Positions 1-64,000 of a stretch of DNA of 64,000 nt are shown one piece after another; position 1 is the stretch's first letter, and each line of letters opens with the position of its first letter. The notes below the pieces were generated by a model. It saw nothing but the letters and a program-made list of their open reading frames with translations. It did not search any database and was not told the origin of the DNA. The DNA comes from Eledone cirrhosa (Eukaryota). The position numbers were made by a program, and so were the translations under genes. The stretch covers positions 28,520,001 to 28,584,000 of the forward strand of contig OZ024751.1 of assembly GCA_964016885.1 (NCBI GenBank), in the 5' to 3' direction.

Positions 1-90
1 CCATTCAAAGGGGTTTTTTTTAAAATCCCAACTAACAGACTAATTCTATGTAGTCAAACACAGGGTAAGCACAAGTTACTACCTAATTTT
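1..90. repeat. Partial copy of TA-embedded hairpin element (family E)
   Basis: Near-identical to 2055-2140 (ccattcaaaggg...gttactacctaatt) and followed by (TA)n. Confidence 0.7.
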
Positions 91-120
91 ATATATACAT
101 ACATATATATATATATATAT

Positions 121-199
<79 letters not shown>

Positions 200-545
200 T
201 AGAAATCCATAGATGTAAGATCAAGGATCTGCCAGTCTGTTGCAAGAGAGCTTATTTAGTACAAAGAAAGTTTCATATACTTAACATGTGGGTCAGTTTT
301 ATAAGTGTCTCTCCCAATATACAGTGGTGTCCATAATTGGACCCCAAAACCAATGGTAGCACATACATGTTAAGTGCATGAACTTTATACTCTATACGTA
401 TATATATATATATATACTAACAAAATTAAATTAAAGATGCCATGTCTGAGAATATCAGAAACATACGCCATATCACCTGTGGAATAAGCTCAAAGATTCC
501 AAGTAGTAAATCCGAGCATTTATTAACATTAAATTAAAAGTTGAA

Positions 546-601
<56 letters not shown>

Positions 602-607
<6 letters not shown>

Positions 608-735
608 AACACATCAAACAATCACATGGGGTAATTTGTAAAATTCACATATATAAGCACATGGAGCAGTGCCCGGATTTACTTGTGCCATCAGATAAAA
701 CGGGTAACTTATACAGGCTTGACCACAAAACATAT
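602..735 (+). pseudogene. Penelope-like element RT N-terminal fragment
   Basis: Translation DLLVPSDKTGNLYRLDHKTY resembles the PLE 'ADK..N.Y.....Y' (DKG-region) motif upstream of the RT core. Short and bounded by microsatellites. Confidence 0.5.
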
Positions 736-1135
736 ATACACAAACACACACACATATATATATATATTTCTCTCTCTCGTCTACGATTCCACAGAACTTA
801 TGTTCACCGAATTCACAGACTAGATCCCTTCTTCCTCCCGTTAGACCTGTACGGAATTCCCTCCTTGCTCACATTCCAACCAGGTTTGATGGTCTTTATT
901 CTCTCTCGTTCACGATTTCACCGAACTTATATTCATGGAAATTTGGGACTTGACTCGTTCTTCCTCACTTTTCGTTGCTTCACCATCTTTGTTTGTTTAC
1001 ACTCTCGTGTCCCCTTTATTTACGTATCCCAACGACTTCTTTTAGCCGTTGCTCGCACCAACCGGAGGTATATGGTCTTTAAAGCGATGAAATACCAATG
1101 ATGGTTGGAAGATCACTGATGAAGGACTAACTTTA

Positions 1136-1241
<106 letters not shown>

Positions 1242-1423
1242 TCGTTTTGGAGTAGAAAGGGTGAAGTGCAGCTTTCTAAATTTATTTATAGTTATATATA
1301 ATTTATAACCACACAGGTCTGTAGTTTCCAGCCTGTTCTAGATTTCTGATATATGTTTGTATGTATGTGTGTGCATGTATATGTATGTGTGTATGTGATG
1401 TATGTATGTATGTGCATATATGT

Positions 1424-1592
1424 GTTATGACCCTTTACGTTCTGAGTTGAAATCCCACCGAGGTTAGCTTTGCCTTTCGTTCTTTCGGGGTTGATAAAAT
1501 AAAGTCCCAGTAATGCACTTGGGTAGGTTTAATCAACTTTCCCTTCTCCCAAAATTACTGGCCTTTTGCCTAAATCATAAACCATTATTATT
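1424..1592 (+). mobile_element. tRNA-derived SINE (family S1), 5'-truncated
   Basis: B-box-like gagttgaaatcc, conserved body ctttgcctttc..tc...ggggttgataaaataaagt.ccag, and (ATT)n tail. Many copies in the window. Confidence 0.8.
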
Positions 1593-1788
1593 GTTAGAGT
1601 ACCTCATACCTTAGCAAAGAAACATCTGTTACTTCAGATTGAAGTAACACATTTAGATACATTTCAGGTTAATTACTATTGTTGTTGTTAATTATCATTA
1701 TCATTAATACTTTAATTAGTGGCTAATAAAGAAATGTTTATTAATATTGAGAGAAAAGGAATCTAACGGTATTTGTTTCTCTCCTGTG

Positions 1789-2140
<352 letters not shown>

Positions 2141-2149
2141 TATATATAT

Positions 2150-2192
<43 letters not shown>

Positions 2193-2220
2193 TATATATA
2201 TAAAATATATATATATATAT

Positions 2221-2384
2221 GCAAAAGTTTTATTTAAAATTGTAGGGTTACAACGAGTAAATATTTTTTATAACTGATATAAAAGCACTCAACAGTTTTG
2301 GAGTAGGTTTACGATATTAAACAATTGGAAACTATATTTATAAAACCATGGTTTTATAAATATAGTTTCCAATTGTTTAATATC

Positions 2385-2387
<3 letters not shown>
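2221..2387 (-). mobile_element. Family B element, ending in a perfect 78-bp palindrome
   Basis: Homologous to 10080-10215 and 62486-62620. 2310-2387 is a perfect spacer-less palindrome centred on CCATGG. Confidence 0.8.
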
Positions 2388-2469
<82 letters not shown>

Positions 2470-2589
2470 GACAGTCAATAAACAAGATCCCAGACCTCAT
2501 TCGCTTAATGAGTGGGGTGGAGCTTGTTGAATTGGACTGAGGAAACAATGTTTCCATTGGTCCTTCCAATTGCTAATATTATCTGTTGG

Positions 2590-2875
<286 letters not shown>

Positions 2876-2981
2876 TTTCCATATGAGCAAGACATGGTCA
2901 GCCAACCAGACACTGCCCACAACAGGACAACCCGTCTAACCCATGCTAGCGTGGAAGAACGTTCGTAAAACGGTGATGATG

Positions 2982-3097
<116 letters not shown>

Positions 3098-3169
3098 TTT
3101 GTTGTTGCTGTCGTTTTGTTTGTTTTTATGTTTTTCTATATAAGACAACAACAACAACAACAACAACAA

Positions 3170-3212
<43 letters not shown>

Positions 3213-3444
3213 GCAAGCAAGCCAAAAAAACCAGCATTTGCTTGATGGTCTGATCTGATAAGTAGTTAAGACAGCTGTTACAGAGATGTGTAAAGTTGGT
3301 TGACATATATGTTACTAACTTCACAGATAAACCTGTCCACAGTCTACCTTGGCAGAGAGAAAGTAGAGGTACATGAGATACAGGAGACAAGACACAGACA
3401 GACGGACAGATATGCAGACAGATATACTACTTTGACACTAAACA

Positions 3445-3822
3445 CCGCCAGATGCAGACTGCGCATCAACAAGATATTTTTCCCCACAAAGTTTGATCAC
3501 CAACATCAGAGTTTAAAGTGCGAAGATCAAATCCAGTCGATAGGTTGACATTATCAAGCCATCGTTTTGGCTGCTGGCCTCTGCTTCTCTGACCAGCCAA
3601 CCCTCCTTCCAGGCATAATCTACTCACACCACGAGTTGATTTTTTTATATGACCGTAAAGTTCGAGTCCTTTTAACTTGACAATTGATGTAATTGGTCTG
3701 AGCCTGGTAATGTTGAGCAGCCCACTGATATAGATATGGTCGCTGAGCCGCTTGCCAGTCATAAGTGCCATGATGTGGTTCTGGAATGTAGAGAGCTTCT
3801 GAAGTGACCTTGTCGTCCAGCC
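3445..3822 (-). pseudogene. RTE-clade LINE 3' coding fragment
   Basis: LELYGHIKK..RLCLEGGLAGQRSRGQQPKRWLDNV matches the RTE/BovB-type C-terminus (L.W.GH..R....G...G.R.RGRP..RW.D). Confidence 0.75.
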
Positions 3823-4067
3823 AGATATACAGACAGACAGATACACACAGACAGATTACAAACAGATATACAGACAGATAGATATACAGAGAGACAGATA
3901 GATACAGACAGACACACAGCCAGACATACACATGAAGAGAGACGGCCACACAAAAGGATAAAAGACAAAATAAACTTTGGCATGATTTGAACTCAAAAAC
4001 ACAGAACCAATATCATCCACTTTAACAACACTACCAACTTGACTCACTCAAATATAATTTACCTTAA

Positions 4068-4272
4068 CCCTTTAGTATTTACTCTATATATATACTTTGG
4101 TATGTTCTTGGTAAAGACGTTACCTCACATAATATCGAATCTATGAGATTTTGATATTATTTATTTTGAGAACAATACCTTAACGTTAGTATGAGCGGCC
4201 AGTTACAGCCGGTTTGATCAGAGACAGGCGAGAGAATTCTGGCCGGATATGGCTGGTTTAAATGCTAAAGGG
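4068..4272. mobile_element. piggyBac-like MITE
   Basis: TTAA|CCCTTTAGTATTTA ... TAAATGCTAAAGGG|TTAA: TIRs with TTAA target duplication. Second copy at 33470-33762. Confidence 0.85.
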
Positions 4273-5446
4273 TTAAAAGAAAAACACTCTCGAGAGAGAG
4301 ACAGAAAATTATATACGTGTGTGTATGTATGTCTCTGTGTCCGTGTATATGTGTGTATATGTCAGTGAATGTGTGTGTGAGTGTGTATGCCTGTATGCGT
4401 GTGTGTTTGAGTGCATAAGTGTGAATGCATATGTATATGTATGTGTATGATTGGGTGTATATTTGCGAGTATGTGGGTGTGTGTGTATGTGTATGTGTGC
4501 ATGTGTGTGAATGTGCATGTATGTGTATGTATATGTGTATGTGTGTGAGTATGTATGTATGTATGTATGGGTGTATATATATATGTGTATGTGTGTGAAT
4601 GTGTATGTATGTGTATTATGTATATATGTGTATATATGTATGTGTATATATATATGTATGTGTATGTATATATACGTATGAGTGTGTATGTGTATGGGTT
4701 GATGTTGGAGAGGAAGGAGATGGTGGTGGCGGAGGAGGAGGTGAAGATTAATTAAAATTCGAAAAACTAAAAAAAAAATCTAATTACCCACCAGGTAATA
4801 ACAGCCAGAAATTTAGGACAGGACAGAGTGAGAGTGAGGTGGGGTGGAGATGAGGTTGGGGTGGGGTTGGGGCTAGGGTGGGGTGGTTGTTAGTTTGGTT
4901 CAATGTGGATATTTTTATTTCAACCCCACCCGCTTACCATCGAACTGGGGATTTTTTTCTGTTTTTGGTTGTTTTTTTGGTTGTTGTCTTTGTGGTTTTT
5001 TTTTGGTGTTTGTTGTTGGCATTGTTGTTGTTTTGCAAGCTATTTAAACAAACTCCAGCTTTTGTCCTTTACTTCCAATTTTTTTTTTCATTATATTATA
5101 CACCAACCACCCACCACCCACCACACCACCACCCTCACTGCCAAAACCATCACAAAATAAAACAACATAAATAAATAAATAGATAAATAAACAAGTAAAT
5201 AAATATCCAACAACAACAAAATCAACAACAACAACAGAAACATCAACAACAATAACAACAACAACAACATGGCTATTTAATACGGAATAGCAGCTGTGTT
5301 AATCCCATGAAAAAATAATGTTGACTTCTTTCCCATAATGCAACTCAACACAAATTGACTTCCCATGATGCTTCTAAATTTGTTAATATTTTTTTCTCTC
5401 TTTATCATTATTTTCATTGTTATTATTGTTATTTTCATTGTTATTG

Positions 5447-5508
<62 letters not shown>

Positions 5509-5864
5509 GTGAAATGAAAATAAAGAAAGAAATAAAAAAAGTAGAGGAGATTATGTAAAATGAACACTACATTAAAGTATGTTATCAGGGTATGAAGAAA
5601 CCTACTCTAATATTTCTACATTTAACTCTTTGGGTATCAAAAACCATCTAATACAAGCAACTGCTCTGCTTCTAAGATATAATATTGCTTCTTTTCAAAT
5701 CATCATTGTTTAATATCTGTTTCGCTACTAGCAAAGCTTGGACATGTCGCTGTCATAGACCGATTGTCCAAGTGAAGAGGCCTAACATATTATGATCCCA
5801 TGCTTGACCGAGAGAATTTTATCGTCACACCTACACATTGGCCTAATTGTGAGGATGTTTGACA

Positions 5865-6100
5865 TATGATCATAATGTTGTCGGTGAGATTTCTATGTTG
5901 TGTTCTTGAACAAAACATTTTATTTCACATTACTCCAGTACACTCAGCTGAGATGAGTACTAGCAGTAGTTGGAGAGTTAAGCCTGCAATAGACCAGCAT
6001 CCTCTCCAGGGAGAGTCTTGTATTCTCAGTTTCTTAACACCAAGGAAACCGGGGATAAAGCACTGCCTTGATGAGTTTTCAGCTTAGAACAAACTTTAAC
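5865..6100 (+). mobile_element. Degenerate CORE-type SINE
   Basis: tgtgttcttgaacaaaacattttatttcacattactccagtacactcagctg matches the S2 core. The 3' part matches 43355-43500. Confidence 0.6.
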
Positions 6101-6109
6101 TTAACACAA

Positions 6110-6485
6110 AGGAAGTTGTAAAGTCTTTCGAATAGCTGAAAAGTCTTCAGAACCCTTTGTGTTTATGTTTATTTGAAAACCTTCCTTCATAATTTTAGTT
6201 AAGAACCTTTGTTAAGTTATGTTCCAATTCACCAACTTAATAATTTAACATGCTATTCAATAATATTCTTACCATTAAAAGTTAAAGTTGTAAAGTAAGC
6301 AAGTGAAACTGTAATGTCTCTGGCATAGTGGAAAAGTCTTCACAAAACTTTGTGCTTACATTTATTTGAAAACCTTCCATCATAACTTTCTTAAAGAACC
6401 TTTGTTAAGTTATAATCCAAAACACCAACTTAATAACTTAAAATGGTATTCAGCTGATTTCTTATCTTTAAAAGTAAAGAGTTAA
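6110..6485. repeat. Two tandem ~195-bp units of a dispersed repeat
   Basis: 6110-6290 and 6305-6480 are mutual copies. Reverse-complement relatives at about 45470-45850. Ends in aaagagTTAA (possible piggyBac-like end). Confidence 0.55.
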
Positions 6486-6621
6486 CAAAGAGTTCCTGGA
6501 TTGTAGCAGAATCTACTACTTGTAGCCCAGTCTAATAAACCTTGAGGGTCATATTTTATTATATATATATATCACTCTACGTTCTGAGATAAAATACTGA
6601 CAAAGGTGAATATATATATAT

Positions 6622-6862
6622 ATCATCATCACCATTTAACATCAATTTTCTATGCTAGCATGGGTTAGACGAGTTGTTCCATTGTGAGACAAATCAGATC
6701 AGATGACTGTATCTTGCTCATACAGAACTGTTTCTGGCTTGCTGTCTATGGTTGGATGCCCTTCCTAATGCCAACCACATTTACAGTGTGGACTAGGTGC
6801 TTTTCTTTTTATACATATGTTCATTCATCATTGCTAGCAGGGAAAACCGATGTTAAATGATG

Positions 6863-6865
<3 letters not shown>
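6622..6865 (-). mobile_element. RTE-type 3' tail fragment with short inverted tail copy
   Basis: catcatcaccatttaacatc...tgctagcatgggttagacg...ggatgcccttcctaatgccaacc is the reverse complement of the RTE 3'UTR at 54410-54565. An inverted tail copy lies at 6832-6865. Confidence 0.7.
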
Positions 6866-6917
<52 letters not shown>

Positions 6918-7080
6918 ATAGAAAACGAAAAATCAGTGATTTGTAACACACAATAAATTGAGTTCAGATGCATCACTGATTTTTTGATTTTTCGTTTTCT
7001 ATTATATCATACTCTGCTCTGTAAGAACATAGAGTGCTCAACCGGCATACCGTCTATGGAAGCATCTTAGCCACCATCAA

Positions 7081-7121
<41 letters not shown>

Positions 7122-7280
7122 TACATAGGCAGACAATATATGGACATATGTATGTATAAATTGTAATTAAGTTGTGTGTATTCCCTGGCAGTGTGTATAT
7201 AGAAACAATGTTTAGAGAGAGTGTTTATATAAGAAGACAACACACAGTACACAGTACAGAGAACAAAACCAGATGTAAAA

Positions 7281-7339
<59 letters not shown>

Positions 7340-7352
7340 GTATATATATGTA

Positions 7353-7403
<51 letters not shown>

Positions 7404-7660
7404 ATAAACTTTATTTTGATATTTTTGTATATTCCAGAGATGGGCTTTTTGTATTGTTTTACTTTTTATGTTTGTTTTTTTTTGTTTTGTTTTTTTCAAG
7501 TTTTTTTTATTTTTCCATTTATGTTTCATTTTCATTTTGGAAATCTCTAGAACAACATAACCATCTGGACAGAGTCTCACATACACATATACAGACATGC
7601 ACACATAAACTCACAGACACACACACATATATATGTATATATATATATATATATATATTA

Positions 7661-7702
<42 letters not shown>

Positions 7703-8180
7703 TATTCATTTATATATATGAGTGTGTGTGTGTATATATATATATATTATTCATATATATGTGTGTGTGTTTGTGTGTATATATATATATACGCACATAT
7801 ATATATACTAATACACTACCTATACACATGAAACTGTCCACTATGTCCTACTGACATCATTGCAGCCACTAACACACACATGTATAAACACAAACCCTCT
7901 CTCTCTCTCTATATATATATTTATACCACCACACCCAAGTCCCACATGTGTAACCCTTTCAACACTAATACACAACCTCCACCACACCCTTTGCCAACCT
8001 CTCCATATAATCATGCACAAAAGACACTCCAACTCGACTCAAACTACTTACTTTTCTTGTACACACACAAACATGTATATATACATGTTTGTATTTATGT
8101 GTGTATATATATAGATATATATATATATATTGAGAGAGAGAGGGGGGTATGTATGTATATATGTATTTATGTATGTATTT

Positions 8181-8232
<52 letters not shown>

Positions 8233-8399
8233 ATGTGTATGTATAAACATTCGTTGTACTGCCTCTCTGTTTTGTCCCTGTTCAAATTTTTCTATTATGT
8301 ATGTATATATATACATATGTATATACACACACATATATATATATATATATACATACATATCCTATCTCCCTCTCTCTCTCTCTATATATATATATATAA

Positions 8400-8445
<46 letters not shown>

Positions 8446-8768
8446 GGAGATATTTATGTATGCATGTATGTATGTATGTATGTATGTATATATGTATGTA
8501 TGTGTACATACATATATATATGTACATATATATATATATATATACGGAAAGATTTTCTTTATCTCTCTCATTTTTTCTATTATATTTTTTCCATCAGTGT
8601 GTTTAATAAGAGAATTTGGTGTTTGTTGTTTAAGAGAGGAAAATGGCAGCTGGTGAATTAAAAAAAGTTAAGTGCAAGCATGTACATACATATATACATA
8701 TGTATATATGTATATATATACATATCTACTTATATATATATATGTATATATATATACATATATACATA

Positions 8769-8800
<32 letters not shown>

Positions 8801-8802
8801 AG

Positions 8803-8858
<56 letters not shown>

Positions 8859-8988
8859 TAAGTATATATATGTATATATATATATATACATATATATATA
8901 AGTATATATGTATATATGTGTATATATATATATATAAATATATGTTCTTTTTTGAAAGTTAATGCCAAGAAGAAAAAAAACCCGGAGT

Positions 8989-9019
<31 letters not shown>

Positions 9020-9238
9020 GTTTATATATATATATATACAGAGTATATAACATATATATAACATATAAAAGCAAAAGTCAAGATTTTATTGAAAAACCTT
9101 AGATTATCTCAATGTGTGTACAGTTATATTAAACACATACATATACAGAAACTTAGGCACATACATATACAAACATATTCACACATACATATACCAGCAT
9201 ATACACATACATATACAAACATACACACACACATTTAA

Positions 9239-9432
9239 ACAAGAGTCGGTTGAAAAGTTCATAGGCTATTTGTGAAGGATTGATGCTAGAGCTATGAAAT
9301 CTTGAATGCATTAATTTCAACACTTCTTATTAATAACTGCATTGTTTATTTCTATGTTGAAAAAGAAACCTCATTTGATCATTCCATGAGAGTATCTTAG
9401 CCAACTTATGAACCTTTCAGCAGACCCTTGTA
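9239..9432. mobile_element. Mariner-like MITE (degenerate)
   Basis: acaagagtcggttgaaaagttcatagg ... cttatgaacctttcagcagacccttgTA: imperfect ~27-bp TIRs resembling mariner ends. Confidence 0.6.
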
Positions 9433-9454
9433 TATATACACTATTCTTTTTTTG

Positions 9455-9594
9455 TGTTATTCCGAATGAAGGGCCAATACCCGATACGTTGACTAGGTAA
9501 CTCCTTTTTTATCCAAGCGTGAAATTAATACACTTTATGTTATTGCATCATCTTGTTCATTCGTTCGTGTTTCATTGACATATATATATATATC

Positions 9595-9649
<55 letters not shown>

Positions 9650-9800
9650 ATATATATATAGTTGAAAATGAATGAACAAAACACAGGAAGCAATTGTAGA
9701 TGGTTATATTAGGTTCATGCTTGGTGGAAGTGGAGGAGGTTTCAATGTTTCAGACAGAAGTCCATCATCAATAAAGTTTAGATAGGGGAAGAAAAGAAAC
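9455..9800. mobile_element. Two family D elements tail-to-tail around (TA)n, each with a decayed hammerhead
   Basis: Plus copy has ccGAATGA-a-GGG-ccaata-CCC-GATAcgtt. Minus copy (9740-9775) has tTGATGA-t-GGAC-ttct-GTCT-GAAAcatt. Both share an aagcRtgaa..taata motif, also seen at 13700, 28465 and 40915. Confidence 0.55.
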
Positions 9801-9974
9801 TCTGAGGAAAAGTAAGAGTCAGCTAAAGCTGATCGCTATATTTGATTTGCAAAGCTGTCTAAACGTATTGTTATTACTCTGGGGTATTATTCTCCATTGA
9901 GTGCTAAAGCTACATTCCGAATTTGCATTCGTTAGCTTAGCCGCAGCCTAAAGCTTCGTTAATGCTGTACTAAA

Positions 9975-10078
<104 letters not shown>

Positions 10079-10079
10079 T

Positions 10080-10335
10080 TAAGCAAAGTGATATCTAATT
10101 TGTTGGTAATTCAACAAATATATATATTTATAACAGATTCGAAGCACTCAACAAGTTTTCTGGAGTATAATATCAATGATATTAATAAATGGCAACTATA
10201 TTTATAAAACCATATTTATTCTATTATATATATTTCAAGGGTACCAAAACTTTGGTACGCTCTCATCAGATAAAATACAAAGTTTGTTTTATAAATATTG
10301 ACATAGCCAGAAAGTTTTACCTGGATAGTCATACA
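10080..10335 (-). mobile_element. Family B hammerhead-bearing element in (TA)n
   Basis: Homologous to 62486-62760 and 51243-51402. The 3' end abuts (TA)n. Confidence 0.85.
10217..10277 (-). ncRNA. Minimal type I hammerhead ribozyme
   Basis: Minus strand reads tattttat-CTGATGA-gagcgtaccaaagttttggtaccctt-GAAA-tatata-TA-atagaata: complete core, 8-bp stem I (one G-U), long stem II, short palindromic stem III, AUA cleavage triplet. Confidence 0.85.
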
Positions 10336-10356
10336 GTTTTGAATGTGTGTGTGTGA

Positions 10357-10421
<65 letters not shown>

Positions 10422-10427
10422 TATATA

Positions 10428-10721
10428 GACAGACTGAATAAAAAATGGCGTAGACATACAACACAACAGGAGGAAAATATAACACCACTGACGATGTTGC
10501 AGATGTGCAACGAAAGATTTATGATAAACTATATATATGTGTTTGTGTCTATATTGTATCTGTATTATTTTTTACCGTCGGTCAGTCAATGGCAACATTG
10601 AGGACCGAGTAAGTTAGATTACCGATATAAAAGACAGAGAGAAGCGAAAACCAACCAAACAGTGAGTGTGTTCTGTTATTAATTCTGGCAATATTACACA
10701 AATATGACCCTCCCCAAGTAT

Positions 10722-10728
<7 letters not shown>
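10428..10728 (+). mobile_element. Family C element in (TA)n
   Basis: 3' part recurs at 11310-11372 (+), 42540-42672 (-) and 58801-58905 (-), always ending at ...ccccaaRtataacaa(TA)n. Confidence 0.75.
10484..10525 (+). ncRNA. Minimal hammerhead-like motif (family C)
   Basis: acca-CTGACGA-t-GTTGCA-gatg-TGCAAC-GAAA-gatt-TA-tgat: intact core and perfect 6-bp stem II. Stem I is short with one mismatch. Confidence 0.65.
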
Positions 10729-10759
<31 letters not shown>

Positions 10760-10798
10760 ATATATATATGTATATGTATGTATATATATATGTATATG

Positions 10799-10872
<74 letters not shown>

Positions 10873-11066
10873 TGACTGCCATGACTAAATTATAACCATC
10901 AACATAGTTAAGGTATGTCAGGCATCAAGTTATATTATCTGATGAGGACGTACTGTTGAAATAGCTCCGTATCTCTGAAATATGTATAATAAAATATATT
11001 TGATCACATGAATGTCTATATTTATTAATATTTTGAAGTAATATATATATATATATATATATATAT

Positions 11067-11255
11067 AACGAAGGAAATGTGGTAAGGAACCAGGTGGACC
11101 ATAACGCACCAAAGTACTCAATACTTAGGGTAGTAGAGTGGGTAATAGGAACAAGTAAGACCCCGACGGCTGAGCTCAAGCCGTTTCGACGGGTAATTCT
11201 GTACAGAATTAGCCGTCGAAACGGCTTGAGCTCAGCCGTCGGGGTCTTACTTGTT

Positions 11256-11260
<5 letters not shown>
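11067..11260. mobile_element. Family A asymmetric fold-back element in (TA)n
   Basis: About 11145-11260 is a near-perfect hairpin and the left arm extends further. Homologous to 19610-19893. Confidence 0.85.
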
Positions 11261-11294
<34 letters not shown>

Positions 11295-11374
11295 TCCTAT
11301 ATATATATATGTGTGTTCTGTTATTAATTCTTGCAATATTACGCAAATATGACCCTCCCCAAGTATAACAATAT

Positions 11375-11408
<34 letters not shown>

Positions 11409-11410
11409 AC

Positions 11411-11459
<49 letters not shown>

Positions 11460-11665
11460 TATACATATACATATACATATACATATATATATATATACAT
11501 ATACATATATATATATACATATTCACACACACACATTCGAAACTGTATGATGTGTATCCCAGTTTCTTTAGAAAAGGGTACCTAAGAAGGTTGGAGTGAT
11601 GCCTTGATGGTGTTAATGTTGTTATTGTGGTAGTAGTAGTAGTAGTAGTAATAGTAGTGGTGGTG

Positions 11666-11706
<41 letters not shown>

Positions 11707-11974
11707 GAGAGTGGATGTTTTTTTTTTCCATCTTCCTCGCTAACGAGTCAGCCATGCTTGGCCATTGCTTAAAGATAATTAACTCAACATCATCATTATC
11801 ATCACTGTCATCATAATCATCATCATCATCATCATCATCAACAACATCATCATCATCATAATCATCATCATCATCAACAACAACAACAACACCTGACTGT
11901 GTTAATTTTATTTCAGTTTCTATTTTCATTTCGTTAATATTAAAAAACTCGACACAAGCTGTCTGGAAATTTGA

Positions 11975-13030
11975 ATGGTGACAGTGTTGGTTGTGGTGGT
12001 GGTGGTGTTAGTGGTGGTGGTGGCATTTGAGATGGTGGTGACAGTGCTGGTGGTGGTGGTGGTGTTAGTGGTGGTGGTGATAGTGGTAGTGATGGTGATG
12101 GCATTTGAGATGGTGGTGATGGTGGTGGTGGTGGTTGTGATGGTTGTGGTGGTTGTGGTGGTGGTCGTGGTGATGTTGGTGGTTGCGGAGGTTGTGATGG
12201 TTGTGGTGGTTGTGGTGATGGTCGTGGTGATGTTGGTGGTTGTGATCGTTGTGTTGGTGGTTGTGATGGTTGTGTTGGTGGTTGTGATGGTTGTGTTGGT
12301 GGTTGTGATGGTTGTGTTGGTGGTTGTGATGGTTGAGTTGGTGGTTGTGATGGTTGTGTTGGTGGTTGTGATGGTTGTGTTGGTGGTTGTGATGGTTGTG
12401 TTGGTGGTTGTGATGGTTGTGTTGGTGGTTGTGATGGTTGTGTTGGTGGTTGTGATGGTTGTGTTGGTGGTTGTGATGGTTGAGTTGGTGGTTGTGATGG
12501 TTGTGTTGGTGGTTGTGATGTTGTGCTGATGTTGGTGGTGTTGTAGCAATAGTGGTGAGGGTGGGGGTGACGTTGTTGATGTTGTTGTTGTGCTGTTGTT
12601 GTTAGTGTTGATGTTGGTGTTGTTGTTGTTGGTGGTGTTGGTGTTGTTGTGGTTAGTGTTGGTATTGCTGTTAGTGTTGATGTTGGTGTTGTTGTGGTTA
12701 GTGTTGGTATTGCTGTTAGTGTTGATGTTGGTGTTGTTGTGGTTAGTGTTGGTATTGCTGTTAGTGTTGATGTTGGTGTTGTTGTGGTTAGTGTTGGTAT
12801 TGCTGTTAGTGTTGATGTTGGTGTTGTTGTGGTTAGTGTTGGTATTGCTGTTAGTGTTGATGTTGGTGTTGTTGTGGTTAGTGTTGGTATTGCTGTTAGT
12901 GTTGATGTTGGTGTTGTTGTTGGTGGTGTTGGTGTTGTTGTTGGTGTTGGTGCTGTTGTTGTTAGTGTTGACAGTGTTGTTGTTAGTGTTGATGTTGGCC
13001 TTGCTGTTGTTGGTGCTGATGGTAGTGTGA
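11975..13030. repeat. Compound trinucleotide-derived VNTR (21-bp and 45-bp units)
   Basis: (gtgatggttgtgttggtggtt)n at about 12230-12520 and a 45-bp unit x~6 at about 12635-12920. Confidence 0.85.
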
Positions 13031-13417
13031 AGCAGAGGATCTAGTGTGAGTGATGGAGTGATGTAGTGTGATGTGGTGTGGTGTGGTGTGGTGTGGTGTG
13101 GTGTGGTGTGGTGTGATGTAGTGTGATGTGGTGTGGTGTGTGAATGAGAGAGAGAACGAAAGAGGGCAAGAAGAAGAAGAAGAAAAAGAAGAAGAAAAAG
13201 CAGAAGAAGAAGAGGTAAAGGCAGCAAGCTTTGTCTCTTTGTTACGTGGTGCTGTTACAATATGTCTAAAGAATAATTTGAATAATAATATAGAGTGATT
13301 TGAAAAGGCTGCAGTAGTAAAAATAATAATAATAATGATAAATATATTATTCAAAATATGATTTCATTCTTTTTTCATTATATATATATATATATATACA
13401 TACACATATATATATAT

Positions 13418-13471
<54 letters not shown>

Positions 13472-13476
<5 letters not shown>

Positions 13477-13559
13477 GCATACACCAGTCCCACAAACTGT
13501 AGAGTGCTTCTTATCCGATATCTGCATTGCTTTATTGTACTACAATAAAACTCACCTCC

Positions 13560-13563
<4 letters not shown>
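13472..13563 (+). mobile_element. Family F short element in (TA)n
   Basis: Reverse-complement copy at 31338-31432, with the 3' end of both copies next to (TA)n. Confidence 0.7.
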
Positions 13564-13626
<63 letters not shown>

Positions 13627-14753
13627 AAATATATATATACACATATATATATGTATGTATATATATATATATATATATACATCGTCCCCCCTCCCCTCTC
13701 AAGAACGTGAAACTAATAAACCTTTGTTCGTACTGCCTCTCTGTTTTGTTCCTGTTCCATTTTTCACTATATATATATATATATACTGTATATATATATG
13801 TGTGTGTGTGTGTGAGTATGTGAGTATATTTGAGCTGGCATATGCATGTATGTATACATACGCTCTCATGCATACATGAAGATCATATATATATATATAT
13901 ATATATAGTTTCTTCTCTGATGAAGCTTAGTGAAAATTCACACATTACTGTAACATTGTGACCATGTTGTAAGAATATAAAAACAATACTTTGTCTTTAA
14001 CATAAGAACTCCACTACAGCCAATACTATCACCATTATCATACACCACTACCACTACACACTACTACACATGTTATACACCACCACTGCCACTACCATCA
14101 CTAACATCACCACCACCACCAACACTACTACTACTACTATTAATGGCCTATTAGAATAGGAACATATGAAAGAATGAAAAAAAAAAACAGTGATGCTCCA
14201 ACATGGTCATAGTCTAATGACTGAAAGAAGTAAAGGTGTATAAGAATAAAAGAATGGAACAAAAGACAGTTATGTTGATTTGAAACAGCCCCCATATGTT
14301 TCATAGGCTGGTGGTGGTGGTGGTGGTGGTGGTTATGTTGGGGGTGGTGTTGATGTTTATGGTGGTAGTGGTGTTGGTGGTGATTGTATTTTTGTGGGTG
14401 ACAGAGTGTGGCAGGGTGGGAAAAGGGAAAGCTAAGGGCCTGAGGAGGGGGGGGAGGAGGAGGAGGAGGAGGAAGCAGGCTGTGAAAGGGTGCTCGGATT
14501 GGCAACTGTTGCTTGCTGGTTGTTCTTTTTTGTTGTTGTATAATGGCGGCGGCGGTGGCGGTGGGGAGTTTCATTGTAGTGGTGGTGGTGGTGGTGGTGG
14601 TGCCCTCATCACCACAAACACCACAACAGAAGCAGCAGTAGCAACAGCCGGCTGCACTTGTGGTCACCAAGGTGAGAGAAGGAGCGAGGGAGAGCGAGAG
14701 AGAGAGAGATAGAGAGAAGGAGAGAGAGTGAGAGAGAAAGAGACAGAGAGAGC

Positions 14754-14786
<33 letters not shown>

Positions 14787-14879
14787 CGAGAGAGAGAGAG
14801 CCTGTTGCCTTTTTAGCCCTAGTTAAAGCTATATAATAAATAAAGCCCAGCCAAGACAAGCAGCTGCTGGGAATTGGCC

Positions 14880-15032
14880 GGGTGTAGTAGGGTGGGAGAT
14901 AATGGAGGGTGGCGGTGGGTGTAGTAGGGTGGGAGATAATGGAGGGTGGCGGTGGGTGTAGTAGGGTGGGAGATAATGGAGGGTGGCGGTGGGTGTAGTA
15001 GGATGGGAGATAATGGAGGGTGGCGGTGGGTG
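14880..15032 (+). repeat. 37-bp G-rich minisatellite, ~4 copies
   Basis: ggtgtagtagggtgggagataatggagggtggcggtg repeated at 14881, 14918, 14955 and 14992. Confidence 0.9.
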
Positions 15033-15699
15033 GTGGACTCTACGAGGTGGTTCCGGAAAAAGGGTACATACACACAATAAAACAACACTTTCCCTTTTAC
15101 AGACAGTGCCTTCCACACCCCCACACCCACCTACAATAAATCTCTCTCCCCCTCTCTCTCTCTCTTTATATATATATATATATATATATATAAAGAGAGA
15201 GTGGAAGAGTGGGAGGAGGGAGAGAAATAAAGACAGAGTGACCTAGAAAGAGAGGTCGAAATAGATAGATAGATAGGTAGATAGATGGAGTGTCCCTTAT
15301 TACATATTACCTCACACACACAATTATCACACACACACCACACCATCACACATACACCACACCATCACACATACACCACACCATCACACATACACCACAC
15401 CATCACACACACACCACACCATCACACACACACCACACCATCACACACACACCACACCAAGACATCCATATAACAAGACAGGTGAGGTGATAAGATGGAT
15501 GGAGATGGTGGTGGTGATGATGATGGTGATGGATGAGAAGGTGGGTGGTGGGGATGGTGGGAGCTTTTAGGGTTTAGACAGAAACTAGTTATCTCCTTGG
15601 TAACCAAAGCTCCATTGCAGGTGAAAAGGTTGGGAGGGGGGAGGGGTAGACGTGTGGTGGAAATATGAATTGCAGGGTGTCTAAGAATAGTATTATTAA

Positions 15700-15925
15700 C
15701 TTGGTGGTGAGCTGGCAGAATTGGAAGAGCGTCTAACAACATGCTTTATGGCATATAGTTATGGCCCTTTACGTTCTGAGTTCAAATCCTTCCGAGCTTG
15801 GTTTTGTCTTTCATTCTTACAGGGTCGATAAAATAAAGTACCAGTAACGTACTGGAATCGATTTAATCGATTTTCCTTCTCCCCCAAAATTGCTGGCCTT
15901 GTGCCTAAATCAGAAACCGTAATTA
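15700..15925 (+). mobile_element. SINE S1, near full length
   Basis: tggcagaattggaagagcg head, gagttcaaatcc B box, conserved body. Another degenerate copy at about 16110-16298. Confidence 0.8.
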
Positions 15926-16599
15926 ATTTCAGTCCTGTCAACTTTCCCCAATCGACGTGACATCTACCCACTTTGGTGTGGAAATGGGTATAGCTTTCAT
16001 TATGTAAAACTCCCCATTTTGCCTCCCTTTTCCCCGTTTTGGGGTAGTTTATGGTACACCCCGTTTGGGTTTTGGAGGTTGGCAGATCCGTTAATTTGTG
16101 TAGAGAAGGGGTAGTTGAGTTAGTTATGTCTTTCTACGTTCTGAGTTCAAATTTTACTGAGGGCAACATTTGTCGTTCACCCTTCTGGGCTGTCGATAAA
16201 ATAAAGTACCTGTTAAGTACTGGAGATCAATATAATCGATTTTCTCCCCCTTTCCCCTAAATTGCTGGCCTTATTCCCCTAAATTAGGAATCGTTATTGG
16301 CTTGGCAGTGAGACAGATTTGAACCTATATTGCCTCTCTTCAATCACTAAACACTATAGCGTCTAGTCTCTCACCCATATTTCCTTTTAGTGTCACAGTC
16401 CTTTGTAGAAGTGACGGATCATTTGTATCATGGCTCCGTCCCGTGACATCGTTTTAGTGAAGTTCTGTAGATTTTTTAGTTGGGGTGGGGTGGGGGCTAA
16501 TTTTGGTTATTGCTTACAACTCCAGATATTTTGTGTGTGTGTATATATATATATTTCTAAAGCTTCGTCAATGCTGTACTAAAATTTATATATATATAA

Positions 16600-17602
16600 G
16601 TTTATTTTATTTGCCACCAGGGCATCAAAAGTGGGACAAGTACAAAGGGGGGAGTTTACACAAAAAGGCGTCCTCAATAAGGAGGAGGCAATAACAAAAT
16701 ATAAAAATAAAATAAGATATAACAAAAAATAAAATTTTTAACAAAATCCTCAATAGAGAGGAGGCGCCTTGGGGGGTCGCACACACCCCCGAAAAAAGTG
16801 TGCAACCCTTTTCCTCAGGAGCACAGAGAGGGGGTGCTCCCTCGTTCCTTCCTCTTTTCCACCTACAGGCTTATGTAAAGAGAAGGCCCATTCACACGGG
16901 CCATTCTCGCCACTTTCACCCACCTTTCATAAAAACGACTGGGGTGCAGCACCTCTCTCTCCATCCTGATCCTTCTTCCGAAATGATATCGGAAGAAACG
17001 GACCAGTTGTTGGCCAGAGAGAAAGGTGCCTGACCTCAGTCCTTTCAGACGCGTCCACCATACAACCTCTTTCGCCATGGCTATTACGCACAGAAACACC
17101 GCCTCTGCTTCATCTTTGAAGGGGGGAGGCGGCTTGATCATTACAATAGACTCGGTGGTCAACCGGATCGGTCCCACCCTTGACAGCAGTTGTTCGACAT
17201 AGCCCCACAGATCGGCTACGCCCAAGCAGTGTACCAATGCGTGTGCAACGGTTTCCTCGTCGCACACGCATCTGGGACAGATCTTTTTGGCGGGGTCCCT
17301 ACCCGGGCGCCCGTGTCTGTAGAGCCTTTCTCGAACGGGTAAAGCCCCTCGGTAGCACTGCCAGGCCAGGGACTTCTGGAAGTTGTCCATAGGTCCCGGG
17401 CTGAATGTCCTACCGAACAGGCTGGCCAGTTCGTCCTCCTCCATGTCTAGGGCTTCTCCGAGGGCGTCGTCGCACCTGCTGCGTACCAGCCCTCTATAGA
17501 ATGTTGCGGTGGAGTCTCCACTGATAACCGGATCCGCCTGCCAGAGGGCGGTGAGCGCCTGGGCACACTCAGTGTGCCAGGCGCCCAGTTTTCTCGGTCT
17601 TT
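16600..17602 (-). pseudogene. L1/Tx1-clade LINE, 3' end of ORF2 (zf-RVT-like) plus 3'UTR
   Basis: ORF 16863-17444: AWQCYRGALPVRERL...CPRC..DEETVAHALVHC CCHC knuckle. GC-rich, with an aataaa-type 3' terminus. Confidence 0.9.
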
Positions 17603-17616
17603 GCTTTTATATATAT

Positions 17617-17671
<55 letters not shown>

Positions 17672-17682
17672 TAAAGATAGAC

Positions 17683-17739
<57 letters not shown>

Positions 17740-17740
<1 letters not shown>

Positions 17741-17965
17741 ATTTCTTTATTAGCCACAAGGGCACAAAAGAAGGAGACAAATACAAATGGGGAGTTTACA
17801 TACAGGTATATGAAAATAAAACTATTAATAAAATAACAAATAACAATTGAAATCCCCAATAGGGGGCAGGCGTTACACAGGGGTTGTACACACCCCGAAA
17901 ATATGTACAACCCTCATCTCCAGGAGCACCAAGAGTGAGTACTCCCTTCCTCTCTTCCTCTTTTA
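17740..17965 (-). mobile_element. Second Tx1-like 3'UTR fragment, within (GATA)n
   Basis: Homologous to 16610-16860 and ends gtggctaataaagaaa followed by (TATC)n. Similar 3' tips at about 26610, 43060 and 57560. Confidence 0.75.
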
Positions 17966-18185
17966 GATAGATATGATTTCCTTCGAATGAAACAGTTCTA
18001 GTCCTGTAGAAGCCATTTCTATATTAAATATTGTATATAGTATATATAACGTATATTGTATATAGTATATATAACGTATATTGTATATAGTATATATAAC
18101 GTAATCAATACATAGTAGAGTATATACTATATACTCTACTATGTATTGAGTACGTTACTTACTGTGGTTACCCTCGATTGAAACT

Positions 18186-18240
<55 letters not shown>

Positions 18241-18433
18241 ACAGACAGACACATATATATATATATAGAGAGAGGGGGGGGGGGTGAGAGCGAAAGAAGG
18301 GACAGAGAGAGAAAGAAAGACAGAGAGAGAGAGAGGGAGAGAGTGACAAATGAAGCAATAGCTTACACTCTGTTCACAAGTATTGATTGCACGCTCATTC
18401 AGTTACGTACACAGCTATTTAAAACACCCCTTT

Positions 18434-18469
<36 letters not shown>

Positions 18470-18880
18470 CTTTATATATATATATATATATACTTTATAT
18501 ATATATATAAAGTATATATGCCATATTTGCTTGTATTAGAAAAACTATGACGTAATTAAAAGCCAAACAATTACTTGGTTTTCTCTCTCTCCATTCTACG
18601 ACGAAATAATTTTTATATTAAACGGTTAAAGATGCCGATCTCAATAAAACTGTCGAAGTTATCTCCCTTTCCATAGCAATAAATCTGTGGCACTGTTAAG
18701 GTTAACGAGTGCGCGTATGATGTATGTTCTGTTTAATGGAGCTGAGTGAGTGTGCATGTGTGTGTGTGTGTGTGTGCGTGCATGTGTGTGTGTGTGTGTG
18801 TGTGCGTGAGGTATCATTTTCATTGTTTGTTATTTTTCGTTTTATTTTGAATATTTTGAATATATATATATATATGTATA

Positions 18881-18923
<43 letters not shown>

Positions 18924-19511
18924 ATGTATGTATATGTATATATATATGTATATGTATATATATAAACTTCTGTGATTGGATCTGACCTCAATGACATATA
19001 CAACGAAAGAAACGGGTGGCGGATGCGGGTGGAAGCGGGGTGAGGGAGGGGAGGGGGAGTTACGCGTACTAATTACTATATTGTACTTCAGATAATGATG
19101 ATGTTGCTGTTGCTGATGATGATGACGACGTCAAAAATGATAATGATGATGATGACGATGATGATGATGATAGTTATAAATGGTTAAATTTCTAGCGCTT
19201 TGATATTTCAAAAACAAAGGGGGGGGGGCGTACTAAATATTGTGTGTACACCCCTCACACACCTATACTCACACACACACACACACCACCACTGGCTACG
19301 GCTCAGTCAGCCCTCCCCCATATCTTCCCTCCCTCCTGCCTCCTCCCACTTAAGACACCACAGCCCTGCCGTGTCAGAGACTAGGGTGGAGTCGGGTGTG
19401 AAATGAGACGTGACTAAGTTGTGTAGCTGAAGAAAGTACTTAGAAAGTGTCGTTCCTGTTTAGAAATATCACACATACAACAAACGACCCATCAAAGCTC
19501 AGCTGTGTGTA

Positions 19512-19942
<431 letters not shown>

Positions 19943-20073
19943 GATAAATCTACCAAAAGATCTGTTAAATATACATGCCAATTCTAACACATATATATCC
20001 CAGAAACGATCGTTAAATAATGAACTTTTTTTGTTTAATATAAGGAACTGTTTCATTGTTTTATTCATTATTT

Positions 20074-20370
<297 letters not shown>

Positions 20371-21139
20371 TATATATATATGTGTGTGTATGTATGTATG
20401 TATGTATGTATGTATGTATGTATGTATGTATGTGCGTCCCAACCCGTATATATACATATACATACGCACAGAGACACAGACACACCCACCCACGCACACA
20501 CACACATATATATACATACATATTAGATAAATAAATGTACATACATACATACATATACATATATATATATATTATATATTTTATATACATTATAAAACTC
20601 TTTTTTAAAAGAATTGTCCCTCTCGTTTTCAATAATTGTTTCTACTTTTGGCACAAGGCCAGCAATTACCCAGTGTATTACTGGTACTTTATTTTATCGA
20701 CCCCGTAAGGATGAAAGGCAAAGTTAACCTCGGTGCGTGTCTCGTTTTCAATAATGTCACTTTGACGAATCAAAGAAAGGAAAGAAAAAAAGAATAGAAT
20801 AGATTGGTAGAATTAAGAATGAATGGTTTACAGAAGATGACGGAATGGAACCACATTTGCACAGGGAGAGCGAGAGAGAGAGAGAGAGAGAGAGAGACAT
20901 AAGTTCACACACACACACAAACACACACACTCATATAGACACACAGGTGTATACATAAGTTCACGCAAAAAGGTACACACACGCACACAAGTACAGAACT
21001 ATAGAGACAGAGGTACACAGTGTTAGTGGTGCTGTAATTAGTGACACCTGGCACAGCTGTAAATACAAAAGACTGCCAATTGATACGTGTACCAGACGAC
21101 AATACGTAGTGTCGTCTGGTTTGGTTTAGTCTCGCCTCT

Positions 21140-21170
21140 GTGTGTGTGTGTGTGTGTCTGTCACTCTTTC

Positions 21171-21222
<52 letters not shown>

Positions 21223-21985
21223 TGTGTCTGTCACTCTTTCTATATGTGTGTGTGTGTGTGTGTGTGTCTTTCTACCTGTGAGTGTGTGTGTGTCTGACAC
21301 TCTTTCTATGTATGTGTGTGTGTCACTCTTTCTACCTGTGTGTGTATGTCACTCTTTCTGTGTGTGTGTGTCACTCTTTCTACCTGTGTATGTGTGTCTG
21401 TCACTCTTTCTACCTGTGTATGTGTGTCTGTCACTCTTTCTACCTGTGTATGTGTGTGTGTCACTCTTTGTACCTGTTAGTGTGTGTGTGTCTGACACTC
21501 TTTCTACCTGTGTATGTGTGTGTGTAACTCTTTCTACCTGTGTATGTGTGTGTGTCAGTCTTCCTACCTGTGTGTCTGTGTGTCTTTCAGTCTTTCTACC
21601 TATGTGTGTGTGTGTCTGTCAGTCTTTCTACCTGTGTGTGTGTGTGTCAGTCTTCCTACATGTGTGTGTGTGTGGGTGTGTCTGTCTCTCAGTCTTTCTA
21701 CCTGTGTGTGTGTGTCTGTTACACTTTCTATCTCTTTGTGTGTGTGTGTGTGTATGTCAGTCTTTCTACCTGTGTGTGTTTATGTGTGTTTGTCACTCTT
21801 TATACCTGTGTGTGTGTGTAACTCTTTCTACCTGTGTGTCTGTTACTCTTTCTACCTGTGTGTGAGTGTGTGAGTCACCCTGTCTACCTGTGCGTATGTA
21901 TGTGTCTGTGTATCTGTCACTCTTTCTACTACTGTGTGTGTGGGTATCACTCGTTCTAACTGTGTGTGTGTGTGCGTGCGTGTGT
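21140..21985. repeat. Degenerate minisatellite tgtcactctttctacctg(tg)n
   Basis: About 25 variable-length units of roughly 28-35 bp built on a (TG)n spacer. Confidence 0.85.
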
Positions 21986-22139
21986 TACGTTTCAACATAA
22001 ACCTTTATGAATGTCCGGTTACTGATATGGACGGTATGTGGGGGGGGGAGGAGGTATAGAGATAGATAGATAGAGAGAGGGGGGGAGATGAGATAGATAG
22101 AGATAAGAGTGAGAGGGAGAGAGATAGATAGACAGATAT

Positions 22140-22228
<89 letters not shown>

Positions 22229-22442
22229 GAAATAGATAGATAGACAGATAAACGGATAGAATAAGAGAGAGAGAGGGAGTGAGAGAGAGAGAGTGAGACA
22301 GAGAGAGAGAGAGACAGAGAGAGAGAGAGAATGGGTGGGGATTAGCTAACCTTTGTGTGTGTATGTAGGTTAGTGTGACGATAATCCCACCCATATCATT
22401 ATCATCATAATTATAATGATTATCATTATTAATAACATTATC

Positions 22443-23925
22443 GAACGCCAAGGTGGAGTTTCCACCGATCAGATTGCCCGACTGGTCGAGGGCTGTGAGC
22501 GCCTGAAGACATTCCAGTCTCCAAGCGCTCCCTCTCGGTCTTCGCTTGACCCAGGACTGCAGCTCCGTCAAGGAGACGAGCTGGGGAAAGACGCGTCTAG
22601 CAAACGGCGACCACACCTGATCACCGTCGAGGAAGAGGTGTAGATGTCGTAGCCTGAGCGCGTGTCTGCGCATCATCAGCCACGGCATGCCCAGTCCCCC
22701 ACGTAGCGGGTGTGGACAGCAGATGGACCAGATGTCACTGTGCATGGCAGCGATCCAGCCTCTGAAGACGGGTCCAAAGCCAGCCGCCCTCGGGACTGTC
22801 GCCAGATAATGATGGTCGACCCTATCGAAAGCTTTCGACTGATCTAAATTGATCAAGGAGCCATCCGTGTCAGGTTCCCTCTCCACGATGTATCGCATGA
22901 GGTGGAGGTTGTCGTGGATGGATCTGTCTGGAATGATGCATGTCTGTGCCTCTCCCACCAGACCACCGACGACAAGCGCCAACTTCTTTGCTAGCACCTT
23001 GGCCAAAATCTTGAACTCTGTGTTTAACAGAGTTATGGGCCTGAAATTATCTATGTTATCGCCCTCGTTCGAATTCTTTCTCAGCAGCGCCACCGCTCCT
23101 CGGCTCACAGAGCTGAGAATTCTCCCGTTCTGTTGCCAGTTGCAGTAGACGTCCGCCAAGAGGCCTCCGAACAAGTCTGGCATCTGTACGTAAAGTTCAT
23201 AGGGCAGACCACCCAAACTAGGCGATTTACTCCTTGTGCAGCCTGTCATTGCCTCCCGTACTTCAGTGGCTGTTATCGGCTTTTCGCAACACTTCGCCTC
23301 AGTGGCCGAGAGCCGCAGCAGTCCGTCGAGTTAGACACTAAAGTCCATCCCTCGATCCGGCCCGCCGCTGCCCTCGAACAGCTGAGCGAAATGCCGCTGA
23401 AAAGCTTCACACATTTTCCCGGGATCGAGTAGCATGCGCCCGTCGTGGTCCACCAAAGACCGGATCGTGGCTTTGTTGCCACGACGCGCCTCCGCCACTC
23501 GGGCCCATTGAACGGCTTTCGTCCCCCCCCCCCGTGTCTGAGAGCACGCACCCTAGCTCTGACAATGCAGCCTTCGTGCTTTGCATTGAAGAATTGGTCA
23601 AGGGCCAATTTCGCCGCAAGTACGTCGGTCGCGATGTCTTTACTAAGCGCCTCGTCTAATTTTCTAACTAGTTCTCCCTCTGCTCCATTTTTCTCTATTG
23701 CTAAAGCCTTACTAAACCTAATGGACTCTATTCTAATCGCTCTTTTCAGAGCAAACCACCATTTGTTGTTGATGATGGCCCACGTCAACGCCCGCTTAAC
23801 TAATTCGCAAATCCGGTCTCAGTAGACCTTGCCCGCTGTTAATGACGCGTTTAGCTTCCAGTAGCGGGGTCCCTGTCTATGAAGCCTATCTAAGTCAACC
23901 ACACAGATCACGAATTGTGGACAGC
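22443..23925 (-). pseudogene. L1/Tx1-clade LINE ORF2 remnant (EN end, RT, internal deletion)
   Basis: G..YWKLNASL, FRPITLLNTEFKILAKVL, LINLDQSKAFDRVDH, then a jump to GGLGMP. Frameshifted. AWRLECLQALTAL aligns with the 17.55 kb copy. Confidence 0.92.
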
Positions 23926-23983
23926 CTATGCTAGACCTATCTATTTCCCTACAAAATACTTTATATATATATATATATGTTTT

Positions 23984-24626
23984 CCCTGTTTTATTGATGG
24001 CGCACTATCTCTCTCTAGTGTGTTGCCTTTTCAACATATTGTATTTTAAAGAGCTCAGGATTGCTTTTACCTTGAGCACATTATTGACAGGGAATAACGA
24101 GAGTCTATGCCTCCGTTAATGTATCGTGATATAACAGTCTTTCCTCTCTCTCTCTGTTTGGTTGAGCACACTTCTCTGAGTGGTTTTTGGGCTGCCCTTT
24201 CTAGCAGCTCGTCCCTCAGACACCACTGGTTCACTGCCCTAAACACGCTGACATCTATCTCCCACGTGTAGCTGGAGGGTCGCTTTAAATTCTCTTAGAG
24301 TTGTCTGTAATGTATAGCCTTGCACGCGCTGATGAACCATGGGCTATTCGATTTCAGTCAACAACTTCCTGGCGAAACAGATCTCTTTGGATTTGTGCGT
24401 GTGTTATATAGTTATAGAGGTGCGTATATACATTTTAATTTATATTTTTAATTATTGTGTGTCTACCCTGCCTGCCATAGATTATAGATTCCATACACTG
24501 GTGGCTCCCCTGTTTTATTGATGGCGCACTATCTCTCTCTAGTGTGCTACCTTTTCAACATATTGTATTTTAAAGAGCTCAGGATTCCTTTTCTTTTGAG
24601 CACAGTATTGACAGGGAATAACGAGA
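23984..24626 (+). mobile_element. Partial tandem (1.2-mer) of a 524-bp unit with hammerhead-like motif
   Basis: Direct repeats at 23984-24102 and 24508-24626, CTGATGA at 24329 and GAAAC at 24374, (TA)n on both sides. Confidence 0.55.
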
Positions 24627-24635
24627 ATTAATTTA

Positions 24636-24673
<38 letters not shown>

Positions 24674-24678
<5 letters not shown>

Positions 24679-24795
24679 CTTCGTTTTCATACGGTTCATC
24701 TTGAGGCCTACTGCAGAGCTTTTTATACCGAGCTCCGTCAGCATGGTCTGAAGCTGCTCCGTGGTATCAGCGATGAGTACGATGTCATCAGCGAA
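24674..24795 (-). pseudogene. Isolated LINE (RTE-like) RT fragment
   Basis: FADDIVLIADTTEQLQTMLTEL...VGLKMNRMKTKFI covers RT domains 5-6, with (TA)n on both sides. Confidence 0.85.
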
Positions 24796-25129
24796 TATAT
24801 ATATATATATACACACACACACATATACATACACACATACGTACACACACATATATATATATATATATAGCTAAACATGTGTATATGTGCGTCTTTAGGG
24901 TAATGTTACAGATCAAAGAGATAAAATATCAAATTGTTAGGCTGTGTTATTTACAACACCAACTTAGTGTGTGCAGCAACTGCACAAAGATTAACCTCAA
25001 ACTGCAATAACTGCACCAGTAGCAGCAGCAGTGCATTGCAATAGTATCTGTAGTAGTGCAGCAGGATGGTATTGAAACTGCAGTAATAGAGATCACTGCA
25101 GCGGAACTAGCACCAACAGCAGCAGCGGC

Positions 25130-25130
25130 T

Positions 25131-25220
<90 letters not shown>

Positions 25221-25281
25221 ATAGTAGTAGTGGTAGTAGTAGTAGTAGTAGTAGTGAAATTAGTAGTAGTAGTATTAGGAA

Positions 25282-25331
<50 letters not shown>

Positions 25332-25361
25332 ATAGTAGTAATAGTAGTAGTAGTAGTAGTG

Positions 25362-25392
<31 letters not shown>

Positions 25393-25427
25393 AAGTAGTA
25401 GTAGTAGTAGTAGTAGAAGTAGTAGTG

Positions 25428-25461
<34 letters not shown>

Positions 25462-25496
25462 AAGTAGTAGTAGTAGTAGTAGTAGAAGTAGTAGTG

Positions 25497-25540
<44 letters not shown>
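25130..25540. repeat. (GTA)n microsatellite
   Basis: Direct observation. (GAT/GGT)n follows at 25820-26250. Confidence 0.95.
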
Positions 25541-25541
<1 letters not shown>

Positions 25542-25821
25542 TTGGTGGTGTTGGTATTAGCCTTAAAGGCCAGCAGTATTTGATAGTGTAAGGCTCCGGT
25601 GAGGTGGGGGGGTAGAAAGTCTTTTACCCCGTACTTGATTGGTACTTTATTTTATAGTTCCCGACCCCCTCCCGACTTTGACCTTCTGACCCTCATAACC
25701 CTCCCAAGGAAGGATGAAATGACCTTGCTGGGATTTGAACTCAGAATGTATCGAGAGAACCAGAACATTAACTGCGCGACATTCTATCTTGACTGGCATG
25801 GGAGAAGGAACGGATGTTAAA

Positions 25822-25855
<34 letters not shown>

Positions 25856-27369
25856 CGTGGTAGTGGTGGTGTTGATGATGATGATGATGGTGGTGGTTGT
25901 GGTGATGACAATGATGATGATGATGGTGGTTGTGATGGTGATGATGATAATGGTGGTGGTGGTGGTGATGGTGATAATGGTGGTGGTAATGGTGATGATG
26001 ATGGTGGTGATGGTGATAATGGTGGTGGTGATGGTGATGGTGATAATGGTGGTGGTGATGGTGTTGATGATGGTGGTGGTGGTGATGAAGATGATGATGA
26101 TGATGGTGGTGGTGTTGACGATGCTGGTGATGATGATGACGATGGTGATGGTGGTGGTGAAGATGATGATGATGATGGTGGTGAGGGTGATGGTGATGAT
26201 GATGATGAAGATATTGATGGAAATGCTGATCATGAAGATGATGATATCATCTGATATCCTAATAATTCTGCCAATCCACCGCCCTGACAACTACAACAAC
26301 TACAACAACGACAATAATTTCTTTCTCAATATTAGTAATAATAATTTAATAATAATGTAGAAAGAGAAATCCTATTTAAGGATATTTTCTTTATTAAGAA
26401 CTTCATATTAATGGGGGCAATTTTTATATATTTCTTTACAAATTTATTATTTCTTTTTATTTGTTAAATTTATTTTTTTCTCGAATATTATTTTTTTCAA
26501 ATTTTTCGTATTTTTTCTAAGGATTTTTTGGGGGGTTAGGGTGAGGGTTGGTGGGGGTTCAACAGATGCCTTTATTATTATTTCCAACACTGTATCGTCT
26601 TTAATGTTTCCTTAATGTGAGCCCTGTGTGGCTAATAAAGAAATCATTATTACTATTTTCATTATTATTATTATTATTACTATTATTATTATTATTATTA
26701 CTATTATTGTATAAACGTACTAAACAACTAAACGGGTATTATTAACTAATACTAAACTGTTGCTGAGGTTGTCATTATTGTAGTTGTTGCTGCTGCTGTT
26801 ATTGTAATTGTTGTTGCTGTTGCTGTTGTTACTCCTTGGTGGAAACATTAATTCGCAATATGCTCGCTTGCAAACACCATTAAATGGAACGATTCTGAGG
26901 AAATTGCCATCATATCTCGCAGACATCAAAACCCACTTTTCAACGATGCACTTTTATAGTTTATCTTCATAACTACACACTCCACCCACTCCCCCCACCA
27001 CCACTACCACCACCATTATGTCACTGTCCTCCACCCCATTCGCCTGCCCCCCACCCCCATCAAATAACAGGATCAAATAACCAAAAAGAGGAGGTGGGAC
27101 AAACAGATCTCCACCAAGTCATTTCTACATAGTCTCTTGTTCACTCCATTATAATCATAATCACCAGAAATTTATCATTATTGTTATTATTATTGTTATC
27201 ATTATTATTATTATTATTATTATTATTGTTATTATTAATAATATGGTAATGATGGACATCATCATTATAACTATTATTATGATGACGATGATGATGATGA
27301 TGTACACGAACATCTTAATTACTGTGTATCCAGTTTACACAGTATCTTTGCGTCTTGTAAGAGGCAACT

Positions 27370-27490
27370 AACAGGGAATGGTGTCAAGCAGGGCATCCAT
27401 CCAGCTGTAAAACATTGCCTCATAAAATCCCGTCCAACCCATGCCAGCATGGAAAAATTAATGTTATGATGATGAGAATGATGATGATTA
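27370..27490 (+). mobile_element. RTE-type 3' tail
   Basis: ggtgtcaagcagggcatcc...aacccatgccagcatggaa...gttatgatgatga matches the RTE 3'UTR at 54430-54565. Confidence 0.7.
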
Positions 27491-27563
27491 GGGGCAGTGA
27501 CAGCAGCTTGACAGATTAGGGGAAATATTGTCCCCAATTTGTTTGCTTGTATGTGCAAAAAGC

Positions 27564-28166
27564 ATGGCTGTGTGATTAAGGTGTTCACTTCACAACATAG
27601 GTGTAGGTATGGCTGTGTGATTAAGGTGTTCACTTCACAACATAGGTGTAGGTATGGCTGTGTAGTTAAGGTGTTCACTTCACAACATAGGTGTAGGTAT
27701 GGCTGTGTGATTAAGGTGTTCACTTCACAACATAGGTGTAGGTATGGCTGTGTGATTAAGGTGTTCACTTCACAACATAGGTGTAAGTATGGTTGTGTGA
27801 TTAAGGTGTTCACTTCACAACATAGGTGTAGGTATGGCTGTGTGATTAAGGTGTTCACTTCACAACATAGGTGTAGGTATGGCTGTGTAGTTAAGGTGTT
27901 CACTTCACAACATAGGTGTAGGTATGGCTGTGTGATTAAGGTGTTCACTTCACAACATAGGTGTAGGTATGGCTGTGTGATTAAGGTGTTCACTTCACAA
28001 CATAGGTGTAAGTATGGTTGTGTGATTAAGGTGTTCACTTCACAACATAGGTGTAGGTATGGCTGTGTGATTAAGGTGTTCACTTCACAACATAGGTGTA
28101 GGTATGGCTGTGTAGTTAAGGTGTTCACATCACAAGATAGGTGTAAGTATGGTTGTGTGATTAAGG
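27564..28166. repeat. 45-bp minisatellite, 13 full copies plus a partial, with 5-unit higher-order period
   Basis: ggctgtgtgattaaggtgttcacttcacaacataggtgtaggtat every 45 bp from 27566. Confidence 0.95.
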
Positions 28167-28507
28167 TTGTGACAATTGTCACATACCAAGCTTCAGCAAA
28201 TACAGGAGGAAATAAACATACAGTATATTATTAAACATACAATATGTACATTTATATGTATTTCGCTGTGGGAGCACCAATACAAATATATATATACATA
28301 TATATATATATTCGTGTGGCCACTGTCATCATTGAAATATGTATCACAGCATTACCAATAAAGGACTTTAACATCTGAAACTACTTCGCATTTTCTCATA
28401 TATATATGTGTGTGCAAAAATTGAACGCAACAACAATGCAAAATGACACAATACAATAAAGAAATATATTAGTTTAATGCTTCATATGGCAGGAAAGTAG
28501 GAAAAGA

Positions 28508-28545
28508 GTTTTAATGTTTCGGACAGTAGTCTTTCATCAGAAGAT
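28508..28545 (-). ncRNA. Minimal hammerhead-like motif (family D)
   Basis: Minus strand: tt-CTGATGA-a-AGAC-tact-GTCC-GAAA-cat-TA-aa. Core intact, stems slightly decayed. Confidence 0.6.
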
Positions 28546-29028
28546 AGAATGAGAAGAGAAAGACAAAGAAGAAACAGAAAGATAGAGAGTGAGAGAAGAG
28601 GAAGGAGCAGAAAAAGTTTTAAATAATTTTGAGTAAAAATACACAAGGAGTGTATTCAGTCATCCATTTTGTGTGAGTATAACATTCCTTGCTCTCTTTA
28701 GTAATTAGTAATGTGTGCTTCTATTGTACTGCAAATGTGTTATAATATAAAGTGAAATGTGTTGGCAGGTTTTTTTTAGGTTTTTTTTACACCAATGCAT
28801 TCTGGTTTCCTCTCATTTTGGTTTGCCCTACTCCTTGGTTCACTCTGCTGTACCTCAAACAAATAATACCAAAGATGGAAAGAAATAATCTTCACCAAAG
28901 AACGGAAATTCTAAAGAAGAATTCAAAGATTTTTGTTAATTTATTAGGTTGTTTATTCAAATTTTTAATACATATATATATATATATATGTGTGTGTATG
29001 TATATATATGTGTACGTATATGTGTACG

Positions 29029-29063
<35 letters not shown>

Positions 29064-29270
29064 TAGATAGAGAGACCATGATAGACACTGAGAGGGAGAG
29101 AGAGCATGGTCGGGGGAGGGGGCAGAAAGAGAGACTAAGACACAGAGCTAGATAGCTACATAAAGAAACAGGGGAGAGTAACACACATACTTGAAGAAAG
29201 AGAATATATATATATATATATATATAATATATAAATATATATATACATATATATATACATATATATATAC

Positions 29271-29373
<103 letters not shown>

Positions 29374-29808
29374 TGTTTAGTTTTTGGCAGAGAAATCAGG
29401 AAAAGTGAAGGGAAAAAACAAACTAAAGCCTGACTTTGCAGTACAAAAGTGTAAAGTAGGGTGTTTTCTGTTTGATTGCAGTACCTCGTTAACTGCAGTA
29501 ATTAGCAACAACAGAAGAAGAACTATAGAAAATGGTTAGAAAAGGGTTACAGTGTTCTCTTGTTTCCAGAATAATTCCGGGGAAAGAAATATTTTTATCG
29601 GATTTTCCCTGTTTTTATTTAAAGAAAAAATTTTTTTTTGCTTGAATTAAATTATATCCTACATTACATTGTACTTTGTAATATTGGTGTTGTTGTTGTT
29701 ATTGTCATAGTTGAATATGTACTGGTATGTGTGTGTGTGTATATATATGTATATACACATACACATATATACATATATGTATATATACATATATACATAT
29801 ATGTATAT

Positions 29809-29863
<55 letters not shown>

Positions 29864-30548
29864 TCTTTGAATATATGTATAATGTGTGTGTTTTTGTGAG
29901 TGATTATATACATCTGTATGAGTGTGTATATGATGTTTATGTGAGTATGTGCGTGTGCACGTGAACTTTATGGGTTCACATAGAATTGTACATTACTGTG
30001 TTGATTTGTGTGAGTGTGTGTTTAGAATTTTGTGTGTGTATGTGTAACGTTATGCTTGGGTGCATGTGTGTGTGTGTGTGTGTGCAAGAGTGTGAGTAAG
30101 TGTGTGTGAGTGAGCGTGTGAGTGAGAGTGTGGGTTGTTATTATTTGCAAGTGAATGGGAGTGTATATAGAGAAGAAGAAGAAGAAGAAGAAGAAGAAGA
30201 AGAAGAAGAAGAAGAAGAAGAAGAAGAAGAAGAAGAAGAAGAAGAAGAAGAAGAAGAAGAAGAAGAAGAAGGGAGAATAAAAAAAAAACAAAGAATTTTT
30301 AATTTTCCAGCCAAGTGAACTAATTTTGGTAAATGAATTTAAAATTTGTTCTGTTTTATTTTTATTTTACATTTTTATATAATAAGAATTATGAAAATTG
30401 ACTGACTACTACAGAGAAAGAGAGAGAGGGGGATGTATATGTATATTTATATATTTATATATATATATTTATATATATATATATATATATGTATGTATAT
30501 ACATATATATATGCATGTATATACATACATATATACATACATACATAC

Positions 30549-30606
<58 letters not shown>

Positions 30607-30702
30607 ATATATATACGTATGTATATATATATATATATACGTATGTATGTATATATATATATATATGCATGTATATACATACATATATACATACATACAT
30701 AC

Positions 30703-30752
<50 letters not shown>

Positions 30753-31506
30753 GTATATATGTATATATATATACGTATGTATGTATATATATATATATAC
30801 GTATGTATGTATATATATATATATATAGTGAGAGTGAAGCGTGTGCCTAGAGTGAAACATAAGAGAGAGAGAGAGATCAAGTATCTCTAATTCTTTACTA
30901 ATCACACCATATATATATACAGACATACAAACACACACACATATATATAGATATATAGATATATAGATATAAATACATATATATAGATATAAATACATAT
31001 ATATATATATATATAAATATATACACACACACACATATATATAATGTGCTGGCAGTCAAACATAACAAGTTAATCTACCAATGTGATTTTCTTAAAAGTC
31101 TTTACAGCATAAAATGTAATTTAATCAGATTTTAAATATATATCAGTATAAAAGCATGTCATTTTTGGAAATTATAGTGTATGTGTGTATATGTATATGT
31201 TATATGTTTGTGTGTGTTTGTCTGGGTATGTATGTATATGGAAGTTAGTGTGTGTGTGTCTGCAAGTTTGTATGTCAGACAAGGCTTTTTGATTTGCAAC
31301 ATATCTGCATATATATATATATATATATATATACATAATGTAGGAGGTGAGTTTTATTGTAGTACAATAAAGCAATGCAGATATCGGATAAGAAGCACTC
31401 TACAATTTGTGGGACTGGAGTATGCATAATATAAGATCAAAATATATGGAACTCCTTTAACCATCTTTTGATCTTATATATACATATATATGTGTGTGTG
31501 TGTGTG

Positions 31507-31585
<79 letters not shown>

Positions 31586-31714
31586 GTATGTATGTATAAT
31601 ATTTTATATACACAACTATATGCATCCATAAAAGATGAAGCAGTGAGAGTTTAGTATATGCATGTATATATAATTATACACACACACACAAACACATATA
31701 CTTGTATGTATATG

Positions 31715-31748
<34 letters not shown>

Positions 31749-31815
31749 TATATACATATATATATATACATATATATATATTTATATATATATATAAATA
31801 TATATACATGTATAC

Positions 31816-32344
31816 CAGTGGCGAAGGGTAACCTGGAAAGCAGGGCATGCAGTCCAATCACCATGGCAGAAAGTGGGGCTGTGCAGCCTTACCCCCCCCC
31901 CCCCCTCCATTTCCCTCTAAATGACCCTCCCGATCAAAGCCGCATGTAGTGTTATCTAGTGTGTGTGTGTGTGTTATCTTTTTATGTGTCTACGATTTAG
32001 TAAGCAGTCAAAATTCTGCTTGCCCCAAAGCTGTCGTGTGTTTGTGTGTATGTGTGTATGTGTTTGTGTGTATGTGTGTATGTGCGTGCGTGTGTATGTG
32101 TTTGTGTGTATGTGTGTATGTGTTTGTGTGTATGTGTGTATGTGCGTGCGTGTGTATGTGTTTGTGTGTATGTGTGTATGTGTTTGTGTGTATGTGTGTG
32201 TGTGTGTGTGTGTTATCTTTTTTTGTGTCTATACGTTTTAGTAAGCAGCCAAAATTCTGCTTGCTTCAACCGACGCAATTGATCAACTCAAGATTCTATA
32301 AGGCATGCACTGCATGCTTTGCATGCACAGACCCTTCGCCACTG
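31816..32344. mobile_element. hAT-type MITE
   Basis: Perfect 14-bp TIR CAGTGGCGAAGGGT/ACCCTTCGCCACTG with exact 8-bp TSD ATGTATAC on both sides. Internal 60-bp tandem repeats. Confidence 0.9.
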
Positions 32345-32348
32345 ATGT

Positions 32349-32397
<49 letters not shown>

Positions 32398-33057
32398 TAT
32401 GTATACATGCGTATCTATGTTTGTACATATGTGTAGTGATCATCTCATCATACATGGTTGGAAGGTTAAAGTATATACATGTTATTAATAAACAGTATCT
32501 TTCTAATACTGACAGGAGAGAATAACCAAACCGAGCCAGTAGAATGATGAATGACAAAGTTCACCCTTCCACTGCTTCAGTCACATCCTTAAATCTATAT
32601 CTCTAATGTAAATTCAACATGGCTAAATGATTTAAAAAAAGGTCACTCTGGCTTTGTAATTATATAATTCTGGTTTTGATCCCACTGTGTGGCATCTTTA
32701 GAAAATGTCATTTACCACAGCATCAGGTTGACCTAAGCCTTGCGAGTCAAAATTGGTAAACAGAAACTGTTTAGAAGCCTATCAGAAGATGGACTGTATT
32801 TATAATTCAAATGGCTGGCCAAGTTCATAGTGGGACATTTTAAAGCCCCCTCCCCCCAAAAAAAAAATTATGACAAAATTTTCATTCTTTCCTCTTCAAT
32901 CTTTCTTTCTCTCTCATTCTGTACTATCATCATCATCATCATCATCATCATCATTCTGTACTATCATCATTATCATTATCATCATTCTGTACTATCATCA
33001 TCATCAATCGCTCTGTTAGAACAGACAGTAAATACACACGATGACACCTCGTATATA

Positions 33058-33830
33058 ATAATGGTTGCCCCATATGACACTCTGATAAGTTTAAGGGCCT
33101 ATATCTGAAGAAATAGTTCAACTGTGTTAAGATATAAACTAGGGATTCATTCAGTTGGTGAACAGGTCTATCATTCAACAACCTTGTCCAAAGATTGTTT
33201 CCCTATATGACTCCCTGAGAAGTTTAAGGGCCTATGTCTGAAAACATAGTTCAACTGTGTCAGGATATGAACTAGGGATCATCAGTTAGTGAACAAGTCT
33301 CTCATTGATGGTTGTCCAATATTAGTTGCCCTATATGACTCCCTGAAAAGTTGAAGGGTCTATGGTTGAAGAATTAGTTCAACAGTATCAGGTTATGAAC
33401 TGGGATCCATCAGTTGGTGAACAACTCTGTCCAATGATGGTTACCCTATATGTCACCCTGAGGAATTAAAACCTTTAGCATTTACACTACTCTATAAATA
33501 CTATTGTATTTTCATGTTAAAGGCTTTACCTCACATAATTATCTCACATAACATTTACATTACTCTATATATACTATTGTATTTTCATGTTAAAGGCTTT
33601 ACCTCACATAATATCTCACATAATATTGACTCTATGAGATTTTGATATTATTTATTTTGAGAACAATACCTTAACATAAATATGAGTGGCCAGTTATGGC
33701 CAGTTTGAACAGAAAGAGGTGAGGGAATTCTGGCTGAATATGGCCAGTTTAAATGCTAAAGGCCAGTGGCTGAAGAAATAGTTTGAATGGGTTGGGATAT
33801 GAACTGGGATCAATCAGTTGGTGAACAATC
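33058..33830. repeat. Degenerate ~125-bp tandem repeat interrupted by a piggyBac-like MITE (33470-33762)
   Basis: Unit ...ccctatatgactccctga...tgaactaggga..cagttggtgaaca at about 33060, 33195, 33322 and 33437 (split). The insert is homologous to 4068-4272. Confidence 0.75.
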
Positions 33831-34232
33831 TGAAAGTCCTTCTACAATCAGTTAAGACAAATATAAACACCAACAACAGCAACAACATTTATTTATTTTC
33901 TTAATTAACTAAACTACAATCAAGAAGACTGATTAACAAATAATGTCTTTTTTTTTTCATGTTTGTTTGTTAATGTTTTTCTTCATTTTGTTTCTTTTCT
34001 TTTTCTATTTAATCCTTCTATTATTTCTCATTTATTTCACTTAGTTTGGTTCTCTCTCTCTCTCAATCTCTCTTTCTTTCTCTCAATCTCTCTTTCATTC
34101 ACACATACATTTACTCTCTCTCTCTCTCTGATGCTTACATTCTCTGTCACTCTCTCTCTCTGTCTCTTTCTCATACACTCTTACTCTATCTCATTCTCTC
34201 ACTCTCTGTTTCTCATACATGTTTAGTCTCTC

Positions 34233-34270
<38 letters not shown>

Positions 34271-35172
34271 TCTGTCTATCATGGCCTCTCTCTAACACAT
34301 CTGAGATAGATAGAAAGGTAGATAAATAAATAGATAGACAAACAATATACAAAAAAATCTAAACAAACCCAACATGTTTATAAAACTATTTCACTTCATC
34401 CTCCAGCCCCCCCCCCCTACCCACCCCACCACCACCACCAACAACAGCAACAACATCATCCAATTTTTGTTGCATGTTGTTTGGGTTTTATTTATTAATT
34501 TTCTTGTGTATTTTTTTCTTTTCTTCAGCTTCAGTATTTCCTCTTTATTCAACATTCAACAACAGAACACAACACACAACACAACACACACAACACACAA
34601 CTGGCATAACACAACACACACAACACACACAACACACAACTGACATAACACAACACACACAACACACAACTGGCATAACACAACACATACAAAAGAAAAT
34701 GATAGTTAGTCATGGCATTGATGATAATGGTTGTGATGATTCTAAGCTGTGATAAAAGGAACAATTCTGTCAGATAGTGTTTAGAATCCTTTGCCAAAAG
34801 GTGAAAGAACTAAACCCCTATCTTTCTAGCGAATCACAAAATAAGGATAAATAAATTAAATAAAATACAAAAATAAATCTAGATGTGTTTTTTGGGGTTC
34901 AAGATAAAAATCTTTCGGACCATGTTTCTTTGGCTTATTTTATTTTATTTTTATTTTATTTTCATTTTATTTTATTTCACATTATTTTAAATTTATATAT
35001 TTATTTATTTTTCTGGGATTTTGTTGTTGTTGTTGTTTTTTAAAACAGAAATAACGAAGGAACCAAGAAACCTTGTAAGGAAAGCAAAGAGTTAATCAAC
35101 CAAATTATTATCATCATCATCATCATCATCATCTTCATCATCATCATCATCATCATCATCATTATTACCATC

Positions 35173-35210
<38 letters not shown>

Positions 35211-35904
35211 CATAGTAGCCTCAATCAAAGAAATGATGTCGATGTTGATGATGATGATGATGATGATGGTGGTGGTGATGATGATGATGATGATGATGAT
35301 GAAATTCTGTTTATTATTGTTGTTGTTGTTGTTGTTGTTCTTTAAACTTTAAACAAATGAATGTTTGTGTTGTCTATAAACATTTATCTTTCCCTAATGG
35401 ATATTTTGTTTTTATTTCTAAGAATGAAAGATTGTAAACAACCCCTTCCACCAATCCTTCCCTTTCCCCACACACAAAAAAAACTTAAAATGGTTTTTCA
35501 TCTCTAACTCCAACTATTCCATCTTCCCTTACCATTCTTAGTTCATTCCTAAGTCTTTTATTTTAAACATTTTAAGTTGAAAGTTTTTCAGTAATTCTCA
35601 CGTAAATAGAAATGAAGAAGTGTTATAATCTACATTCTTCAAATTTGAGCAAAGAAACAGAAACACGAAAATCAAATAATAACAATAATAATAATAATTT
35701 TTGATTTAGGCACAAGGCCAGCAATTTAAAGGGAAGGGGAGAGAATCAATTAAATCGACCCCAGTGCATGACTTCGGCGGGATTTGAAGTTAGAATGTAA
35801 AGGGCTGTAACTATATGCCTCAAATAATAATAAATATATAGGCCAAAAAAAAAACAAAACAAACAAAAACAGAGTTGTGTCAGTTTAATATAGGCTTACT
35901 GAAA

Positions 35905-36350
35905 TAATAGTAAATACCACTGACATTAAATACTTGTAAATTTTGTTAAACATCATTAAATATTGTTAAATATAACCAAATCCCATTAAATAATGTTAAA
36001 TATCTTTACCTGTTAAATACCATTGCCATTAAATATAATAACATATCGTTAAATATAACCGTTTTCCCATTAAATAATGTTAAATGCCTGTTAAATACCA
36101 TTGTCATTAAATATTATTAAATACTAAGAATGAATGTTGAACAACATTAAGTATTGTTAAATACCATAAAAATTAAATATAATCAAATACAAGGAATTAC
36201 TGTTGAACACCATTAAATATTGTTAAATGCCATAAAACACTGCCTGATGCAATTAAGTAACATTGCCATTAAATATCACCAAATCCTATTAAATATTGTT
36301 AAATATCTTTGCCATTAAATATCATTAAATACATTTAAATAACATTAATG
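35905..36350. repeat. Degenerate (ccattaaata/ttgttaaata)n array
   Basis: Recurrent ttaaata at about 10-20 bp spacing. Confidence 0.7.
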
Positions 36351-36624
36351 CGTGTATCGACACGCATACTTACATACCTTTAGACATATAGACCATTATA
36401 CATATACCTGCATCACTTTACACCATAGACCTATATACACACACACATAGCTACATAAATAAACACATATAGACCTATACACTCACATAGCTTTATACAT
36501 ATAGATCTATATACACACATAAACTACATAATTACACTCATATACATAAAAAAACAACAAAGCAATCATTGATACGTCAGATATCATGTAGATTGCTAAC
36601 CTGGTGAATAACTTAGCAATACTC

Positions 36625-36690
<66 letters not shown>

Positions 36691-36924
36691 CAATGAGATA
36701 AAAACTAAATAAAGAAATACTAAGTTAATTGAATATGCTACAATCATTTCTAATGTTTATGTTGTTGCTTTTTCATTTCTCTTTGTATGTGCGTGTGTGT
36801 ATACACATACATATGTGTGTGTGTATGTATGTGCATGTGGGTGAATTTTATTTTTTTATTTTTTTATTCCCTCTGAGTAACCATTTAGAGATGTAAAGAC
36901 ATCCAGCCAAGAGGCAGGTTGTCA

Positions 36925-36956
<32 letters not shown>

Positions 36957-37142
36957 AATGTGTCTATACATATATGTGTGCATCTGTGTGTGTCTCTCTC
37001 TCTCTATATATGTGTATATATATATATATAAGATTTAAAGAAGAAAAATGAAAGAAATGAAAAATAAAAACCGACAAAGATGAGACAAACAAATTTAAAA
37101 AAAAGGTAATAATATTTTTAAAAAAAACATATACAAAAGGTA

Positions 37143-37197
<55 letters not shown>

Positions 37198-37449
37198 GCA
37201 AAGTAGCAGTGGCAGCAGTCAGTGAAGTGATACAAGACATAGATGATGCTACCTACAACTTTGGTTAATCAGAAAAATATAAATTATATATTTTTTTCCA
37301 TCTCTCTCTCAAGAAAATAACAACTTTTTTTTTTTTCCTTATAGTTGTTTCTTTTCTTTTCTTCTTATTATTATTGTTGTTATTTATCTTCTCATTCATT
37401 CTTTCCTTCATTATTTCTTTCTCATTCTTTACAATCATCATCATCGTTA

Positions 37450-37491
<42 letters not shown>

Positions 37492-37564
37492 CATCATTAT
37501 TATTATTATTTTAATTATTATCATCATCATCATCACTATCATCATTTCATTTCATATCATCATT

Positions 37565-38312
37565 CGGTGTATTGCAGTATCGGTAGAGCGTCAGACACCA
37601 TGCTTTTCAGTATAGAGTTATGGCCCTTTAAGTTCTGAGTTCAAATCCCGCACAGGTTAGCTTTGCCTTTCATACTTATGGGGTCGATAAAATAAAGTAC
37701 CAGTGATGCACTGGGGTTGAGTTAATCAACTTTCTTCTCACCCCAAAATTGCTGGCCTTGTGCCTAAATCAGAAACCATTATATATTTATTATTAATTCA
37801 CCCACCCTTACCCCCACCACCCTTACCACCACCATAACATTTCTGATGGTGTTGAGTTACGGCCCTTTAGATTCTATGTTCGAATTCCACTGAGGTCAAC
37901 TTTGCCCTTCATCCTCCCAACGTGGCAATCCCGATTAATTCAAAAATTAGCATTATTATTGGCAGTAATTAGTAGAGCATCAGACAAGATAATTTGTGGC
38001 ATATAGTTATGGCCCTTTACGTTTTGAGTTCAAATCCCGCCATCTATCCAGTGGCTTAACAACTCCACCTACAACCAATTTATACAAATTTAATTTACAG
38101 TTATTAATTATTATTGTATGGTGGTGGATTGGCAGTATTGGTAGAGGGTCGGACACCATGCTTTGCAGCATAGAGTTACGGCCCTTTACGGTCTGAGTTC
38201 AAATCCCACTGAGGTTAACTTTGCCTTTCATCCTTACGTGGTCGATAAAATAAAGTACCAGTAATGTACTGGGATAATTGCTGGCCTTGTGCCAAAAGTA
38301 GAAACAATTATT
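37565..38312 (+). mobile_element. Cluster of four same-orientation SINE S1 copies/fragments
   Basis: Copies at about 37565-37782, 37850-37915, 37958-38040 and 38120-38312. Confidence 0.8.
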
Positions 38313-38748
38313 AATTTAAAAATCACTACTAATACCACCACTACTACTACCACCACCGTCGCCACTACCACTACTACTACCACAACCACCACCACTACTT
38401 CTACAACTACTTTTACCATTATTATTGTTATTTTCAGTTTTTTTTCCCTTTCTAACTACTCTCTGACACCCCACCACCCTATCCACCTCCACCTTCACCA
38501 CTTCTTCCAGAAGTCTAGACTGTTCTAAAGAATGGCGAATTCTTCTGCTTCCTTGCTTCCTTATGTTCTGCTCTGTTCAACACAGACAGATAGACAGACA
38601 CACACACACACAGACACACAAACATATAAACACATTACACACACACACATACAAATACACGCAAACATATATACACACATACACATACATATATAGCTTC
38701 CTCTATAAATGCGTGTGTGGATATATGTATATGTGTGTATGTCTATGT

Positions 38749-38816
<68 letters not shown>

Positions 38817-39230
38817 ATATATGTATGTTTATGTATATATATATATATATATGCATATATGTGTGCGAGTCTATGTATATACATATATATATATGTGTGT
38901 GTGTGTATATATACATATATGTGTGTGTGTATATGTACATATGTGTGTGTATACATGTGTGTGTAAATCAAACATGGAGAAAGATGTGTGACTAATGAGA
39001 GATTTTTCAGCTGTATCTTGCAGAAGTAGATTTAGTACAATTTGGTTTTCATGCAGACTGTAATACCATTTACCATTTAATATTTCAAGAAAAGCAAAGA
39101 ATCTTAACGTTTTTCAAACAATTAAGAATCTTTTATTTGCTTCTTTGTCTGATTTTTGTTGTTCTTGTTGTTCATGCTGTTGAGATTTTTTTTTCTTTTG
39201 ATTGTGTGTATGTGTATTTATCATCATTTC

Positions 39231-39566
39231 ACCATCATCATCATTTTACCTCCGCTTTTCCCGGCTTGCAAGGGTGGGACAGGAACTGATTCTGGCTTGA
39301 TTTCTACAGCTGGATGCCCTTCCTAACACCAACCTCATTTACAGTGAGTGCTGGGTGCTTTTTTTGCAGTGGCACCTCCATGACCACTTTGCAGTGGAAT
39401 GATAGGGACCCTAGTCCTATCATCTCATTTCTACAGCTGAGTAAACTGGAGCAATGTGAAATAAAGTGTATTGCTCAAGGAAACAACACATCACCAGTCT
39501 GAGAATTTAACTCACAACCTTTCAATTGCAAGGCCAATGCTTTAACCACTAAGCCATGTGCCTCCA
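39231..39566 (-). mobile_element. CORE-SINE head joined to RTE-type tail (left arm of inverted pair)
   Basis: Reverse complement of 40254-40596. Confidence 0.85.
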
Positions 39567-39637
39567 TATATATATATATATATTATATATTATATATTAT
39601 ATTTATAATTATAATATATATATATATATATATACAC

Positions 39638-39671
<34 letters not shown>

Positions 39672-39681
39672 ATATACATAC

Positions 39682-39742
<61 letters not shown>

Positions 39743-39743
39743 C

Positions 39744-39777
<34 letters not shown>

Positions 39778-39779
39778 AT

Positions 39780-39834
<55 letters not shown>

Positions 39835-40122
39835 TATATATACATATACATATTGTCTGATTTTTGTTGTTCTTGTTATGTTTTTTGTGTGTATATTTAT
39901 ATATATATTTTTTTGTATTGCCATTTATTATTGTCTGGTCTATTTTTGTTATATGTGTATAATGGTTATAAATGTATGCATATATGTATGTATAAAAATG
40001 AGTATATACATGAGCATGATAATATGTATATATGTATGTATGTTGATTTTAAATATGTTTTGAGAAAAATACAAATTTATCTATCTATTTGTGAAACATT
40101 AGTACAGATATTGTTAAAATAT

Positions 40123-40205
<83 letters not shown>

Positions 40206-40253
40206 ATATATATATATATATATGTGTGTGTATATATACATATATATATATAT

Positions 40254-40594
40254 GTGGAGGCACATGGCTTAGTGGTTAGAGCATTGGCCTTGCAATCGAA
40301 AGGTTCTGAGTTCAATTCTCAGACCGGGTGATGTGTTGTTTCCTTGAGCAAGACTCTTTATTTCACATTGCTCCAGTTTACTCAGCTGTAGAAATGAGAT
40401 GATAGGACTAGGGTCCCTATCATTCCACTGCAAAGTGGTCATGGAGGTGCCACTGCAAAAAAGCACCCAGCACTCACTGTAAATGAGGTTGGTGTTAGGA
40501 AGGGCATCCAGCTGTAGAAATCAAGCCAGAATCAGTTCCTGTCCCACCCTTGCAAGCCGGGAAAAGCGGACGTAAAATGAAATGATGATGATGA

Positions 40595-40596
<2 letters not shown>
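40254..40596 (+). mobile_element. CORE-SINE head joined to RTE-type tail (right arm)
   Basis: A box tggcttagtgg, B box gagttcaattc, CORE-like ccttgagcaag...ctcagctgtagaaatgag, tail ggtgttaggaagggcatcc...ggacgtaaaatga(tga)n. Confidence 0.85.
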
Positions 40597-40638
<42 letters not shown>

Positions 40639-40823
40639 TATTGAACCAGATTCCAAGACATGCACGTGCACACACACACAGACACACAAACGCAGACATG
40701 CAGACGCATACGCATACCACACACACGTACATATACATGATTAAATGATATATATATATGTATATATGTATGTATGGATATATATTTGTATATACTATAT
40801 ATATATGTGTGTGTGTCACTCTT

Positions 40824-40879
<56 letters not shown>

Positions 40880-41779
40880 AGTACATTGAAACCCTCATTT
40901 ATTTCTTCACAACCGTGAACCTAATAAGACTTTGTCTTTTTGCATCTCTGTTCTCTGAATTTGTCTTCGATATTCTTGAACTATACACACACATATATAT
41001 ATATATATATGTGTGTATATATTTATATATACATATATGTGTGTGTGTATATATATGTGTCTGTGTGTGTATCTTTATTTATATGTATATATATGTGTCT
41101 GTGTGTGTATCTTTATATATATATATATATATATTAATCATGTATATGTACGTGTGTGTGGTGTGCGTGTATGCGTCTGCATGTCTGCGTTTCTGCGTGT
41201 GTGCATGTGCATGTCTTGGAATCTGGTTCAATTAAATGGGAAAATATTTCTTCCAAGAATCCAGGAAGTTACTCTCTAGAAGTCATTGAGTGAGAGAAGT
41301 AATTAGAAAAGTGGAGAAAAAACACTCAAAAGAACTTTTCCAGAGAATCTCTTATTATAAGACAAGGAACTATTTCCATACGTAAATTTATTCTTTATCT
41401 TCATTTTCCTACTGTCTAGTTTTGTAGCTGTTCTCTTTTACATTATCAGGATTGCTAAAATCGGTAGAGCACCAGATGAAATTGTCATATGCCATTTAAA
41501 CATGGCTCTTTACATTCTGCTATCTAGCTCTAGCAAGGTCAACTTCGAGTTTGTTCTTCGTTGTTTCTAGGTCAATGGAATAAAGTACCAGTCATGTACT
41601 GAGATCAAGTCACTAACTCCCTTGGCCCTTAATTTATATCCTTGTGCCCTTGTTAGAAATAAGAATAAATTTTAAATATATTTATTCAAAAAAGGAGAAA
41701 CAAAACTCAATAGCTGGAAAATACATATATATATATATAAGCCACTTGAAATATATATAATAGAATAAATATGGTTTTA

Positions 41780-41979
41780 NNNNNNNNNNNNNNNNNNNNN
41801 NNNNNNNNNNNNNNNNNNNNNNNNNNNNNNNNNNNNNNNNNNNNNNNNNNNNNNNNNNNNNNNNNNNNNNNNNNNNNNNNNNNNNNNNNNNNNNNNNNNN
41901 NNNNNNNNNNNNNNNNNNNNNNNNNNNNNNNNNNNNNNNNNNNNNNNNNNNNNNNNNNNNNNNNNNNNNNNNNNNNNNN
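41780..41979. other. Assembly gap (200 N)
   Basis: Run of N. The left edge is a family B fragment (41745-41779). Confidence 1.
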
Positions 41980-42338
41980 AATTTGGTAACAAAAGCTAAA
42001 AATAGCAGCTGAGAAAAATGATGGTTGGGGATGGCTCCATCTATATTTAACACCATTTTGGTGCACCAGAAGTCTACTGCTGCAGCATGCAGTAGTTGAT
42101 GCCATCCAAATTAAAGAATTGTTCGAAGTGTCAGAAAGAAGAAAATGCTTGGTTCAATTATTGTTCTTTTTTTAGTTTTGTTTTTGGCATAGATTTTTTT
42201 TTCTTTATTCAGAAATGGATTGTTTTAAGTTTCACTTGTAAAGACATTCTGTTTCTGTTCTCATATAATATATATATATATATATATATGCTTATATATC
42301 TATCTATATAAGCTTTATATACATATATATATACATAT

Positions 42339-42384
<46 letters not shown>

Positions 42385-43147
42385 TACACTTTTAACTTGC
42401 TCAATTTTGATTTCTAATTTAACAAACCCCATCACCACTACTGCCACCCTTGCCAACACCACCACCACCACACAACAACAACAACACCTCTATAGAATTA
42501 AAAAAAAAAAAAATGAATGTTGCTGATATATATATATATATTGTTATACTTGGGGAGGGTCATATTGTTATAATATATTACCAGAATTAATAACAGAACA
42601 CACTCACTGTTTGGTTGGTTTTCGCTTCTGTGTCTTTTTATATCGGTTAATTTAATTTATTCGGTCCTCAATATATATATATAATATTTTATTACTTATT
42701 GGCAGAATCATTAGAATGTTGGACAAAATCCTTGAAGCATTTGTTCCAGCTCTCGACAATCTGTGTTCAATTCTTGCCAAGGGGTCAAACCCCTTTTTCT
42801 GTCATCAGATGGTAATAAAAGAAAGTGCCAGTTAAATATTGGAGTCAAAAGAGTGCTCCTGTATACTCAGCTCGGTGGCTGAGTGGTACAATCGCTGGTT
42901 ATATAATTGTATAACAGCTGATTTTGAATGGTGAAGACTTTCAGAGTTCAATCTCCTCGCGCCTGGAAGAAGACATTTTGTTGTAGTGCACCTGAGCATT
43001 GTACACAATAATTTCATTATTATTTTCCTATTTTTTACTCAATTTTTGAGTAAAAACTTCCACTGTCCCTGTCTATTACATTATCCCCTATATGCCGGCC
43101 CTTGTAGACAATAAATTAAATCATTATTATTATTATTAAAAATGAGG

Positions 43148-43347
43148 ATGGTGGATTGGCAGTATTGGTAGAAGGTTGGACGCCAATGCTTTGCAGCAAA
43201 GAGTTACGGCCCTTTATGGTCTGAGTTCAAATCCCGCCGAGGTTTAACTTTGCCTTTCATCCTTATGGGGTCAATAAAATAAAGTACCAGTAATACACTG
43301 GGATAATTGCTAGCCTTGTGCCAAAAGTAGAAAGAATTATTATTATT
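43148..43347 (+). mobile_element. SINE S1, full length
   Basis: Matches 38120-38312, with (ATT)n on both sides. Confidence 0.85.
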
Positions 43348-45036
43348 AAAAATGAGTACCAGTAATAGCTGGAGGTTTAAGCTGATGATGACCTGGCATC
43401 CCATCCAGGGGAGAGTCTTGTACTCTGTCGCTTTATACCACCAAAACCTGGGTAAGCACCAACCTGATGAGCATCTGGGCTTCAAGACAGACTTTAGATT
43501 TATTTTTTTAGACACTCTGTAAAGTGGCAGTAGTTGTGGCATGATAAAATGCACCCAGTACACTCTGTAAAGTGGTAGTTGATATGTAAGTACTGTCTCC
43601 CAAGTCCCCAACTTAGGGAAATGATATGTATTGCAATAGAAGAAGCCTAGTTCTGTCTGTTGTTTACAGCAATTACAGCAAAATTGCTTTTAATTAAAAT
43701 AATTTTATACATCAAGATGAATTAAGTTTTAGTATTGAATAGAGAAAGATAGGGCAGGGTTGGGTGGTGTGAGGATAAAGGGAGGGGGAAGTAGGAAACC
43801 AACATAGAAAGTGTGTGTGTGGTGGTGGGGTGGGTTAAAACAAAACGAAATAAAACTAAAACAAAATATCTAATTCATAGAATAGTAGCAAGAATTGTTT
43901 AGAATGTCTTTTGTTTGGGACTGTGGCATTGAGATAGAGATAGGTAGATAGAGAGATGGATAGAGAGATAGATAGAGAGATGGATAGATAGATAGATAGA
44001 TAGAGAGATGGATAGATAGATAGATAGATAGAGTGAGAGATGGATAGATAGATAGATAGATAGATTGATAGATAGATGGATACAGATAGATAGATACATA
44101 GATAGGTAGAGAGAGATGTGTAAATAGAGAGACAGAGAGATGTGTAAATAGATAGATTGATAATAGAGTGAGAGAGAGAGAGATGGATAGATAGATAGAT
44201 AAAGATAGAGAAAAAAAAACAGAAAAAGATACAGAGTGAGAGAGAGAGTTTATCAGAGAAACAGAGAGACAGGAGAGTGAGAAAGAGTTACATAAAGAAA
44301 TAGAGTGAAAGAGACAGAGGGGGAGAGAGAGCAAGAGAGAGAGATTTAGGGGGCATCTTGTGTTATTTAAAATATATGAAATTGTAACCTTCCAGAATTA
44401 AAATAAGACACAGTATATATGAACCAATGAAAGGAGGGCATGGGGGAACTTCTACTAGAAATAGCAGCCACATCTTTCTAAACTAACACTGTATCCTTTG
44501 TAAAATTGAAGGACATGTTGGATAATGCAGTCGTAGTCCTAGATATATGAACAAACGGGATGGTTATATGGTTGTTGTTAGAGGTCTTTTCGATTACAGC
44601 TGAACCAGGACCGAACAAACAACGAGAACAACAGCAGCAACAATAACAACAGCAGCAACAACAACAACAGCAGCAAATATATAGTACAAGTTCAATGTCC
44701 GTTATTTCATCATCTTCCATATAACACAACTATTTGACAGAATCTCAGTTTGTGAAGATAAGAGCTGTCCGATTTAATTTACAAACAAATTCCGAGGCAT
44801 GAGTTAGATAATGGAGTAATATTCCAGAATTGTCCGCTCTCAATACATTCTTATACCCTAGTGTCATTGACACATGTGTCAACGGCTTAGAGGATAACAA
44901 CATTAGTGACCTTTCACCTTTCCTTTACCATATCTCTAATGAAAGACACTGGCTAGGATTTTCAAATCATTTTCGAAATAATCATGTATTCAAAGGGATT
45001 TAGCAATATAACTTATTAGAATGATATTTACAAGAT

Positions 45037-45468
45037 AGTGGATTGGCAGATTCGTTAGAGCATCGGACAATATCTTCTATTTACGTTGAGTTCAAATCCC
45101 ACTGAGGTTAGCTTTGCCTTTCATCCTTATTGTGGTCGATAAAATAAAGTACCAGTAACACACTGGGGTCGATTTAATTGACTTTCCCCTTCCTCCAAAT
45201 TGTTGGCCTTATGTCTAAATCAGAAACCATTATTTAGATGGTGTTTAGGGTGGGGGATTGGCAGAATCGGTAGAGCGTTGGACACCATGCTTTGTTGCAT
45301 AATTTACGGCCTTTTACATTCTGAGTTCAAATCCCACTGAGGTTAGCTGTGTCTTTCATCTTTACAGGGTTGATAAAATAAAGCACCAGTAACATACTGG
45401 GGTCAATTTATGCAACTTTCCCCTCCTCCAAAATTGTTGGCCTTGTGCCTAAATCAGAAACCAATACT
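45037..45468 (+). mobile_element. Two tandem SINE S1 copies
   Basis: Copies at about 45037-45233 and 45250-45468. Confidence 0.85.
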
Positions 45469-46261
45469 AAGGTGGTATTTGGAACATAACATAACAAAGT
45501 TTCTTACATAAAACTATGATGGAATTTTTTTTAGACAAATATAAACATTCAACCCTTTCATTACAATATTTCTAATAAAAGACACAACTTATAATTTCCA
45601 GATAATTTTGAAAATAATCAAGAATTTGGAAAGATTTAGCATAATTTAACTTTCTCAATATGAAGATGGTGATTGGAACATAGCATAACGTTTCTTAAAT
45701 AAAATTATAATGGAAGTCTTTTTGATAAATATAAACACTTTAATCCTTTCGTTACTAAATTTCTAATTAATAAACAAACAAATCTGTTTATGATTTTCAA
45801 ATCATTTAAAAAATATATCAAGAATTTAGAGAGATTTAGTAATATAACTAAATGATTATTAACTGATGTGTAAATATAGTATGTTGATAGATTTTATACT
45901 ATTTCACTGTTTACACAATTTTTCTGCCTTAGTTAAGATATTCACAGAATTTATCAGCATAGCATCACATCAACCTTCTATTTCTGGATCCACAGGTGCC
46001 TTTCATTCCTTAATTGGTCTTTACAATATATATAATATATACACACACACTATATATATATATATACACACTATATACATATATATATACACACACTATA
46101 TATATAAATATAAATATATATATATATGTATACAACACACACTATACATATCTATATATTATATACACACACACTTTCATATATATGTATAATATATATA
46201 AATACATACATAAACACACATATATATATATACATGCACACACATAAATACATACAGACAC

Positions 46262-46300
<39 letters not shown>

Positions 46301-47112
46301 TACATACACATATACGCGTATATGTATGTGTGTAGGAGTAAACTAATGAGTAATACCAGTCAATGGAAGAACTTGCAGTGTATAAAAGACCATTGATAAG
46401 AGAGGGGGAGAGAGAGGTGGGAGAGGGAGAGAGAGAAAGAAGGGGTAGTAGAGAGAGAGAGTGGGTGAGCTATTTGCATGCATTTAAATAATTACATTGA
46501 ATCAGTGAAGTTTATTGAAATAGCTATTGAGCTTAACAGCACTAAGTCTTTCTTTATCGCTTACATTTGTATTAGATAACTCTCCCTCCTATACATACAC
46601 ACATATGCCACAATTTACACATACACATGCCACCATTTTCTCTGTCTTTTAGTTCTAAAGACTTTTGTTGATGTCTATTATTTTATTATACATTGGCAGT
46701 GGCCATCAAGACTAGGATTTTATCACATGAAAAGTGAGGCACAGACAGACCAACTGAACAACCAACCAACTAATAAACCAGCCAACCAGCCAGCCAACCA
46801 ACCAATCCAACCAACCAACCAACCAACCAAGCTACCAACCAACCAACCAACCAACCAAGCTACCAACCAACCAACCAACCAACAAATGGCTATAAGAGAT
46901 TTCTACCCTGCAGAAAATAGCTGAAGAAGTCTATTGCTTCAAATATATATTTTTTCCATTCATAATTCTTGACAAAGAAAAAGAAAGGAGTTGATTGTCA
47001 GACTGGACCATAGAAACTATGTTTCCATTGGTCTTTCCATTTTGTCAGAAGTTGCGACCAGATTGACCCCCAAAAGATCGATGGTAAAATTATAGGGTTC
47101 GGCCAACTAAAG

Positions 47113-47299
47113 CAGGCATGTCAAACTGAGGGTGCCCTGAGGGCCACATATGTATTGTCTGAGGGCCACACACGACAACTAATAGAGCACATTACAAATT
47201 ATTTTATTTTATATTACAAAGATAAAACATGCTTGTGCTGTAAAAACCTTGTGTGGGCCGGAGGAGTGCTTATAAAGGGCCGCATGTTTGTCATACTTA
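47113..47299. mobile_element. hAT/Charlie-like MITE (degenerate)
   Basis: CAGGCATGTCAAAC...GTTTGTCATACTTA imperfect TIRs, internal GGGCC motifs, imperfect 8-bp TSD aactaaag/atctaatg. Confidence 0.6.
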
Positions 47300-47407
47300 A
47301 TCTAATGAATAGGTTGATTAGCTGGGTTTGGATTTTTGTTCATTTTACAAACATAAAATAGAGGGCAGTGTTGGCAGTGGCTTAAATTCGAGTATATACA
47401 GTAAATA

Positions 47408-47857
47408 TTGTAAGGTTTGTTCTTAGCTTACCATATTGCGGTTCATTATTTTTGAAAGGGCGGTGGATTGGCAGTATCGGTAGAGGGTTGGACACCATGC
47501 TTTGCAGCAAAGAGTTACGGCTCTTTATGGTCTGAGTTCAAATCCCGCCGAGGTTAACTTTGCTTTTCATCCTTATGGAGTTGATAAAATAAAGTACCAG
47601 TAATACACTGGGATAATTGCTGGCCTTGTGCCAAAAGTAAAAACAATTATTTTGTAAGGTTTGTTCTTAGCTTACCATATTTTGGTTCATTATTTTGTAA
47701 GGTACGTTCTTAGCTTACCATATTTTGGTTCATTATTTTGTAAGGTTTGTTCTTAGCTTACCATATTTTGGTTCATTATTTTGTAAGGTATGTTCTTAGC
47801 TTACCATATTGTGGTTCATTATTTTGTAAGGTTTGTTGTTAGCTTACCACATTTTGG
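47408..47857. repeat. 43-bp minisatellite with a SINE S1 (about 47456-47650) after the first unit
   Basis: ttgtaaggtttgttcttagcttaccatattttggttcattatt: one copy before and about 5 after the SINE. Confidence 0.85.
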
Positions 47858-48871
47858 CAATTCCACATGATATTTATAACACAAACTTCTGGAAATTAAT
47901 TTCTTTGGTTCATTATTTTAAACCAGAAGGAATATGGATTAATGAAAAACAGAAAAACAGATAAAATATTATCTAACAATCAAAGATAGGATTTCGTTGG
48001 CTAAGTTGGCTTAACTTCCTAAATTTTCAGTTATTGCTTTCAATCTAATTCTTGCTTTTGGAAATTGTCCAAAGACAGAAGAATATTCATTTCCGTTGGT
48101 CAATTTCATTAAACAGATTTTATTTTTTCTTATTTCTTATTTCTTCTTTTTTTTTTCAAATGTTCATTCCTCACCCAACCCCAAAAAGTCTGCAGATTCT
48201 GACAAACTGATATTCAAAATCTGAATAAAAACCTGCTAAATCTGATGCACTAGATAATTTCAATCAAATAACATGTTTTTTTTTTATTAATGCAGAACTA
48301 TGTATGTATATATGTATGTCTAATGGTCGGGTCGTTGGCGACTAAACCGGCAACCCCACCAAGCTTGCTTGGTGAGGAGGGTGATATTTGGACACCCTGC
48401 GGGATGAAATACAAGACTTGGCAAAGGGCGAATAGAGATATAGAGGAATAATCGAACCCAGTACTGGACTAGTACTTTTTTTATCAACCTTGAAATGATG
48501 AAAGATAAAGATGACTGTGGCAGGATTTGAAATCAGGGCTCAGAAACCTGGAACAAACACCACAAAACATTCTATCTGATGTTCTAACAATTTTGCCAAT
48601 TCATCTGTATACTACTATGTACATTTAGTAAAATATGTTTTTCTTTTGTTTGATTTTGAATTTATTCAAATATAAGATATCATTCCTGATCCAACTCCAG
48701 TTGCTTGTCAGGCTTTGCTGTAAACAAAACTATCACTTCCGTGTCAAAGGTAAAAAAGAGGGTAGAAAGAAAATTTGTCATATTTACACTAAATCTCAAG
48801 ACATACAGCAAAACAAATTAATTCCACAGAGAATTAAAACCATTATTAGAAGAGAACAAGTTTATAAATAG

Positions 48872-48911
<40 letters not shown>

Positions 48912-49127
48912 ATGTGTGTGTAGTTTTAGTGTCATGTTCAAGAGCCTGTTTATTTTTACAATATCTGTAATAGTTGAAGTCCAGTGACATGGAATGTTTA
49001 ATTGATGAAAGGAGGAGGAGGAGGAGAAGAAGGAGGAGGGTGACAAATAAATTGAAATAACTGATAGATGCTGTTCAAGTGGGTTAGTTAGATTTATCAT
49101 ACCACAGAATGAAAATATATGGATGAC

Positions 49128-49159
<32 letters not shown>

Positions 49160-49161
<2 letters not shown>

Positions 49162-51035
49162 GACCTATCACATGTCTGTCCGTAATGTGGAAACTGTTAA
49201 CAAGCATTGTGTCTGAGGAAATCTACTATCACCTCCACATAAACAACTTGTTACCGGACGAACAGAAAGGATGCCAAAAGAAGTCCCGTGGTACAAAGGA
49301 CCAGTTACTTATTGATAAGATGGTAATGAGGAATTGCAGGAGACACACTGGTCTTGCCATGGGATGGATAGACTACAAAAAGGCATTCGACATGGTACCT
49401 CATTCTTGGATAACCAAAAGCCTAGAGATCTTCAGGGTGGCAGATAACATCAGACAGTTGTTGGGCAAAAGTATGAAATCCTGGAAAACAGAGTTAACGT
49501 CGGGCGGAGAATCCTTGGGAGGCGTGAAGATCAAGAGAGGTATCTTCCAGGGAGATAGTTTGTCCCCTCTGTTGTTTGTCCTTGCCCTGATCCCCCTGAC
49601 CATTATACTGCGAAAAGTGAGAGCAGGATACAAGTTGAGAAAGGGAGAGCTTACCATCAATCACCTCCTCTTCATGGATGATCTTAAGCTCTTCGGGAAG
49701 AGTGAGAAGGAGTTGGATGTACTTGTTGACACTGTCCGTATTTTCAGCAATGATATATGTATGGAATTTGGTATTAGTAAGTGTGGAGTCCTTGTGTGAA
49801 GAGGGGTAAATTGAGCAGAAGTAACGGAATCCAGGTACCAACAGGTGAGATGATAAAGGAAATTGATACTGAAGAAGGATACAAATATTTAGGTGTTCTG
49901 GAGGCTGATGACATCAAGAACAAAAAAATGAAAGAATTGATAAGATCTGAATACATTTGGAGAGTAAGGGGCGTATTGAAGTCACATCTGAACAGTAGGA
50001 ATGTCATAAGTGCAGTAAATTCCCGAGATGTGTCTATTATTAGGTACAGTGCGGGAATTCTGAGATGGAATGTTGTTGAACAAAAAGAAATGGATAGAAT
50101 GACTAGGAAGCTATTGACTATCTACAACATGTTCCACAAGAGGAGTGATGCTCAGAATTGTACTGAAGGGGATGTCCAAGGAGGAAATAACAACAACAAG
50201 AAAGAGCAACCTTCATGAAAAATCCCTTCATAGTACCTTCTTTGAGAAAACTGAATTTAGAGATCCACAGACATGGAACTGGTTGAAAAGAGGAGACCTT
50301 AAAAAGGCTACAGAAGGAATGCTAATGGCTGCGCAAGAGCAGGCCCTCAAAACGAAGTGGCTGAAACACCAAGGAGGAGGCTAGCCCACTGTGTAGGATC
50401 TGTGGAGAGAAAGAGGAGACTGTGGCTCACATTGTTTCCGAGTGTAAACACCTAGCCCAGATTCAATATAAAGGCTGGAGACATGATGTGATGGGCAGGG
50501 TGATCCACTGGCATCTATGCAAAGTAAACAATTTACTACATTCTGAGAAGTGGTATGAGCATAAACCAGAGTCGGTGATAGAAAACGATCAGGTGAAGGT
50601 GCTGTGGGATTTTAGGATACAGATGGACAAAAAACTGGAACACAATAGACCTGACCTGGTGGTTTTGGACATGGGAAAAAGATCGTGCCTGATTGTGGAT
50701 GTGGCCTGCCCATTCGACACAAGAGTGCAAGAGAAGGAGAGGGAGAAAATTAACCGATACCAGGACTTAAAGTGGGAGGTAAAAAGGATTTGGAACTGCC
50801 ATGAGGTCAAAGTGGTCCCGATTGTCATAGGCGCACTAGGTACTATCTCAAAGAGTTTCCAAGGATGGTTAAAGAAGATTAGTCCAGCCCCGCTTTTTGG
50901 AACACTTCAAAAGGCATGCTTGCTGGGAACAGCAAGAACCCTCCGATATGTCCTGAATATCTGAGGCTGCAGGTAGTGGCTTGATATTCATTTCAATAAA
51001 CTTTCCAGTTAAATAACATCAATGACTGAGACTCA
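49160..51035 (+). pseudogene. R4/Dong-clade non-LTR retrotransposon, 5'-truncated (RT, CCHC, REL endonuclease)
   Basis: [37 protein letters not shown]; CRICGEKEETVAHIVSEC; RHD; RPDLVV..IVDVACPFD..EKINRYQDL. Frameshifts and stops present. (AAT)n flanks. Confidence 0.93.
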
Positions 51036-51199
51036 AACAACAATAATAACAGCAATACTGATAACAATAATGTCCACCTTTTACTTAACAAAATCAAATT
51101 CACAATGACTGAAATATGACAAAGAATTATGGACCATTATAGACATACAGACGTGTATGTGTGTATGTATGTATCATCATCCACGCTAGCATGGGTTAG

Positions 51200-51402
51200 A
51201 CACAAAGTGTGTTTTATAAATTTTTGGTGTTTTATAAATTTTTGAAATATATATAATAGAATAAATATGGTTTTATAAATATAGTTTCCATTTATTTAAT
51301 ATCATTGTATATTATACTCCAGAAAGCTTGTTGAGTGCTCTGAATCAGTTATAAACATTTATATTTGTTGAATTACCAACAAATTGAATATCCCTTCTGC
51401 TT
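51200..51402 (+). mobile_element. Family B element, plus strand, keeping only the 3' half of the hammerhead
   Basis: GAAA-tatata-TA-atagaata at 51244 through ...cccttctgctt(AT)n, preceded by a short inverted upstream piece. Confidence 0.8.
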
Positions 51403-51669
51403 ATATATATATATATACATATATATGACGCGTGTGTGTTTCAAAAAAAATTATTTAATTACAGGCTCATTGAAGACTTTCCATTTCAATAGGCACGTTA
51501 AAAATATTACACTTAAATTATACGGACTGACATTTGATTCCACTTCAAAAGTTACACAGTGAATTAATAATAGGCTTGTCCTCTCTGTCTTCTGTCTTTC
51601 ACAATCTTCTGCATATACAGAGCTTGATCTTCATGAATGGATACATCAGACATTCCCTGAGGGTTAACA

Positions 51670-51779
<110 letters not shown>

Positions 51780-51844
51780 CAAATATACATACATACATAT
51801 ATATATATACAAATATACATACATACATATATATATATACAAAT

Positions 51845-51905
<61 letters not shown>

Positions 51906-51939
51906 AATATACATACATACATATATATATATATAAAAC

Positions 51940-54567
51940 AATCGTCTCGTATTTAAACTCTGATTACTGTTATAAGTTCGTTTTATAGGTTTAGATTAAA
52001 AAAAAAAATAACCTTCTCGTTAACTTCCCCATATCCCGCCCCCACTCGCCACCATTATTAGATGGTCCAATCATAATTCAGCGGCTTATACGTCTCTCTT
52101 ACCAATCTCTTACACAAAACCACCGTCTCGGCTATTCACTCCTTAAGTTTAAACCTGGTTGCCTTTGATATGCTAGATGGACTGTGGGATTCTGGAGAGG
52201 ACGAAGAATCTGGACACTCAATTGACAATGTCAGAGATAAAGATAAATTCACCTCATGTGGCCGGACGAAAATGCAAGGATTCCTCTTTATTTCAGACGC
52301 GGATGGCAAACATAACCCCATCTCCCTCACCCCTCCCTACACCTCCAACCCATTCCTTCCACCCATCAAACGAAATCCAAAACTTCAGAGTTGGTACCAT
52401 GAATGTAAGCACTTTAAAAGATCGCTCTAACGAGATTGTAGAGATGCCTCAACATAAGGAAGTTGATGCTTGTTGCGTCCAAGAGACTAGGTGGAGGGGC
52501 GGGCCTGCTAGATTCATTGTGGGTAAAATATGATGCTATAAACTTTTCTGGGTGGGAAATGAAAATGGGCTGGGTGGAGTAGGAATTATGTTAGCAGAAA
52601 AATGGGTAGATAAGGTAATCGTCGTAAATAGAGTGAACGACAGAATAATCAAAATAAGACTTGTCCTAAATAGAACTACTGTGACAATAATATTCGCTTA
52701 CGCACCCCAACCTGGACTGCCTGGCGTTATAAAAAACAGATTCTATGAGTCACTAATGCTCACTACCTCCCAAATAACCAACAGTGACTACATAATTGTT
52801 GCTGGCGACCTAAATGGTCCCGTTGGACAACATAGTTATGGCTGTGATGGAATCCATGGAGGCTACGGGTTTGGTACCAGAAATGAGGAAGGCTTCAGAA
52901 TTCTGGAATTCTGTGACGCAAATAACCTAACTATCTGCAACACAAACTTCAAAAAACGAGAAAATCACTTGATCACCTGTAGATCAGGGGAACACGCCAG
53001 TCAGATAGATTATATCCTTACCAGAAGACATGACAAAGTGTCGGTTGTAAACACTAAATCCCTCCCCCGCGAAAAATGCACCTCCCAACATAGCCTAGTA
53101 GTTAGTGACCTCATAGTCAGGACGAGACGTACTCGACAACAGAGGAAGACTACCCTGAGAAGAAGAATATGGAAGTTAAAGGACCCCACAGCCAGTAACA
53201 AATTTAAAAGTGAGAGCCATACAAGCCATGTATAAAGAAACAGTCAGCAAGGTTAGAATTAACAACAAATATAGTGAAGAATTTAGCGTAAAAGTCGGTG
53301 TTCATCAGGGCTGTCCTTAGCCCCCTCCTATTTATTATTGCCCTTCAGGCTATAACAGAGGAGTTCAAGACCGGCTGCCCATGGGAACTTCTATACGCAG
53401 ATGATCTAACGGTCATAGCTGAATCAATGGCTGAACTAGAGAAGAAATTCCAAACTTGAAAACATGGCCTAGAAGCAAAAGGCCTTAAAATTAACTTGTC
53501 TAAGACTAAAGTTCTAGTATGTAGGAAGGAAAATAGGGCACTGGTCCCCTCTGGGAAATGGCTATGCTCAGTGTGTAGGAAAGGAGTAGGCAGAAACTCC
53601 ATTTTATGTCCCAAATGCAAAGTATGGTGCATAAAAGATGTAGTGGGATCACAGGTAAACTAACTAAGAACAAAGATTTTATATGTGGCCGGTGCTCAGG
53701 TGCAATAAGTAGTAGCAAGTTCAGAGAGCTTATACCACTATTGGCCGCTAAAGGTTTCTCCCTAAAAATGAAAGGCAGACTGTATGATGCCTGCATACGA
53801 ACAGCAATGTTACATGGGAATGAGACATTGGCATTGTGTGCAGAGGATCTGCGCAGACTGGAGAGGAACAAAGCTTGCATGCTCTGTTGGATGTGTAATA
53901 GTAATATACGTGAACGGCAAAGCATAAATGAACTAAGTGAGAAATTAGGAATATGAGGGATCAGATGCTGTTTACTCGAGAGAAGACTACATTGGTATGG
54001 TCACGTGATGCGCATGAAAGATAACAGCTGTATAAAAAAGTGCAGGCCGATCAAAATAGATGGAAGCTATGGAGTAGGCAGACCCAGAAAAACCTGGGAC
54101 GATTTGATAAATTCCGACCATAGACACTTACACCTCTCCAAGACAATGTCACTGGACCGAGATCTTTGGCACTGCGCAGTAATACAGAAGACCCGCGTTG
54201 CCTAAGTACAAAGCAAAACCTAGTCAGTAGGCACCTCCTAACCAAAAATACACCCGCCATCCCACTACCCCCCCCCCCTGTAAAGATATGTTGGTGCCAC
54301 AACATCGAGTCCGAAATAAATGAGGTCGTGTAGGTGTCACGACAAAAAAAAAAACACACAGTCCACGCTGTAATGTGGCCGTGTAGGTAACACGGTAAAA
54401 ACCTCCCAGTCCACACTGTAAACGTGGTTGGTGTTAGGAAGGGCATCCACCCATAGAAAACCCACCAGACAGTCCTGAGCAAGACAACCAATCTTGCCTC
54501 ACATGGGACAATTCCCATCTAAACCCATGCTAGCATGGAAGATAGACGTTAAACGATGATAATGATA
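51940..54567 (+). pseudogene. RTE-clade LINE, long copy with internal deletions
   Basis: APE endonuclease (VGTMNV, CVQETRW, AYAPQ, AGDLNG, QIDYIL, SQHSLV), RT tail (GVHQG..LSPLLF, LLYADDL), Cys-rich CSVC..CPKC..CSG..CGRC, WYGHVMRM..GRPRKTW, and a 3'UTR ending in a (GAT)n-like tail. The 5' boundary is approximate. Confidence 0.92.
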
Positions 54568-56364
54568 TATATATATACAAAATATGCACCTATATATATA
54601 TACATATATGTATAATAGTTGACAATAAGGTGTTGCTGTTCAAAGTTGAGCCAAAATAAAATAAGATAGAATTTTTGCCTCCATATTTATTCTAGTGATT
54701 TTTGATATCAAATTTTCTGATAGTTCTTAAAAAACCATTGGCATCATAGAAACAGACTTACAATGAAGATAAAGGAACTTTTTACTATAAAGGAGTATTG
54801 AATGAAGTAAAACTGATCGCACAAACAGAGAATATGCATTTGTCAAAATTAAGTCAATAGTAAGGAACCATTGACATTCCATTGGAAAATAATAACAGGG
54901 AAAATATAATATGAAATAAAAATAAAAATAAAAAGGAAAGGAAAGAAGAAAAATTGTTTCGGCGTCATAAAAACATGTAAGAAATACAGAAGACTTTAAC
55001 ATTGCTTTAGAAAACTGCCAACAATAGCAAGTTTCCCAGTGAACAGCTTAAAAGCCTGCCTTCTATTGTCCACTTATTTCGAACTGTCTCCAATGTGTCA
55101 GAGCAAGACACTTCAAGTACCAGCCATTTTGAGGGGAAAAACACATGGGCCACCACCACACCCATTGTGTTAGGTAATGCAAATGTGCATATGTATATGG
55201 TGCATAAAAGATACATGCTTGGGGGGAAACGAGAGAATTCTCCTAGGTCCATGTGAGGTTAGCGATAAGCAATCAGTAAAGTTTGCCCAAGGGAAAACAA
55301 GTGCCAAAAAGATCTTAAGTCTGTCCAGTATCTTAAGAAGGAAATTTTGATGGATCAGGCTAGCAATTCTGCAAGCATTCAACCTACAAAGATAAGCATT
55401 ATTAGATAAGGCAGGAATACATTGACAAAAGCCCATGGCTCAAGGCAGCTACTTAGAAGAATATGACCTTTGTATAGACAGAGAAAATATATATATAAGA
55501 GAGCAAGAGAGACATATAGAGAAAGAAAAAGAAAGAGAATGAGAAGGAGAGAGAAAGAAGCCAGATAGATTGGAGTCTTTTCAATGTGTTTTCCATACTG
55601 GTATAATTTAAAGCAAGGACAAGAGAATAAAGTGATATCTGACTGTATTTCAACAGGAGTGTCAATGGAAAGAGGTGTAACAAAACACCAAACCCAACAC
55701 CTTTCACCACAGCTAAAATCAATTCAGTTATCTTCCATACAAAACCACACCAGTTATTTCCACTCTTTCCTTGCAAAATATCATCACCACTACTAGCACC
55801 ACACACATACCATCCACCGCCATTCACCACCACAGTTACCACACTGTCCACTGCCACCTTTACTCAAGCAATACGTTTGACCTAAACCACAAAACCTGAT
55901 AAGACAAGATTGAACAAAAGTATATACAAACACAAGAGAGATTGATTTTGAATAAATATAGATCTCAAAAGGTAGAAGTGTGGGTGGTGAGTAGAGAGGG
56001 GGCTCTGTTTGAAGAGGAAAGGTGGAGAAAAGCATTTTTCTTCTCCTGTTTACAGGTTGATATACAGAGGTATATCAAAGTTTTTAACTAGCATTTATTA
56101 GACTGACACTTTTTCTTCTTCTCTATACATCTTACACCACACAAGTGTTTTTCTTCTTCTTATAAACAAAACCATCTTGAGAAGGAATAAAAGAACAAAG
56201 GAAATAAATTATATGTTCAAGGTTCGATGGGGAAATTTATTTGAAGGAACGACATACCATTATTTTCTTGCTTTATGATATCAAGCCGGTTTAGATAGGT
56301 TTAACTGTACAATAGTTGATCTGAAATCCTGAGTCTGTGTTATAATGAAGTGTTTGTGAGTGAG

Positions 56365-56425
<61 letters not shown>

Positions 56426-56471
56426 TTATATATATATATATATATACATTTATATATATATATATATATAC

Positions 56472-56508
<37 letters not shown>

Positions 56509-56666
56509 TACACACACACAGATATATATATATTTATATATATATGGATATATATAAACTAGAATCTAATTGCCTATGGTAGGGTCAATAACATTGTTAC
56601 AACTCCATATAGTCCTGAAGCAATAATTTTCGCCTTTTATTTTCATTGTTCAACAGACACACAACC

Positions 56667-56713
<47 letters not shown>

Positions 56714-56721
<8 letters not shown>

Positions 56722-56870
56722 GAGTCAGGACCCCGACGGCTGAGCTCTGGCTGTTTTGACAGATAGATCTGTTCGGATCTAGCTGTCCTATTACCCACTC
56801 TACTACCTTAAGTATTGAGTACTCTGGTGCGTTATGGTCCACCCGGTATCTTACCACACCCTCTCTCTTC
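56714..56870. mobile_element. Family A fold-back element with internal deletion
   Basis: ggaccccgacggctgagctc... then a central hairpin, then cctattacccactc...ttaccaca. A related one-armed copy is at 61614-61746. Confidence 0.75.
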
Positions 56871-57639
56871 TATATATGCAAATATTATTTCTAAATGGAA
56901 TATGGTATCAAATAGGCACAACAGATTCACAAGTGTCAGGAAGATTTCTCTAAGAAGAATCAACATTTTAACTCATTTATCCCAGTATTTCTTATGAAAC
57001 ACTCTGTTGGTCTGTTGATATGTGGATATACAGCAATTAATTTCGAAAATTTGAAGAACTTAATGAGGTAATTAACCTTTTTGTAAAGTATGTTGGTATT
57101 TGACAAATTACTTGAGAAAAATTTCTTAGAATTAAGTATGGTGGATGGTTTTAATATAAGTATGAACACATTTTAAAATGAGAAACTGTGTATCAGAAAA
57201 ACCAAGGTGGTTTCAGTTGAGTTAGTACTAAAAGGGTTACCAGGGTTAAACTTACAATGAAGAATTTCCGTTAAGTGAAGAGAGAGAGAGGGGGGGTGAT
57301 GGTAGGAAGAGAGGAGTCAAATGAAGTGATTTTTAAAAAAAAAGACCATTAACAACACTAACACAAAGATTCCTTTAAATGGCAGATGTCAATGAAGATG
57401 AAAACCTGTAAATTGTTTTTAGAATATTTAAATTCCATTATTATTATTATTATTATTGGGGAATTTATTTTGTTATATTTTTATATATATTTTATTTTTA
57501 TATTTTTTTCATTATTAAATTGGTTTTGTTGTGTATTTTCACTCAATTTTATTGTAAACCCCCACAGTCCCTGTCTTTGTATTGTCCTCTATATGTCGGC
57601 CCTTGTGGCCAATAACTGAAACTATTATTATTATTATTA

Positions 57640-57830
57640 TTATTGCCAGTATCGGTAGCGGATCGGACGCCATGCTTTACAGCATAGAGTTACTACCCTT
57701 TACTGTCTGAGTCCAAATCCTGCCGAGGTTAACTTTGCCTTTCATCCTTACGGGGGTCGATAAAATAAAGTACCAGTAATGCACTGGGTAATTGCTGGCC
57801 TTGTGCCAAAAATAGAAACAATTATTATTA
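57640..57830 (+). mobile_element. SINE S1
   Basis: Matches the S1 body and lies directly after the (ATT)n tail of a Tx1-like 3' tip. Confidence 0.8.
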
Positions 57831-58100
57831 GAAGTAGTAGTATTTTGCAATAATCTTGTATTTTTTGTTTTTGTTTCACCAGAGTAACATTACTTAGCAA
57901 AAGTAGATATTCCTTACTGTTGGAAATTATTTAGAAAAACAATTTCATTTCATGGATTAGTTCTCAATCCACAAACACAAACAAACATATTTATATGTCA
58001 ACAACATACACAAGGTCAAAATAACAGGGAGCATATATATATGTATATATATATATATTATAATGGTCCTTGTAATATATTTTATATATATAGTGTATAT

Positions 58101-58194
<94 letters not shown>

Positions 58195-58621
58195 GAGTGT
58201 TTTCAGGCAGGCAAAGTAAAAACCAATTCATTGTTTATTTAAGGGGAATAGATACCAGGAAGGAGGTGGAGTGGATGGGTGGGAAGAAGCAGATAATGAA
58301 ATTATATTTAAAAAAAAAACAAAAAAAAAAACTCAACTATTTTTATCATTTATATAAAAGAGATTAAAAAAGGGAAGAATTAATTTTTCTAATGGAAGAA
58401 CATTGTTGTTGTTGTTGTTGTGGTTGTTATTTTAACATCCTGAAATGTTGACATAGATGGGTTTAAAATGAAAGAGAAATCACATAATTCCAAACAACAA
58501 CCACAACAACAAAAATAACAAACAAGAGCCAGCGATGTTTGCGGGGGAAAGGAAAAATCAATTAAGTTGACTGGTATTTTAATTTATTGACCCCTTCCCC
58601 ACAAGAAAATGAAAGGCAAAG

Positions 58622-58744
58622 CTGGAAGAAATTGACAGTGCTTAGACCTGGAGAGGGGCTGGGCTCGGTTAAGTACAATGTGTAATTGTGCATTTTTAAA
58701 ACTTAGCAGAGCCCAGCCCCTCTCCAGGAGTCAATTTCTTCCAG
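58622..58744. other. GC-rich ~120-bp hairpin
   Basis: ctggaagaaattgac/gtcaatttcttccag (15 bp) and cctggagaggggctgggctc/gagcccagcccctctccagg (20 bp) are perfect inverted pairs. Confidence 0.8.
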
Positions 58745-59097
58745 AGTGAAAGCAGCGATTCTTTGCTTAAACTTTAATCTGTTATTTTAATAAATATATA
58801 TATTGTTATATTTGGGGAGGATCATATTGTTATAATATTGCCAGAAATAATAACAGAACACACTCACTGTTTGGTTGGTTTTCGCTTCCGTATCTTTTAT
58901 ATCTCCATAGTTAATTTATCTTTGATAGACTATATATATATATAAATTTATATCTGTATTTTTAACTGTTGGTCAATCAATGATAAACATTGATTGCCAG
59001 AATAATAATAATAATATATATATATATATAAGACCCGTCCCACCCTTGCAAGCAGGGAAAAGCGGACGTAAAATGATGATGATGATGATGATGATGA

Positions 59098-59181
<84 letters not shown>

Positions 59182-60029
59182 CAATCAATAAAGAAGGGTG
59201 AGAAAGAGATATAGGGGAAAAATCAACCCCAGTATTAGACTGGTACATTTTTTTATCAATCTTGAAAGAATAAAAGCAAAGTTGTCCTCGGTGGGTTTTG
59301 AACTCAGAGAAGACATTCAGTTGAGATGAATACTGCAAAGCATTCTATCCAACATTTCAATGACTCTGCCTGTATTAATTGAAAGAAGACAATTATATCA
59401 TTTATTTTATTCAGTTTTTTTTCTATCATTAATAATGAAAATGAAAATGTTGAATTATTCAACACCAATTAGACATAACGAAGCAACATTTTTTTAATTT
59501 TATATAAAGTCCATCAGAAGAATATTATTAAAACAAGGGCTCCGTTATATTCAAATGAGGTGGGGGAGGGGGGAGGGCTTTTGGCCTTCCCTATCTAAAA
59601 TATTTTTCTTTATTTTTATGTTTTATATTCACTTATCTCTATCTTCTTTTTTGTTTCTCAACTGTAAAAAGTACTAAATACTTCCCTTAGTCTCTCATGG
59701 CTTACTAGCTCTACACAGACGTTTAAATTGATTAAATGAATAAATAAATAAAGAGGAGAAAGAAAAGCTGGTGGTAAGCCAAGCGTGGTCATGGAGTTAA
59801 GAACTTTGATAAGTTCTGTTTCGATGGTTGGATACCCTTCCTAACACCAACCACACTCACTGTGTCCTACTTGGCTGGAAGACTTAATCAGTTGCTTGGT
59901 TTAACAACCACAACCACTACTTGGCCCCTGGATGTTTTTTTGCAGAGTACCTTCCTTTGAAAATATCTGGGCCAGGTTTCATGTTTGAGGATACATGCTT
60001 CCCTCCCTTTCTCCCCTCCTCCCACCTTC

Positions 60030-60160
60030 TTGAGGTTTCTGAAAATGTACATGGATACTGTTTCTTCCTCCTTACAAAAAAAAAAGTGATAATAGGTCTT
60101 TGCCCGATGTACCTCATATCATTGGATATAGTTTCAGGATTTCATGTTAGATGACACAAA
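60030..60160 (-). pseudogene. Possible degraded GIY-YIG endonuclease fragment (PLE-like)
   Basis: CVI*HEI (frameshift) TISNDMRYIGQ...F..R.K....TF resembles the VIY-x-YIG-x-R pattern. Requires one stop and one frameshift. Confidence 0.25.
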
Positions 60161-60526
60161 CAGTCACTTAAAATAAATACATAAATAAATAAATAATTTT
60201 TCTAAATAGCAGCTTGAATTTATTGTTGGTATATTTTTTTTTATTCTTCTTCTCACAAATGTCAATATATTGACCATTTCTGATGTTAATAATGAATACA
60301 AGTCAAAGAAATGACATAATTAGCAGCCAAACAACTCTTTTAGAAGAGGGTGGGGGCGGGGTGGGGAAGAGAGAGAGAGAGCGGAAGGGGGAAGAGAGCA
60401 GAAGGGAAAAACCCCCATTGCTTCATTGCCGTTACCTTCACCACCACAACTACCACCACACCACCAGCTTCAGAAATAGTACATATATGAAGTTGTAGGG
60501 TTATTAGCAACAGTAATGGGGGGGGG

Positions 60527-60575
<49 letters not shown>

Positions 60576-62024
60576 GGGAAACAGTCTTCCTCCCACTACA
60601 CCAGCTCCTCCCTCAGAAATGAGAAATAATTGAAGCTGTGGGCTTATTAGCAACAGTAATGATGTATTAAGGATTTTGTCCAGTAAGTCGCGAATTGATT
60701 TGCTAATAAGGTGAACCAAATAATGCAAATGAGAATTGGTGAGTGAGTCGGTCAGTGTGTGGTGGTGGTAGGGATGGGGTGGGTGACATGATGGTGATCG
60801 TAACAAGTAATTAGAGCCAGTAGTAATTATAGTCCTTCAAATGTCACCACAATCACCACTACTTTATATGGTCACTACAAAAAAAAAAAGAAAAAAAATC
60901 ACCACAATCACCTCCATCATCATCATCATCAACATCATCTAATGTTCACTTTCCCAAACTAATAAGGGTTGGACCATAATAACAAGCAAAGCAATACACA
61001 AAAAAAAAAAAAACTACAAACATTGTTCCTAACAACTTGTATTCAGGAAAAATATTATTTATGATAATTTTACAAAAAAATTTTTTTAATATGATAGCTG
61101 CAGCCTGATAATGACTGTCTTCCCCTGTGGATATTGCAGTCCGGTTATATAAACCAGGTTTCATTTATCTACAGAGGCATAATTTAAAAAATGATAATGG
61201 TTTCTGATTTAGGCACAAGGCCAACAATTTTGGGGGAGGAAAAAGGCATTATGGGTACAATATTTTCGTTTTTTACAGAATTTAAAAAACGATAATGATA
61301 ATTCTTACTAACATAGGCACAAGGCCAGCAATAAGTGTTTTATTTACAACTGGACTAAATTTGAGAACAAAAATAATAATGCTAAAAATAAAACCAATAG
61401 TTGAAATAAAAACAAAAACAAAACAAAACAAAATAAAAACAACACTGAAATATTGTTAAAGATTTTATTTAGAGTGGAATACACATACACATACATACAC
61501 TCATTCATAAACACACATACAGCTTACTCTTGCTTTGTGTGTTTGGTGTAACCCAGTCATTTGTCTTGAGATAATGGAGGAAGAGCAATCGGTGGAATTA
61601 CCTTTTAAAGTTCAGATCTAGCTGTCAAAATGGCCGGAGCTCAACCATCGGTGTCCTGACTCTTTTCCTATTACCCACTCTACTAACATTTAGCATCAAG
61701 TACTCTGGTGTGTTATGGTCCACCTGGTATCTAACCACACCTTCCTTGCATGGAAAATAAGAAGTTAAACGGTGATGATGATGATGATGATGATATATAT
61801 ACACACACATATATAAATATGTGTGTGTATATATATCATCATCATCATCATCACCGTTTAACTTCTTATTTTCTATGCTTGCATGGGTTTGAGGGGTTGT
61901 TCGTGTTATGTGGCCACCTGGTGGCCTTGAACCTTGTTGAAATAAAACTACATTTTGGCCAGGTCTTTTTACAGCTAGATGCCCTTTATAACACCAACTA
62001 CCTCTATATATGTATATATATGTG

Positions 62025-62362
62025 TAAAGGTGCATGGCTTAGTGGCTAGTGCATTGGGCTTGCAATTGAAAGGTTGTAAGCTCGATCCTCAGACTGGGTG
62101 GTGCGTTATGTCCTTGAGCATGACACTTTATTTTACATTGCTCCAGTTTACTTAGCTGTAGAAATGAGCTGCGAGGTCACTGGTACCAAGCTGTATAGGC
62201 CATAACCTTTTCCTTGGACATCATCGGTGGCTTAGAGAGGGGAGGCTGATATACATGGGTGACTGCTGGTCTTCCTCAAACAACCTTTCCTGGACTTGTG
62301 CCTCAGAGGGAAACTTTCTAGGTGCAAATCACATGGTCATTGGTGACCGAAGGGGGTCTTCG
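62025..62362 (+). mobile_element. CORE-type tRNA SINE (S2), apparently full length
   Basis: tggcttagtggctag A box, agctcgatcc B-box-like, CORE-like segment, own 3' region ending ggtgaccgaagggggtct. Confidence 0.85.
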
Positions 62363-62431
62363 GAGATATATATAAACATGTGTGTATATATCATCATCAT
62401 CATCATCTTCGTTTAACATCCATCTTCCACG

Positions 62432-62480
<49 letters not shown>

Positions 62481-62624
62481 TACATAAGCAGAAGGGATAT
62501 TCAATTTGTTGGTAATTCAACAAATATAAATGTTTATAACTGATTCAGAGCACTCAACGGATTTTCTGGAGTATAATATTCAATGATATTGAATAAATGG
62601 AAACTATATTTATAAAACCATATT

Positions 62625-62685
62625 TATTCTATTATATATATTTCAAGGGTTCCAAAATTTTGGTACGCTCTCATCAGATAAAATA
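62625..62685 (-). ncRNA. Minimal type I hammerhead ribozyme
   Basis: tattttat-CTGATGA-gagcgtaccaaaattttggaaccctt-GAAA-tatata-TA-atagaata on the minus strand. Confidence 0.82.
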
Positions 62686-62850
62686 CGAAGTGTGTTTTAT
62701 AAATTTTGACATAACCAAGGAAAATATACCTGAACAGTTCAAGTTTTCCTTAGATAGTCATCTTTCCTTAGATAGTCACTATCTAAGGAAAACTTGAACC
62801 TTTAAGGTATATTTTCCTTGGTTATGTCAAAATTTATAAAACACACTTCG

Positions 62851-62911
62851 TATTTTATCTGATGAGAGCGTTCCAAAATTTTGGAACCCTTGAAATGTAT
62901 ATAATAGAATA
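62851..62911 (+). ncRNA. Minimal type I hammerhead ribozyme
   Basis: tattttat-CTGATGA-gagcgttccaaaattttggaaccctt-GAAA-tgtata-TA-atagaata on the plus strand. Confidence 0.85.
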
Positions 62912-62975
62912 AATATGGTTTTATAAATATAGTTTCCATTTATTTAATATCATTGTACATATACATATATATATT

Positions 62976-63016
<41 letters not shown>

Positions 63017-63057
63017 TCAGTAGTAGTAGTATCAGTAGTAGTAGTAGTAGTAGTATC

Positions 63058-63118
<61 letters not shown>

Positions 63119-63623
63119 TCAGTAGTAGTAGTAGTAGTATCAGTAGTAGTAGTAGAAAAGCGAATGTTAATATAGTGATATGGTTTAATATTTTAAAACT
63201 CGACATGCATATGCTAAAATTTATTGACATGCACTGCATTCATGCATACATGCCTATGCACACATACACTTCCTTATACATATAGACTCACATACACATA
63301 TACATGTGTACGTATATATCACATACACAGCAAACACAAGGCAAATGGGAAATTAGATAAGTTCTTTTTTAAATTATATAAAAAATGGTAAAAATGGTAA
63401 ATCGAATGTTCATTGGAATATGATCGTGAGGTAACATGTATTATATTTATATACACACACACATACACATATATATGTATGTGTGTGTATGTATATATAT
63501 ACACATATATATACACATATATATACATACATACATACACTTATATATATATGTGTATGTATGTATATATATGTATATACATATATATATATACATACAT
63601 ACACATATATATGTATGTATGTT

Positions 63624-63654
<31 letters not shown>

Positions 63655-63655
<1 letters not shown>

Positions 63656-63768
63656 ACGAAGGAGTTGTGGTAAGGAACCAGATGGACCATAATGCACCAG
63701 AGTACTCAATACTCAAAATACGTCGAAATGGCTTGAGCTCTGCCGTCGGGGTCATACTTTCTCCTATA
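63655..63768. mobile_element. Family A fold-back element with centre collapsed
   Basis: Outer left arm is joined directly to the inner right arm (cgtcgaaatggcttgagctctgccgtcgggg). (TA)n flanks. Confidence 0.8.
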
Positions 63769-63818
63769 TATATATATATATATATACATACATACACATA
63801 TATATGTATGTATGTTTG

Positions 63819-63850
<32 letters not shown>

Positions 63851-64000
63851 CACAAACATACATACACATATATATGTATGTCTGTGTGTATATACATATA
63901 TATATGTATATACATATATACACTCCTATATGAGCAAGGCACGGTCACCTGACCGAACTTGCCTCTAATGGGACAACCCGTCTAACCCATGCTAGCATCG

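Follow-up and report, generated by a model that had tools for sequence, protein, structure and literature searches.

Two type-I hammerhead motifs lie in one palindromic insertion at positions 62486–62955 of the window, the 64,000-nt stretch of Eledone cirrhosa contig OZ024751.1 analysed here. As the sequence-only reading had proposed, they stand back to back; they point outward from a shared centre, with C3 at 62859 (plus strand) and 62677 (minus strand), and (TA)n adjoins both outer ends of the insertion. The left target tract spans 62432–62485; the right tract (62956–62974) is degenerate and continues into (GTA)n. Between them, a long arm on the minus strand (62486–62758) is a 273-nt pLTR copy running from an Inr-like start at 62758 to a long 3′ end at 62486, and a short arm on the plus strand (62778–62955) is a pLTR copy running from the same Inr-like start to a short 3′ end. 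The tail that separates the short from the long 3′ end (86–95 nt; minus strand, 62486–62580) is missing from the short arm, and its boundary near 62580 is blurred by TA-like bases. The arms meet at a junction (62759–62777) made of a 4-nt spacer and 14 nt that repeat the end of the left arm; this repeat and the right arm's start form a perfect small palindrome.

Each motif contains all parts of a hammerhead. Hammerhead 1 (62625–62685, minus strand) pairs 62685–62678 with 62632–62625 in stem I, followed by CUGAUGA at 62677–62671, stem II at 62670–62645 with one A.A mismatch and GAAA at 62644–62641, with a predicted cut after 62633. Hammerhead 2 (62851–62911, plus strand) pairs 62851–62858 with 62904–62911 in stem I and carries CUGAUGA at 62859–62865, stem II at 62866–62891 and GAAA at 62892–62895. 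Its predicted cut, after 62903, coincides with the site anticipated earlier. The claimed 8-bp stem I was found, with one U-G pair. A 2-bp stem III with a palindromic loop holds overall, but the right arm reads AUGUAUAU, an imperfect palindrome.

The two arms are 95.2% identical over 188 nt, and the long arm is 94–96% identical to the 39 other best copies in the genome. One contig from a public sequencing run, which may derive from the assembly's own sample, bridges the junction (62702–62830) with zero differences; about 99.6% of the contig depth in that run shows the family base at 62651.

The family is represented elsewhere in the window, mostly by broken copies. Only two of the five loci listed by the sequence-only reading (2221, 10080, 41745, 51200 and 62486) have a complete core, namely 10080 and 62486. 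The former (10081–10349, minus strand; C3 at 10269) has its long end on (TA)n and its 5′ end at the same ACTATC motif. A fourth complete motif, overlooked earlier, has C3 at 10939 on the plus strand and a predicted cut after 10988; it lies in a sister-subfamily copy (10930–11044; 77% to L011, E 1e-18) that has (TA)n tracts on both sides and is 600 bp away from the 10080 copy. The remaining loci are an older-subfamily fold-back of one long and one short arm, whose truncation lies 3′ of the ribozyme and leaves no core (2221–2385); a 4-nt stub resembling an inverted long end plus a GAAA half that enters an N gap (41741–41779, plus strand); and a 5′-rearranged copy with only the GAAA half and its long end on (TA)n (51202–51402, plus strand). 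A short piece between (TA)n tracts at 13475–13562 (plus strand) resembles the tail and long end at low identity and is possibly a further sister family.

Other repeats share the window. Pieces of non-LTR retrotransposon ORF2 at 16866–17606 and 22008–23818 (minus strand; RVT_1 E 1e-10, zf-RVT) are presumably L1/Tx1-like. Further non-LTR retrotransposon fragments lie on the plus strand at 49113–50961 and 52534–53232 (RVT_1 E 1e-22; Exo_endo_phos_2), and a 45-bp minisatellite at 27564–28167 comprises 13.4 copies with 95% matches. Microsatellites dominated the repeat search of the window.

Conservation of the hammerhead motif

A conserved core and co-varying helices indicate that the hammerhead motif is under selection in the source lineages. 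A descriptor scan, one of two checks suggested from the sequence, recovered three complete motifs in the window (62859 plus, 62677 minus and 10269 minus) and none in any of 30 dinucleotide shuffles. The other check, Rfam, reported no hammerhead at E ≤ 10: all 26 rows for 62480–62970 held no hammerhead family, only miRNA-like hairpin noise, and hammerhead was absent among the best 150 of 367 rows for the whole window. We compared 11 core positions (C3–A9, G12–A15.1, U16.1 and H17) across 75 arms picked without regard to the core. Deviation there was 17 of 673 cells (2.5%), against 344 of 2,676 (12.9%) upstream, 10.3% in stem II, 7.1% downstream and 288 of 2,711 (10.6%) in the tail. The core is better kept than its flanks (2.5% versus 7–13%), the reverse of the pattern that had been named as evidence against a ribozyme. 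The core pattern was matched by 126 of 180 arms; the other 54 comprise 16 that span the core with mutations and 38 that are truncated.

The helices are paired far more often than slid controls. Across 17 hand-picked representatives of four subfamilies, 94.6% of helix cells are paired, compared with 39–52% in slid controls, and 7 of 18 pairs have changed on both sides, figures inflated by relatedness and by the chosen structure. At pair 10.1–11.1 these representatives have A-U (10), G.U (4) or another combination (3). The window motif has G.U; the family shows A-U, U.U or G.U, and the canonical G10.1–C11.1 pair was not seen. Stem II covariation stands between subfamilies, but the GUUCC/GGAAC variant cited for it occurs in just 1 of 126 core-bearing arms, the right arm of the 62486–62955 insertion; it is private to that arm and no evidence of selection. 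The left arm has GUACC/GGAAC, with an A.A mismatch. The variant probably arose by one substitution common to both arms plus local palindrome correction. Core conservation and helix covariation nonetheless bear out a minimal type-I hammerhead of the kind found in Penelope-like elements (PLEs).

The parent element

The arms belong to a coding element. They had been described as a non-coding family of about 300 bp, yet the arm sequence runs 5′ into a 3′ UTR of 1.0–1.4 kb and an ORF. Nor do they form an independent non-autonomous or retrozyme-like family: the arm is a truncated pLTR whose autonomous parent is present in this genome. The suggested search for a long copy with a PLE RT/GIY-YIG ORF yielded an RT ORF with a putative GIY-YIG domain, the arm lying 1.0–1.4 kb downstream of it. 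We inspected 20 ORF loci (9 kb each), chosen by high score or long open frames from at least 116 family-protein matches in the genome. The hammerhead end lay downstream of the ORF in sense at 14 loci and was present in any orientation at 18.

The element encodes a single ORF, whose longest frame is 741 aa, with an RT followed by a C-terminal VVY..YVG (GIY-YIG-like) domain. The protein has RWR or RWC in the RWK column of its homologues, near the N-terminus, a DKT motif and a CxCx5C linker, and lacks CCHH. In the endonuclease region, CxxC and CxH flank the catalytic E and N, and the R, H, E, N pattern aligns with that of the homologues and, by eye, with published Hydra endonucleases. A model of the RT built from a 20-sequence alignment reached pLDDT 84, and its best structural match in the PDB was TERT (E 4e-10). 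Pfam reported neither an RT nor a GIY-YIG domain in four ORF pieces or three full-length homologues, and a PDB sequence search with the ORF returned nothing above threshold, so the putative endonuclease is recognised from motifs only. Public databases hold 126 homologues with identity up to 49%, two of them from Argonauta. The pLTRs form partial tandems at seven loci (L068, L070, L075, L077, L078, L081 and L082).

The element is an autonomous PLE, likely of the Hydra clade. Diagnostics of that clade are a C-terminal endonuclease, DKT, an RWK-like motif, CxCx5C and no CCHH (Craig et al. 2021, PMC8557442). The same source describes a GIY-YIG domain after the RT, with CxxC and CxH next to the catalytic E and N residues, and a (TA)n target plus a sense hammerhead in nearly all Hydra families; this hammerhead lies near the 3′ end, its stem III is palindromic, and U.U is frequent at 10.1–11.1. 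Our family, whose endonuclease is matched by motif, resembles these elements in each respect, including its (TA)n target and its sense hammerhead near the 3′ end. It differs in having a longer unit (3.9 kb; 3,874 nt from hammerhead to hammerhead at L081, versus <3 kb stated for the clade), a 1.0–1.4-kb 3′ UTR, clear pLTRs, at least 5,000 copies and a longer stem II with an internal C.C mismatch. By eye, both protein and hammerhead differ from those of Hydra-1_Obim of Octopus bimaculoides, given as 2,507 bp with 'no pLTR'. A Naiad identity, our first guess, was discarded: the endonuclease is C-terminal here, and Naiads lack canonical hammerheads.

On motif grounds the element is a new family of a known clade. 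Our literature search found no published account of it; the repeat libraries (Repbase, Dfam, octopus) were outside that search, and the family may be catalogued there. The main text of a paper on O. vulgaris repeats (PMC13282606) mentions neither Hydra nor ribozymes.

Other PLE sequences lie close to family copies. Hydra-type ORFs 30–50% identical to that of the family occur a few kb away (L077 2–1675, minus strand; L067 7248–8881; L070 1205–2265), so the genome holds several Hydra families. Pieces of another type of PLE ORF, which we take to be Neptune-like, lie beside family copies at L069 2489–3580 (plus strand) and L080 429–2301 (minus strand), with a GIY-YIG Pfam match (E 1e-6) and a DKG motif in L080. 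The endonuclease region of the L061 copy is split by an unrelated stretch of some 430 nt (about 5740–6170). Within the window, a short coding piece next to (TA)n at 660–735 (plus strand) contains SDKTGNLY, resembling the Hydra-type DKT region; it was not among the tblastn matches of the family protein.

3′ ends, targets and paired arms

The family is abundant and shows a preference for (TA)n. An exact 34-mer matched the genome 5,112 times and its control 0 times; copies have diverged by several per cent, so we infer that the true copy number is higher. Screening the 3.0-Gb genome with the arm as query produced 3,545 first-look candidates, of which 40 were scored. In the least biased sample, TATATA or ATATAT lay within 4 nt of the 3′ end in 27 of 37 arms with defined ends, against 8.3% of random positions, in agreement with the proposed targeting of TA microsatellites.

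Arms end at two fixed 3′ sites, 86–95 nt apart, and paired arms usually combine one of each. Among the first 100 matches of the 34-mer, 24 form 12 minus/plus head-to-head pairs within 2 kb, with 0 same-strand and 0 tail-to-tail pairs within that distance; the first 100 matches of a sequence spanning the cut site include 1 same-strand pair. Of 47 head-to-head pairs, 40 join a long to a short arm, 1 is long/long, 0 are short/short and 6 have another end; many were ranked for a full long arm, so that the partner's class is the informative part. The inversion is the PLE-type structure that had been invoked, and the tail is one-sided. All 19 mapped fold-back junctions are different, and therefore the palindrome is remade at each insertion and the fold-back is no replicating unit. 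Most copies have a single arm, and in many fold-backs one core or both are absent. After the long end comes TATATA in 1,873 copies and, in 13, a fixed 7-nt junction that leads into the 5′ start of the element; 10 of these 13 reach the ATG 41–46 nt further on. In partial tandems the hammerhead end passes through this junction to the start codon of the ORF.

At 62486–62955, rare variants are common to both arms, which likely derive from one template. A single template is not evident across the family: among 32 pairs of arms, just 9 had the partner as closest match, and the arms of one pair (L127) apparently resemble two different copies.

The 5′ boundary and the cut site

The 5′ ends of arms cluster 81 nt before C3, at a motif of the TCACT type that resembles an Inr. 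Both arms at 62486–62955 and the 10080 copy begin at the same base of this motif. Among 30 arms selected just downstream of it, 16 stop within about 15 nt, 13 read through for more than 60 nt and 1 falls between. In the 34-mer sample, whose loci partly overlap with these, 14 of the 23 arms reaching the motif stop there, and 0 of 30 ends fall at −98 to −323. Judged from DNA ends, the motif is likely the RNA start. TCACT is termed Inr-like in PMC3846280, and a promoter internal to the pLTR is described for Drosophila Penelope (PMC2377424).

Two other readings of this boundary were set aside. An extra G accompanies exact stops in 10 of 25 cases overall, falling to 4 of 16 once loci ranked by a query containing that base are removed, which leaves a cap-derived G unsupported. 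A splice acceptor is contradicted by arms that keep the bases upstream of the AG and by the lack of a common upstream exon. About 50 nt upstream of the boundary, ATTTGCAT, presumably an octamer motif, is conserved in five A-type references (L061, L062, L065, L067 and L074), and the genome has 590 matches to a 20-mer that covers most of it; it is a possible promoter element.

Ends at the predicted cut site are rare. Copies intact across it number 5,245, against 36 with (TA)6 before it, and 4 of 10 inspected among the latter are true 5′ ends. Since such ends are so few, the templates were likely uncut; more broadly, the copied RNAs were likely uncut or re-ligated.

Predicted folding of the fold-back

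Folding predictions indicate that the palindrome blocks both ribozymes rather than activating them. In the plus-strand transcript of the fold-back, the predicted hairpin reaches −280 kcal/mol, compared with −196 kcal/mol when the hammerhead is forced, and the probability of hammerhead pairs is 0. Transcription of either strand reaches the antisense arm first, and transcripts of 62486–62955 in either direction are predicted to form a long hairpin without the hammerhead helix. With both motifs predicted to be buried in a hairpin of about 190 bp, this copy probably either has no activity or yields dsRNA. The cleavage as a dimer suggested earlier does not apply at this locus, where ribozymes on opposite strands cannot make a same-sense dimer.

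Strong activity is disfavoured even apart from the hairpin, because the G10.1–C11.1 pair is missing and the AU-rich stem I is weak in its natural context. In the absence of the inverted arm, stem I probability ranges from 0 to 0.35 depending on context, and the hammerhead helices are weak. Among similar minimal motifs, those treated in PMC4209133 cleave weakly and as dimers only, and one described in PMC11167929 cleaves only with the element's protein.

Discussion

We are confident that 62486–62955 is a doubly 5′-truncated insertion of an autonomous PLE, likely of the Hydra clade, that placed two hammerhead-bearing 3′ ends head to head in a TA repeat, likely in one event. The pLTR would drive an RNA starting at the Inr-like motif 81 nt before the core, and the element's GIY-YIG domain would nick both strands of a (TA)n tract. 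RT would then start at the distal internal site from one nick and at the proximal site from the other; both cDNAs would run off the 5′ end of the RNA, and self-priming or microhomology would link them into a long arm and a short arm between two (TA)n tracts. Such two-site priming on both strands explains the long/short rule most simply. In vitro, the protein of an anole PLE nicks AT-rich DNA on both strands and extends both (Frangieh et al. 2024, PMC11167929); its RT starts at two internal sites bracketing the tail, and the hammerhead is dispensable and protein-assisted. Selection would keep the ribozyme in source elements, where it would likely process tandem transcripts as a same-sense dimer or with help from protein.

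The insertions closely resemble those of canonical PLEs. PLE insertions carry head-to-head inverted copies, a one-sided tail of 30–40 bp and palindromes at the junction (PMC3846280). Across this and two further accounts (PMC8557442, PMC11167929), the likeness extends from the inversion, junction palindrome and one-arm tail to two discrete 3′ ends and an intact hammerhead in inserted copies. The tail is longer in our family (86–95 nt versus the published 30–40), and the hammerhead lies about 190 nt upstream of the ATG, whereas it overlaps the ATG in canonical PLE units. Within the element, target-like TA bases follow both 3′ ends, whereas the start sites of the anole PAc are described as lacking homology with the DNA that is cut. 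The motif itself matches the minimal type-I hammerheads of metazoan PLEs (PMC4209133) in its core, long stem II and palindromic stem III suited to dimers, and in occurring as many single motifs and as opposite-strand pairs; it differs in its AU-rich 8-bp stem I (theirs has 4–5 bp) and in lacking G10.1–C11.1. Non-LTR retrozymes (PMC7229834; bioRxiv 10.64898/2026.07.22.740005) likewise combine a type-I hammerhead, a unit of a few hundred bases and a PLE link. Our family is inverted rather than direct, forms no short-unit tandem arrays and sits within an ORF-bearing element. Tandem arrays of 170–400-nt units are given as the retrozyme hallmark, and we rejected a retrozyme identity, with 0 same-strand pairs within 2 kb among the first 100 34-mer matches.

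Short solo pLTR copies could instead be transcribed from their internal promoter and mobilised in trans, as a SINE-like non-autonomous offshoot of a Hydra element. We regard this as improbable. Units of 178–273 nt are the commonest product, more than half of the arms extending as far as the Inr-like motif have their 5′ end at it, and an internal pLTR promoter has a precedent in Drosophila Penelope (PMC2377424). The same units would, however, result if reverse transcription of a full-length RNA were primed within its 5′ pLTR; short copies fall within the same subfamilies as ORF-linked ones and have lost the conserved octamer-like motif upstream, and tandem arrays number 0 among the first 100 34-mer matches. 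This alternative is compatible with the main reading of the origin of the insertion. A circular template is less probable still. Here two same-sense hammerheads would be cleaved and ligated for rolling-circle copying, a model proposed in PMC4209133, and the 5′ cluster would be an RT pause site. It would account for the fixed 7-nt end-to-start junction and for insertions intact across the cut site, but a circle has no 5′ end, yet arms from at least two subfamilies stop at a single base of the Inr-like motif (16 exact stops against 2 slightly longer arms outside the biased set), and unprocessed RNA is the main in-vitro substrate of the anole PLE (PMC11167929).

Readings that give the palindrome itself a role fare much worse. 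A selected two-ribozyme device that cuts transcripts of either strand might be suspected from the two intact cores at 62486–62955 and the frequency of head-to-head pairs. It is very unlikely given that the antisense arm comes first on either strand, that the hairpin outcompetes the forced hammerhead by the energies above, that many fold-backs lack one or both cores, and that both motifs here carry private helix changes. Least probable of all, and in our view negligible, is a TIR or fold-back DNA transposon (MITE) with an incidental hammerhead look. A long inverted repeat at TA-rich sites would suit it, but the termini are unlike (long versus short), the centre differs in 19 of 19 mapped fold-backs, most copies are single-armed and the core is conserved with covariation; the RT-encoding parent refutes it.

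The back-to-back arrangement of ribozymes is already known, as opposite-strand hammerhead pairs 100–700 bp apart have been reported (Cervera and De la Pena 2014, PMC4209133), and it is probably non-functional. What seems particular to this family is its long tail, long 3′ UTR, high copy number and sharp 5′ boundary. On a speculative view that we consider improbable, it would also be a fossil record in which the PLE cycle can be read with unusual ease, its thousands of insertions marking a sharp RNA start, two TA-like RT start sites 86–95 nt apart, each serving one target strand, and an uncut hammerhead. If its short units also re-amplify from a promoter of their own, they would make up a pLTR-derived, ribozyme-bearing Hydra SINE whose fold-backs act as built-in dsRNA silencers.

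The role of the PLE hammerhead and the formation of head-to-head copies have been tested in vitro in one element only. The present family supplies genome-scale counts of the two 3′ ends, the one-long/one-short rule, the 5′ boundary and the few ends at the cut site, and these end counts fit the two-site priming model of 2024. The family also shows that a Hydra-type family, from a clade described from few families, can reach thousands of copies.
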